From: a bacterium UBP10_UBA1149
GTDB lineage: Bacteria > Desulfobacterota > Binatia > UBA1149
Length of the DNA: 45,679 nucleotides
Reading direction: 5' to 3'
Assembly: GCA_002311335.1 (NCBI GenBank)
Contig: DBZX01000055.1
Span: 1 to 45,679, forward strand
Shown here: one piece after another, positions 1-45,679 of the stretch
How the letters are laid out: each line of letters starts with the position of its first letter
How positions within the stretch are numbered: position 1 is the stretch's first letter
Translations under genes and position numbers: made by a program
Notes under the pieces: generated by a model
The model's input: the letters and a program-made list of their open reading frames with translations, nothing else
Database searches by the model: none
What the model was told of the DNA's origin: nothing

Positions 1-1607
1 GGCATGTACTCGTTGGTGTACCAGAAAGTGCACTCGTCTACCGGGTCTACGTTCATCGAACTGTAGTCGCCCCAGCGCGTGCTACCGGTCTGCGAGCTGC
101 TGCCAGCCACTATCGTTATCTCGCCGGTGGTCATCGTGCCCGCGGCGTCGCCCGCGGTGCGGCCCACGTAGCGCATGCCCGGAAAAAGCGTGCTGCTGCT
201 TATGCTGTAGCCCAGGGCTATGTTGCCGCTGCCGTCCATGGCTATGCTGCCCATCCAGCGGTGATGCGAATCCGGCGCCCACGTGCCCTCCTGGTGCAGG
301 GTCCAGTTGCTCGCGCCCGTGGTGCGCCTGAGTTCGAACCAGCGTATGCCGTGATGATCCGATGAGCCTCCGGCCACGTCGGTGACGAAGTTGCCTACCA
401 TGACTTCGTAGCTGCCCATGTTGCGGTACTGCACCCTGTGCATCACCACCTCGCGCAAGGGGTCGAGCCCGGTAGCGGTTCCCGGCTGCGGGGCGCATTC
501 GAACGACGACAGACCGCACAGTTCCGACTCGAACTCGGCCATGGCTATGTCCTGGGCCTTGGTGAGGGTCGAATTGCCCGGACTCGAAAAGTCTACGTCG
601 AAGTTCCAGATTTCGAGGTAGTCTTCCGTCGAGTTATTCGAACCGGCGTTGTGCACCTCGTCGTCGCGCTGGCGAAAGAGCATGCCCGGCGATCCCACGG
701 GCGGAGCCAGCGAACCGTCGGCGTCGGCCGGCTGCATCATCTGGAAACCGAAGCCAGACAGGGCGGGGGCCGTCAGGCGGACGTAGGCTGCCGAGGCGTC
801 TCCTGCCAGCATCTTGGTGCGGTCAAGCGCGTACACCGTCGGGGCGCTCTCGTTGGTGCCGACGTAGTAAGCGTCGTTCCAAACTCCATACTTGGGGTAG
901 TCGGGAAACTGCGGCACGGAGAAGTCGTAGCCGTACCACCCGCCGGCCACCGGGTCGGAGGTCTGGGAGACGTATACGCACAGGTGGAAACCGCTACCCG
1001 CGAACTCGCTCAGCACCCAGCGATTCGCGAGCTGGTCGTAGTTTACTATGGGATCACCGCGGCCAGACGAGCAGGCCCCGCTGCCCGACCACAAGGTGTG
1101 CAGGTTGGTGGGCCCGGCCACCGTGGCGCCGGTGCTCTTGTTGACCACGATAAAGGGCGTGCCGCTGCCGCCGTTGATCATCTGTATGTAGTAGGTGGGT
1201 CCTATGTCGCCCACGGTGTCGGGAGGGGAGACGAAGCTGTTGCCCTGGCCGTCGAAGTTGAGGGTCGGCGTGGTGAACGCTCTCGACGTAGAGCCGAACT
1301 TGAGCCCCGCGCTGGCCCGTTGCTGCACTGCCAGCAGGGGATCGGGCTGATCCAGCGTTGTCCAGTTGAGCGGGCCCTCGCCGCGGGGATAGATGCGCCG
1401 CTTGGGGCCTTCCATCACCGAGCGGCCGGGTAGGAAATCGTCTACCACCGGCAGGTCGCGAAGGTTGCCGTCGTAGCTGCTCATGGCCAGTGCCTGGCCG
1501 TGAGTGATTTCCTGGGCGGCAGCAGGGCTTGAGAGTATAAAAAGAGCCGAGGCTGTCGCGAGTGCAACTGCGCTTGTGCGAGCGAGTGTGAGCGGTTTGG
1601 CCTTCAT
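1..1607 (-). CDS. secreted hypothetical protein (signal peptide); 3' end of the gene lies outside the window
   Basis: Missing from the ORF track because it runs off the left edge. Reverse-strand translation from ATG (1607-1605) follows a purine-rich SD-like AAAGGGGGGA. It gives MKAKPLTLARTSAVALATASALFILSSPAAAQE... (basic n-region, hydrophobic core, AAAQ cleavage-like site). The frame stays open to base 1 (...GSTRWGDYSSMNVDPVDECTFWYTNEYM). GDP.V.YD and RWGDYS motifs recall beta-propeller (sialidase-like) folds, but function is unknown. Track ORFs 82..519(-), 418..621(+) and 438..1433(+) are off-frame or antisense shadows. Confidence 0.8.
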   Translation of the reverse strand, partial: MKAKPLTLARTSAVALATASALFILSSPAAAQEITHGQALAMSSYDGNLRDLPVVDDFLPGRSVMEGPKRRIYPRGEGPLNWTTLDQPDPLLAVQQRASAGLKFGSTSRAFTTPTLNFDGQGNSFVSPPDTVGDIGPTYYIQMINGGSGTPFIVVNKSTGATVAGPTNLHTLWSGSGACSSGRGDPIVNYDQLANRWVLSEFAGSGFHLCVYVSQTSDPVAGGWYGYDFSVPQFPDYPKYGVWNDAYYVGTNESAPTVYALDRTKMLAGDASAAYVRLTAPALSGFGFQMMQPADADGSLAPPVGSPGMLFRQRDDEVHNAGSNNSTEDYLEIWNFDVDFSSPGNSTLTKAQDIAMAEFESELCGLSSFECAPQPGTATGLDPLREVVMHRVQYRNMGSYEVMVGNFVTDVAGGSSDHHGIRWFELRRTTGASNWTLHQEGTWAPDSHHRWMGSIAMDGSGNIALGYSISSSTLFPGMRYVGRTAGDAAGTMTTGEITIVAGSSSQTGSTRWGDYSSMNVDPVDECTFWYTNEYM

Positions 1608-1811
1608 CTGTCCCCCCTTTCTTCGCGCCCGCCGAACTCGCCGCAGCGTCTCACACCCCGGTCAGAAGGGGGTGATTATGGCCGACGGTTGTCCACGGGC
1701 GCTGGTAGACAAGTTACTCCTCTCCCGGTGGTCCTGGCAAGGGAAAAGCGCCTTGGGAAGCGATTTCTTGTCAGAAAAGTTGCCGGGTGCTACCCGATCG
1801 GGGGGGTGGGG

Positions 1812-2378
1812 TCATTTTCCGCCGCCAGTGGCGGGGGTCAGGCTGCCGTCGGGCTTTTTCAGCAGCAGGCGGGGGCTCGGGCCCCCGACACCGTCGACGC
1901 GCAGCAGCAGCAGTGAAACCGGACCTTGCGGGCGGTCGGGACGGCGCAGTCCGCGGGCCGAAAATACCAGGCTTGAGGTGCCGTTTTCGTCGCGAAGCTC
2001 TTCGAAGACCAGCTGCCGTGTGGCCCCGTCGAAGGCCAGCCAGGCCAGCGACTGCCGGCTCCAGTCCAGCTGGGGTTTCCAGCTGGACAGCGCCGGCCAG
2101 TCAGAGCCGCGTGCGCTGTTGACCAGCGCCCGCCACTGTTGCTCGTCGCTGAGCAGACCGCGCGAGTAGGCTACGCCGTCTATGCTCAGCGCTTGTCCCC
2201 CGTCGAGCAAGGCGAGGCCAGAGCGGGGCAGGTCGGTGGCAAAGACTGCGAGGGTTTTATCCACGGGGCGTGTTGTCGGTTGCGCGCCGACCTTGCATCC
2301 GGCGCAAGCCAGCAGGCCCATCACCGCGGCGCAGGCCAGGGCCAGGGATACAGGCGGAACAGCGGCCGACAGCTTCAC
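1812..2378 (-). CDS. putative lipoprotein, unknown function
   Basis: 188-aa ORF with a GTG start. The N-terminus MKLSAAVPPVSLALACAAVMGLLACAGCKVG has a signal peptide with a lipobox-like LLAC/AGC cysteine. The rest is soluble-looking. I recognise no family. Confidence 0.6.
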   Translation of the reverse strand: MKLSAAVPPVSLALACAAVMGLLACAGCKVGAQPTTRPVDKTLAVFATDLPRSGLALLDGGQALSIDGVAYSRGLLSDEQQWRALVNSARGSDWPALSSWKPQLDWSRQSLAWLAFDGATRQLVFEELRDENGTSSLVFSARGLRRPDRPQGPVSLLLLRVDGVGGPSPRLLLKKPDGSLTPATGGGK

Positions 2379-2526
2379 GGCCAGCAGTCTACTGCCGATG
2401 GCCGGGGTCAGTCAAAGCTCGCGTCAAGGGCGAGACGGTGGCCCGGCCGGCTGTTCGGCCCAACAGCCCCCCGCAACTGACACCCCGGTCGCCCACTGCT
2501 GGAAACAGCGTCAGGGTGGCTACAGG

Positions 2527-3726
2527 CTAGAAATCAATCTGGAAACGAGCCTGCAGGGCATTGGCTTCGCCCAGCCCCCTGATATCGGCGTTTACCCAGT
2601 TAAGCATCACCCTCGTGGTCGGATCCAGGTACCAGTTCACGCCCAGCGTGAGGTCGTCGAGTTCCCCGCCGCTGACGCCGGCTCCTGCGTCGTTGAGATC
2701 CAGGTTTGACAGCCTCACGGCCAGTTCGAGGGCGCCACTGCCGCCGCCAGCCGTAAAATTGTCTGCCGGACGCAGGCGGCTGAACACACCCTTGCCGGCC
2801 TTGTAGGCGCGGCTCTCGCCGGTCACAAACCAGCTCGCGTAGGCGTACCAGCCCGACAGGTCGGCATCGCTGCCACCGGGTATCTCAAGCGAAGCCGCCA
2901 TGTACTCGCCCTGCAGCGAAAGCGGCCCGAGAACGGCGGCCGCCTCGAGGCCCAGCACGTCCATGCCCTCGGCCGCCAGGCTGCCGGTATCTACGAAGCG
3001 GTCGGCCAGGTGCACCTCGGGGCGTTGCCTGAGCCTGAGGAGGTTGTCTTCGGGGTCGCGGCTGGTCCACGAAAGGCCCAGGTGCAGCAGGCTGCCGTCT
3101 TCCTTGATCGGTGTGCCGGTAACACGGGCCGAGAAGTTCAGCTTTTTGTCGCCGCTGTCGCCAATGCCGTCGCTGTCGTGGAACAGGCCGGCTGCCAGCG
3201 TGAGGCGGTCGTCGAGCGCGGTGCTGTGAAATCCGAGCCCGGTGTTTCGCGAGGGCGCGAAGACACCCGGAAGCGAGCGCTCCATGAAGGTGATGTATTT
3301 CGAGCTGGTGAGCTCCTCGAGGCTGAAGGGCTCCTTGAAGTGACCGACTTTGACCGTGCCCAGGCGGGGGATGTTCTTTATACCCAGGTACACCTCCTTG
3401 AAGTCGGCGTTGTCACCGGCGAATTCGTATTGGGCTTTGAAGATCACGTAGCCGTAGATGGTGCCCGCCATGTATAACCTCGCGCGGCGGAATTCACTCG
3501 CGCCGGTCTGTTCGCCGATGGCTGTTTCTACGGCGCTGTCGGCGTCCCAGGACACGGTGTCGGCAGTGACCCTGCCACCCAGCTCGAGCGAGAAATCACT
3601 GTCGCTCGCCGATAGCTCGATCCCGTCTTTAGCGCTGAGGTCAAGTTCGGGGTTGGCAGCGGCGGGGCCAGGCGCAGGCATCATCATCAGTGCGGCGAGG
3701 GCCAGTGGTGCGTAGTACTCTCTCAT
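2527..3726 (-). CDS. phosphate-selective porin O/P family outer-membrane porin
   Basis: I moved the start to the internal ATG at 3726, which follows AGGAGAGGAAAGA, giving MREYYAPLALAALMMMPAPGPAAA (signal peptide). Motifs FRRARLYMAGTIYG, FKAQYEF, VKVGHFKEPFSLEELTSSKYITFMERSLP and the C-terminal ...ALQARFQIDF (terminal Phe) are typical of the OprO/OprP porin family (PF07396-like). Confidence 0.85.
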   Translation of the reverse strand: MREYYAPLALAALMMMPAPGPAAANPELDLSAKDGIELSASDSDFSLELGGRVTADTVSWDADSAVETAIGEQTGASEFRRARLYMAGTIYGYVIFKAQYEFAGDNADFKEVYLGIKNIPRLGTVKVGHFKEPFSLEELTSSKYITFMERSLPGVFAPSRNTGLGFHSTALDDRLTLAAGLFHDSDGIGDSGDKKLNFSARVTGTPIKEDGSLLHLGLSWTSRDPEDNLLRLRQRPEVHLADRFVDTGSLAAEGMDVLGLEAAAVLGPLSLQGEYMAASLEIPGGSDADLSGWYAYASWFVTGESRAYKAGKGVFSRLRPADNFTAGGGSGALELAVRLSNLDLNDAGAGVSGGELDDLTLGVNWYLDPTTRVMLNWVNADIRGLGEANALQARFQIDF

Positions 3727-4082
3727 TCTTTCCTCTCCTGTTTCTGCGCCGACAGGTTCTAGATTGGCTCGCCTCACGTGGGCGACTGGAACAGCGGCTA
3801 TCATCATGGGCGCTGTTGGTAAAGTGCTTGTGAGGCGATTGTCAGGTTTTGATTAGAAAGCGGTCGCGCGGCCCCCGGCAGAACCGCCGGCGACCACCCA
3901 GGCGGGGGCTCACCCCCAGCATGGGGAAGGGGAAAACACCCTGGGGTTAACACAAATCCCCTTCGCCCGGTCCGGCGTGGATGCCGTGACTCTCTGAAAC
4001 CCCTTGTATAGTGCGGCGGCAAGACCTGCGTGTGTTGCGTGGCGTAAGAAATACCCGTTCGGGTGCGAGAGCGGAGACCCCC

Positions 4083-4110
4083 AATGCATGTAGCATTGCA
4101 TTGACTACAT
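4083..4110. promoter_or_regulatory. two interleaved inverted repeats, candidate operator upstream of the XRE regulator gene
   Basis: AATGCA(4083-4088)-N8-TGCATT(4097-4102) interleaves with ATGTAG(4088-4093)-N11-CTACAT(4105-4110). They sit in a locally AT-richer patch about 60-85 bp upstream of the HTH gene start at 4168. Confidence 0.25.
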
Positions 4111-4167
4111 GGACTGCGTTGGGCTGCGACAGGTGCGGCGGCGAGGTGGGAACGACGGGGGTCGACA

Positions 4168-4431
4168 ATGGAAAATAAAAACATGGGTACGCTTATACGT
4201 AGCTTTCGTAAGACCCTGAGTATGACGCAGGAAGAACTTGCCCATCACCTGGGCATAACAGTGAGCACGGTAAATCGCTGGGAGAACGGTCACGCGCAAC
4301 CGAGCAGGATGGCCAGGATCGGCCTGGCATCGCTCGCAAACGAGCGCGGGGTGTCTTTCGGCGAGTCCGAGCGGCGGTCTGCATCAGCGGACGGCCTGGC
4401 AGGCAGGCCCTTAGCAGCGGCTCTTCGTTAA
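4168..4431 (+). CDS. XRE-family helix-turn-helix transcriptional regulator
   Basis: 87 aa. LIRSFRKTLSMTQEELAHHLGITVSTVNRWENGHAQPS is a canonical HTH_3/Cro-C1 motif. The C-terminal tail has low complexity. The start could instead be the second ATG, 5 codons downstream. Confidence 0.8.
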   Translation: MENKNMGTLIRSFRKTLSMTQEELAHHLGITVSTVNRWENGHAQPSRMARIGLASLANERGVSFGESERRSASADGLAGRPLAAALR

Positions 4432-4488
4432 GCCTGTTAAAAAGGGGAGGGGCTTTATAGGGCTGCGCCTGCCTGCTAGGTAGGGGCG

Positions 4489-5202
4489 GTGTACGCGCCC
4501 CCCCTACAGCCGGGCTGTCCCTGGTCGGCGCTGAGTTTGCTGGCCCCGCCAAACGTGGATTGGTGCGAGGCCCCCCTGTGTTCCTGGGTGGTAGAGCCGG
4601 CCAACACCTGGTCCAATATTGCCTACCTGCTCGTGGCCTTGCTGCTGTGGCGGCGCTCACAAGGCAAAACCGGCCGCGGCTTGGGCCTGTTTGCTCCCGC
4701 CATGCTGCTGACCGGCCTGTTTTCGCTCGTCTACCACGCGTCGTACAATTTCTTCACGCAGTTTTTTGATTTCGTGGGCATGTTCCTGTGGCTGGGCCTG
4801 CTGCTGGCCATTAACCGTGCCCGCCTTGGCGCTGCCGGCGGCGGGGCCATCGCTCGTGACCTGGGCTTCGTGGTGGCGGGTGGCTCTGTGCTGGTAGTGT
4901 TGTTCTACCTGCTCGGGATTCCCATCCAGCTCATCGTTCTGGGGCTGATCTTCGTGTTGCTGGGCCAGGAGATTGCCTGCAGCCGCCGCCCGGACCGGCC
5001 CGACGACTACCGCTGGTACGCGGTCATGCTCGTGCTGCTGGCGTCAGCAAGCGTTTTTTCGGCGCTCGACGTTACGCGAGTGTTCTGCGACCCCGACAAT
5101 CACTTTCTGCAAGGACACGCGACCTGGCACCTGCTGAGCGCGCTTTCGATGGGGGCTGGATATATGTTCTACGAGCAACTGGGCGCGCGGGGGCGAGGAT
5201 AA
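4489..5202 (+). CDS. alkaline ceramidase family (PF05875-like) integral membrane hydrolase
   Basis: GTG start, 237 aa, about 7 hydrophobic segments. VDWCE...EPANTWSNIAYL, YHASYNFFTQFFDFVGMF and GHATWHLLSALS correspond to the DWCE...AEFWNT.SN, FH......QLLDE.PM and H.WWH motifs of eukaryotic ACER/Ypc1 ceramidases as I recall them. Confidence 0.75.
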   Translation: MYAPPLQPGCPWSALSLLAPPNVDWCEAPLCSWVVEPANTWSNIAYLLVALLLWRRSQGKTGRGLGLFAPAMLLTGLFSLVYHASYNFFTQFFDFVGMFLWLGLLLAINRARLGAAGGGAIARDLGFVVAGGSVLVVLFYLLGIPIQLIVLGLIFVLLGQEIACSRRPDRPDDYRWYAVMLVLLASASVFSALDVTRVFCDPDNHFLQGHATWHLLSALSMGAGYMFYEQLGARGRG

Positions 5203-5205
5203 CAC

Positions 5206-6075
5206 ATGGTGTTGCTTACAGCAGTGTTGTCTCTCTTGTTCCTGTTGTTGCCGCCGGTGGTCGCAGCTGCCGATGGACCGATGGATTACCCGAGCCCGGC
5301 CGAGGTTGAAGAGCAGAGCCGGGTGGGCGAAAGTCTCACCGGCCGCGTACTCTACGACCGGCTTCTCAAGAATCGCAAGCGCCTCAAATCGAGCTACCAG
5401 GAGAGTCACGCCATCAGCAGCGACGAGGCCGGCAATCCGCAGCGGGTCAACTTCTGGACGCAGGCGCTCGACTACCGAGACGAAGAAGACGAGGCCACCG
5501 AGGACGTGTTCTCACGGACCATCGTCAAGTTCACGGGCCCCTACGAGCTGCGCCACACCGGATACCTGTTTATTCACCATGACCAGGCCGAGGACGAGCA
5601 GTTTATTTTTTCGCCCACGCGCGGGCGTACCCACCGCGTGAGCATGAAGGGACAGCATATAGCCGGCACCGATTTCAGTTTCGAGGATTTCCTCGTCAGC
5701 GTTGGTGACATAGAGGACGCCGACTACACCAGGCGGGCCGACGAAGAAGTAAAGGGGATGTCGTGCTACGTGGTCGAGGCCGTCATGCGACCCGAGGCCG
5801 ACTCGAGTTACACGCGCACGAAGAACTGGATTGAGAAAGAGCACTACGTTCCGGTCAAGACCGAGTACTGGGACGAGGCCGATGTCCTTGCCAAGCGAAT
5901 GGAGGCCCGGCACGACAGCATCAGCGAATTCGGTGGCACCTGGATCGCTACCGATTCGACCATGCACGACCTGCTCGAAGACACCCGCTCGCGATTGGTG
6001 GTCGACCTGCTCGAGCCCGAGCCGGGGCTCACCGACTCGGACTTCGCGTTGTCGAACCTTCAACAGAGACCCTGA
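5206..6075 (+). CDS. LolA-like outer-membrane lipoprotein-sorting protein (PF17131-like)
   Basis: 289 aa. It starts 3 nt after the ceramidase stop and follows GAGGA. Signal peptide MVLLTAVLSLLFLLLPPVVAAA. Motifs FIFSPTRGRTHRVSMKGQHIAGTDFSFEDF, YVVEAV and KEHYVPVKTEYWDE are typical of the LolA-like family usually found beside MMPL/RND-type exporters. Confidence 0.75.
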   Translation: MVLLTAVLSLLFLLLPPVVAAADGPMDYPSPAEVEEQSRVGESLTGRVLYDRLLKNRKRLKSSYQESHAISSDEAGNPQRVNFWTQALDYRDEEDEATEDVFSRTIVKFTGPYELRHTGYLFIHHDQAEDEQFIFSPTRGRTHRVSMKGQHIAGTDFSFEDFLVSVGDIEDADYTRRADEEVKGMSCYVVEAVMRPEADSSYTRTKNWIEKEHYVPVKTEYWDEADVLAKRMEARHDSISEFGGTWIATDSTMHDLLEDTRSRLVVDLLEPEPGLTDSDFALSNLQQRP

Positions 6076-6133
6076 GCCGCGCGGCCCGCTGCGTGGGCTG
6101 TCGGCGTCAAGCGTAGTTGAGCGTCAGCGCTGG

Positions 6134-8506
6134 TCAGCGCCGAAAACGAAGCAGCAGGGCGGGCAGCAGGGTGAGGTCGGCGAACAGGCAGATCATCATG
6201 GTCGTCGCCGCCAGTGCGCCCAGTTGCCTGAATGCCGCGAAACCCGACAGCAACAGCACCAGGAAACCGGACGACAGCATGATGGAGGTCACCACGATGG
6301 GCTTTCCCAGGGTGGCTATGCAGTCCGAAACGGCGGCCTCGGCCTGCATGCCGCGCTCGCGGCGGCGCTTGTAGCCCACCAGGAAGTGAGCGGTGTCGTC
6401 CACCGCCATTCCCAGTGCTATGCAGCCGAGCAGGCTGGTGGCGAGCGACAGCATGGCGACGCCTGCTCCCAGCAGGCCGAAGAAAACCAGCACGGGCACG
6501 AGGTTGGGTATCATCGCCAGCAAACCGGCACCCGCCGAGCGGAAGAACCTGGACATGAGTACAAAGATCGCCAGCGCCGCGAAGGCAACGATGGTGGTCT
6601 GCGTACGCGCGAGGCTGTCGGCGCCGTGGTTCAGTACGATGGTGTTGCCAGTGACGTTGGCTTCAATACCGGCGGGGAGCCCAGCCCGGGTTATTGCCGC
6701 GTTGAGGTCGTCTTCGAGTTGCCGGACAGCGGCCGAACCCGTAGCCGAGCTGCGCACCAGCAGGTTGGCGCTGCTGTGGTTGCTGTTGACGAGGCCCCGT
6801 ACGCGGTTGCGCGGCAGCATGAACATGAGCTCGGCCACGCCGGCCTTGCTGTCGGGTATGCGCTCTGCCGAGGGCTCGCCTTGTTCCATCGCGCGGTTAA
6901 GCGGGGCGATGAAATCTACGATGGTCGTGGTGGCCTTCACGCCGGGTACGCGATCGACCTCGGCCTGCAGTCGTTCAAGTGCGCGCAGCGTGCCGGGTTC
7001 GCGAAAGGCTCCTTCCTGCCCACCGTGCAGCGCCACGTAAACCGGCGACGCGCCGGTGAGCAGTCGACCGACTGCCGCAAAGTCTGTTCTCACTTTGGAG
7101 GACGGGTCAAAAAAGGTCAGGTAGTCGGTGTCGACCACGATGCTCGGCAGCAGGCCGGCCGATACCACGGCTACCAGCGCCCAGGCAGCCAGGATGGGCA
7201 GGGGACGGCGCGTACAAAAGCCCGCGGTCAAATTGAGCAGGCGCCGCAGGAGGGCGGTCGCGCGCAGTCCCACGCTCGTTTGTCTACGGCTGCCCCGCGG
7301 CGGCAGCAGGGAAAGAAGGGCGGGGATGGAACACAGCGAAGACACGGTGGCCCAGGCCACGCCGGTGGCGGCCAGCAGGCCCAGCTCCTGCGTGGCCGGG
7401 ATGTCGGACCCGGCAAGCGATGCAAAACCCGCCACCGTAGTGGCCCCGGCCATGAGCGTGGGAGCGACGGTGTCCTTGAGCGAGCCCAGCGCTGCGTCGC
7501 GGGCGTTCATGCCCTCGTCGACCAGTGCTTCGTAGCGCGCCAGTATGTGTATGCCGTAGACCGCGCCCACGCAGATGAGCACGGGGCCCAGGACGAGGGT
7601 GATCATGTTGAGCGGTCTGCCCAGCGCCGCCAACGAGGCGAAGACCCACAGCGTGGCCAGCACGCTGGCGCCCACCGGGATGAAACCCGCGCGAAGACTG
7701 CCGGTCACCAGCCACCCTACTAACGCGCCCACGGTCATGGCCAGTGGGATGAGCCACGACAGATCGCCGACCATGATGTGATGGGCCCGTGTCTTGACGT
7801 GCTGGCGACCGGTGACGTACACATTCGCGGGTGCCGGGAATTCCTCGATGGCGATGGCCCGGATGCTCTCGTCGAGTCCTGATAGCACGAAGTCGCCGTC
7901 ACTCATGCTGACAAAGGAGATGTTAAACGCAGCGGTGCGCCCGTCGGCCGAGACGATGCTGCGCGGATAAACCCTGTCCGACAGTGCGCGCTCCCTGAGC
8001 GCGGCCATGGCGCCGGGGTCTTCGGGCACCCGGTCTATCAGCCTGCGCACCAGCACGGTGTCGATGTCGGCGTCGTAACCGTAGTGGGTGGTGGTCACCA
8101 GGCTGTCCACGTTGCGCACGCCCTTGAGCCGTCGCAGCCGGTTGCTGGCCGTCTGCATGGCGAGTAGGAACTCGGTGTTGAAGACCTCGGCCGTCTCCAC
8201 GGCCACCACGTAGACGTTGTCGTCCCCGAAATTAGCGGTGGCCCGGTGGTAGGGCGCCAGCCCCGGGTCGTCGGGTGCAAGCATGGGCTCTTCGCTCGGG
8301 TCCAGGCGCATGCGCAGCGAGGGGCCGGCAGGATCAATCAGCGCTGCCATTGACAGCAGCGAGAGCAGCAGGGGTACGGCCAGCACCAGGAGGGGGTGAT
8401 CGACGATGCTGCGCGGCCGGTACCAGGCCAGGGCGGCAGCGGCGATGAGCACCGAAGCGGTCAGCGTTGCAATCACGGGCAGGGTAATAGCGGGCGGGGC
8501 AAGCAT
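6134..8506 (-). CDS. MMPL/RND-superfamily exporter (two 6-TM bundles with two periplasmic domains)
   Basis: 790-aa ORF. Hydrophobic blocks alternate with two large soluble domains. The sterol-sensing/MMPL-like segments GAVYGIHILARY and GMAVDDTAHFLVGY are present. The antisense 630-aa ORF 5831..7723 is an R/G/Q-rich shadow. Confidence 0.85.
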   Translation of the reverse strand: MLAPPAITLPVIATLTASVLIAAAALAWYRPRSIVDHPLLVLAVPLLLSLLSMAALIDPAGPSLRMRLDPSEEPMLAPDDPGLAPYHRATANFGDDNVYVVAVETAEVFNTEFLLAMQTASNRLRRLKGVRNVDSLVTTTHYGYDADIDTVLVRRLIDRVPEDPGAMAALRERALSDRVYPRSIVSADGRTAAFNISFVSMSDGDFVLSGLDESIRAIAIEEFPAPANVYVTGRQHVKTRAHHIMVGDLSWLIPLAMTVGALVGWLVTGSLRAGFIPVGASVLATLWVFASLAALGRPLNMITLVLGPVLICVGAVYGIHILARYEALVDEGMNARDAALGSLKDTVAPTLMAGATTVAGFASLAGSDIPATQELGLLAATGVAWATVSSLCSIPALLSLLPPRGSRRQTSVGLRATALLRRLLNLTAGFCTRRPLPILAAWALVAVVSAGLLPSIVVDTDYLTFFDPSSKVRTDFAAVGRLLTGASPVYVALHGGQEGAFREPGTLRALERLQAEVDRVPGVKATTTIVDFIAPLNRAMEQGEPSAERIPDSKAGVAELMFMLPRNRVRGLVNSNHSSANLLVRSSATGSAAVRQLEDDLNAAITRAGLPAGIEANVTGNTIVLNHGADSLARTQTTIVAFAALAIFVLMSRFFRSAGAGLLAMIPNLVPVLVFFGLLGAGVAMLSLATSLLGCIALGMAVDDTAHFLVGYKRRRERGMQAEAAVSDCIATLGKPIVVTSIMLSSGFLVLLLSGFAAFRQLGALAATTMMICLFADLTLLPALLLRFRR

Positions 8507-8612
8507 CGCAGCGCAACCATCTTGCCCCAGTGCTGGACCTATAGCACGGCGCTACCCGTTTTCGGCTTGCTATTGACACCACTCCTGCACGCTGCAAGAG
8601 TGCCCACGTACA

Positions 8613-9674
8613 ATGTCCAACGGATACGGATCACCATTTGGAAACGGCGGCGGTAAGAGGCCCCCGACACCCGAGGAACTGCTGGCCCTGCTGGTGGCCA
8701 AGCTGCGGGGACGCTTCGGCGGCGCGCTGGGACTGGCCGGACTTGGCTTGGTGCTGGCCCTGTGGCTCGCCACCGGCGTGTACCAGGTCAACCCAAGCGA
8801 GGCAGGTGTAGTGCTTCGTTTCGGCAAGGTGACCGCCACCACCGGGCCGGGTCTCCACTGGCACTTTCCGTGGCCCGTAGAGACGGTTCTCAAGCCGCCG
8901 GTGACGGTGGTGCTCAAGGAAGAAGTGGGCTTCAGGACGATAGACGTGGGGCCCCCGGCGCGTTATCGGCAGGTGACCGAAGAATCCCGTATGCTCACGT
9001 CGGACGGTAACATCGTGGATCTCGATTTCATCATCCAGTACCGCATAAAGGATCCCAAGGCCTTCCTCTTCAATGTCCGCGACCCGTCCGAAACGCTTCG
9101 CGACTCGGCCGAATCGGCCATGCGTGAGGTGGTGGGGCGCAACACCATCAACAAGGCCCTTACAGAGGGGCGGCTGGAGGTACAGACCGAGGCCCAGGTG
9201 ATTCTGCAGGCCATGCTCGACCGCTACCAGGTGGGCCTGCATGTGGTCACCGTCAAGCTGCAGGACGTGGTTCCACCCGACCCGGTGCAGGACGCGTTCA
9301 AGGACGTGATCAACGCCGAGCAGGACAAGGAACGCATGATCAACGAGGCCGAGGGCTTTGCCAACGACGTGCTTCCCCGCGCCAGGGGCGATGCCGCGCA
9401 GCTGCTCAACCAGGCGCGTGGCTACTCGGAGTCGGTGGTTAAAGAAGCCGAAGGCCAGGCCGAGCGCTTCGATCTGCTCTACGACGCTTATCGTCGATCT
9501 CCAGTTGTTACGCGCAAGCGCTTGTACCTTGAAACCCTCGAAGAGGTGTTCGCCGATGTCAACATGATCATCATCGACGAGAAAATCGCGCGCGGCGCTC
9601 TTCCGCTGTTGCCGCTTGCCGGCGTGACCGGCTCCGGTGGCGCGGGCAGCAGGTCGGCCGAGGTGCCCCGGTGA
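8613..9674 (+). CDS. hflK: FtsH protease modulator HflK (SPFH/band-7)
   Basis: Gly-rich N-terminal tail (MSNGYGSPFGNGGGKRPP), one TM segment, then an SPFH domain (GVVLRFGK...GLHWHFPWP...NIVDLDFIIQYRIKDP) and a coiled-coil C-terminus. It lies directly upstream of hflC and overlaps it. Confidence 0.9.
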   Translation: MSNGYGSPFGNGGGKRPPTPEELLALLVAKLRGRFGGALGLAGLGLVLALWLATGVYQVNPSEAGVVLRFGKVTATTGPGLHWHFPWPVETVLKPPVTVVLKEEVGFRTIDVGPPARYRQVTEESRMLTSDGNIVDLDFIIQYRIKDPKAFLFNVRDPSETLRDSAESAMREVVGRNTINKALTEGRLEVQTEAQVILQAMLDRYQVGLHVVTVKLQDVVPPDPVQDAFKDVINAEQDKERMINEAEGFANDVLPRARGDAAQLLNQARGYSESVVKEAEGQAERFDLLYDAYRRSPVVTRKRLYLETLEEVFADVNMIIIDEKIARGALPLLPLAGVTGSGGAGSRSAEVPR

Positions 9675-10546
9675 ACCGCCTGACGGCAGCCGTGGTGGCC
9701 GTGGTGGCCGCGATAGCTCTTGTTTACGCGGGCACGTGCTTCAGCGTTGGCGAGTGGCAGCAGGCGATAGTGCTCAAGTTCGGTAAGCCCATGCGCACGA
9801 TAGTGGAACCCGGGCTGAACTTTCGTATACCCTTTGTCCACCAGGTGGTCTACTTCGACAAGAGACTGATGGAGTACGACGCCGCGCCGCGCGAGTTAAT
9901 AACCCGCGACAAGCAACAGCTGGTGGTAGACAACTTTTCGCGCTGGAAGATCATAGACCCGCTCAAGTTCTACCAGACCGTTATCAACGAGGCCGGGGCG
10001 CAGTCGCGTCTCGACGACATCATTTACTCCAACCTGCGCGAGGCAATCGGACAGGTGACCAGTACCGACGTGGTATCGGGCGATCGAACGAAGTTCATGG
10101 ACCAGGTCAGGTCGAATTCTGATCGTAGGGCGGCCGAGTACGGCATCAAGGTAGTCGATGTCCGTATCAAGCGAACCGACCTGCCCGAAAAGAACGAGCA
10201 GAACGTTTTTCGTCGCATGCGCACCGAGCGTGAGAGGCTGGCCAAGAAGTTTCGCGCCGAGGGAGACGAGGCATCGTCCAAGATCAGGTCGCAGGCCGAG
10301 CGCGAGAAGCGGGTTATCATGGCCGACGCGAACCGCGAATCGGAGATCATCCGCGGCAAGGCCGACGCCTTGGCCACCGACGTGTACGCCAAGGCATATG
10401 GCCGTGACGCCGAGTTCTACGGCTTTATCCGCACGCTGGAATCCTGGCGTAAAACCCTGGGAGAACAGACCACCGTGGTGCTGACCCCCTCGTCTGAGTT
10501 CCTGGAACTTCTCGTTTCCTCCCGCGCCTCGTCGCGAAAACGCTGA
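9671..10546 (+). CDS. hflC: FtsH protease modulator HflC (SPFH/band-7)
   Basis: The GTG start overlaps the hflK stop (GTGA). N-terminal TM segment, SPFH core (QAIVLKFGKP...PGLNFRIPFVHQVVYFDKR), then VVDVRIKRTDLP and a Glu/Arg-rich helix. Confidence 0.9.
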   Translation: MNRLTAAVVAVVAAIALVYAGTCFSVGEWQQAIVLKFGKPMRTIVEPGLNFRIPFVHQVVYFDKRLMEYDAAPRELITRDKQQLVVDNFSRWKIIDPLKFYQTVINEAGAQSRLDDIIYSNLREAIGQVTSTDVVSGDRTKFMDQVRSNSDRRAAEYGIKVVDVRIKRTDLPEKNEQNVFRRMRTERERLAKKFRAEGDEASSKIRSQAEREKRVIMADANRESEIIRGKADALATDVYAKAYGRDAEFYGFIRTLESWRKTLGEQTTVVLTPSSEFLELLVSSRASSRKR

Positions 10547-10684
10547 GCTTTCTTTTGTTATGCCCCCCCACAGGGGGTAGTCGCAAAATATACCCTTGAT
10601 GTAGTTGCGCGCGCCGTAGTATCTATGAGAGATACTGTACCCGGTTGCCGCGGTCGGGCGCGCTCCCACTGGAAGCTCACTGCC

Positions 10685-13195
10685 ATGAACAAAGACCAGT
10701 TCCTCGGCTTTTCTCGATCAGCTATTTGTGCTGGCCCGTTGCTTGTAGCCTTGGCCTGTCCCTTTTCGGCTGCTGCCGTCACAACCGCCGACCAGGTCTG
10801 CGCTCCCGCCGATGACCCCTGCGTCGTCAACTCGGTGGTGGTCGTTGACACCGGTGCGGTACTCGATTTTGGCCTGCGCACATTGCAGGTAACGGGCGGC
10901 GGTACACTGGACTTCGGCGGGTCGTCGGGCCAGGTAGTCTGCGGTCGGCTCGAACTCGACGCGGGCAACAACAGGGTGGATCTCAGGGGCGCTGGAGGCT
11001 TCGGGGGGTCAGTCGTGTTCCTGGTCAAGAAAGCCTGCAGTGCTGCTGCGAGCACTCCCTGCCTCAGCGATTTGGATTGCGCGCTGCTCGGGGCGGGTAG
11101 CTGCACCCTCGGTGACGGCAACGCGATCTTGAACGGCAAGGTCAGGGGAACGGTGGCTAACCCGGGATCGGTCAGCATAACGGCCGCGGCCGGCGTCTCG
11201 GTGGGCGACACGATAGACATGGACGGTACCAGCTCTGATTCTGACGGTGGGGACATCACGATTTCAGCCCTGGCTGGTCCGCTGATATTGGCGGCTGGTC
11301 TGCAGGCCACCGGCGGCGGCCTCGGCGGCGGCGGTGTCGTCTCGTTGTTTGGCGGACAGGATATTACAGTTAGCGCTGAAATAGATGTCGCCGGAGGAGA
11401 CTTCGACGGTGGCATTATAGAAATCGACGCCATGGGCGACATTGACTTGAACGCCCCGTTGTCGGCCAACGCGACTGGCGGCGAAGGCTTTGGTGGAGAG
11501 ATTTTAGTGACGGCCGCTGGCAACATCGACATAAGCGGTGGCAGCCAGGCCAACCGTATGATCTTCAGTACTGACGGAAACGGGGCCAACGGCGTGGGTG
11601 GTGACGGGGGTGAACAGGTCTACGACGCCGGCGGAACGCTGCACGTTTCGCCCTACGTAAAGTTGAGAGCCAACGGTGCTCTTCCCGACGGCTTCGGTGG
11701 TGATTTTTCGCTGGACGCCAACGGCAGTATCAACATAGAGGGTACGGTTGAATCAGTGGCCAAGGGTAGCCAGGGCGCCGGCGGGATCGTGGACATCACC
11801 TCGTTCAGCGGCGACATCCTCCTGGCCTCGGATTCGATGGTCGACTTAACTGGCGGATCGGCGGCGGGCGGGGACCTGTTTATAACAGCCTCGGGCCTGC
11901 TGGTCCTTGACGGTGACGTGGACGCTTCGGCTTCAAATGGTGGCGTGGCTGGATCCGTGGGCGCGGTGGCGGGAAGCGACCTGCTGGTGAGCGGCAGCAT
12001 TCTGACCTCGGGTGCCTCTCTGGGAGGCATATTCGGGGCTATCAGTCTCGAGGGCTGCCAGGTCCAACTGCTCTCGACGGCCGTCATCGATAACCAGGGC
12101 AACCTGGGGAAAAACATCCTCACCGGGCATGGATCGGTGAGCACGCTGGCGGGCAGTTCGATCAGCGCTGATCCGAGCGGCGAAAACAGGGCGAGGTACC
12201 GACTCGCGGCCGTACCACCGTCGCTCGCCGGCAGTCATTCGCCGGCCATCGTTACAGAACTGGTGCCGACTCTTTCGCCATGTGGGGATTGCGGCAACGG
12301 CGTAACCGATCCTGGCGAGATGTGTGATGACGGCAACCTGGTCGACGGTGATGGTTGCAGCGCGACCTGCATAGACGAGGGCTGCATAGCCGCTACGCCG
12401 GGCTATCCGGCCGTATCACTGTGTGACGACGGTGTTGGTTGTACGGTGGATTCCTGCGATGCGCAGGCCCACGTGTGTGTCAACGTGATCAGTTGCGACG
12501 ACGGAATAGCCTGCACCGTGGACAGCTGTGTCGCCGATACCTGCGCCAACCTGCCCGACGCCAACTTGTGCGGCGACGGCAACGACTGCACGGTGGATTC
12601 CTGCAGCGCGCTGACCGGTTGTGACAATTCCCCGGAAGCCGACGGGGTTTCCTGCGGCACGTCTTCTGATTTCTGCAGTCCCTCGGGCCAGTGCTCGTCT
12701 GGTAACTGCGAGGTGCTGTCGCCGACTCTCACCGGTCGCAGCCAGGTCAAGGTAAGCCTGAAGCCCGGTGTGGACACCGACAAGCTGCTGATCAAGGCCG
12801 ATCTCGCGTTGGCCGACTTTACCGTTCTCCCCAGCGACACCGGCCTGACCAGTTGGCTGGGAGACAACAACGGTTCGGAGATATGGACCGCGTCTATTCC
12901 CTCCTCTGCCTTTGAGAACAGGAGGGACGTCAAGTTCAAGTTCAAGGATAAGACCGGAGCCAACGGCGGCATAACCAAGGCCTCGGTTTCGATAATCACC
13001 AAGAGGGGGATAGCCCGGGTCAAGCTCAAAGTCGGTGGCAAATCCGGCGGTGTTGATCTCAATGCCGCTGCCGGACAGGCCCTGCTCACGGCAAGCCTCC
13101 TGTTTGGTGCCGACGTGATGAGTGGCGAGTGCCTGACAACTCCCACCGTGGTGTGCAAGGTCACGGCCCGTGCCGTGAAATGCAAGAGTAACTAG
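10685..13195 (+). CDS. large secreted protein: Gly-rich beta-helix-like repeats, cysteine-rich repeats and a Lys-rich C-terminal domain
   Basis: I moved the start to ATG 10685 (MNKDQFLGFSRSAICAGPLLVALACPFSAAAV, a signal peptide). About 500 aa follow with irregular G-G..I.I...G.I repeats (GGDITISA, GGEILVTAAGNIDISGG, AGGIVDITSFSGDILL), suggesting a parallel beta-helix. Next come CGDCGNGVTDPGEMCDDGNLVDGDGCSATC (Myxococcus-type Cys repeat) and three C.DG..CTVDSC units. The tail is Lys-rich with 3 Cys. Confidence 0.8.
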   Translation: MNKDQFLGFSRSAICAGPLLVALACPFSAAAVTTADQVCAPADDPCVVNSVVVVDTGAVLDFGLRTLQVTGGGTLDFGGSSGQVVCGRLELDAGNNRVDLRGAGGFGGSVVFLVKKACSAAASTPCLSDLDCALLGAGSCTLGDGNAILNGKVRGTVANPGSVSITAAAGVSVGDTIDMDGTSSDSDGGDITISALAGPLILAAGLQATGGGLGGGGVVSLFGGQDITVSAEIDVAGGDFDGGIIEIDAMGDIDLNAPLSANATGGEGFGGEILVTAAGNIDISGGSQANRMIFSTDGNGANGVGGDGGEQVYDAGGTLHVSPYVKLRANGALPDGFGGDFSLDANGSINIEGTVESVAKGSQGAGGIVDITSFSGDILLASDSMVDLTGGSAAGGDLFITASGLLVLDGDVDASASNGGVAGSVGAVAGSDLLVSGSILTSGASLGGIFGAISLEGCQVQLLSTAVIDNQGNLGKNILTGHGSVSTLAGSSISADPSGENRARYRLAAVPPSLAGSHSPAIVTELVPTLSPCGDCGNGVTDPGEMCDDGNLVDGDGCSATCIDEGCIAATPGYPAVSLCDDGVGCTVDSCDAQAHVCVNVISCDDGIACTVDSCVADTCANLPDANLCGDGNDCTVDSCSALTGCDNSPEADGVSCGTSSDFCSPSGQCSSGNCEVLSPTLTGRSQVKVSLKPGVDTDKLLIKADLALADFTVLPSDTGLTSWLGDNNGSEIWTASIPSSAFENRRDVKFKFKDKTGANGGITKASVSIITKRGIARVKLKVGGKSGGVDLNAAAGQALLTASLLFGADVMSGECLTTPTVVCKVTARAVKCKSN

Positions 13196-13206
13196 CCCCC
13201 TGCGCC

Positions 13207-13443
13207 GTGAACCAGATTTTTGGACTTCTGCTCTGCCTCGTTTCCTGCATTGTGCTGTGGGCGACCCCCTTGTTCGCGGCTGCCCTCGTGCTGGCTGCCA
13301 CCGAGGCCTCGTTGTTCGGTCTTGGCCTGGCGCGGTCGATGGCGGGGCGGGAGCCGCTGCGCCTGTTGATAGCAGCCGGTCACGTGGTGACGGTGTTGGC
13401 GGGATTCCTGCTCTTCAGCGGCCTGGCGATTATTTTTTCCTGA
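13207..13443 (+). CDS. small hydrophobic membrane protein (2-3 TM), unknown function
   Basis: 78 aa with a GTG start 12 nt after the preceding stop. Almost entirely hydrophobic (LLLCLVSCIVLWATPLFAAALVLAA..., VVTVLAGFLLFSGLAIIFS). Coding status rests only on hydrophobicity and position. Confidence 0.45.
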   Translation: MNQIFGLLLCLVSCIVLWATPLFAAALVLAATEASLFGLGLARSMAGREPLRLLIAAGHVVTVLAGFLLFSGLAIIFS

Positions 13444-13451
13444 GGCGAGAT

Positions 13452-13465
13452 GTTCTGCGCAGAAC
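13452..13465. promoter_or_regulatory. perfect 14-bp palindrome GTTCTGCGCAGAAC (operator or short hairpin)
   Basis: Seen directly. It lies 9 nt after the stop of the small membrane ORF and about 70 nt upstream of the arsC ATG. It could form at most a 5-bp stem with a 4-nt loop, and no T-run follows. Confidence 0.3.
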
Positions 13466-13537
13466 GCTTCACGGCAATCGGCGGTCGTTGCTTGTCTGTC
13501 CGCCCGCGATTGCTAAGCTCCGACGGCGGAGGAAAAA

Positions 13538-13891
13538 ATGGCCAAGGTTACCGTTTATCACAACCCTTCTTGAGGAAAATCGCGTGGAGTGCTGAATGTA
13601 CTCCAGGAGCGAGGCGTCGAGTTCGACGTTGTAGAGTATCTCAAAGCGCCCCTCGATCGCGAGACGCTGTCCGGACTGGTAGAGCTGGTCGGGGGTGACC
13701 CCGTGCAGATGGTCAGGACTTCCGACCGCAGGTTCAAGGACGGCGACTTGTCGTTGGCCCCGGACGCGGGCCTGCCCGAGGTCGTGGACCTGCTGCTGGA
13801 CGAGCCCGCTGTCATGCAACGCCCGGTGGTAGTGTCTGGGAAGAGGGCTGTTATAGCTCGACCCTCGGACAGGGTGCTGGAGCTACTGTGA
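13538..13891 (+). CDS. arsC: glutaredoxin-type arsenate reductase ArsC with in-frame TGA (13571-13573) at the catalytic Cys12 position; probable selenocysteine-containing protein
   Basis: ATG 13538 follows GGAGGA (13528-13533). Translation is MAKVTVYHNPS-[TGA]-GKSRGVLNVLQERGVEFDVVEYLKAP...QRPVVVSGKRAVIARPSDRVLELL. It is collinear with E. coli R773 ArsC (MSNITIYHNPACGTSR...NRPIVV...CRPSEVVLDIL, recalled from memory). The TGA is codon 12, the position of Cys12. The track ORF 13589..13891 is the same frame downstream of the TGA. Confidence 0.7.
13585..13605 (+). promoter_or_regulatory. SECIS-like mRNA hairpin downstream of the arsC TGA
   Basis: UGGAGUGC (13585-13592) pairs with GUACUCCA (13598-13605), giving 8 bp including one G.U, with apical loop UGAAU. 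The hairpin begins after an 11-nt spacer from the TGA. Confidence 0.5.
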
Positions 13892-13940
13892 GCGCGCCCC
13901 GGCTCGCGTTCGGGCCAGGGTCGCCGACGTGGAGCCGCTG

Positions 13941-14600
13941 ATGGGAGGCCGCCCCAGCTGCGCGATTTTTGATCTCGACGGCGTCCTGCTGGACACCGAA
14001 CCCTTCTACACCCGGGCGAGCACCGAGGTGGTGCAGAAGTGGGGGAAGACCTTTGACTGGTCGCTCAAGGCCAACATGATAGGGCGCCCGGCCATCGAGT
14101 CGGCCCGCTATCTCGTCGCGGCCCTCGAGCTACCCGTGTCGCCCGAAGAATACCTCTCCCTGCGCACCGCCACCCTCGAGAGCCTGTTTCCGACCTCACC
14201 CGAATGCGACGGCGCACGCGACTTCTGCGCGTTGCTCGCCAGGGAGGGCCTGCGACAGGCGGTGGCAACGAGCAGCACGCGCCGCTTGTACGAGATGAAA
14301 ATTTCGCAACACGGGCCGTGGTTCAAAGACTTCGACGTTATAGTTACCGGCGATGACAAGGAGGTGGGGCAAGGCAAGCCCGCTCCCGATATCTTCCTGT
14401 TGGCCGCCGCACGGCTTGGCGCCGAGCCGGCCGACTGCGTGGTGTTCGAAGACTCCCCGGCCGGTGTGCAGGCTGCACGCGCGGCTGGGATGAGGGTAGT
14501 GGCCTTGCCCGACCCGTTGCTGGGCCGCGAGAAAGTCGCCGACGCCGACCTCGTGGTCGACTCGTTCCGGGACCTGCGCCTTACCGACCTCTGGCTCTAG
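13941..14600 (+). CDS. HAD-IA family hydrolase (beta-phosphoglucomutase / pseudouridine-5'-phosphatase-like)
   Basis: I prefer ATG 13941 (GGAG 6 nt upstream) over GTG 13929. HAD motif I is AIFDLDGVLLDTE. Motif II region is ATSS. Motif III/IV region is GKPAPDIFL...VVFEDSPAGVQAARAAGM. Confidence 0.85.
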   Translation: MGGRPSCAIFDLDGVLLDTEPFYTRASTEVVQKWGKTFDWSLKANMIGRPAIESARYLVAALELPVSPEEYLSLRTATLESLFPTSPECDGARDFCALLAREGLRQAVATSSTRRLYEMKISQHGPWFKDFDVIVTGDDKEVGQGKPAPDIFLLAAARLGAEPADCVVFEDSPAGVQAARAAGMRVVALPDPLLGREKVADADLVVDSFRDLRLTDLWL

Positions 14601-14622
14601 AGCGGCACCCGGCAGCCAGGCG

Positions 14623-15762
14623 TCAGCACACTACGCCGTCGGCCTTGAGCGCTTCCTGCTCGTCTTCCGACAGGCCGAGGCCCGACAGTATGACGGCCGT
14701 GTGCTGGCCAATGGCGGGTGCCTCGCTGCCAGCCCGTCCCGGTGTTCGCAGCAGGCGCGGAGAGGGCGCGGGCACCGGCGGTCCCGAGACCCCGGCAACG
14801 AAACTCTCTCGTTCGACGCTGTGGGGGTGGGAGGCAACTTCGTCGATGGCTAGTATCGGCGCCACGCAGGCGTCGCTACCGTCAAATACCGCGCACCATT
14901 CGTCCCGGCTGCGACCGCCGAACACCGAGGCAAACTTTTCCTTCATCGCCGGCCAGGTCGACTGGTCCATCTGGGCAGGGAGGTCATCAGCGGCGAGGCC
15001 CATGCCTTCGATCAGCGCTGCATAAAACTGGGGTTCGATGGCACCCACCGACAGCCAGCGCTTGTCCGAGGTTTCGTAGGTGCCGTAGAAGTGTGCCGCG
15101 CCGTCGAGCAGGTTGGTGCCGCGTTCGGCTTTCCAGTAGCCCTGGGCCTGGAAGCCGAATATGAATGACGCGAGGCTGGCCGCTCCGTCTACCATGGCCG
15201 AGTCTATGACCTGGCCTTTGCCGGAACGTTCTCGCTCGAGCAGGGCCATCACTACACCCATGGCGCACAGCATACCGCCACCGGCAAAGTCGCCCAGGAG
15301 ATTGATGGGGGGCTCGGGCTTGTCGTTTTCACGGCCGAGCAGGTGCAGCACCCCCGACATGGCGACGTAGTTTATGTCGTGGCCGGCCATCGAAGCGTAG
15401 GGACCCTGCTGGCCGTAGCCGGTGAGCCTGGCGTAGACCAGCCGCGGGTTGCGCTCGTCGAGGACGTCGGGGCCCAGGCCTAGTTTTTCCATTACGCCGG
15501 GCCTGAACGGCTCTATGAGGGCGTCGGCATTTTCAGCGAGCTTGAGCAACAGCTCGATCCCCCGGGGATCCTTCAGGTTGATGGCAACCGACTGCTTGCC
15601 CCTGGCCAAGGCGTCCGCGGTGGCGTCGGGCAACATGCCGGGCACACCAGGACGGTCGACCCTGATCAGCTCAGCGCCGAAATCGGCCAGTATCATCCCG
15701 GCGTAAGGTACCGGCGCGAGTCCGGCCAGCTCGATTATTCTAAATCCTTTCAGTGGACCCAT
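14623..15762 (-). CDS. CaiB/BaiF family III CoA-transferase (alpha-methylacyl-CoA racemase-like)
   Basis: Start set at MGPLKGFRIIELAGLAPVPYAGMILADFGAELIRVDRP (AGGAG upstream). This N-terminal motif, together with GHDINY and GDFAGGG, is characteristic of CoA_transf_3 and racemase members. Confidence 0.85.
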   Translation of the reverse strand: MGPLKGFRIIELAGLAPVPYAGMILADFGAELIRVDRPGVPGMLPDATADALARGKQSVAINLKDPRGIELLLKLAENADALIEPFRPGVMEKLGLGPDVLDERNPRLVYARLTGYGQQGPYASMAGHDINYVAMSGVLHLLGRENDKPEPPINLLGDFAGGGMLCAMGVVMALLERERSGKGQVIDSAMVDGAASLASFIFGFQAQGYWKAERGTNLLDGAAHFYGTYETSDKRWLSVGAIEPQFYAALIEGMGLAADDLPAQMDQSTWPAMKEKFASVFGGRSRDEWCAVFDGSDACVAPILAIDEVASHPHSVERESFVAGVSGPPVPAPSPRLLRTPGRAGSEAPAIGQHTAVILSGLGLSEDEQEALKADGVVC

Positions 15763-15908
15763 TCCTGACTCCTGCATTCCATGAAACAGTGGGGGTTAAG
15801 AACTGCGCAAAACAATGAAACAGCAGCCCGGTTTAGTCGATATGTTACGCCGAGTCCATGTTTGCACCCCCGAACGGGGGGGGCTGGATGCCTAAACGAG
15901 GTTTTTCA

Positions 15909-15938
15909 TTGACACCGAGACGGCGCGGAATGCATACT
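15909..15938 (+). promoter_or_regulatory. putative sigma70-type promoter for the 1262-aa cysteine-repeat gene
   Basis: TTGACA (15909-15914), an 18-nt spacer, then CATACT (15933-15938), about 80 nt upstream of ATG 16021. Sequence match only. Confidence 0.3.
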
Positions 15939-16020
15939 CGGCAGGCAGTACCCTGGGGCAGCCCGCCGCGGTGCAGGCCCGGGACTGGTCGGGATGCGCG
16001 CAGGGGAAGGATATACAGGC

Positions 16021-19000
16021 ATGACAATCAGCAATAGAGTTTTGACGATGACCCTGGCCGCACTGGCTGTTTCGGCCTGGATGACACTGGTCCCGGCAAG
16101 CTCCCAGGCACAGGGCAAGGCGGAGCTTCACTGCCAGAAAGGGCTGGGCCGTTCCACCGCGCGCTACTACAGCGGGGCTTCGCGGGCCAGGCAGGCCTGC
16201 GTAGCGCGCATAGCAGCCGGCTCGCTCTCGCCGGTGACCGACTGCATAAGTGGAGAAGGCGATGACGTCACGGCCCTGCAAGTGCGCAGGGCCAAGGCCC
16301 GGCTGGCCTCTCGCATATCGCGACAGTGCTTCGGCGTAGACCTTATTTCGCTTAACTTTCCCGGCACCTGCCCCTTTGATGGCGACAAGCCCTGGACCAA
16401 CATCGACCTGGGCAATTGCATCGACGCCAAGCTCGACGCCGTCGTCGAGTCGACCCTGGCTGTGCAGTTTCCACAGATCGGTGCCGCCCTGGAAGGAGCC
16501 GATCTACAGTGTGTTCAGAAGGCGGGCCGCAAGGGCTCAGCCATGGCGGCGCGTACCCTGAAGGCGAGAACCCGTTGCCAGTCACGTCTGGACAGGGGGA
16601 TCATCCCCGCTGGCGTGGAGTGCATGGCGGGTATTCCTCCCTACGGCAACGGCACAGGTGACAGGACTACCGACAACAACATTGAAGCAGCCTACATAAG
16701 GTTGCTGGCCGGTGTGCCCGAAGTGTGTGCGTCGGCCGACGTCGATGCGCTGGGCTTCTCCGCTGCCTGCGACGATCCTACCGGCGGGCGGTTCAATATT
16801 TTTGATCTCAAGTCGTGCCAGTTCAACACTCATCGGGACGCGGTAGAGGACCTGCTCGAAGCTTCTTATCCCAACGCACCCGTCTGCGGCAACGACATCC
16901 ACGAGTACGGCGAGGACTGCGATGACGGCAACCTGGTCAATACCGACGCTTGCCTGGATACCTGCGTGGAGGCTTCCTGTGGCGACGGCGAGGTAGAGGC
17001 CGGTGTCGAGGAGTGCGATGACAGCAACTCGATCGACACCGACAGCTGCCGTAACTCTTGCGTGCTGGCGCGCTGCGGAGACTCGGTGGTGCAGTCCGGG
17101 GTCGAGCAGTGCGACGACGGCAATGTCTCGAACAACGACGACTGCCTCGATACCTGCCTGTCGGCGCGATGCGGCGACGGTTTTTTCTGGGCAGGAGTGG
17201 AAGACTGCGACGACGGTGGCGAATCGATCGTCTGTGACTCCGATTGCACGGTGGCGCTGTGCGGTGACGGCACCATAAACTCGACCCGGGGTGAGACCTG
17301 CGACAACGGTGCGGCCAACTCAGACACCTTTCCCAACGCTTGTCGGAGTAACTGTCAGCCGGCCGCTTGCGGCGACGCGGTGATCGATACCGGCGAGCTC
17401 TGCGATGACGGCAACGTCGTCAATGGCGACGGCTGCTCGGACTTGTGTGCTTTTGAGGCGATCTGCGGCGACGGCGTGACGGAGTTCGAAGAAGAATGTG
17501 ACGACAGTAACGTGGCCAACGGCGACGGTTGCAGCGATGCTTGCCTGCTCGAGTTCTGCGGCGACGGCTTGGTCAACAACTCTGGTAGCGAGCAGTGCGA
17601 CGACGGTAATTCCAGCAGCGGCGACGGCTGCTCTGCCAGCTGCGTGGTCGAGTTCTGTGGCGACGGTTCGGTCAACAACTCTGGCAGCGAGCAGTGCGAC
17701 GACGGTAATCTTTCCGTGGGCGACGGCTGCGACGAGAACTGTGTTGTCGAGGTCTGCGGCAACGGAGTGTTGCAGGCAGGAGAAGCCTGCGACGACGGTG
17801 GAGAGTCGGCTGCCTGCGATATCGACTGTACGGTGGCCGAGTGCGGCGACGATACGCTCAATACGTCTGCGGGTGAGCAGTGCGATGACGGCGCGGCCAA
17901 CTCTGACGTCCAGGTCGACGCCTGCCGTACAGACTGCGTGCTGGCGGGTTGCGGTGACCTGGTCGTCGACAGCGGCGAACAGTGTGATGACGGTGCGGCC
18001 AACTCCGATACCCGGGCAGACGCCTGCCGACTTTCCTGCGAGCTGCCCGGCTGCGGTGACCAGGTCACCGACACGGGCGAGGTGTGTGACGACGGTGGTG
18101 AATCTGCGGCCTGCGACGATGACTGCACGGTGGCCGAGTGCGGTGACTCGACCATCAACGTTTCTGCGGGCGAAGACTGCGACGACGGCAACACCAATCC
18201 CAGGGATAACTGTAACGGCGAATGCCAGCAGGCCACCTGCGGCGACGGTGTGGCCTGTACCGAGCCCGGTTGTACCACCGGCCCGGGGGGTGGCCTGGAA
18301 GAATGTGACCTCGACACGGATTGCTGCCAGGGCTGCGCTATCGTAGCCACCGGCTGTCAGCACCCGCTGTGCCCCGACGCCGGCAAATTACAGGTGTGGG
18401 CGGGCGTGGGCCGCGATTGTACGGTGGACGAAGACTGCCCGGCCGGTCTTTGTGACGGCGGGCTCGGGCGCTGCCGGACGGGGACGATGCTCGATACCGG
18501 CACAACCGGTATTGCCCATGACTCAGACGTCAACGACAACACCACCGCCCGCGGCAGCGTGCTGTGCGAGGGCCCCATTGACATGCTTCTCGCCGATACC
18601 GGCGGCTGCGGTGAGTGCGAACTTGCCGGTCTCGACCCGGTGACGGGCAGCTGCCGTTGCGCGAATGACCGGCGGCAGATCTGCGACAGCCCCTTCCAGC
18701 CGGACGCGGACTGCGGCGTTGACACGAATGGTGACCCTAACACCTGCCAGTGCTTTCTCGCGCCGCCGTTTCCCCTGTCTTCGGGCGGAATCGCGGTCTG
18801 CGTGCTCAGTCGTTTTACCCAGGATCTCGTGGGCACGGCCAACGTGGATACCGGCGAGTTGAAGACCGATGCCAGCCTGCGCGTAGAGGTTTACCTCGGG
18901 CTTGACCAGTTCAACCCTTGCCCGACCTGTGACGGTGATACCGTGTATGCCGATGGCGTGCGCGATGGCGTATGCAGCTTCGGTAACAACCTGGGACAAT

Positions 19001-19809
19001 CCTGCGACGCCACGGCTATAAACCACACCTTTCCTTTCGTGAGGCGTAGTTGCAGCGTTTCGGGTGGTGCCTGCGAGAAGAACACCGACTGCCCGGCAGG
19101 CGAGAGTTGCGATAGCAGCATTGCCGACGTGCCTGGCGGCGAGTACAGCCTCGATTGCTTGCCGGCGACCGGTAAGAACGTATCGGGACAGGGATTGCCG
19201 ATTGCGTTCACCCTGACCGCCGGCACGCAGGTGCTCGAGGCAGGGGTCAACTGCCCGTTCCCCTTCACCGCGAGTCAGTGTCACTGCCTGGTGTGCAACG
19301 GAGACACCTCGGTGCCCTGTTCCTCGAACGAAGAGTGCGCTTCCCTTGGCGCCGGCTCTTGTTCGGTGACCGGAAGCGGGGTGATGAATGGTCCCAACCC
19401 CTGCATTTCGTTCGGTAAGGTCTGCACGGCAACCGAGAACAACGAGGCCGAGTGCCCGGGCGTGGTCGAGACCTACTGCGACGGTTTCGTGCGCGCAACG
19501 GGGGAGGGCTACATCACCTGTGCTTCGGACGCCGACTGCGGCTTCGGCTTGTTGAGCGCGGGCAACTGCACGCTGAGCAAAACCCGCGAGTGTTTCATGG
19601 ACAGCGTACAGGCCGATGGCCTGGCGGTAGCCGGGGCCCCGCTATTGGCGTCGGTGTTCTGCGTTGCGCCTGTTTCGTCAGCGGGAGTGAACGCAGCAGC
19701 CGGTCTGCCGGGACCCGGGCGCGTGTTGCAGCAGATCACGTCGACCCTGTTCTGCGCCAACGATCATTCAAGGGTTTACACGCCGGGAGATCCCTCGAGC
19801 TGCGAGTAG
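16021..19809 (+). CDS. very large secreted cysteine-rich repeat protein (Myxococcus-type CGDG...CDDGN repeats)
   Basis: Start moved to ATG 16021 (GGAAGGA upstream), giving MTISNRVLTMTLAALAVSAWMTLVPASSQAQG (signal peptide). An N-terminal module of about 280 aa is helical-looking with spaced Cys. About 14 tandem 30-40-aa units of consensus CGDG.v..geeCDDGN....DgC...C follow. The C-terminal region of about 500 aa is Cys-rich and unrecognised. Antisense ORFs here (16866..17336, 17320..18363, 17355..18350, 18523..19284) are shadows. Confidence 0.85.
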   Translation: MTISNRVLTMTLAALAVSAWMTLVPASSQAQGKAELHCQKGLGRSTARYYSGASRARQACVARIAAGSLSPVTDCISGEGDDVTALQVRRAKARLASRISRQCFGVDLISLNFPGTCPFDGDKPWTNIDLGNCIDAKLDAVVESTLAVQFPQIGAALEGADLQCVQKAGRKGSAMAARTLKARTRCQSRLDRGIIPAGVECMAGIPPYGNGTGDRTTDNNIEAAYIRLLAGVPEVCASADVDALGFSAACDDPTGGRFNIFDLKSCQFNTHRDAVEDLLEASYPNAPVCGNDIHEYGEDCDDGNLVNTDACLDTCVEASCGDGEVEAGVEECDDSNSIDTDSCRNSCVLARCGDSVVQSGVEQCDDGNVSNNDDCLDTCLSARCGDGFFWAGVEDCDDGGESIVCDSDCTVALCGDGTINSTRGETCDNGAANSDTFPNACRSNCQPAACGDAVIDTGELCDDGNVVNGDGCSDLCAFEAICGDGVTEFEEECDDSNVANGDGCSDACLLEFCGDGLVNNSGSEQCDDGNSSSGDGCSASCVVEFCGDGSVNNSGSEQCDDGNLSVGDGCDENCVVEVCGNGVLQAGEACDDGGESAACDIDCTVAECGDDTLNTSAGEQCDDGAANSDVQVDACRTDCVLAGCGDLVVDSGEQCDDGAANSDTRADACRLSCELPGCGDQVTDTGEVCDDGGESAACDDDCTVAECGDSTINVSAGEDCDDGNTNPRDNCNGECQQATCGDGVACTEPGCTTGPGGGLEECDLDTDCCQGCAIVATGCQHPLCPDAGKLQVWAGVGRDCTVDEDCPAGLCDGGLGRCRTGTMLDTGTTGIAHDSDVNDNTTARGSVLCEGPIDMLLADTGGCGECELAGLDPVTGSCRCANDRRQICDSPFQPDADCGVDTNGDPNTCQCFLAPPFPLSSGGIAVCVLSRFTQDLVGTANVDTGELKTDASLRVEVYLGLDQFNPCPTCDGDTVYADGVRDGVCSFGNNLGQSCDATAINHTFPFVRRSCSVSGGACEKNTDCPAGESCDSSIADVPGGEYSLDCLPATGKNVSGQGLPIAFTLTAGTQVLEAGVNCPFPFTASQCHCLVCNGDTSVPCSSNEECASLGAGSCSVTGSGVMNGPNPCISFGKVCTATENNEAECPGVVETYCDGFVRATGEGYITCASDADCGFGLLSAGNCTLSKTRECFMDSVQADGLAVAGAPLLASVFCVAPVSSAGVNAAAGLPGPGRVLQQITSTLFCANDHSRVYTPGDPSSCE
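16885..18240 (+). repeat. tandem array of coding cysteine-rich repeats (about 90-120 bp units), including a near-identical 99-bp pair at 17551-17649 and 17650-17748
   Basis: The periodic motif TGCGGCGACGG...GAGCAGTGCGACGACGG recurs throughout. By hand alignment, units 17551-17649 and 17650-17748 differ at 4 of their first 60 nt. Confidence 0.8.
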
Positions 19810-19860
19810 CAGCCGCGCGACCGGTCGCCGTCGCATCATCGCCGGCCGGGTAGCCGGGAT

Positions 19861-21582
19861 TCAGTGAAGCACCGGCGGTTCGGCGGTTGCAGGGCACTGG
19901 TCGACGGCCGGCAGGGTCACGACCATGCGGGTGCCGCCATTGTCGGGCAGCTCTGCCCTTATGTTGCCGCCGTGGTGCTCAACCACTTCGCGGCATATCG
20001 CCAGCCCCAGGCCCGTGCCCCTGGGCTTGTTGCCGTCTGTAGTCGCTTGAACCTGGTGAAACCGCTCGAATACCTGGTCCAGCTGGCTCTCGGGTATGCC
20101 GGGCCCGCTGTCGGTGATGGTCAGCAGCAAGGTGCTCTCACCGTTTACTGTTTCTGCCGTCGCTCCCATGACTACTGAGCCGCCAGCCGGTGTGAACTTC
20201 ATGGAGTTGCTGCACAGGTTGGTGAGCACCTGTATGAGGCGGTCACGGTCGCCATCGATGGCGGGCAGGGGACCGGTGGCGTCTATTGTAAGCGAGATGT
20301 TGCGCTCTTCGTACAGTGGCCGGAAGGTGGCGTATACGTGCGACAGGATACCCAGCGGGTCGGCGATGCGGTGGCTGCGCCACTCTACGCGGCCCGATTC
20401 GATCTTGGCAAGGTCCAGGAGGTCGTTGATCAGGCGGGAAAGTCGGCTCGACTCCTCCATGATGACACCGCTGAAGCGCTCTGCGCTTTCGGGCTTCGTG
20501 TCGCCGTAGCGGTTGATGATTCGCGCGGCCGACAAGATGGCCGCGACCGGGCTGCGCAGCTCGTGTGATACGTTGCTGAGAAACTCTGTCTTCAGCCTGT
20601 CGTACTCGGTAAGTCTTTCGTTGGAGGCCTCGAGTTCCGCCGTGCGTTCGCGTACCCGTCTTTCCAAGAGGCGGGAGTGTTCTTCTACCTGGGCCCGCAG
20701 GCGTTTTTCTTCGCGGTACGCGGTGTCTGCTTGCTGCCGGGCAACGACGAGCTCGCTTATGTGTCCCTTGAGAGCGAGGCGCATATTCTCGAACTGTAGC
20801 GCCAGTTTACCGATCTCGTCTGGAGAGTCGGTCATGCGAATTTCCTGCTCGAGGTCGCCCCTCGATATCGCCGAGGCTTCCCGCGCGAGCTTGCTCACCG
20901 GCTTGAGCAGCCTGCGACTGAGAGCCGTCGAAGCAGTCAATCCCAGTCCGGCTATGGCTAAAGCAAACATGAATCCCAACGTCATCGTGCGGGCCAGTAG
21001 CACGCGACCGCGGTGCTTGGTCGCGAGCGCTTGCTGGTTTATGTCGGCCGGGTCGAAGGCCAGTCGCAGGGTACCCCAACGCTCTCCTCCTACGTTGATA
21101 GCGTGGGAGAGTACTACGAGATCAGAAGCCTGGTCTTGCGTGGTGGCAGGGTCGGCGATATTGGACCGGGCCGTGTTGTCGGCCAGGTCGGGGTCACTGC
21201 GCACCACCACGGTGCCGTCTTCGCGGGCCACCAGTGCCCAAGCCAACTGGTTGTCTTCGGTGGCCAGGCCACGGACGGTTTCGGCTACGAAATTGAAATT
21301 GAAACCAGCGATGGCATTTTCCATGCTCCGCGTGGTGCTGGCGGCAAGCAGCTGGCCGCGCTCTACCATGCCTTGTCGTAGTTGCAGGGTGGCACGTTCA
21401 ACCTGGTCGTTGAGTATGTGGGCCTGCTGCCAGGTGAGGACCGACGAAACCGCGGCCACGCTGCCCACGATAGTAAAGGCCGCGGCCAGGACCATTTTTC
21501 CATGAAGACCGAGTCGGGCCCACGGACGGGGTGACCGGTTTGCTGGGTCGAAGTCTTTCAATTTAAAACTCCCTGCTCGCAC
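19861..21582 (-). CDS. sensor histidine kinase (2 TM, periplasmic domain, HAMP, coiled coil, HisKA, HATPase_c); no receiver domain
   Basis: TM1 is VLAAAFTIVGSVAAVSSVL and TM2 is TLGFMFALAIAGLGLTA. HAMP region: LLKPVSKLAREASAISRGDLEQEI...DEIGKL. H-box: FLSNVSHELRSP. N/G boxes: NLCSNSMKFTP and GTGLGLAICREVV. The start is ambiguous. GTG 21582 overlaps the receptor gene by 20 nt. TTG 21561 follows GGGAG by 8 nt and sits 1 nt after the receptor stop. Confidence 0.85.
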   Translation of the reverse strand: MRAGSFKLKDFDPANRSPRPWARLGLHGKMVLAAAFTIVGSVAAVSSVLTWQQAHILNDQVERATLQLRQGMVERGQLLAASTTRSMENAIAGFNFNFVAETVRGLATEDNQLAWALVAREDGTVVVRSDPDLADNTARSNIADPATTQDQASDLVVLSHAINVGGERWGTLRLAFDPADINQQALATKHRGRVLLARTMTLGFMFALAIAGLGLTASTALSRRLLKPVSKLAREASAISRGDLEQEIRMTDSPDEIGKLALQFENMRLALKGHISELVVARQQADTAYREEKRLRAQVEEHSRLLERRVRERTAELEASNERLTEYDRLKTEFLSNVSHELRSPVAAILSAARIINRYGDTKPESAERFSGVIMEESSRLSRLINDLLDLAKIESGRVEWRSHRIADPLGILSHVYATFRPLYEERNISLTIDATGPLPAIDGDRDRLIQVLTNLCSNSMKFTPAGGSVVMGATAETVNGESTLLLTITDSGPGIPESQLDQVFERFHQVQATTDGNKPRGTGLGLAICREVVEHHGGNIRAELPDNGGTRMVVTLPAVDQCPATAEPPVLH

Positions 21583-23629
21583 GCAGGTAGAACGCCCGCG
21601 TTATTGGCGTGGCCGGCCTGACCGCGTCCTCGACGAATTCCAGGTGGCTGCGATCGGCGAGGTTGGTAGCGACAAGGCTGAGATCGGGCCAGTCGCCGCC
21701 GGGTTTGTAGTGAACGGCCAGGTCTACTCTCAGGTAGGGGTCCAACCGGACCGGGCTCCCGGGGCTGACCAGCGAGGCGTTGACCACCGAGTCACTCCAG
21801 CTGAAAGTGGGGACTATCCTCAACTTCCGGTTGACGTTGATGACGTGGCGCATATTCCATCGCATGCGTGGTACCGACAGGTTGGTGCGCGGAAGTAAGC
21901 CGAGAAGATCTCCGGTGCTGCGCAGGTGAAGATAGCCGACGTTGAATTCGCTGCGCCAGCGTTCATTGATCTGCACCGTGGCTACTCCCTCGCCGCCGTA
22001 AGCGAAACCGTTTTCATCGTTGTCCAGTAGGGTAACGGCGATAAGTTTCGTCGGGTCCAGGGGATCGGGAACCACGGGCAGAGTCTTCGAACCGGTCCAA
22101 CCGGCCAGGCCTTGGTAGTCGTTGTAGAAAGCGGCAATGTCGAGCGCCAGGCGATCGCCGAAGCGGTGACGGTAGCCCGTTTCCAGTGAAACCATACGGG
22201 TATCACCCGCATTCCCGTCGGTGCTCAGGATCGGGAAGATGTCGACCCCGGGAATGCCAGAGGGAACGGGAAACAGTGGAATCGTTGAGTACATCTCGCT
22301 GTAGGAAGGGGTGTTGATCGCCCGCGAGGCGGCGGCCCACAAGGTGCGGTCGTCGTCCAGGCGGTGAACGATGCGGGCGGACGGTTGAAAGTTGGTTCCG
22401 GTGAAACCGTTGTTTTCGATCTTGGTGCCCAGGGTCAGGCGTGTACGCGACCCCAGGTCTATCTCGTCCTGTACGAATCCGCCCACGAGGTTGAGCCTGC
22501 GGTCATTGACGGAGAAAACCACCAGCCCGTCGACGGTGTGAACGTCATGGGCCCTGACGTTGGCTCCCCAGGTTGCCCGGTGAGCGGGATGCGGTCTGAA
22601 ACTGTGTTGCACCTCCATCTCAAGGGTGTCTTTTTCGGTTTCGAAACAGCCCATGAAGGGGACCTTGCGGTCAACCGTGTCTCCGGCGAGTTGGAAGTAG
22701 GCAGCCGAACCATCTGCGAAATCCTTTTCCAGCCTGAACACCGACGACAGCATGGTGCTGGAGTAGCGGGGGTAACGACCGGCGGGCGAGCCGTCGTCGT
22801 TTCGGGCAATGTTGCCTACAAAACCGTCATGGAACTCGCCACTGCCGACTAGCTGCAGTCCGTGTCCGAGATCCCAGTCGAGCCGGTATCCAGCCCGTGT
22901 ATCCTGGTGTTCATCGGCGAGATCTCTGCCGTTGTTACCACCGTTGCCGTTGCCGGTTGACCAGCTGCCGAACACGCGGTAGGAAAGATTTCCGTATCGT
23001 CCCCCGTGCCGTGCTTCCGTCGTCGCGGCAGAGTTGGTACCGAACGACACCCTGGCTAGGTTGACCCGCGTGTCGTTGGAGTCGCGGGTAATTATGTTGA
23101 TGACGCCGTTGACCGCGTTGGCTCCGTACAGGCTGCCACCTGGGCCACGTATTACTTCTATGCGGTCAACATCGGGCAGGAAAGTGTTCCACTCGTGCCA
23201 CACTGTTCCCCCGAAAATAGGAGTGTAGAATGGGCGGCCATCGAGAAGCACGAGAAGCTTGTTGGCAAATACCCCGTTGAACCCCCTCGCTGAGATGGCT
23301 GCAAAATTGGCATCAACGTTGGCCACGTTGAGTCCGGGCACGAGGCGCAGGGCATCGGCCAGGCTGGTAGCGCCGGAATCGGCGATGTCCTCGGAACTGA
23401 CAACGTAGATCGCCGCCGCGGCTCCCCACAAGGACTCGGCGTGCCGTGAGACCGAGGTGACGATGTCGGACTCGACCTTGAAAAAATCCAGCTCCGAAAC
23501 TGCGTCGAAACCCACGCTGGCTTGCGGTGACTGGGCAGCGCTTGCCGGTGAGCTTACAATCGCGCAGAACGATAGAACGAGGAAAGCCAGGCGCCACAGC
23601 GCCAGCGGTGTGAATATACTGTTGAGCAT
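21563..23629 (-). CDS. TonB-dependent outer-membrane receptor
   Basis: Signal peptide MLNSIFTPLALWRLAFLVLSFCAIVSSPASA. Plug motifs: DIADSGATSLADALRLVPGLNV, RGFNG, LLVLLDGRPFY, IEVIRGPGGSLYGANAVNGVINIIT. A long beta-barrel follows, ending ...FYLRASREF (terminal Phe). Confidence 0.9.
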   Translation of the reverse strand: MLNSIFTPLALWRLAFLVLSFCAIVSSPASAAQSPQASVGFDAVSELDFFKVESDIVTSVSRHAESLWGAAAAIYVVSSEDIADSGATSLADALRLVPGLNVANVDANFAAISARGFNGVFANKLLVLLDGRPFYTPIFGGTVWHEWNTFLPDVDRIEVIRGPGGSLYGANAVNGVINIITRDSNDTRVNLARVSFGTNSAATTEARHGGRYGNLSYRVFGSWSTGNGNGGNNGRDLADEHQDTRAGYRLDWDLGHGLQLVGSGEFHDGFVGNIARNDDGSPAGRYPRYSSTMLSSVFRLEKDFADGSAAYFQLAGDTVDRKVPFMGCFETEKDTLEMEVQHSFRPHPAHRATWGANVRAHDVHTVDGLVVFSVNDRRLNLVGGFVQDEIDLGSRTRLTLGTKIENNGFTGTNFQPSARIVHRLDDDRTLWAAASRAINTPSYSEMYSTIPLFPVPSGIPGVDIFPILSTDGNAGDTRMVSLETGYRHRFGDRLALDIAAFYNDYQGLAGWTGSKTLPVVPDPLDPTKLIAVTLLDNDENGFAYGGEGVATVQINERWRSEFNVGYLHLRSTGDLLGLLPRTNLSVPRMRWNMRHVINVNRKLRIVPTFSWSDSVVNASLVSPGSPVRLDPYLRVDLAVHYKPGGDWPDLSLVATNLADRSHLEFVEDAVRPATPITRAFYLRASREF

Positions 23630-23631
23630 GA

Positions 23632-24600
23632 TCAGAAACCCTCCCTTGTGGGTGTGATGACGCGATCGGCCATGTGGATGGTTGTCGCGTTCAGATCGAG
23701 TCCGAGTGCCTTCGCTGTATCGGCGTTGACGACGAGCTTGGCCCCGAGGGGCGATTGTACGGGCGGCACGTTGCCCGGGTCTGTTATGAGCTGTTCCACG
23801 AGCAAGGCTGCCTGCGAACCCATGGTCGAGTAGCTTGGCGCTACCGAGAGCAGGGCACCCGCCTTCACGAAGTTCTCTGAAAAGGCGAGGAAAGCTACCC
23901 CGTCGTTGCGGCAGCGCGTGGACAGGTAGTCAAAGTTCTCTCGCGTGACTACGACCGGATCCGGGACCATCCAGAGCGCGTCTATCCTGCTGCGTATACG
24001 CCGGTAGGCTCCTGCCACCTCGTCGTGGTGGCGCACGGTCTCGTGCAGTATCTCCAAGCCGAGTTCGGAGGCGGCCGCGCGCGCTTCGTCCACGGTGCGG
24101 CTGTCGGAGTCGCTCGTGATGAGGCCTATACGGTGCAGTCCCGGGATGATGAGCTTGAACCTGACAAAGAGGTCGGCGGTGGGCAGCTCGACGCTTACCC
24201 CCGTGGTGGCGCCATCGGTGCTTATGTTGCGGCTCCATCCGAGCGCCATGGCAAACACGAGCGGGGTCTCGGGAAACGCCTCGCGCGCCGCTATGGCTGC
24301 GCGCGAGCCAAGGGCAAATACGGCCGACGGTCGCGTGGTGCTTGCGGCCTGCTTGAGAAATTCGGAGTCGCCTTGGTCTAACCTGCTGCGCAGGACGACC
24401 TCTATCGACTCGCGCTTGCTGGCCTGGCGGAAGGCCGTTGCGGGAGGCGTGTATTGTGGCAGATCATCGCTCTTCACTATTATCACCCCGGCCACGGCCG
24501 TACCGACGGTAAACGCCATCGATGCTGCCATGAGCAGGGCTGTCGTCGCAGCCAGCAGGGCGAGGCGTTGGCCTCGCTTATTCCAGTTGGAACGAATCAT
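23632..24600 (-). CDS. periplasmic substrate-binding protein, ABC_sub_bind family (PF04392-like)
   Basis: Signal or anchor segment LALLAATTALLMAASMAFTVGTAVA. Motifs TPLVFAM, TTGVSVELP, HRIGLITSDSDS, DALWMVPDP and ENFVKAGALLSVAPSYSTMGSQAALLVEQL..LVVNADTAKALGL fit the family. Its ATG overlaps the upstream stop (ATGA at 24597-24600), and its stop is 2 nt from the receptor start. Confidence 0.8.
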   Translation of the reverse strand: MIRSNWNKRGQRLALLAATTALLMAASMAFTVGTAVAGVIIVKSDDLPQYTPPATAFRQASKRESIEVVLRSRLDQGDSEFLKQAASTTRPSAVFALGSRAAIAAREAFPETPLVFAMALGWSRNISTDGATTGVSVELPTADLFVRFKLIIPGLHRIGLITSDSDSRTVDEARAAASELGLEILHETVRHHDEVAGAYRRIRSRIDALWMVPDPVVVTRENFDYLSTRCRNDGVAFLAFSENFVKAGALLSVAPSYSTMGSQAALLVEQLITDPGNVPPVQSPLGAKLVVNADTAKALGLDLNATTIHMADRVITPTREGF

Positions 24601-25466
24601 CGCTCCACCTCCTTTCGGTTCGTATTGTCCGCCATGACACGATCCTCTCCGTTTATGATTTCGAGTAGCTCGACTTCATCGAAGCCGAGAAGATTGATGA
24701 ATTGCCTGCCCCTGCTACTGGAGCTGAGCTTGGCGATACCGGCAGCCAGCCGGTTCGCCTCGTCGTCGTCGATGTAGCGCGTAGCGTACAGTCGTGGCAA
24801 GGGAATTTCCGGTGTTCGACCCAGCTCCACCAGGTTGTCGGTACCGCGCGGATTGACGCGCGCGAGAATTTCAAACTGGGCTGGCGTAACCAGCGCCGCG
24901 TCAACCTGGCCGAAGCTCAGGGCAAGCAGCGCGTCGATATCCTTGGGCACGGGCAGTACCCTTGCCCCGTCGCCCACCAGCGAGCGTATTCCCGAAGCGC
25001 TGGCGGGGTAGTCGATGGAACCCGGGTGCACTGCCGCGGCTACGGTTGCGTTGGCGAGTCCTGCGAGCGAGGACACCCCCTTGGTGGTCATAAGAACCTT
25101 GTGGTAGGTGTCGCGCCCATTACGGGTGGGGCGAAGCAGCGCGCGCAGTTGCAGGTTCTCCCCGTGCTCGGCGGCTACCCAGCCGGGCACGAGCACGAGC
25201 GCGGGCCGGGCGGTGGAAAGCTGGCCCACGAGGTCTTCGTAGCGGGCGAAGGCCTGGAAACTCAGGCCCAGTCCCGATTCAGAAAGCGCACGGTCAGCGG
25301 CCTCGGCCAGAGTGCTCAGGTTGCCGGGCGCCCAGTCGGGGCTGAAAAAGAACAGCTCAGCGTCGCTCGCACGCGCCACTACTGGCGTACAAAGCACTAA
25401 GCACAGAAAACAGGCTGTCGTTCGGCGCAGCAGGTCTATATCCCCCGGTCGCCCGCGAAGTAGCAA
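24597..25466 (-). CDS. periplasmic PhnD-like (phosphonate-binding fold, PF12974-like) substrate-binding protein
   Basis: The conserved part begins around LLRRTTACFLCLVLCTPVVARA (signal peptide), followed by ELFFFSPDWAPG..., ALVLVPGW and ...AALVTPAQFE. The nearest in-frame start upstream of the signal peptide is TTG 25466. The track's 436-aa version (to 25907) adds 147 implausible residues and overlaps the divergent kinase gene. The exact start is uncertain. Confidence 0.7.
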   Translation of the reverse strand: MLLRGRPGDIDLLRRTTACFLCLVLCTPVVARASDAELFFFSPDWAPGNLSTLAEAADRALSESGLGLSFQAFARYEDLVGQLSTARPALVLVPGWVAAEHGENLQLRALLRPTRNGRDTYHKVLMTTKGVSSLAGLANATVAAAVHPGSIDYPASASGIRSLVGDGARVLPVPKDIDALLALSFGQVDAALVTPAQFEILARVNPRGTDNLVELGRTPEIPLPRLYATRYIDDDEANRLAAGIAKLSSSSRGRQFINLLGFDEVELLEIINGEDRVMADNTNRKEVER

Positions 25467-25828
25467 GCAGTGGGCCAGCGGTCGGCTTCGCCGATAAAGC
25501 AGCTGTTTTCGGGCCTTACTGATGATGTCCGGTGACAGGTGGCAACAGCTTGCCGTTACAATTTTGCCGCTACAGCGAGTTTTACGTACACGCGTTTGCC
25601 CTCCGCGCGGGCTGCGCTTGAAGGCCCTGCTGACGGCCGTGCTGGGCGTCGTCATCGGACAAAAATGTGACGCAACAGTATTTTTTTGACGCCGCGGTCG
25701 CGGCTGCTGAGATTCGAGCCGCGTTGTGCCGCTGAAACAAAGGGTTGAGCAAAGGGCAGGGATTGGAACGGCTATTGCATTCTCGCGGAGGCAGTAAGGC
25801 GACAGGACTGTTGCCGGGCGAGGAACAA

Positions 25829-28039
25829 ATGAGACTGAAACAATTTCAAAAATTTGTAGTCGGCAGGATGGATGGCGAAGCAGTGGGTCCTGTCCTTGGC
25901 CGCTCACACACCGCGGTACTGCTGTCCGTACTGATATTCGGCCTGCTGGCTTCCTGCGTGCTTTACGTGATGGTAAGGGGCTGGGAGCTGCGCCGCGTGC
26001 AGGCTGACTTTTCCCACCGGGCGAGCAACTTCGCCATGGCCGTAGACGAACGGCTCGAAGTGGGGTCGGTTATCCTCAAGAGCTTTGTTGGCCTGTACGG
26101 TGCCGGCAAGGGAATGAACGATGAAGAGTTCCGGGCCATGGCTCGGCCGTTTACCTCGGGACAGCAGGGCCTGGGTGCCCTGGGCTGGGCGGTCCCCGGT
26201 CCGGGTGGAGACGCCCGGGGAGGCGATCTGTTCTCGGCGCGTGGCGAGCAGGTGGTATCCACGGAACCCGTAAGCCTGCGATTTGCGCTGCGACTTTCCG
26301 AGAGTGCCCAGGGCGTACCCGACCTGTCGGGCGTGGACCTGTCTTCGCTGCCCGGTGTACCAGCGGTGATGGCAGAGGCGGGCATGCGCGGCGAGACAAT
26401 GACTTCGGCCATCATGGACCTGGCCACCGACAGTGGGCAGGAGCCGGTGTTCTTCATGTTTGCACCCGTGTACCAGGCCGATGGAGCAGACCAGGGCCGA
26501 CCCGCGGCTTACGCGGTGGGTTTGTTCTCGGTAGCCGACATTGTCGAGTCGTCGCTTCTCAACATGGACGAAATAATGGCGGTGAGCATAAGCGAAGTGC
26601 TGCCGGGCGGTGGCCGTAGCTCGCTGCTCGAGCGGGGCTCGCCCGAGCTCGGCCGATCCCTGCAGATGTTTGCCGGTGTCCGGTGGTCGCGGATGCTCGA
26701 GCACGGTGGGCGCAGCTGGCAGTTGGCCGCTGTACCGACCGAGGGCTACCTGGCAACCCAGCGCACCCACCAGGCCGAGGGCCTGTTGGTCACCGGCACA
26801 CAGTTTACCGTGCTCCTGGTGGCGTACCTGTTTCTCGCCGTTGGACGCGCGGCCAGGATCGAGCTGGAAGTCAAAGAGAGGACCGCGGCCCTGGCCACGG
26901 CTAACCGCGATCTGAAAAAGGAAATACTCCAGCGGCGTACCGCCGAGCGCGCCCTGCGCCAGGGTGAGGAACGTATACGGGCCATAGTCACCCACGCTGC
27001 CGACGGAATAATTGCGCTCGATCGCGATGGCAGGATTGAATCGGTCAACGTGGCAGCGGAACAGATCTTTGCCATGTCCGCTTCGGAACTGCAGGGAGTG
27101 GCGATCAGCGAGCTGATGGAGCTGGCCGACGACGGTGACCTGGGCGAGCTTGTACAGAGTCTGCAGGGAACCCACGTCGAGGTCACCGCCCGGCGGGGCG
27201 ATGGCGAGCAGCTTACCGTGGGGCTGGCTGTCAGTCGCCTGCCCGAGGAAGAGGGCGGCGGGTGTTTCGTGGCCGTTGTAAGGGACATGTCGAGAGAGCG
27301 CGAGCTTGACCGCATGAAGTCTGATTTCGTGAGCAACGTGTCCCACGAGATGCGTACCCCGTTGTCGGCGATGATATTCGCCGCGCGTAGCCTGGCCCGT
27401 CGCAAGGGCGTGGACGGAAAGAACGATGACGCGAGCGTGGAGAAGTTCTCGGGCATCATCGTCGACGAGGGTGAACGCCTGAACAAGCTCATCAACGACG
27501 TACTCGACCTATCCACCATAGAGACGGGCCACGAGTTGTACCGTATCGTGGGCGTACAGCCGGCGGATATCGTCGAGCGGGTGAGCTCCGTTGCCACGAC
27601 GCTGGGGCGTCGCAAGGGTATTGATTTCTCGCTGAAGGTAGACGCCGACGTTGACCCGGTGCACGCGGATCCTGATCGAATCGTCCAGGTGTTGATGAAC
27701 CTGCTCGAGAACGCGATCAAGTTTACACCCTCGGGTGGTCGCGTGGGCTTGACGGTAGCCAGGCATAACTTCAACTACGTTCGCTTTGTTGTCGAGGACA
27801 ACGGGGTGGGCGTGTCAGTGGAAGACAAGGACCGGATATTCCAGCGCTTTGAACAGGGAGGCGACGTGATGACCACGCGGCCTTCGGGCACCGGGCTGGG
27901 ATTGTCGATTTGTCGCGAAGTCGTTGACAGCCATGGCGGCAGCATCTGGGTGGAGAGCGAGCCGAACGAAGGCGCGCGTTTCAGTTTTATCCTGCCAGTG
28001 GTCGACAAGCGCAGGGCCTCACTGCGCGAGTGCGCCTGA
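25829..28039 (+). CDS. sensor histidine kinase with extracytoplasmic CHASE-like domain, PAS, HisKA and HATPase_c; no receiver domain
   Basis: Start set at ATG 25829 (GAGGAA upstream). TM1 is AVLLSVLIFGLLASCVLYVMV. The extracytoplasmic region of about 290 aa (ADFSHRASNFAMAVDERLE...EEFRAMARPF...LGALGWAVPG) looks CHASE-like. TM2 is LLVTGTQFTVLLVAYLFLAVG. PAS region: ERIRAIVTHAADGIIALDRDGRIESVN. H-box: FVSNVSHEMRTP. G-box: GTGLGLSICREVV. Confidence 0.85.
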   Translation: MRLKQFQKFVVGRMDGEAVGPVLGRSHTAVLLSVLIFGLLASCVLYVMVRGWELRRVQADFSHRASNFAMAVDERLEVGSVILKSFVGLYGAGKGMNDEEFRAMARPFTSGQQGLGALGWAVPGPGGDARGGDLFSARGEQVVSTEPVSLRFALRLSESAQGVPDLSGVDLSSLPGVPAVMAEAGMRGETMTSAIMDLATDSGQEPVFFMFAPVYQADGADQGRPAAYAVGLFSVADIVESSLLNMDEIMAVSISEVLPGGGRSSLLERGSPELGRSLQMFAGVRWSRMLEHGGRSWQLAAVPTEGYLATQRTHQAEGLLVTGTQFTVLLVAYLFLAVGRAARIELEVKERTAALATANRDLKKEILQRRTAERALRQGEERIRAIVTHAADGIIALDRDGRIESVNVAAEQIFAMSASELQGVAISELMELADDGDLGELVQSLQGTHVEVTARRGDGEQLTVGLAVSRLPEEEGGGCFVAVVRDMSRERELDRMKSDFVSNVSHEMRTPLSAMIFAARSLARRKGVDGKNDDASVEKFSGIIVDEGERLNKLINDVLDLSTIETGHELYRIVGVQPADIVERVSSVATTLGRRKGIDFSLKVDADVDPVHADPDRIVQVLMNLLENAIKFTPSGGRVGLTVARHNFNYVRFVVEDNGVGVSVEDKDRIFQRFEQGGDVMTTRPSGTGLGLSICREVVDSHGGSIWVESEPNEGARFSFILPVVDKRRASLRECA

Positions 28040-28098
28040 GCCGCAATTGAAAGGCCGGGCTGTACTCGAGCGGGGGCGCGCGCTAGTTTTGCTGCGTC

Positions 28099-29526
28099 GT
28101 GGTCGTAAACTCACTGCCTTTTTATCTCGCGGGTAGCCCCGAGGCCCCCAACGCCGACCTCGAGGTTTTTGACAAGTTCAGCGGCGAGCCGCTGGCCCGA
28201 GTGGCCCTGGCCGACCAGCATACTATCGACAGCGCTATAGAGTCCGCCTGTGCGGCTGCCGCCGGAATGGCAGCCATGCCAGCGTGGAGACGCGAGCAGG
28301 TACTGCTGCACTGCGTGGCGCGTTTTGAGCAACGCGCCGAAGAGCTGGCCCTGGGCCTCTGCGCCGAGGCCGGCAAACCCATACGCGACGCCAGGGGCGA
28401 GGTCGGCCGCTTGATCGACACTTTTCGTTACGCGGCCGGCGAGTCTCTGCGCATGGGTGGAGAGGTGATGCCGCTGGACATCAGCCCGCGTGCCACCGGC
28501 TACAGCGGTAGCTGGAAGCGCGTGCCGGTGGGCCCGTGCTCCTTCATCACGCCTTTCAACTTTCCGCTCAATCTCGTGGCGCACAAGGTGGCGCCGGCCA
28601 TCGCCGCTGGCTGTCCGTTTGTTCTCAAACCGGCCAGCCTTACGCCCCTGGGTGCGTTGACCATAGGCGAGATACTGGCGGAGACCGATCTGCCCGCAGG
28701 CGCCTTCTCGATATTGCCGTGCAGGCGCGACGCGGCCGAGCGGTTGATAACCGACGACCGGCTTGCCCTGCTCAGTTTTACTGGCTCTCCAGCAGTCGGC
28801 TGGGATTTGAAGGCCCGCGCGGGTCGCAAGAAAACGGTTCTCGAGCTCGGCGGCAACGCCGCGGTGGTGGTCGACGAAACCGCCGATCTCGCCGACGCCG
28901 CTGAGCGCATCGTGTTCGGTGCCTTCTACCAGTCGGGACAGAGCTGCATCGGCGTGCAGAGGATAATAGTGCAGGCCTCGGTCTACGACGAGCTGCTGGG
29001 GTTGCTGGTGGCGGCCACCGGTAAGCTCGTGGTGGGTGACCCGGCGCAGGAAGAGACCTTCGTGGGCCCCATGATATCCGAAGACGAAGCGGCGAGGCTT
29101 GAGTCGTGGATAGAGGGGGCGGTGGCCGCTGGTGGCCACTTGCTATGTGGCGGAGGGCGTGAAGGCGCGTTGCACGAGCCCAGCTTGCTCGAAGGCGTGC
29201 CCAAAGACTGCGAGTTGGTTTGCCGTGAAGCCTTCGGGCCGGTGGCGGTGCTGTCGAGGTTTGATCATTTCGACGAAGCCCTGGCCATGGTCAACGACAG
29301 CGACTTCGGCCTGCAGGCAGGAGTGTTCACGCGCGATGTCCATCGTGCCCAGCAAGCCTGGGACGAACTCGAGGTGGGGGGAGTCGTCATAGGTGACGTG
29401 CCGTCCTGGCGGGTTGACCACATGCCTTACGGCGGCGTCAAGCAGAGCGGCCTGGGCAGGGAAGGCGTACGCTACGCCATGGAAGACATGAGCGAGATCC
29501 GCATGATGGTGCTCCGCCGGCCCTGA
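28099..29526 (+). CDS. NAD(P)-dependent aldehyde dehydrogenase family protein
   Basis: 475 aa with a GTG start. FNFPLNLVAHKVAPAIAAGCPFVLKPAS, the catalytic region ELGGNAAVVV and QSGQSCIGVQR (catalytic Cys), and PYGGVKQSGLGREG are canonical ALDH motifs. Confidence 0.9.
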   Translation: MVVNSLPFYLAGSPEAPNADLEVFDKFSGEPLARVALADQHTIDSAIESACAAAAGMAAMPAWRREQVLLHCVARFEQRAEELALGLCAEAGKPIRDARGEVGRLIDTFRYAAGESLRMGGEVMPLDISPRATGYSGSWKRVPVGPCSFITPFNFPLNLVAHKVAPAIAAGCPFVLKPASLTPLGALTIGEILAETDLPAGAFSILPCRRDAAERLITDDRLALLSFTGSPAVGWDLKARAGRKKTVLELGGNAAVVVDETADLADAAERIVFGAFYQSGQSCIGVQRIIVQASVYDELLGLLVAATGKLVVGDPAQEETFVGPMISEDEAARLESWIEGAVAAGGHLLCGGGREGALHEPSLLEGVPKDCELVCREAFGPVAVLSRFDHFDEALAMVNDSDFGLQAGVFTRDVHRAQQAWDELEVGGVVIGDVPSWRVDHMPYGGVKQSGLGREGVRYAMEDMSEIRMMVLRRP

Positions 29527-29559
29527 CGGGTGGGCGCGGGCTGCGACGGGATTCGCTGG

Positions 29560-31014
29560 CTAGGAGGCGAACACAGGCGGGCGACGGTCGGCCCAGGGAT
29601 TGGCCTTCTCCAGTTGCCCGGCCACCGAGTACAGCAGGTCTTCGCGTCCGTGCGCCGCGGTAATCATTACACCCACCGGTAGCCCGTCGTTGGACCAGTG
29701 CAAGGGCAGCGAGATCGCCGGCTGTCCGGTGACGTTGGCCACGGGCGTGTAGGGGATCAGCTCCAGGATCTTCTGCGTGGAGCTTTCGACGTCGCCGTCT
29801 TTGGGGCTGAGGTCGCCGATTCTCGGAGGTGTTGAGCCCAGCGTGGGTGTGACCAACAGGTCAAAGCCGTCGTCCTGCCACCAGCCCAGCATTCGCCGGG
29901 TGTAGCGGCTCATCCACTTGAGCGTGTCTATGTAGTCGGCGGCCAGTATGGGGCGCCCGATGGAGGCCATCATGGCAGTGCCGGCTTCTACCTGCTCGTC
30001 GCCCACGCTGCGACCGGTAATCGTGGCCCACTCGTTCAAGCTGGCGGCCACCCAGCTGCCGATCACGCGCATGAAATGAAAGCGCAGTTCTTCGAGTTCA
30101 TCGAAGGCCGAGGGGTGAGACTCTTCTACTTCGTGGCCCAGCGATGACAACAGGCGCCCGGCGTTGAGCACCGCGGTTTCGCATTCCGGGTTGAGCGGTA
30201 TCGACTGGGCGGGGAAGCTGGTCATGAGCCCCAGCTTGAGACGCCCGGGCTCGGTGGTGGCGGCCTGCAACCAGGATCCAGAGGGGCCGGGGGCGGTGTA
30301 GGGGTCACCGGCCTCGTAGCTGGCCACGCAGTCGAGAACCGCGGCGCTGTCGCGTACCGAGCGCGTGACGACGTGCGAATTGACCAGGCCCGCCCAGTAC
30401 TCGCCGTAGTCTGGCCCCAGCGAACAGCGCCCACGCGTGGGCTTGAGGCCGACCAGCCCGCACTCACTCGCGGGGATGCGTATAGAGCCACCACCGTCGC
30501 TCGCGTGCGCCACCGGCACCATGCCCGATGCTACGGCCGCTCCCGAGCCGCCGCTGCTGCCTCCCGTGGAATGCGCAGTGTTCCAGGGATTGAGGCTGGG
30601 CCCGTAGGACTCGGGCTCGGTGGTGACGGTGAGACCCAGTTCGGGGGTGTTGGTCTTGCCCAGGGTGACGAAGCCGGCCGCGTTGAATTTTTTTACCAGC
30701 GTTGAGTCGTGGTCAGGACGGTAGTCGAGTTCCTTGAGCAGCTTCATGCCACAGTGAAACGGGTCGCCGGCCGAGGCAGCGTCGAGATCCTTGAGCAGGA
30801 AGGGGACTCCCTTGAACGGGCCGTCGCTGAGCTCATCGGATTGGGCCCTGCGCCGGGCCTGGTCGTAGAGCTTAGTGATGACGGCGTTGAGCTCGCCGTT
30901 GACCGATTCGATGCGTTCGATCGCGGCCTCCACGAGTTCGGCTGCGCTGGCCTCCCCGCTGGCCACGAGTTCGGCCTGGGCCAGTCCGTCCATCTTGTTC
31001 AGATCGTTGCTCAT
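29560..31014 (-). CDS. amidase-signature (AS) family amidase
   Basis: Start set at MSNDLNK (GGAGAG upstream). KDLDAASAG, the Gly/Ser-rich signature [33 protein letters not shown] and [12 protein letters not shown] are diagnostic. Confidence 0.9.
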
Positions 31015-31118
31015 CTGTTGTCTCTCCGTCACCGAGGCCGGTTTCAGTTGACCGGCAGGCAACAGGTATAGTGGCCCCCGGCGGCTGTTGAAAGCAGGCG
31101 CAGGGGAGAGAAAACGGG

Positions 31119-31910
31119 ATGCCCTACCAGTACCAGTCGTTACGCGTTGAAACAGTTGGCGGTGTGCTCCGGGTCACGATCGACAGGCCGGACAGCGATC
31201 TGAACGCCGTCGATGAAGTGCTGCACGCCGAACTGGCGCGCCTTTTTTCTGACTTGCGCCACGAGAACGAGGCCAGGGCGGTGCTGCTCACCGGTGGGGG
31301 AAGGGCCTTTTCGGCGGGCGGGGATTTCGAATGGTTTCCCAGCTTGCAGCAGCCCGGCAAGCTCGAGGAACTGAGGCGCGACGCGCGTTCGCTTATCTGG
31401 GACCTGCTCGACGTCGAGCTGCCCATAGTGGCGGCCGTCAACGGGCCGGCAATAGGCCTGGGCGCTACCATTGCGCTGTTGTGTGACACCATATTCATGG
31501 CCGAGAGCGCGACGGTGGCAGACCCTCACGTAAGGGTAGGGCTGGTCGCGGGCGACGGGGGTACGGTGGCTTGGCCACTGGCCGTCGGGCCGGCCCGCGC
31601 CAAGCAGTACCTGATGACGGGCGACCCGGTGTCGGCGCAGGAGGCCGAGAGGATAGGGCTGGTCAACTTCGTGGTGCCCGACGACGAACTCGATCATCGC
31701 GCCATGGAGTTCGCCACTCGATTGGCCGACCTGGCGCCCTTGCCACTGCGCTACACCAAGGCGGCCGTCAACAAGCTGGTCAAGGAAGCGCTCAACACCT
31801 CTTTCGATTTCGCCCTGGCGATGGAGATCTCTACTTTTCACAGCGAAGACCACGCCGAGGCCCTCGCGGCCATCAAGGAGAAAAGATCCCCATCGTTCAA
31901 GGGACGCTAG
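31119..31910 (+). CDS. enoyl-CoA hydratase/isomerase (crotonase) family protein
   Basis: 263 aa. LTGGGRAFSAGGDF, PIVAAVNGPAIGLGATIALLCD and GGTVAWPLAVGPARAKQYLMTG are crotonase-fold motifs. Confidence 0.9.
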   Translation: MPYQYQSLRVETVGGVLRVTIDRPDSDLNAVDEVLHAELARLFSDLRHENEARAVLLTGGGRAFSAGGDFEWFPSLQQPGKLEELRRDARSLIWDLLDVELPIVAAVNGPAIGLGATIALLCDTIFMAESATVADPHVRVGLVAGDGGTVAWPLAVGPARAKQYLMTGDPVSAQEAERIGLVNFVVPDDELDHRAMEFATRLADLAPLPLRYTKAAVNKLVKEALNTSFDFALAMEISTFHSEDHAEALAAIKEKRSPSFKGR

Positions 31911-31934
31911 CCAGGCTGCGGGGATGTTCCCTGT

Positions 31935-32405
31935 CTACAGGCTGCCGCGGGTGACCATGAGCAGGAACACGGCAATCATCGTCACGGTCGCGATAAGACC
32001 TGCGATGCTCCAGCGCCGGCTCAGGCTGATGTACTCCGCCTGGGCCTGGGCGTCATCGGCCGCGGCCGAGTGCGCCAGGCGTGCGAGCGCTGATTCGGCG
32101 CGGAAAGACCAGGCCAGTATAGCCACCAGGATCGCGTACAACAGGATGGCGGGTGGCAGCCAGCCCTGGGTCAGGGAGTGCTCCCCGACCACGGCCTGCA
32201 CCAGCCCGGTGGCGGGCAGCAGCAGCGCGGCAGGCAGCATGAACAGGCGGTTGTTGAGCAGTACCTGCTGCATGGCCCAGTCGCGTCGCAGCCAGTCACC
32301 ATTGCGATCGGCGGCTGTTTTAAGCAGGCCGTTTGCCAGGCTGACGCCGAAAAATACCGACGCGGCCAGGAGGTGAACTGTCTTGAGCAGTAGTACCGGG
32401 TGCAC
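31935..32405 (-). CDS. DUF2269-like integral membrane protein
   Basis: 156 aa with four hydrophobic helices. The N-terminus MHPVLLLKTVHLLAASVFFG is typical of DUF2269 (PF10027) as I recall it. Confidence 0.65.
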   Translation of the reverse strand: MHPVLLLKTVHLLAASVFFGVSLANGLLKTAADRNGDWLRRDWAMQQVLLNNRLFMLPAALLLPATGLVQAVVGEHSLTQGWLPPAILLYAILVAILAWSFRAESALARLAHSAAADDAQAQAEYISLSRRWSIAGLIATVTMIAVFLLMVTRGSL

Positions 32406-32475
32406 GCGGCACAGTTAGCTGTCTAGCTGCGAATGCACAAGCCGAGGCGAGGCAAGTGAAGCGAGTGTCGCCGGC

Positions 32476-35400
32476 TCAGCTGCAGCTGCCGTCGGCGAGG
32501 TTGTTGTCGAACTGGTCGCAGTCGTACGCCATGTTGTCGATTACATTGAGCTCCTGACAGGTTTCGCACAGCGTTACTTCGACCGCGCAGTCTGCCGCCG
32601 CTGTCCCGTCCGGGCTGGTCGAGCAACTTCCGGGCAGCGTCTGCGACACGTCAACCGAAGCGCAGGTCTTTGTCATTTTACTGGATGTCTTGTCTCGGGC
32701 CCTGGCCAGTTTACCCGAGGAGTCCGTCGCCAGGACATCAAAACAGCCGGCCAGTTGTGCGCTACCCGTGAAACTTCCGGCCTTAAGTCCCGACTTCTTG
32801 CAGGCCTGGAACAGCTTGTGAACTGAGAACGACAGCTTGCTTGCCGAGAATTGCACGGTGGCCTGGCAGCGCGCGCCGTCGCGGTTTTCGGCCGTGGTAA
32901 GCGCTGCCGACGACAGGTCATTGCCGAGTAACCCGGCGACCAACGACAGTTCTCCGTCCTCCGCGCCGTCGCCGGCGGTCGTGGCGTCTGTGAAACCAAA
33001 CGAGGGAGGCGACTGGCACTTGCTCAGCACGGTGTCACTCAGCTTCTGGCGGGCCTTGGCAACCTTGCCCTTGGGGTCGGTCGTGATGCAGGCCTGGGCG
33101 CCCGCGGTGTCGCCCTTGGCGGCCGCTTTCATACAGCCCTTCACGAGCTTGCCACGGGCCTTGGCGACCTTGGACGCAGCCTTGTTGACCAATACTATGC
33201 AGGCCTGCTGGGCCTTGTCTGGAGCCACCTCGGTGGCACATTCGTCCGAACACCCGTCACCGGGGGTGTTGTTACCGTCATCACAGCTTTCCACTCCCTG
33301 CTCGATGTAGCCGTCGCCGCAGAAAGCCCCCAGGCAGTTAGCAGTGCAGGCGTCGGTGTTACTTGAGTTGCCATCGTCGCACTGCTCGCCACTGTCCTGC
33401 ACGCTGTCGCCACAGAAAGGGTTGCTGCAATCGGTCCGGCACGCGTCGGGAGTGCTGTTTGAGTTGGCGGGGCCGTTGTCGCATTCCTCGACGCCTGCCT
33501 GTACGAAGCTGTCGCCGCAGGTCGCGTCCAGGCAGGTAGACGGGCAGGCATCGGTGTCGTCCAGGTTGCCGTCGTCGCACTGTTCGCCGGCAGTGGGGTT
33601 GACCGCCTGGTCGCCACAGGTCGCCGCGGTGCAATCGGCGTCGCAGGTGGCCGACTCGCCGCTGTCGTCGCAGTCCTCGCCCGGGTCGGTCACGCCGTTA
33701 CCGCACGAGGAGGTAACCTCGGTAACCACGGTCTGGCTGCCGCTCTGCCCTTCGTTTGAACTTCCCTGGCCGCTTGCGCTGAGTGAAACCTCGGTCGCTA
33801 TCTCGACGTTGTCCAGGTACCAGCCTGTACCGGGTATGCTGCTGTCGCTGCCCATGCGCCAGCGCAACAGCACCTGCTCGCCCGCCCAGGCCGACAGGTC
33901 AACGCTGGTCTGCAGGTAACCGCCGCCGTTTCCTGTGAAGGCCTGCCGTCCGCCCAGGGGATTGCTGCAACAGGTGTTAAGGCTGGAGTTGTAGCCGTTG
34001 GCCGTCATCGCCGACCCTAGATCGCTCCAGCTGCTACCGCCGTCATCGCTTATCTCGACGACACCGCCGTCGTAGCCGTTCTCGGTGTTATAGTCGTGCC
34101 AGAAGGTAAGCGTCGGGGTGCCGGCCACGGCGATGGGCGAGGCTGTGCGGACCCACAGGTCGCTTTCGATGTCCGGGTCAGGGGCAAACCACGACTGGCC
34201 CGAGCCGCTGCCAGGATCGAAGCAGGTGGGAGAAGACAGGTCGGGTGTGACAAGGGTGAGGCCCTCGATGCTGCTGATTATTATGGTTCCGCTGGCGAAG
34301 AACGGGTACACGTTCCACGCCCCCGCGAACCCCACGGCGTCGCTGGCCGGGTAGATGTCGAAGGACGCGACCTCGCACAGGTTGCCGTTGGCGATGTCGG
34401 AAAGGTCGATGATTCGCAGGCCGGTGGTGTAATTCGATTCGTAGGCGTAGCCGTTCTTGATGTACAGGTTGTGGTCGATGCTGGGCAGGTGCGACGTGTA
34501 ACTCGCGCCGAAAACAGGTGCGTCCAGGTCGCTTACGTCCACGATGTAGGTGCGCGTGTTGTGTCCGCCATACGCTTCGTCAAGCTCATCGTTGAGAAGC
34601 ACGTAAGCGTGGTCCTCGGTGAGCCATCCCTGGTGGGTGTAGGTTACGCCGCTGTAACCCGTTCGCGAGACCTGCACCGGGCTGCTCTTGTCCTCCACGT
34701 CAACGATGGTGAGCGTGTTCTCGTTGAAGGCGAAGCAGATCTCCCGGCCGCTGTAGGCCGAATCCGGTCCGGCGTAGACGACGCACTGCACGTCGTGGGT
34801 GTAGCCGTCGCCCGAGTAGCAGCCAGCCTGAACGGGCGAGGCGGGCGACGACAAGTCTATCATGTGCAGCCCGGCCGAGCAGGTGCCACTGCCCACCACG
34901 TATGCAAAGCCGGTGTCCTCGTTGATCGCTATGTTGTGGGCGTTGCCGAAGTTGGGGTAGTGGGCGGTCTCGCTGAAAGTGACGGGTGGCGATGCCACCG
35001 AACGCAAGCCGGTGAGATCGAACACCTGCATGCCGTGTCCGGAGGCTTCGGAGACGATGTAGACGTGGTCGGCGTAGACCTTCATGTCGCGCCAGTCGCT
35101 TGCAACACCGTTGTGTGCTGGCAGGTCACCCAGGTAGACCGGCGCGGCCGGGTCGGTGACGTCAAGGAACGAGGTGCCAGTGGAGCGGCCGGCTATGGCG
35201 TACTCGCTCCCGGTGGTGCTATCGGTCCAGCCCCAGCTGTCGTTACCGTCTCCCCCGCCTATGGCCGACATGGGGAAGAACTGCTCAAGATCTACCGAGT
35301 TACACGAAAACACGTCGGCCTTGTCGTCGATGCAGGCCGTGGCACCCACCGTGGTCGTAGGCACCGAGTTACGCGACCCCTTTCCGCCGAAAGGATTGCT

Positions 35401-37449
35401 TCCGCTCAGGCTCCAGTCAGCACTTCCAAGGTCATGGCCAGCCACCCACGCTCCACCGCCCGATTCCATGTCGTCCGAAAACGCTACCTGCGTACCCGAG
35501 CCCGGGCCCACCAGTACCTGGTAGCTGCGCTGGGCCTGTGCCCCGGCCGCCAGCGAGAAGGTCGCCCAGCTCACCGTGCCGCCCGATTCCGAGCCGCCGT
35601 CACTGGCCGAGCCGGCGATATAGCTAGAGCCCGAAGGCACGGTGGCCGACAGGGTCACACCTGTAAGGCCCGATCCGCCGGTGTTGGTGGCCGTTACGGT
35701 GTAGGTCAGGGCTGAGCCGGCAAACGCGGGGTCGTCGGAGGGTACTATGCCGACAGACAGGGTTGACGGCGGGGTACATGCAGCACCGCTCAATATCCCG
35801 CGGTCACAGAACGCCGTCCGGATAGTCGCGTCGTCCAACCCGGAGTAGAGGTTGACGTTTGCCTGCAGCAGGGCCAGTGCCGCGTCCGTCATCGTTGCGT
35901 TACACGGTACCGAGAAGTGGTGCTCCAGCACCAGCGTGTCGGCCTTGGTCGCGCCAAGTGCCAGCCTTATGTCCCACAGGGCGCGCGACCAGATTTCTCC
36001 GTCTGCGTGTACTGAGCCCACCAGGTCTCCGGGGTAGGTCTTGTTGCCGTCAACGCGCCTGAGGCAGGCTGGGTTTCCCGAGCCAAAGGAGGTGGCGTCC
36101 CAGTCGCCCACGCAGGCCGCGTGCGAAGCCTGGTAGGTGGCGTCGCCTTCGGGCAGGTAGAAACTGGCGGCCAGGTAGTCGCCGAAGCCCTCGCCCATGG
36201 CGCCCATATCCCCGCCACCCCAGCAGGCATTCTGGTCGTGCTGGACGGCGTGCCCGTACTCGTGGGCAACGATATCGGCGTCCTCTCCGTCGTCGACACC
36301 GCCGTCACCGAAGTGCACGGCGTCGTCGCCAGTGGAGTAGTAGGACTGGTCGTCAGCAAACCAGTGGGCGTTGGCCAGCGTTGGAAAGTCTCGAATGCCG
36401 TTGGCCGGTGGCGTGTCGTCGTCAAAGCCGAGCGAATGGAACCAACGCTGCAGTGAGTCGATGGAGTGGTAGATGGTTACTTCTTCGAAACGATCGTCGT
36501 CGCGATCATAGTTATAGACACGGCTGGGTTCGTCGGCCACGGTCACAACGAGACCTCCAGTCAGCGTGAGATCGACGTATTCTCCTTTGATACGGCCGGT
36601 TCCCGCGTCCAGCCCCAGCAGCGTAACCGCGCTTCGCTGGGCGTCCAGGGTTGCGCTGGTCAAGTCCGAATTGTCGGTGAGACCGGTGTTTCCCGACGTT
36701 TGCACCGGGTTAGGCAGGAAGACCAGGCCGCTGCCGGTGTCAAAGGCAATGCGGTTTTCCTGGAACAGTATCTTGCCGGTGACACCGTCGACAACGGTGA
36801 GAAAATCTCCCAGCGGTTCGGCCGCCCAGATCCACAGCTCGTGTGCCACCCTGAGAGTGCCGTCGGCGGCTGCGAACCACACCAGCCGGTGGTCGTGACG
36901 CATGCGTTTGACCGTCACGCCTGCCGCCGTAAGCGCCGCGCGCCGGGCGGCGGCGCGACGAACCCTTGGTCGCCTGGGCTTGCTTATCGGCGCGACGCTG
37001 TAGTTTGTGTGCAGGGCCTGCACCTCCCCTGAAGGCCCCTGGTGCACCGACAGCCACGCGTTGAACACCGGCCTTCGATTTACGGTCTGTTCAAAACGGG
37101 TATGGGCGCTGGCCAGTCCGCGCTTGATCTGCACAGTCCTGAGACCGGCCACGCCCTCGGCGTCCATTTTCAGCGCGAACGAGTATTGCTCGAGGAAGTC
37201 GCGCGCGGTCTGTTCGGGGGTATCAAGGGATCCACTGGCAGAGCAGGTCCGGTAGCTTCGGCGCTGGGTCATGTCGATGGTCTTGGCGTTGGGTTGCAGC
37301 AGGCAGGGAAGCCGTAGCGAATCTTCGGGGTGACGGCCGGTGTCACCCGCGATCAGTTGGGCAGGTGACGGGGCTACCGCGACCGAGCTGAGGGCCAGTG
37401 TAGCCATGGCCAGGAAGGCCAGGGGACGGGCGGTAAAAAACCTTTTCAA
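32476..37449 (-). CDS. giant secreted mosaic protein: propeptide, M36-like (HEYGH) zinc metalloprotease, CARDB/DUF11-like domain, jelly-roll domain interrupted by an LVIVD (choice-of-anchor-B-like) beta-propeller, cysteine-rich repeats, Cys/Lys-rich helical tail
   Basis: TTG start 37449 (AGGAAAAG 4 nt upstream). Signal peptide MKRFFTARPLAFLAMATLALSSVAVAPSPAQ. FTP/PepSY-like propeptide: ARDFLEQYSFALKMD...HTRFEQTVNRRPVFNA. Zinc site: DIVAHEYGHAVQHD...GEGFGDYLAASF...HADGEIWSRALWD. DUF11-like segment: LTYTVTATNTGGSGLTGVTL. Propeller segment: DSWGWTDSTTGSEYAIAGRSTGTSFLDVTDPAAPV...VYIVSE...MQVFDL. Cys repeats run from CGNGVTDPGEDCDDSG... to ...DGCSDEC (about 33238-33705). Confidence 0.85.
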   Translation of the reverse strand: MKRFFTARPLAFLAMATLALSSVAVAPSPAQLIAGDTGRHPEDSLRLPCLLQPNAKTIDMTQRRSYRTCSASGSLDTPEQTARDFLEQYSFALKMDAEGVAGLRTVQIKRGLASAHTRFEQTVNRRPVFNAWLSVHQGPSGEVQALHTNYSVAPISKPRRPRVRRAAARRAALTAAGVTVKRMRHDHRLVWFAAADGTLRVAHELWIWAAEPLGDFLTVVDGVTGKILFQENRIAFDTGSGLVFLPNPVQTSGNTGLTDNSDLTSATLDAQRSAVTLLGLDAGTGRIKGEYVDLTLTGGLVVTVADEPSRVYNYDRDDDRFEEVTIYHSIDSLQRWFHSLGFDDDTPPANGIRDFPTLANAHWFADDQSYYSTGDDAVHFGDGGVDDGEDADIVAHEYGHAVQHDQNACWGGGDMGAMGEGFGDYLAASFYLPEGDATYQASHAACVGDWDATSFGSGNPACLRRVDGNKTYPGDLVGSVHADGEIWSRALWDIRLALGATKADTLVLEHHFSVPCNATMTDAALALLQANVNLYSGLDDATIRTAFCDRGILSGAACTPPSTLSVGIVPSDDPAFAGSALTYTVTATNTGGSGLTGVTLSATVPSGSSYIAGSASDGGSESGGTVSWATFSLAAGAQAQRSYQVLVGPGSGTQVAFSDDMESGGGAWVAGHDLGSADWSLSGSNPFGGKGSRNSVPTTTVGATACIDDKADVFSCNSVDLEQFFPMSAIGGGDGNDSWGWTDSTTGSEYAIAGRSTGTSFLDVTDPAAPVYLGDLPAHNGVASDWRDMKVYADHVYIVSEASGHGMQVFDLTGLRSVASPPVTFSETAHYPNFGNAHNIAINEDTGFAYVVGSGTCSAGLHMIDLSSPASPVQAGCYSGDGYTHDVQCVVYAGPDSAYSGREICFAFNENTLTIVDVEDKSSPVQVSRTGYSGVTYTHQGWLTEDHAYVLLNDELDEAYGGHNTRTYIVDVSDLDAPVFGASYTSHLPSIDHNLYIKNGYAYESNYTTGLRIIDLSDIANGNLCEVASFDIYPASDAVGFAGAWNVYPFFASGTIIISSIEGLTLVTPDLSSPTCFDPGSGSGQSWFAPDPDIESDLWVRTASPIAVAGTPTLTFWHDYNTENGYDGGVVEISDDGGSSWSDLGSAMTANGYNSSLNTCCSNPLGGRQAFTGNGGGYLQTSVDLSAWAGEQVLLRWRMGSDSSIPGTGWYLDNVEIATEVSLSASGQGSSNEGQSGSQTVVTEVTSSCGNGVTDPGEDCDDSGESATCDADCTAATCGDQAVNPTAGEQCDDGNLDDTDACPSTCLDATCGDSFVQAGVEECDNGPANSNSTPDACRTDCSNPFCGDSVQDSGEQCDDGNSSNTDACTANCLGAFCGDGYIEQGVESCDDGNNTPGDGCSDECATEVAPDKAQQACIVLVNKAASKVAKARGKLVKGCMKAAAKGDTAGAQACITTDPKGKVAKARQKLSDTVLSKCQSPPSFGFTDATTAGDGAEDGELSLVAGLLGNDLSSAALTTAENRDGARCQATVQFSASKLSFSVHKLFQACKKSGLKAGSFTGSAQLAGCFDVLATDSSGKLARARDKTSSKMTKTCASVDVSQTLPGSCSTSPDGTAAADCAVEVTLCETCQELNVIDNMAYDCDQFDNNLADGSCS

Positions 37450-37464
37450 CTACTTTTCCTGTCG

Positions 37465-37489
37465 GCGCGTGCGTGCGTGCGTGCGTGCG
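37465..37489. repeat. tetranucleotide microsatellite (GCGT)x5.75 within a 25-nt perfectly alternating purine-pyrimidine tract
   Basis: GCGCGTGCGTGCGTGCGTGCGTGCG read directly. It lies 16-40 nt upstream of the TTG start (37449) of the giant protease gene and immediately upstream of its SD. Confidence 0.9.
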
Positions 37490-37866
37490 GAACGCGCAAG
37501 CGCAGAATAATCCACCTCCCCCCCATATGGAAAGGGCAAAAACAGTTAAATGAGGTTATTTCTCCTACCGAACCCCCCCGGCCGGGGGTAGGGGGTGCGC
37601 AGGTCCCATTGCCTGCCGACCAGCGACCGATACGCGGGCCCTGACCATAGTGAAGTGATAGCAGCGCCGTAGGTGCCTTTTCGGGCCGGGGCATCCACAG
37701 CGGTCATATCGGAGTAAGCAGGCGATTTTGCGTGAGCCGGACCCTTTCAGCCTGTAAGTGTGCGCAACATGCAGCGCCGCGTCAAAATAGAGCAGGTCGG
37801 GGGGTATTGGCCGAGGGTCGCTTTCCAAGGGGGCTGCCAGCCTGCGCGGCGCGTTAAAATCAAAGA

Positions 37867-37894
37867 TTGATCGAAAGACGCCAGGCAATCTAAT
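37867..37894 (+). promoter_or_regulatory. putative sigma70-type promoter for the small membrane-protein gene
   Basis: TTGATC (37867-37872), a 16-nt spacer, then TCTAAT (37889-37894). The -35 element lies inside the palindrome ATCAAAGATTGAT (37859-37871). It is about 100 nt upstream of ATG 37991. Sequence match only. Confidence 0.3.
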
Positions 37895-37990
37895 TTGTCC
37901 CGGAACGCCAAGCGAAGCGCTACCGGCTGCTAGACTGGGGGGACAGGCTCCAACCTGATCGGAGTAATAACGGATACAGTGGAGGTGAAA

Positions 37991-38221
37991 ATGCTCGAAG
38001 TAGTAAAAAAAGCACTCAAGGAAATAACTGAACTGGGCGTGTTGCTGGTGGCGCTGGCCATCGTCATGCAGATCCTGTTTGGCCAGGCGGTGCCCTTCGT
38101 GGGCGGCGACGTGGTGGCCAACATTACGGGATTGATAGCCACGCTCGGAGATAATGGCTTGGTCGGCTTGATGTCATTGGGCGTCATACTGTACCTGTTC
38201 CAGAAAAAGGGAGCTGCCTGA
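37991..38221 (+). CDS. small two-TM membrane protein, unknown function
   Basis: ATG 37991 follows GGAGGTG. 76 aa: MLEVVKKALKEITELGVLLVALAIVMQILFG...LVGLMSLGVILYLFQKKGAA. A strong intrinsic terminator follows, so it appears to be a self-contained monocistronic unit. Confidence 0.6.
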   Translation: MLEVVKKALKEITELGVLLVALAIVMQILFGQAVPFVGGDVVANITGLIATLGDNGLVGLMSLGVILYLFQKKGAA

Positions 38222-38250
38222 AGCAGCGGACTGATTGCTGAGAAAGTTGG

Positions 38251-38282
38251 CGGGCGTCCCTTGCGGGGCGCCCGTTTTTTTT
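38251..38282 (+). terminator. Rho-independent terminator
   Basis: CGGGCGTCC-CTTGCG-GGGCGCCCG forms a 9-bp GC-rich stem including one G.T pair. A run of eight T follows immediately (38275-38282). Confidence 0.85.
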
Positions 38283-38436
38283 GCGCCTGAATAACGACCC
38301 GCGCGTGCCTGATTGCTCACAGGCGGGGGTGTGCTGCCAAGAACCGGGGCTGTTGCCGACAGCTGGGAGTAATCCTTCCGCGGCCTGGCCGGTCAACTCG
38401 ACATACCGGGGGGTTACGGCAATCGTCGGCGGCACT

Positions 38437-39204
38437 ATGGCGAAAACAGCTTTCATCACCGGGGCGAGCTCCGGGATAGGACGCGCGCTGGCCCATGAGC
38501 TCGCAGGGCGTGGTTGGGACCTGGGATTGGCCGCGCGCAGGGTGCAGGCGCTCGAAGAACTCAAGGACGAGATTCTCGCGCGGACAGGAGGCAGCGAGCG
38601 GCGTGTTGAAACCCGCTCGCTCGATGTCACCGACACCGGCGCGGTACGCGTTGTAATGCAGGAACTGGACGGAGCACTGGGTGGGCTGGACATGGTGGTG
38701 GCAAACGCGGGAGTGGCGCTTAATCACAAGATCGGCAGCCCTGGTTTCGAGCGCGATGAGCAGACGATACATACCAACCTGCTCGGCGCCATGGCGACCG
38801 TGGACGCGGCGGCCGAGATATTCAACGAGACCGGGGGTGGACACATCGTTGCCCTGTCGTCGGTCGCGGCCTACAGGGGCATGCCGGGGCTGGGGGCTTA
38901 CTCGGCCAGCAAGGCCGCGCTGCTCAAGTACTGCGAGGCGGCCAGGGTCGAGCTGCGAGGCCGCGGCACAAGGGTCACGACCCTGCTGCCGGGTTATATA
39001 GACACGCCGCTTAACCAGGACATGAAGTCGAGGCCCTTTCTCGTGTCTGCGGAAGTCGGTGCCAGGCGTATAGCCGACCTCATCGAGCGCGGCGTCAGTA
39101 CCTCGACGGTGCCGGTCATGCCCTGGAGCGTGTTCGGTCTGCTCATGCGCGCAGTGCCCGACTTTCTCTGGGACCGCATGCTCGGTGGACCACGGCGCGG
39201 GTAG
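38437..39204 (+). CDS. short-chain dehydrogenase/reductase (SDR) family oxidoreductase
   Basis: Start moved to ATG 38437 (MAKTAFITGASSGIGRALAHELAGRG, the TGxxxGxG Rossmann motif). NAG, the catalytic S...YSASK and the PGYIDTP motif are present. The 52-aa N-terminal extension in the track (TTG 38281) overlaps the terminator and is rejected. Confidence 0.9.
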   Translation: MAKTAFITGASSGIGRALAHELAGRGWDLGLAARRVQALEELKDEILARTGGSERRVETRSLDVTDTGAVRVVMQELDGALGGLDMVVANAGVALNHKIGSPGFERDEQTIHTNLLGAMATVDAAAEIFNETGGGHIVALSSVAAYRGMPGLGAYSASKAALLKYCEAARVELRGRGTRVTTLLPGYIDTPLNQDMKSRPFLVSAEVGARRIADLIERGVSTSTVPVMPWSVFGLLMRAVPDFLWDRMLGGPRRG

Positions 39205-39321
39205 CCTCGCCGGGGTCTGGAAACCGCGGACGGCGACAACGAGGATGCCTGACGCGGCCACCGCAGAGCCCGGGCGGATCCCAATTAAACATTCAAAGCG
39301 CGCGAACAGTCATCTTACCAG

Positions 39322-39337
39322 GATCATTGCTATGATC
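39322..39337. promoter_or_regulatory. perfect 6-4-6 palindrome GATCATTGCTATGATC upstream of hupE (candidate operator)
   Basis: Seen directly, about 90 nt upstream of ATG 39428 and inside the AT-rich islet. It matches no operator consensus I know. It does not have Fur 7-1-7 spacing, and it is not NikR-, Zur- or B12-box-like. Confidence 0.3.
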
Positions 39338-39427
39338 GAGGAAGGGCGACCCCGTGTGGGGGTAGCGCGGCAACCACGAATAAAAGCCCGAACTAAAAGA
39401 AATCACTGGATATCTGCAGGAGTAACC

Positions 39428-40261
39428 ATGAAAGCAATTTGTCTAAGCTTGTTGAGCTTTTTATTCGGCAGTAATGCCTTTGCCCACAGCATGTCAGAGG
39501 CAGATAAAGCCACGGCCCTGGAAGCCGGTAATTGGGAATACCTCGAGCTCGGCGCAAGCCACATGATAACCGGCTATGACCACCTGTTGTTTCTATTCGG
39601 TGTCATTTTTTTCCTTACGCGTTTCAAGGATATCGTTAAGTTCGTAACGGCCTTTACTATCGGTCACTCCATCACGCTGGTTTTTGCCACTCTCTATCAT
39701 ATCCAGGCGAACTACTTTCTCGTCGACGCAGTGATTGCCCTCACGGTAATGTACAAAGGCTTCGACAACCTGGATGGTTTTAAGAAATACCTGGATGTTA
39801 AAGCACCCAACCTGGCGTGGATGGTCTTTGCCTTTGGCCTGGTTCATGGTTTTGGCCTATCAACCCGCCTGCAAATGCTGCCGCTGGCCGAAGAAGGGTT
39901 GGTGCTTCGTATTCTTTCATTCAACCTTGGTGTTGAACTTGGCCAGGTTGCTGCCCTCAGCGTTATGCTGTTCGCACTATCTGGTTGGCGCAAAAGGGCA
40001 TCGTTTAAAAAGTTCAGCAATGCTGCCAACAGCGTACTCGTTTTTGCTGGTTTTCTGCTCCTCTTGATGCAGCTGCATGGCTACCAGCACACCAGCCACC
40101 CGCACGAATTTTCAATCAACAAGGATGACCTCGCCCACGTGCATAAGGACACGGTTGCACCGATAGCACCTGATCCGCCCGCTCATGAGGGGCATGAAAA
40201 GAAAATCAATCCATCGCCAAAGGGACACAGTCACGGCCATGGCAAACCTCATTCACACTGA
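39428..40261 (+). CDS. hupE: HupE/UreJ-family (HupE_UreJ_2-like) metal (Ni/Co-type) transporter with histidine-rich C-terminal tail
   Basis: ATG 39428 follows AGGAG. Signal peptide MKAICLSLLSFLFGSNAFAHS. GASHMITGYDHLLFLFGVIFF, FTIGHSITL and GLVHGFGLS fit HupE/UreJ-type proteins. The tail HGYQHTSHPHEF...AHEGHEKK...KGHSHGHGKPHSH is His-rich. Codon usage is visibly AT-richer than in all neighbouring genes. Confidence 0.8.
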   Translation: MKAICLSLLSFLFGSNAFAHSMSEADKATALEAGNWEYLELGASHMITGYDHLLFLFGVIFFLTRFKDIVKFVTAFTIGHSITLVFATLYHIQANYFLVDAVIALTVMYKGFDNLDGFKKYLDVKAPNLAWMVFAFGLVHGFGLSTRLQMLPLAEEGLVLRILSFNLGVELGQVAALSVMLFALSGWRKRASFKKFSNAANSVLVFAGFLLLLMQLHGYQHTSHPHEFSINKDDLAHVHKDTVAPIAPDPPAHEGHEKKINPSPKGHSHGHGKPHSH

Positions 40262-40348
40262 TCCAGGTGGAAATAGCGCAAAAGATTCCCACTAACGGGT
40301 TTCTAGAGGGTTGCCGTGATCGACAAAGCAAAGTTCCTAGATAGAAGG

Positions 40349-40438
<90 letters not shown>

Positions 40439-40503
40439 GTTAATAGTATCTTCGGACGCCCCGCGTTGAGTGTCCTCCATTGCCGGGTTGTCGGTCAGCC
40501 GGT

Positions 40504-41823
40504 TCAGCGGCTGGCCGAGAGCAGTCCGGGAATGGAAAACCAGTCTTCGGAGGCAGCCGTGTCTACGTCGGGGCCGAGGTCGAGGTACCAGGCCGCCTCG
40601 TCCTGAAAGGCCAGCCCGGGTATTGCGACCCTCGTGCCGTGCATGAGCTGGGTGTCTATGACCGAGTAAGCGTAGGCAAACATTCGAGTCTCGTCGTACT
40701 CGAAATCAACCTTTGGGTTGGGCCGCTTCGAAGAGCGAAAACTGAGCATGACCGTTTTCCACAACTCTTCGCCCCGGTCGTAAAGATCCGACACGCTGAC
40801 CACGTTGGTTTCCTTGTCCAGGAAGATAATGCGCTTGCTGAACGCGTAGGTGGGGGACTTGGAGATACCCTCCACGATGTAGACCTCGGGGCGCATCTCC
40901 CACTTTTCGCAGAAGGTCATGCCACCGTCTCCCTTGCAGGGTTCGGGGGGTAGGCGCTCGCCGTGCAGCGACAGGTACATGGGCTTGACGCCCAGCAGTT
41001 TCCAGTCGAACCAGGGAATCTGCCCGGCGTAGCCGCCGAAGCTGTCCACGTCGATGTCCTGGCCGAACATGGCATCACTGCGCTGGGCGGTCGACATGCG
41101 TCGCACGCGACGGGTAAACGGAATGTACAGCCAGGTGTCGTCGTGGCGGCTTTGGTCCTGGTACCTGAAACTCACCCCACCCACGCCCTTGAGGTCAAAG
41201 GGTTCTATGAGAGGGTAGAGGCCGGCCTTGTAAAAGACATCGTCCTTGTTGGGCAACATCAGGGGCTTGGGTTCGTGTACCAGCCTGCCCTCGAAGCGCA
41301 TCACCCGCAGCCACTCGGGCACGAAGTGCCGCTCCACGTTGTAGTGGTTCTTTCCCTTCGAGTCGGTGTAGAGAGAGCCGGTGTCGGCATCCATGTAGTT
41401 AAGATCGAGCGATTCCGAGAAGTAGATGCTGCGCTCGAAGTTGTACATCACCTTCATGGCGGCGCGTGGGTCGTTGGGGTCAACGACGGGAAAGGGCTTG
41501 CCGGCCACCCAGTTCTTGACCAGCCCCTCATCGTTGAGCACCACCTGGCCGGAGTATTTTTCGGTGGCCTCGGAGTAGATGGCCGGCGGCGGAATGTGCT
41601 TGTAGGCCACGATGTCCATGGTCATGCCTTGTTCTACGCACCAGCGTACGCCCGGTGTGATGTAGTTGGCCACCTCGTGCACGTTGCTTTCCCTGATGGT
41701 TTCTCCCGGCTGGAGGATACCGGCCTGGGCGCCGGTAGCGGTCAGAAGCAGGGCCAGCATCACGGGAAACAGTACCGAAAAAACCGTCGTGACGGGGGCA
41801 GCATGGAGTGAAGGATGATTCAT
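40504..41823 (-). CDS. DUF1329 family (LolA-fold) periplasmic/outer-membrane-associated protein
   Basis: Start moved to ATG 41823 (MNHPSLHAAPVTTVFSVLFPVMLALLLTATGAQAG, a signal peptide). WVAGKPFPVVDPNDPRAAMKVMYNFE, DDTWLYIPFTRRVRRMSTAQRSD and FGQDIDVDSFGGY are characteristic of DUF1329 (PF07044) as I recall it. Confidence 0.8.
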   Translation of the reverse strand: MNHPSLHAAPVTTVFSVLFPVMLALLLTATGAQAGILQPGETIRESNVHEVANYITPGVRWCVEQGMTMDIVAYKHIPPPAIYSEATEKYSGQVVLNDEGLVKNWVAGKPFPVVDPNDPRAAMKVMYNFERSIYFSESLDLNYMDADTGSLYTDSKGKNHYNVERHFVPEWLRVMRFEGRLVHEPKPLMLPNKDDVFYKAGLYPLIEPFDLKGVGGVSFRYQDQSRHDDTWLYIPFTRRVRRMSTAQRSDAMFGQDIDVDSFGGYAGQIPWFDWKLLGVKPMYLSLHGERLPPEPCKGDGGMTFCEKWEMRPEVYIVEGISKSPTYAFSKRIIFLDKETNVVSVSDLYDRGEELWKTVMLSFRSSKRPNPKVDFEYDETRMFAYAYSVIDTQLMHGTRVAIPGLAFQDEAAWYLDLGPDVDTAASEDWFSIPGLLSASR

Positions 41824-41994
41824 CTGGGCGATATTGTACTGTTTACCGATGCAGCGCAAAGGCGTATCGCGGCCGGGTGGTGTAGGGCTTTCGTTGCCCG
41901 TTGGGGCGAACAATGATAGCTGCTTCGAGGCTGGATCGGTGCCGCGCCGCGGGTGACGCGGCGGCAGCGGTTTTCAGCGGTCGAGAACAGGGAC

Positions 41995-43725
41995 ATGGCT
42001 TACCAGGTACTTGCAAGAAGATGGCGACCCAGGACCTTTGCCGAGGTCGTGGGCCAGCCGCACGTTACCCGCACCCTCGGTTCGGCCCTCGAGCGCGACC
42101 GAGTGGGACACGCGTTTCTGTTTACCGGCGTGCGTGGCGTGGGCAAGACCACGGTGGCCCGCTTGCTGGCGAGGGCTCTCAACTGTTCCGAGCGCAAGGG
42201 AGCCGAGCCCTGTAACCAGTGCCCGCCTTGCACCCAGGCGCTGGCCGACGCGTCGGTCGACGTCCTCGAGATCGACGGTGCATCGAATAACAGCGTGGAC
42301 GACGTTCGCGCCATAATCGAGGCTTCGGCTTACCGGCCGGCGGGTTCGCGCTACCGCGTTTACATAATCGACGAGGTGCACCAGCTCTCCAAGGGTGCTT
42401 TTAACGCATTGCTCAAGCTGCTCGAGGAGCCGCCGGATCATGTGCGCTTCATCATGGCCACCACCGAGATCCAGAAGATGCCGGCAACCGTGTTATCGCG
42501 CTGCCAGCGTTTCGACTTTCGGCGCATATCGATGACCGACCTGGTAGGGCATCTTGCGCACGTGGCCGAGGTCGACAAGCTTGGTGTTGGTCTTGACGCC
42601 ATTGAGCTGTTGAGCCGCGAGGCCGACGGCAGCATGCGCGATGCCCAGTCGCTGCTGGAGCAGGTAGTCGCGTCGGGCGAAGAAAAAATGGACGCGGCCT
42701 TCGTGTCTGATTTTCTCGGCATAGCCGGGCGCGACTCGGTGGCCGCAGTTGTCGAAGGCATACTCGATGCTGACTGTGCCCGGGTGGTGGAGCTGGCGGC
42801 ACTTTGCCGCGATCGCGGCTACGATACTTCGAACCTGCTGCTGCGGGTCATGGAGCTGCTGCGCTACGTGACCATAGCGGCCTCGGCCGGTGTCGAGGCT
42901 GTGCCCCGCGGAGCCGGCGACGACTATCGACAGCTGGCCGAACGCCTTGCCGACCGGCGCAGCACCCTCGACCTTCATCGCGTGTTTCAGTGCCTGCTCA
43001 AGACCGCCTCGCAGTTGCGGGGCTCGGAATCTCCCGAGCTGGTGCTGGAGATGGGACTGCTGCAGGTGGCCTCGCTCGAGCCGGTGGCCATGGCCGCAGA
43101 GCTGCTCGAAGGCCTGCGCGGTGGGGCCGAAATCCCGCCGCCTGCAGCCCAGGGGAAGCCGCAAAGTTCGAAGGCTACCGCGCCTAAAGCCACCACTCGG
43201 AAGGCTGCCAGTCCGAAAGATCCCGCCCCCGAAGAGGCGGCGCCCCCGCTGGGAACGCCGGTTGCGCAGGAGGCTGCAGGGCAGGAGGCGCCCGGGACAG
43301 AGAGCGCTGCGGCAGCCGCGGAAGGCAGTCACGGCGAGCGCTGGGAAGGCTTCCTGGCCTCGGTGCAGAACAAGGCAGGCATTGATCTCTACGTGTTGCT
43401 TACCAACTGCGAGGTGTTGCAGCTCGACGCCCACAAGCTCACCATCAAGCCGCAGCTGTCTGGCTACCTGCGCAGGCTGGAAGAAAAAGAACTCAGGGGC
43501 CGGGTTCTCGACCTGGCCCGGGAACACTTCGGCGCCGAGTTGGAGCTCGAAGTACTGGGCCTCAACAGCTCGCGTGTCGCCGATTCTTTTTCTGTCAAGA
43601 CGCTCGAAGCAGGTCGCGACAGCGAGACCGAGGCGCAAGCCCGCGAGGATCCGTTGGTCAAGGCTGCCCAGGAAATATTGCAGGGGCGCATCGAGAAAGT
43701 TACGCGGCTGGACCAGTCGGATTGA
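41995..43725 (+). CDS. dnaX: DNA polymerase III subunit gamma/tau
   Basis: Start set at MAYQVLARRWRPRTFAEVVGQ.HV...L. Walker A: GVRGVGKTT. Zinc module: C..C..C. Also DVLEIDGASNN, YIIDEVHQLS and SRCQRFDF, followed by a low-complexity Ala/Pro linker and a tau C-terminal domain. Confidence 0.95.
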   Translation: MAYQVLARRWRPRTFAEVVGQPHVTRTLGSALERDRVGHAFLFTGVRGVGKTTVARLLARALNCSERKGAEPCNQCPPCTQALADASVDVLEIDGASNNSVDDVRAIIEASAYRPAGSRYRVYIIDEVHQLSKGAFNALLKLLEEPPDHVRFIMATTEIQKMPATVLSRCQRFDFRRISMTDLVGHLAHVAEVDKLGVGLDAIELLSREADGSMRDAQSLLEQVVASGEEKMDAAFVSDFLGIAGRDSVAAVVEGILDADCARVVELAALCRDRGYDTSNLLLRVMELLRYVTIAASAGVEAVPRGAGDDYRQLAERLADRRSTLDLHRVFQCLLKTASQLRGSESPELVLEMGLLQVASLEPVAMAAELLEGLRGGAEIPPPAAQGKPQSSKATAPKATTRKAASPKDPAPEEAAPPLGTPVAQEAAGQEAPGTESAAAAAEGSHGERWEGFLASVQNKAGIDLYVLLTNCEVLQLDAHKLTIKPQLSGYLRRLEEKELRGRVLDLAREHFGAELELEVLGLNSSRVADSFSVKTLEAGRDSETEAQAREDPLVKAAQEILQGRIEKVTRLDQSD

Positions 43726-43759
43726 TGTCAGATCCCGATACCAGGAGAAACTGATCACT

Positions 43760-44095
43760 ATGGCAGAACTTGGAATGCTCGACATGATGAAGCAGGCGCG
43801 CAACCTGCAGAAAGAAATGGGCCGCATGCAGGAGCGTGCCGAAAAACAGCGTGCCACGGCCGACGCCGGCGGGGGCATGGTTACAGTGACGGTGAATGGC
43901 CGCATGCAACTGCTCGAGCTGAAGATCGAAGACGCGCTGGCGGGTTCGGGCGACGCCCGCATGATGGAGGACCTGGTGCTGGCCGCCGTGAACGAGGCGC
44001 TGCGCAAGGTGCAGGCAGCGTTGGCCGAAGAGATGCAGAAAGTAACCGGCGGCCTTAACATTCCCGGCCTCAATATTCCCGGACTCAAGGGCTGA
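43760..44095 (+). CDS. ybaB: YbaB/EbfC family nucleoid-associated protein
   Basis: 111 aa: MAELGMLDMMKQARNLQKEMGRMQERAEK...GGGMVTVTVNGRMQLLELKIED...MMEDLVLAAVNEALRKVQ...LNIPGLNIPGLKG. It holds the conserved position between dnaX and recR. In the track it is hidden inside the 401-aa ORF 42890..44095. Confidence 0.9.
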   Translation: MAELGMLDMMKQARNLQKEMGRMQERAEKQRATADAGGGMVTVTVNGRMQLLELKIEDALAGSGDARMMEDLVLAAVNEALRKVQAALAEEMQKVTGGLNIPGLNIPGLKG

Positions 44096-44105
44096 GGCGC
44101 GCGGC

Positions 44106-44702
44106 TTGGCCTACACTCCTGCCCTCGAACGCCTGGTCCAGTTGCTCGCGCGCCTGCCCGGCATAGGCGAGAAGACCGCCTCACGCCTGGCTTTCTTCGT
44201 GCTCGCTGCCGACAATGGCTACGCGGCTGATCTTTCTGACGCCATAGCACGGGTAAAGAGCGACACGCGTTTCTGCTCCCTGTGCTTCGGGCTGACCGAG
44301 GACGACCCTTGCTCAATATGCAGCAGCCCCGAGAGGAGGCACGACCTGGTCTGCGTGGTCGAGGAGCCGTCGGACCTGCTGGCGATCGAGCGCAGTCACG
44401 GTTTTGAGGGACTCTACCACGTGCTGCAGGGGGCGATTTCGCCGCTCGATGGCCGTGGCCCCGAGCAGTTACGCATTCGCGAACTCTTGGCCCGGCTGGA
44501 TGGAGACGGGGTAACTGAGCTCGTGGTTGCAACCAATCCCACGGTGGAGGGCGAGGCCACGGCCGTGTACCTGGCCCGCCTGGTAAAGCCGATGGGCATA
44601 ACGGTGAGCCGCATCGCCCACGGCATACCGGTGGGTGGCACCCTGGAGTACACCGACAACGTGACCGTCAGCCGCGCGCTCGAAGGCCGCCGCGAAATGT
44701 AG
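44106..44702 (+). CDS. recR: recombination protein RecR
   Basis: TTG start. HhH motif LARLPGIGEKTASRLAFF. C4 zinc finger: C..C......C.IC. Toprim segment: VCVVEEPSDLLAIE, plus VATNPTVEGEATAVYL. Confidence 0.95.
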   Translation: MAYTPALERLVQLLARLPGIGEKTASRLAFFVLAADNGYAADLSDAIARVKSDTRFCSLCFGLTEDDPCSICSSPERRHDLVCVVEEPSDLLAIERSHGFEGLYHVLQGAISPLDGRGPEQLRIRELLARLDGDGVTELVVATNPTVEGEATAVYLARLVKPMGITVSRIAHGIPVGGTLEYTDNVTVSRALEGRREM

Positions 44703-44754
44703 CTTCGCTCCGCGGCTGGCCCCAGGTCGGCCAGCAGCAGTATACGGGCGGCGC

Positions 44755-44789
44755 TTGACAGACCGGACCAGCGGCGATAATCATTCTCA
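44755..44789 (+). promoter_or_regulatory. putative promoter (TTGACA / GATAAT) overlapped by a Fur-type 7-1-7 box
   Basis: TTGACA at 44755-44760 and GATAAT at 44776-44781, with a short 15-nt spacer. cGATAATcATTcTCA (44775-44789) matches the Fur 7-1-7 consensus TGATAATNATTATCA at 12 of 14 defined positions, by hand count. The Fur-family ATG is at 44796. Confidence 0.5.
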
Positions 44790-44795
44790 AAAGCG

Positions 44796-45245
44796 ATGGA
44801 AGCTGAGCAACAACAGACTGTTTTGACTAAAACTACTTCTGTGGCCAGGGCTTTTGCCGAAGCCGAGCTGCGGTCCACAGTGCAGCGCCGGGTCCTCTAC
44901 CGCGAGCTCCGCGACCGATCGGACCATCCCGACGCCGAGGCCCTGTTCGCCGCCGTCAAGCAACGGCTTCCCGATGTTTCGCTGGCGACGGTATACCGCA
45001 ACCTGCGTTTGTTCGTGGAGGCCGGCATGGCCACCGAGCTTAAGGTAGAAGGGAGCAGCTCCCGTTGGGATGGTAACACGCACCGACACCATCACCTTCT
45101 CTGCAGTGCGTGTGGTGACGTGAGTGACTTTTTCAGCGAGGAACTCGACCAGCTTGGTGATTCGCTCAAGCTGGACTCAGGCTTCGAGGTGCAGGGCCTG
45201 GACGTTCGCGTAACCGGCCTGTGCGGCGATTGCCGGGCGCCTTAG
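44796..45245 (+). CDS. Fur-family metalloregulator (Fur/PerR-like)
   Basis: 149 aa. A winged-helix segment (RRVLYRELRDRSDHPDAEALFAAVKQRLPDVSLATVYRNLRLFVEAG) is followed by HRHHHLLCSACG...GLCGDC, giving the two CxxC pairs and His cluster of the Fur family. It lies next to rubrerythrin, which suggests PerR, but the upstream box looks more Fur-like. Confidence 0.85.
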   Translation: MEAEQQQTVLTKTTSVARAFAEAELRSTVQRRVLYRELRDRSDHPDAEALFAAVKQRLPDVSLATVYRNLRLFVEAGMATELKVEGSSSRWDGNTHRHHHLLCSACGDVSDFFSEELDQLGDSLKLDSGFEVQGLDVRVTGLCGDCRAP

Positions 45246-45311
45246 AGCTGCTGAAACCCAGAGAACCAGAAATACGAAACATAGAAACGAAGGAGCAAGG
45301 AGAGCAACAAG

Positions 45312-45679
45312 ATGGCTGATTTAAAAGGAACAGGAACATTGGACAACCTCAAGGCGGCTTTCGCCGGTGAGTCGCAGGCAAACAGGCGGTATCTCTACTT
45401 CGCCAAGCAGGCCGACGTGGAGGGCTACCCCGTGATCGCGGGCAACTTTCGCGAGACCGCCGAGGGTGAGACCGGCCACGCGCACGGACACCTCGACTAC
45501 ATCAAGACCGTCGGCGACCCGGCCACCGACCTTCCCATAGGCGACACGGCCAGCATGCTGGCCGCTGCCGTGGCAGGCGAGACCTACGAGTACACCGACA
45601 TGTACCCGGGCATGGCCAAGACGGCGCGCGAAGAGGGCTTCGACGAGATAGCCGACTGGTTCGAGACCCTGGCCAAGGC
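45312..45679 (+). CDS. rbr: rubrerythrin (5' part; continues beyond the window)
   Basis: ATG 45312 follows [53 protein letters not shown]...[11 protein letters not shown]...[12 protein letters not shown]...AREEGF. The E..H diiron motifs are typical of rubrerythrin. The frame is still open at the window end. Confidence 0.9.

Follow-up and report, generated by a model that had tools for sequence, protein, structure and literature searches.

The single-codon interruption in the arsC gene of the 45,679 nt stretch of DNA analysed here (the window) marks it as a previously mis-annotated member of a predicted selenoprotein family that has been known since 2005. The gene belongs to the ArsC family, its in-frame UGA coincides with the codon of the catalytic cysteine, and this UGA is very probably decoded as selenocysteine (Sec). 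The preliminary description of the locus had suggested an ArsC gene with a Cys-to-Sec replacement that had been overlooked by ORF calling, an interpretation now supported by the conservation of the TGA, by the cysteine found in homologous proteins and by the fit of the adjacent hairpin to models of the bacterial SECIS.

In the mechanism that we propose, translation would begin at ATG 13538 and yield a single product of 117 residues. A hairpin within the coding sequence would recruit SelB and Sec-tRNA(Sec), with the UGA being decoded as selenocysteine, such that, in the motif YHNPS-U-GKSR, Sec12 would stand where R773 ArsC has its nucleophilic Cys12, the three oxyanion-binding arginines being kept. 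In R773 ArsC, arsenate bound by three arginines is attacked by the nucleophile of residue 12, and glutathione and glutaredoxin resolve the resulting adduct; by analogy, arsenate or a related oxyanion would be the target of the selenolate, which would be regenerated via glutathione and glutaredoxin. We infer that Sec is truly inserted at codon 12, and that the machinery for its incorporation is present in the organism.

The reading frame and its product

The full coding sequence (CDS) opens with eleven codons encoding MAKVTVYHNPS, followed by the TGA at codon 12 and a further 105 codons that are open as far as the stop codon (Table 1). The mechanical list of ORFs includes only a 100 aa ORF with a GTG start, at 13589..13891. 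It had been claimed that this ORF is headless, with its upstream part missing, and that the true ATG follows a ribosome binding site; all the coordinates given for this arrangement hold, the frame being open to 13891, and the ATG is preceded by a GGAGG motif. A scan for promoter-like sites 5' of the gene found none, as did a scan for terminator-like sites between 13100 and 14700.

Table 1. Positions of the arsC gene, its signals and other features of the window
Feature	Position	Strand	Remarks
Second Band_7 gene	9671..10546	+	Stop TGA at 10544-46
Gene for 856 aa protein	10625..13195	+	No Pfam family
Gene for 78 aa protein	13207..13443	+	No Pfam family
Shine-Dalgarno GGAGG	13528..13532	+	5 nt before ATG 13538; kept in 10/10 aligned relatives
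Full ArsC-family CDS	13538..13891	+	117 codons; predicted Sec at codon 12; stop TGA 13889-91
In-frame TGA, predicted selenocysteine codon	13571..13573	+	Motif U-G-K-S (UxxS); opposite catalytic Cys12
Predicted bacterial SECIS	13580..13612	+	From folding; upper stem-loop 13585-13605, lower stem 13580-83/13609-12
GTG taken as start of 100 aa product by gene callers	13589..13591	+	Within 5' arm of hairpin
Gene for 1271 aa protein	15994..19809	+	DUF4215 repeats
Gene for 1657 aa protein	32476..37449	-	DUF4215 repeats; M36 fungalysin-type peptidase, DUF11, LVIVD and MAM-like domains
tRNA-Ser(GGA)	40349..40438	-	Only RNA gene found in the window

Profile searches and alignments were performed with the joined 117-residue protein, in which U was replaced by C. 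The product is a glutaredoxin-type protein of the ArsC family (PF03960/COG1393): it matches the Pfam ArsC family (PF03960) with an E value of 1.3e-11 and 45 bits, relative to a cut-off of 24, and its score of 101.3 bits over positions 1-114 of TIGR00014, 'arsenate reductase (glutaredoxin)', is just below the cut-off of 106.05. Cys-containing relatives within the same subfamily score 118.9, 116.6, 113.1 and 104.6 against this latter profile. Two other branches were considered and rejected: Spx/MgsR, on the basis of a TIGR01617 score of 48.1 (cut-off 75.05) and of the UxxS motif, in which the second cysteine is absent, and YffB, with a score of 23.4 for NF008107 (cut-off 121).

The best matches in the PDB are Grx-type ArsC proteins. 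The window protein aligns end to end with R773 ArsC (1i9d, 1j9b; residues 1-116), sharing the catalytic loop YHNPxCGxSR, and in the 1i9d alignment C12, R60, R94 and R107 lie opposite U12, R60, R95 and R108. Both the proposed position of the TGA, at Cys12, and the proposed retention of counterparts of Arg60, Arg94 and Arg107 are thereby confirmed. The two proteins differ in the Sec for Cys12 exchange, their identity is around 32%, and the window protein, being 117 aa long, has no C-terminal tail.

Selenoproteins of this kind have been described before. The 2005 Sargasso Sea selenoproteome introduced 'Arsenate reductase, UxxS' as a family, on the basis of 14 sequences with a predicted SECIS (PMC1088965), and the 2008 analysis of the GOS data listed 'ArsC 1, pfam03960, UxxS' with 77 Sec sequences, as opposed to 784 Cys homologues (PMC2398784). 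A 2026 review lists the UxxS ArsC under TIGR00014, below an 'Experimentally verified' heading and with MBT3519430.1 as the representative, whilst stating that nearly all such families were identified bioinformatically and remain uncharacterised (PMC13188914); in a database paper of the same year, the worked example is a search with an ArsC-like query (PMC13326102). The statement in the preliminary description that ArsC selenoproteins were known from computational surveys only was correct (PMC1088965, PMC2398784, PMC13188914). Judged by its sequence, the window gene qualifies in every respect as a member of the UxxS ArsC selenoprotein family: it has in common with it the fold family, the replacement of the N-terminal catalytic Cys by Sec, the UxxS motif, and a stem-loop 3' of the UGA with a G in its small apical loop, and in both cases Cys homologues far outnumber the Sec forms. 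The differences, namely that the window member comes from a non-marine lineage and that the public entries are shortened to 100 aa, include nothing essential.

The hairpin downstream of the TGA

Folding of the sequence 3' of the TGA gives an upper stem-loop, UGGAGUGC-UGAAU-GUACUCCA, and a lower stem, in which UCGC pairs with GCGA, that lengthens the hairpin. The preliminary description had noted a SECIS-like hairpin 11 nt downstream of the TGA, and had compared this distance to that of the minimal E. coli fdhF SECIS. The fold confirms the position of the hairpin, and the spacing measured from the TGA to the upper stem-loop is indeed 11 nt, the same as that which Liu et al. reportedly described in 1998 for the minimal 17 nt fdhF element. 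The two elements are also alike in lying within the CDS and in having a G in the apical loop. However, the window hairpin has an 8 bp stem and no bulged U, and its loop is UGAAU rather than GGUC; the rules by which SelB recognises its targets vary between species. The stem is kept in close relatives, the loop of which is UGGAU, corresponding to the commoner G[G/U] form; the UGAAU of the window is without this commonest dinucleotide.

The complete hairpin has a folding energy of -17.0 kcal/mol, against -7.6 +/- 2.2 kcal/mol for dinucleotide shuffles (z = -4.3), with none of 200 shuffles being as stable. Relative to 5000 synonymous recodings using the codon usage of the window, the real sequence lies in the most stable 4.8%, which is a marginal result. 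According to the consensus published for bacterial SECIS elements, the apical loop has 3-9 nt with a G at one of its first two positions, the upper stem has 4-16 bp, the UGA and the loop are 16-37 nt apart, and the minimum free energy (MFE) is no higher than -7.5 kcal/mol (PMC13188914). With a 5 nt loop, a G at position 2, an 8 bp stem and a 19 nt spacing, the window hairpin agrees with all four structural constraints, and its MFE amounts to -11.5 kcal/mol if only the core is considered and to -17 kcal/mol when extended. The hairpin shows no compensatory substitutions within the clade, and the most distant relative (L011) drops the top one or two pairs; a permissive Rfam scan of 13500-13700 returned only matches at the level expected by chance.

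ArsC genes with the TGA (TGA forms) were also compared with a control set of 105 genes from metagenomes that share the motif but have cysteine (Cys forms), the GC content of the two sets being equal (0.63 vs 0.62). Over the interval from +7 to +51, the mean folding energy was -16.9 kcal/mol for 100 TGA forms and -12.5 kcal/mol for the Cys forms (Mann-Whitney p = 3e-13, a value that is only indicative, as the sets come from separate subfamilies and lack phylogenetic independence). The strict SECIS model was satisfied by the MFE structure of 40 of the 100 TGA forms, but by only 12 of the 105 Cys forms. A single consensus SECIS was not obtained for the TGA forms outside the Acidimicrobiia, including that of the window, and the registers of the hairpins vary between lineages. 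The 44 loci with the Acidimicrobiia-type gene have the hairpin CCUUGGC-GGUC-GCCGAGG at 20-37 nt past the TGA; its GGUC loop, which begins 23 nt after the UGA, is the same apical loop as that of E. coli fdhF, and one pair of its stem is GC in 33 cases, AU in five and GU in two, as a consequence of paired synonymous changes.

The components needed for Sec incorporation were sought in the available DNA. Neither ARAGORN nor Rfam detected a tRNA-Sec in the 45.7 kb of the window, and Pfam annotation of all its long ORFs revealed no SelA, SelB or SelD. When ARAGORN was applied to all the fetched loci, one tRNA-Sec was found, on an unrelated Cys-form contig, whilst a tblastn search of these loci with E. 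coli SelD and SelA gave no match, a weak negative obtained with unverified query sequences. The literature was also searched for reports of selenocysteine use in Binatota, with no relevant result. This lack of machinery genes in the window and fetched loci would also fit read-through of the UGA without Sec, whether through near-cognate insertion of Trp or Cys or through insertion of Cys by the Sec pathway when selenium is scarce. Nevertheless, such a scenario appears very unlikely: inefficient near-cognate read-through leaves unexplained why a SECIS-type hairpin is conserved at the canonical distance, why TGA forms are more structured than Cys forms and why the stop always falls on the redox-active residue, and a Trp at the position of the nucleophile would abolish the activity of the enzyme.

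Conservation of the TGA and choice of start codon

The five nearest protein clusters (81-99% identity) have all been called as 100 aa proteins, whilst the more distant homologues, at 62% identity or less, are all around 117 aa in length and have a Cys at the aligned position, such that the comparison proposed in the preliminary description, using the joined sequence, does find Cys at the TGA column in the nearest full-length homologues. The ATG, the eleven codons and the TGA are kept in all 10 aligned sequences, which derive from independent assemblies and several samples, and the changes flanking the TGA in these relatives are synonymous only. The gene is also present in assembly GCA_963579235.1, on contig CAUZFM010000056.1. 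L011 differs from the window at 42 codons synonymously and at 18 non-synonymously, yet the TGA is kept; over codons 1-17 there are three synonymous and no non-synonymous changes, whereas the DNA 5' of the ATG diverges much more than the coding part. Hence the frame that runs through the TGA is under purifying selection. A reassigned genetic code is excluded, as TGA, the commonest stop in the window, terminates 16 of its 34 long ORFs as well as arsC itself. Each ORF of the window was also examined for a TGA lying upstream of it in the same frame and for an extension by read-through, and no convincing candidate for another selenoprotein gene was found.

The distribution of the TGA form was studied by scanning one genome per GTDB species for the pattern TAYCAYAAYCC-NNNN-TGAGG-NNNN-TCNMR, which gave at least 120 matches. 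These include at least 111 intact ArsC genes of around 116 codons, in other GTDB species, with the TGA at the same codon. Among the matches listed, a Met typically stands 11 codons ahead of the TGA, together with a beta-strand pattern that lay outside the search motif; the sources listed are metagenome-assembled genomes (MAGs) labelled as Acidimicrobiales, Candidatus Binatia, 'delta proteobacterium', Pseudomonadales and Verrucomicrobia-type, and the window's own species is absent from the matches listed.

These data bear on whether the annotated 100 aa protein might itself be genuine, with translation starting at GTG 13589 and the upstream ATG...TGA being untranslated or a leader mini-ORF. That GTG is used by every gene caller and every database entry for the clade, and a GAGGA motif lies upstream of it. 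The public entries HIF62977.1, HIL14426.1, MEO2136149.1, MBC8291753.1 and NQY92043.1 are all shortened in this way, and the near-identical NCBI proteins, from Candidatus Binatota, Deltaproteobacteria or Pseudomonadota MAGs, are all annotated as a 100 aa 'arsenate reductase (glutaredoxin)'. The GAGGA is composed of the Sec codon and the codon that follows it (TGA GGA), and the presence of this Shine-Dalgarno-like sequence before an in-frame GTG is probably the reason for the uniformity of the gene calls. However, GAGGA, at 13572-76, is the nearest such sequence to the GTG and is 12 nt away from it, and the GTG itself is located inside the stem of the hairpin. Furthermore, the 100 aa product covers only positions 16-114 of the 114 in the ArsC profile, and would therefore be without the first beta-strand and the catalytic loop. 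The eleven upstream codons are conserved as protein, and the Met and beta-strand pattern recur in the TGA-form genes of other species. Consequently GTG 13589 is probably not a genuine start, and it is highly improbable that the 100 aa protein is the real product.

Effectively refuted is the possibility that the gene is a pseudogene, or that the TGA stands for a TGC or TGT misread in sequencing or assembly: a lone in-frame stop in an intact gene would also be expected from a fresh nonsense mutation or a miscalled base, but the TGA is identical across assemblies from many independent samples and assemblers, persists in a clade in which 60 codons differ, most of them synonymously, and occurs in more than 100 other species, and arsC is otherwise free of stops and frameshifts. 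The earlier view that the TGA reflects Cys-to-Sec replacement rather than decay therefore stands, with the TGA present in every relative examined.

Genomic context and possible role

The neighbours of arsC in the window are genes for two Band_7 proteins, two unknown proteins, a HAD hydrolase and a CoA transferase. The two proteins encoded directly upstream, of 856 aa and 78 aa, belong to no Pfam family, and their synteny is conserved in all the related contigs. The second Band_7 gene and the gene for the 856 aa protein share a frame, with 26 open codons between the TGA of the former and the latter, an adjacency that is probably due to chance. Elsewhere in the window, two large proteins, of 1271 aa and 1657 aa, both contain DUF4215 repeats, the longer one having several additional domains (Table 1).

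No ars genes were found near arsC in the window, so the context gives no support to a function in arsenate reduction. The same is true of the TGA forms in general: none of 100 TGA-form loci had an ars neighbour (ArsR, Acr3, ArsH, ArsB, MIP or LMW-PTP) within approximately 4 kb, whereas at least one was present at 60 of 105 R773-like Cys-form loci. The window gene thus differs from the R773-like loci in being without a nearby arsR, arsB, acr3 or arsH. All four Cys members of the window's own 117 aa subfamily are likewise stand-alone, and hence the stand-alone state characterises the subfamily as a whole and is not peculiar to the Sec forms.

That arsenate is the substrate of the Sec-containing ArsC is suggested by analogy with R773 ArsC, and the label 'arsenate reductase' may be wrong with regard to the physiological role of the window's subfamily. 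One tentative and rather doubtful idea is that the stand-alone subfamily (C/U-G-x-S-R-G-A-L...RAVIARPSE), whether with Sec or with Cys, acts as a housekeeping selenol or thiol reductase instead of an arsenic resistance enzyme, in which case its substrate may be another oxyanion or a glutathionylated target. Such a role, if real, would account for the absence of linkage to ars genes. The consistent separation of the Sec-bearing subfamily from ars operons is a mildly new point.

For the annotation of these genomes, the result is of value because NCBI and IMG list this gene and its near relatives as headless, 100-residue 'arsenate reductases' (for example HIF62977.1, MEO2136149.1 and MBC8291753.1), whilst the true product of the shortened entries is most likely a selenoprotein of 117 residues. 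It also indicates the use of selenocysteine in the source lineage, which is probably Binatota. An arsenate reductase in which Sec has replaced Cys would constitute a tidy system in which to study the benefit that selenium brings to the reduction of oxyanions, a question that has been recognised since 2005.

Follow-up and report, generated by a model that had tools for sequence, protein, structure and literature searches.

Binding-protein-dependent kinases and TonB-linked signalling

The protein families PF12974 and PF04392 are best known from ABC importers. Few histidine kinases are known to depend on a periplasmic binding protein, among them LuxPQ, TorTS and AioXS, and TonB-dependent receptors have a known signalling route by way of anti-sigma factors. 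A gene trio encoding a TonB-dependent receptor, a YfiR-like protein (DUF4154) and a CHASE8 sensor has been catalogued (NF053590, NF053591 and NF053592) and is, to our knowledge, experimentally unstudied. A literature search on PF04392/COG2984, DUF4154 and YfiR together with TonB returned no paper on this trio or on the four-gene module described here.

Several described systems resemble parts of this module. AioX, a PF12974 substrate-binding protein (SBP), serves signalling only and acts on the kinase AioS, whose sensor is sCache-like (PMC8050422, PMC5908839). BstB (MCA1014) of Methylococcus capsulatus is a sterol-binding protein of the PhnD fold with no role in an ABC importer; it takes part in lipid trafficking with the RND transporter BstA and with BstC (PMC10942540). 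The PF04392 proteins of importers, namely the TrpX-type protein of S. pneumoniae (3LFT), CD0873 of C. difficile and 3LKV of V. cholerae, bind aromatic amino acids (PMC10443332). In the YfiBNR system (TpbB/DgcN) of P. aeruginosa and E. coli, as in HmsCDE of Yersinia, a periplasmic protein governs a sensor of the inner membrane and can itself be contacted by a partner in the outer membrane, a logic that is also proposed below.

A putative four-gene operon combining two binding proteins, a receptor and a kinase

The window, a stretch of 45,679 nucleotides from an uncultured Binatia bacterium, carries on its minus strand, at positions 19861 to 25466, a putative operon of four genes in the order SBP1-SBP2-TBDR-HK. 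The features of this region are as follows.

SBP1: 24597 to 25466, minus strand, PF12974 (PhnD/AioX/BstB-like) binding protein, 289 aa from TTG 25466
SBP2: 23632 to 24600, minus strand, PF04392 (ABC_sub_bind) binding protein, 322 aa
TonB-dependent receptor (TBDR): 21563 to 23629, minus strand, Plug and TonB_dep_Rec barrel, 688 aa
HK: 19861 to 21582, minus strand, two-TM HAMP histidine kinase, start at GTG 21582 or TTG 21561
Intergenic region: 25467 to 25828, between SBP1 and the divergent CHASE-PAS kinase gene
CHASE-PAS-HisKA-HATPase kinase (Pfam domains): 25829 to 28039, plus strand, divergently transcribed

The TGA of SBP1 and the ATG of SBP2 overlap as ATGA (24597-24600), the SBP2 start being preceded by AAGGAGG, and 2 nt separate the SBP2 stop from the receptor gene. 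A kinase start at GTG 21582 implies a 20-nt overlap with the receptor gene; TTG 21561 lies 1 nt past the receptor TAA, with GGGAG 7 nt to its 5' side, and is the more likely start. Upstream of SBP1, the reading frame is open to 25907.

The initial annotation had described four coupled minus-strand genes of these families, a two-TM HAMP kinase with a periplasmic loop of about 150 aa among their products, in an operon without permease or ATPase and a window without response regulator. This description holds throughout. The reading frames and junctions (ATGA, 2-nt gap, abutting or 20-nt overlap) are as reported, Pfam bears out PF12974, PF04392, Plug with TonB_dep_Rec and HAMP-HisKA-HATPase_c, and the periplasmic stretch measures about 150 aa. 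No ABC permease or ATPase is encoded in the operon, and the whole contig is free of REC domains, all nine REC matches of the assembly being located on other contigs.

SBP1 matches PF12974 with an E-value of 1e-10 (Pfam) and its N-terminus, read from TTG 25466, resembles a signal peptide ending ARA/SD. It is predicted on these grounds to be a divergent, signal-peptide-bearing periplasmic member of PF12974. The best PDB match of its family profile is BstB (7T1M, E 6e-11, nearly full-length), followed by ArrX, AioX and then PhnD, the similarity to ArrX and AioX (E ~1e-7 to 1e-9) residing mostly in the C-terminal lobe. By these profiles, SBP1 is nearer to BstB and to ArrX and AioX, which serve signalling only, than to the transport protein PhnD. 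The relationship to BstB is nevertheless remote (NF045601, 15.7 bits against a cut-off of 350), and genes of the BstA/BstC type are absent here. The SBP1 subfamily is present as a single copy in the genome. Since no position of the SBP1 alignment holds an invariant cysteine, AioX-like binding of arsenite is unlikely.

SBP2 is the sole PF04392 protein of its genome (E 1.7e-18). Its AlphaFold2 (AF2) model (pLDDT 84.7) displays an intact two-lobe fold of the periplasmic-binding-protein kind, with 3LFT, 6HNJ/6HNI and 3LKV as best structural matches. Family and fold are thus shared with the PF04392 importer proteins, at an identity of 18-20%; unlike these, SBP2 belongs to a Gram-negative periplasm, is coupled to a receptor and a kinase and has no permease or ATPase partner here. 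Membership of the YfiR family was considered and rejected: SBP2 gives no match to NF053591 or DUF4154 even at E<=10, the hhalign probability is 19%, and YfiR is outside the top 50 fold matches.

The receptor combines a plug domain with a barrel of the 22-strand type and carries a TonB-box-like segment, DIVTSVS, within a conserved N-terminal motif, E(L/I)(E/D)FF(K/R)VE..(I/V)VTSVS. TonB is encoded in the genome, so that all the attributes of a general TonB-dependent receptor are in place. Pfam assigns Plug and barrel only, without an STN domain. The receptor scores 427.7 bits against NF053590, the TOL_0244 family, below the cut-off of 645, and its clade in the tree is sister to the receptors of the YfiR trio rather than nested among them (support 97/99).

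The kinase is organised as TM1, a periplasmic domain, TM2, HAMP, HisKA (H-box SHELRSP) and HATPase_c, and contains no receiver domain according to Pfam. The AF2 model of its N-terminal part (pLDDT 80.8) adopts a PDC/sCache fold, for which Foldseek retrieved the sensor domains of WalK, PhoR, LapD-type proteins, CitA, DctB and Tlp3. An ortholog (L019) exceeds the Pfam threshold for sCache_3_2 (PF17203), and the sensor of a distant locus (L098) receives the same assignment. The periplasmic domain of the kinase is accordingly modelled as sCache_3_2-like. A remote similarity to CHASE8 sensors can be measured (hhalign probability 92%, E 6e-7), and the kinase reaches 20.1 bits (E 3.8e-4) against NF053592, below the cut-off of 194. 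CHASE8 was not retained as a description of this domain, Pfam giving CHASE8 to the trio sensors and sCache_3_2 to the ortholog.

Comparison with the described systems

The operon shares with AioX-AioS-AioR, ArrX and ArxX a PF12974 binding protein encoded beside a membrane histidine kinase and, with AioXS, a two-TM kinase bearing an sCache-like sensor. It differs from AioXS by the second binding protein, of PF04392, by the TonB-dependent receptor and by the lack of a cognate response regulator gene in the same operon. In the YfiR trio, too, the receptor is accompanied by a periplasmic protein and by a sensor kinase with a HAMP domain, and the receptors of both sets form sister clades. Here, however, two full-length two-lobe SBPs stand upstream of the receptor in place of YfiR, the operon proteins miss all three NCBIfam cut-offs, and no match to DUF4154 (PF13689) was obtained in the operon or its genome. 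The trio and the SBP module are found together in seven genomes of the order; the module is therefore not a replacement of the trio there, and the two are best regarded as parallel systems.

YfiBNR and HmsCDE differ further, since the present operon has no YfiR-family protein, a TonB-dependent barrel occupies the place of the OmpA-like lipoprotein, and the output is a histidine kinase instead of a diguanylate cyclase. With respect to the FecA-FecR-FecI transducers, the operon lacks both an STN domain and an anti-sigma/ECF sigma pair; the relay proposed here would run from binding proteins to a two-component kinase.

Conservation in the order and in distant lineages

The initial annotation had suggested a gene-neighbourhood survey, which recovered the co-occurrence of the SBP, receptor and kinase genes in other genomes of the order. 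The order SBP1-SBP2-TBDR-HK is kept in at least 13 of these, distributed over five GTDB families, at 34-60% protein identity and with genes overlapping or nearly abutting. Such a recurrence of the gene set in unchanged order is far beyond chance. SBP2 is duplicated in two of the 13, and none has a response regulator gene adjoining the module.

The SBP pair also occurs in distant metagenome-assembled genomes (MAGs) of Myxococcota and 'Deltaproteobacteria', beside sCache_3_2+HAMP sensors with differing outputs. Seven such loci (L095-L101) were compared. The two SBP genes adjoin and overlap each other in six of them, and a sensor with an input domain like that of the kinase adjoins the SBPs in six as well (HMM E 1e-18 to 1e-29), coupled to a histidine kinase, an HK-REC hybrid or a PP2C (SpoIIE) phosphatase. 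At L095, the set is split into SBP2->TBDR and SBP1->HK, which places the PF12974 gene directly upstream of the kinase. The SBP pair is therefore co-inherited with a single type of sensor input, sCache_3_2+HAMP, while the output varies. A TonB-dependent receptor is present at six of the seven loci. The tree indicates that the receptors next to distant SBP pairs are not orthologous to the Binatia receptor, L101 has no receptor in the locus, and L097 has no sensor within 7 kb; the link to the receptor is consequently looser than that between the SBPs and the sensor.

A proposed trans-envelope sensing pathway

Taken together, these data make it somewhat probable that the module is a four-component trans-envelope sensor working without an ABC transporter. 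Because the four-gene set is so widely conserved, it most likely senses a molecule taken up from outside. In this scheme, the receptor, powered by TonB, would let in a ligand that is scarce or bulky, and one or both of SBP1 and SBP2 would capture it in the periplasm. The SBPs, loaded or unloaded, could then dock on the sCache_3_2-like domain of the kinase and switch its autokinase activity in one direction or the other, upon which the kinase would phosphorylate a response regulator encoded elsewhere. Five REC genes of the genome, two on contig C95 and one each on C3, C35 and C31, do not adjoin a kinase. There are weak hints that the ligand may be hydrophobic or aromatic. A sensing pathway had already been put forward in the initial annotation, and the comparative evidence supports it, through the co-travelling of the SBPs with sCache_3_2+HAMP sensors, the absence of matching permease families from near-complete module-bearing genomes and the kinship of SBP1 with ArrX, AioX and BstB.

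The module thereby joins two ideas, binding-protein-dependent kinases and signalling TonB-dependent receptors, by associating two transporter-independent SBPs with a receptor and an sCache kinase, in a form conserved in Binatia and found with other outputs in Myxococcota-like lineages. This suggests a variant of known binding-protein-dependent sensing. A function is likewise proposed for those orphan members of PF04392 and PF12974 to which annotation pipelines give names of ABC transporter components. As the carriers are mostly uncultured, the immediate value is a better annotation and a testable hypothesis.

A more specific and tentative proposal, possible but with the odds somewhat against it, is that of an undescribed route in which an STN-less TonB-dependent receptor would pass a ligand or its conformational state to a dedicated, transporter-less SBP pair, whose two members would jointly act on an sCache_3_2 sensor. 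Beside the anti-sigma/ECF systems and the SusC-linked hybrid kinases, this would add a third mode to TonB-linked signalling. One MAG contig bears on it, in which Plug, barrel, DUF4398 and PF04392 are contained in a single 1155-aa frame (L025). This fusion suggests a physical association of receptor and SBP and, should the route exist, would reflect a real complex between them. The similarity to BstB and the alkane-induced relative TOL_0244 (PMC6304351) hint at a hydrophobic, lipid-like ligand.

The same fusion can be read in favor of a sequestration of the YfiBNR style, in which SBP2, with or without SBP1, would lock the kinase sensor in one state, in the way YfiR does with YfiN, until a receptor sensing a ligand or envelope stress captures the SBP and frees the kinase, no ligand having to reach the latter. 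The position of the receptor clade next to the trio receptors and the remote CHASE8-like character of the kinase sensor both agree with this model, as do the weak alignment of the SBP2 C-terminal segment with YfiR-like proteins and the class-level relatives that have a PF04392 protein in the YfiR position (TBDR->SBP->HK, L030). The fusion was however seen only once, on a MAG contig of 5 kb, the profile match of SBP2 to YfiR is weak, and its fold is that of a complete two-lobe ligand binder. The coexistence of trio and module in seven genomes and the lack of any SBP1 counterpart in YfiBNR are further arguments against sequestration, which is considered unlikely.

A role mainly in uptake or delivery is distinctly improbable. 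The receptor and the SBPs would then feed a periplasmic enzyme or a non-ABC carrier, and the kinase would only regulate expression, its sCache domain directly perceiving a different signal. Such domains commonly bind small ligands themselves, in line with the fold matches to CitA, DctB and Tlp3. Of the solved structures, BstB is the nearest to SBP1, and it acts in lipid trafficking with an RND transporter rather than as a sensor (PMC10942540). Genes of fatty-acid and CoA metabolism are found nearby in the window, and an acyl-CoA dehydrogenase gene is conserved upstream in other families. These flanking genes nevertheless vary from family to family, and no carrier or enzyme gene is conserved with the SBP pair across lineages, whereas the sCache_3_2+HAMP sensor is, even when its output is a PP2C phosphatase.

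That SBP1 and SBP2 are ordinary ABC-importer proteins whose permease and ATPase genes lie elsewhere in the genome is hardly tenable and largely refuted, despite the importer background of both families and the presence of PhnE-like and BPD_transp_2 permease pairs in an assembly that is just 86.5% complete. These pairs belong to complete loci with binding proteins of their own: the only BPD_transp_2 pair is part of a Urt locus with its UrtA, and the PhnE pair of a separate PhnCDE locus (contig C73) with its own PhnD and PhnC. The initial annotation had held that co-regulated ABC partners elsewhere would speak against a sensing role, and the matching permease families are missing from several near-complete module-bearing genomes. 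BPD_transp_2 was not found in three of them (G004, G011 and G005, 95-97% complete), and PhnE-like permeases were not found in four of five (G004, G011, G015 and G005, 94-97% complete). Among the loci examined, at least 20 in number, no ABC permease or ATPase gene was seen near the SBP pair, be it in the fully annotated distant loci or, in Binatia, between the genes of the four-gene set. As far as gene content can tell, SBP1 would thus lack a cognate ABC transporter, as expected of a signalling-only binding protein.

Neighboring genes

The region 25467 to 25828 is the only sizeable non-coding gap adjoining the operon and presumably holds its promoter. A pattern scan for promoters and terminators on the operon (minus) strand gave nothing above the shuffled background, and no sigma-70-like site in this region. 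The downstream hflK and hflC genes, which follow the kinase in families f2 to f5, are not at that place in the genus of this bacterium and are accordingly regarded as mere synteny, not as members of the system. The acyl-CoA dehydrogenase gene is likewise an upstream neighbour in families f2 to f5, the genus having other genes there. Genes of fatty-acid and CoA metabolism are also located near the operon in the window. At the place of the divergent CHASE-PAS kinase gene, two genomes of the genus also have a divergent kinase gene, as do G004, from the same family, and G016. The CHASE-PAS kinase may be a further partner in this network.

Organization and conservation of the four-gene module

Four successive open reading frames occupy the minus strand within 19861-25907. 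Their products were assigned by Pfam to the families proposed in the initial annotation, and none of the four assignments is an ABC membrane component, in agreement with its claim that the operon encodes neither permease nor ATPase.

24597-25466, minus strand, binding protein SBP1, PF12974 Phosphonate-bd (E 1e-10 for the 289-aa form)
23632-24600, minus strand, binding protein SBP2, PF04392 ABC_sub_bind (E 1.7e-18)
21563-23629, minus strand, TonB-dependent receptor, Plug and TonB_dep_Rec barrel
19861-21582, minus strand, histidine kinase, HAMP, HisKA and HATPase_c

The tight junctions described earlier were all recovered. The ATG of SBP2 and the TGA of SBP1 share the ATGA at 24597-24600, with AAGGAGG upstream, and 2 nt separate the SBP2 stop from the receptor ATG (23629). 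The kinase starts either at GTG 21582, with a 20-nt overlap with the receptor, or at TTG 21561, one base past the receptor TAA; the latter, with GGGAG 7 nt upstream, is the likelier. The SBP1 frame is unbroken up to 25907; a protein translated from TTG 25466 would be about as long as its relatives and begin with a normal signal peptide, which ends ARA/SD. Signal peptides are also present on SBP2 and the receptor. The two transmembrane helices of the kinase and the periplasmic stretch of about 150 aa that they flank were seen as announced, and the H-box (SHELRSP) is intact. No REC domain was detected on the contig, which bears out the reported lack of a response regulator in the window; the nine REC matches of the assembly are all on other contigs, and five of these genes do not adjoin a kinase gene.

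The assembly itself comprises 2.6 Mb in 101 contigs and is 86.5% complete. Strong SBP2 orthologs (E below 1e-70) were found in 16 of the 31 searched genomes of the same order. Contigs were long enough for gene order to be compared in 13 of them, from five families, and all 13 display the order SBP1-SBP2-receptor-kinase with short gaps or overlapping genes; outside the genus, protein identities are 34-60%. Two genomes carry tandem copies of SBP2. A divergent CHASE-PAS kinase gene is the upstream neighbor of the module in its own family and in genome G016, and an acyl-CoA dehydrogenase gene and hflK-hflC flank it in the other families (f2-f5). Since the flanks vary while the four-gene order is kept, the conserved unit is the four genes and not the neighborhood.

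The divergent kinase of the window (25829-28039, plus strand; CHASE-PAS-HisKA-HATPase without receiver) is not unique to it: a divergent kinase gene likewise occupies this place in two congeneric genomes, as well as in G004 and G016, the acyl-CoA dehydrogenase gene standing there in the other families. In f2-f5, hflK and hflC (343 and 285 aa) follow the kinase in the same direction (loci L018:8428-10313, L023:14001-15886 and L022:2052-3943); in the window, a convergent giant DUF4215 gene is found there instead.

Co-inheritance of the binding-protein pair with a sensor domain

Searches with SBP1 returned only about 70 relatives. Many of them carry no source name or are annotated only as hypothetical or generic binding proteins; where NCBI gives an organism, it is a MAG of Binatia, 'Deltaproteobacteria' or Myxococcota. 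Annotation pipelines label both SBPs as ABC transporter components.

Seven distant loci (L095-L101, 25-34% identity) were analyzed. The PF12974 and PF04392 genes are overlapping neighbors in six of them, a membrane sensor combining sCache_3_2 and HAMP lies at most two genes away in six, a TonB-dependent receptor is present in six, and none of the seven contains an ABC permease or ATPase. Locus L095 carries the set as two separate units that converge, SBP2-receptor and SBP1-kinase. A profile HMM of the periplasmic region of the Binatia kinases, HAMP domain excluded, matches all the distant sensors end to end (E 1e-18 to 1e-29). The sensor of L098 and the Binatia ortholog of L019 receive an sCache_3_2 assignment from Pfam itself; the window kinase, too divergent a copy, does not reach the Pfam threshold. 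The outputs of the distant sensors vary: a plain kinase, HK-REC hybrids with a separate REC encoded after them and, in L101, a SpoIIE/PP2C phosphatase, which connects this input module to an output other than a kinase. That the pair is co-inherited with one input domain, whatever the output, is the strongest argument that the SBPs would act on the sCache_3_2 domain.

In L101 (4166-7992) the pair is divergent from the sCache_3_2-HAMP-SpoIIE sensor, a SiaA-like PP2C phosphatase, and the locus has no TonB receptor. Another locus, L026 (7980-10964; G022:C53), encodes a 994-aa protein in which PF04392 is repeated three times in tandem (summed score 507.9 bits), near which profile probes recognized no transporter or sensor.

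In the PDB, the SBP1 family profile first retrieves 7T1M (MCA1014, or BstB; E 6e-11, nearly full length), a sterol-binding protein of Methylococcus (PMC10942540), then ArrX and AioX, binding proteins dedicated solely to signaling to kinases (PMC5908839, PMC8050422); the transport protein PhnD ranks below all of these. No Cys is invariant in the SBP1 alignment. SBP2 is confidently modeled as a two-lobe type-I binding protein (pLDDT 84.7), which among PDB entries most resembles other PF04392 proteins, namely 3LFT (Trp-bound), CD0873 and 3LKV; a single-lobe Rhodothermus protein matches one of its lobes. In the model of the kinase N-terminus (pLDDT 80.8), a transmembrane helix extends as a long helix in the periplasm; then come a short helix, a four-stranded sheet, the second transmembrane helix and HAMP. 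The periplasmic domain is thus predicted to adopt a PDC/sCache fold, with the extracellular domains of WalK and PhoR, a LapD-type domain, CitA and DctB as best matches.

Origin of the receptor

The best NCBIfam model for the receptor is NF053590 (TOL_0244 family), at 427.7 bits, below the cut-off of 645; the runner-up family scores 110 bits. This family belongs to a trio of TonB-dependent receptor, YfiR-like (DUF4154) protein and CHASE8 sensor (NF053590, NF053591, NF053592), on which literature searches found no publication. Among 20 loci of the NF053590 family surveyed across the phylum, about 11 show the receptor followed by a protein of about 190 aa and a HAMP sensor, or a close variant. 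The small protein is YfiR/HmsC-like DUF4154 in all three cases scanned, and CHASE8 is present in all three sensors scanned. Phylogenetically, the 11 Binatia module receptors form one clade (support 100/100), sister to 14 trio receptors (joint support 97/99); receptors encoded with the SBP pair in distant lineages lie elsewhere in the tree, on long branches. The sensor domain of the window kinase is remotely similar to the trio sensors (hhalign probability 92%, E 6e-7, HAMP left out; weak reciprocal HMM matches, NF053592 at 20 bits). Identification of SBP2 as a YfiR was rejected by profile and fold comparisons. The trio and the module occur together in seven genomes of the order and are therefore parallel systems. 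We read the Binatia operon as a combination of two parts, a core made of the SBP pair and the sCache_3_2 sensor, and a receptor from the trio lineage.

In class-level relatives PF04392 proteins do occupy the YfiR position: the order is receptor-PF04392-hybrid kinase in L030 and PF04392-hybrid kinase in L029. In L025 (1407-4874; G039:C359), one open frame of 1155 aa, with a HAMP kinase after it, encodes Plug, TonB barrel, DUF4398 and PF04392 together, an apparent receptor/binding-protein fusion on a 5-kb MAG contig where a sequencing frameshift is possible. In the Binatia receptors as in those of the trio, the TonB-box-like VTSVS is immediately preceded by a conserved segment, E(L/I)(E/D)FF(K/R)VE in the former and (D/E)LSLE(E/Q)LM in the latter, which could be a family-specific periplasmic contact peptide.

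Proposed mechanism and alternatives

No publication describing the four-gene module was found in literature searches. On comparative and predictive grounds, it is classed here within binding-protein-dependent two-component sensing. The module probably operates by ligand hand-over: the ligand would enter the periplasm through the receptor, powered by TonB, and be captured by SBP1 and/or SBP2; a binding protein would then dock on the sCache domain of the kinase, which would pass its phosphate to a regulator encoded at a distance.

The main rival is a sequestration relay of the YfiBNR type, in which an SBP is captured by the receptor and the kinase never meets the ligand. The ancestry of the receptor and the fusion frame of L025 favor it; however, the two-lobe fold of SBP2 is intact and the additional SBP1 is left unaccounted for, and such a relay seems unlikely. 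A role purely in uptake or trafficking, the kinase sensing by itself, is more doubtful still. A hidden ABC importer is nearly excluded by a survey of this genome, with two transporter loci outside the window as controls on whether the SBPs are orphans, and of five other module-bearing genomes (94-97% complete).

C73:13600-17160, own genome, complete PhnD-PhnC-PhnE-PhnE-like locus
C53:19800-25700, own genome, UrtA-E-like urea transporter locus

The own genome contains a single PF04392 gene. BPD_transp_2 permease genes number just two, both in the urea-type Urt locus, which has its own UrtA and ATPase; on contig C73, a PhnD-like protein and PhnC of their own are encoded ahead of the two PhnE-like permeases. 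The five other genomes carry more weight. Three of them (G004, G011 and G005) yielded no BPD_transp_2 match; G002 has a pair that resembles the Urt pair of the own genome in scores and frame lengths, and similar matches in G015 are confined to one locus. PhnE-like genes were not found in four of the five. The sensing proposed in the initial annotation, against which a separately encoded permease and ATPase were to count, thus withstands this search.

Hints at the ligand are weak and do not agree with one another: aromatic amino acids are bound by PF04392 structures (PMC10443332), sterols by BstB, and TOL_0244 itself was induced sevenfold on the n-C28 alkane (PMC6304351). On either side of the sensor region (28099-31910 and 14623-15777) are genes for aldehyde dehydrogenase, amidase, enoyl-CoA hydratase and a family III CoA-transferase; that they might be linked to its regulon is pure speculation.
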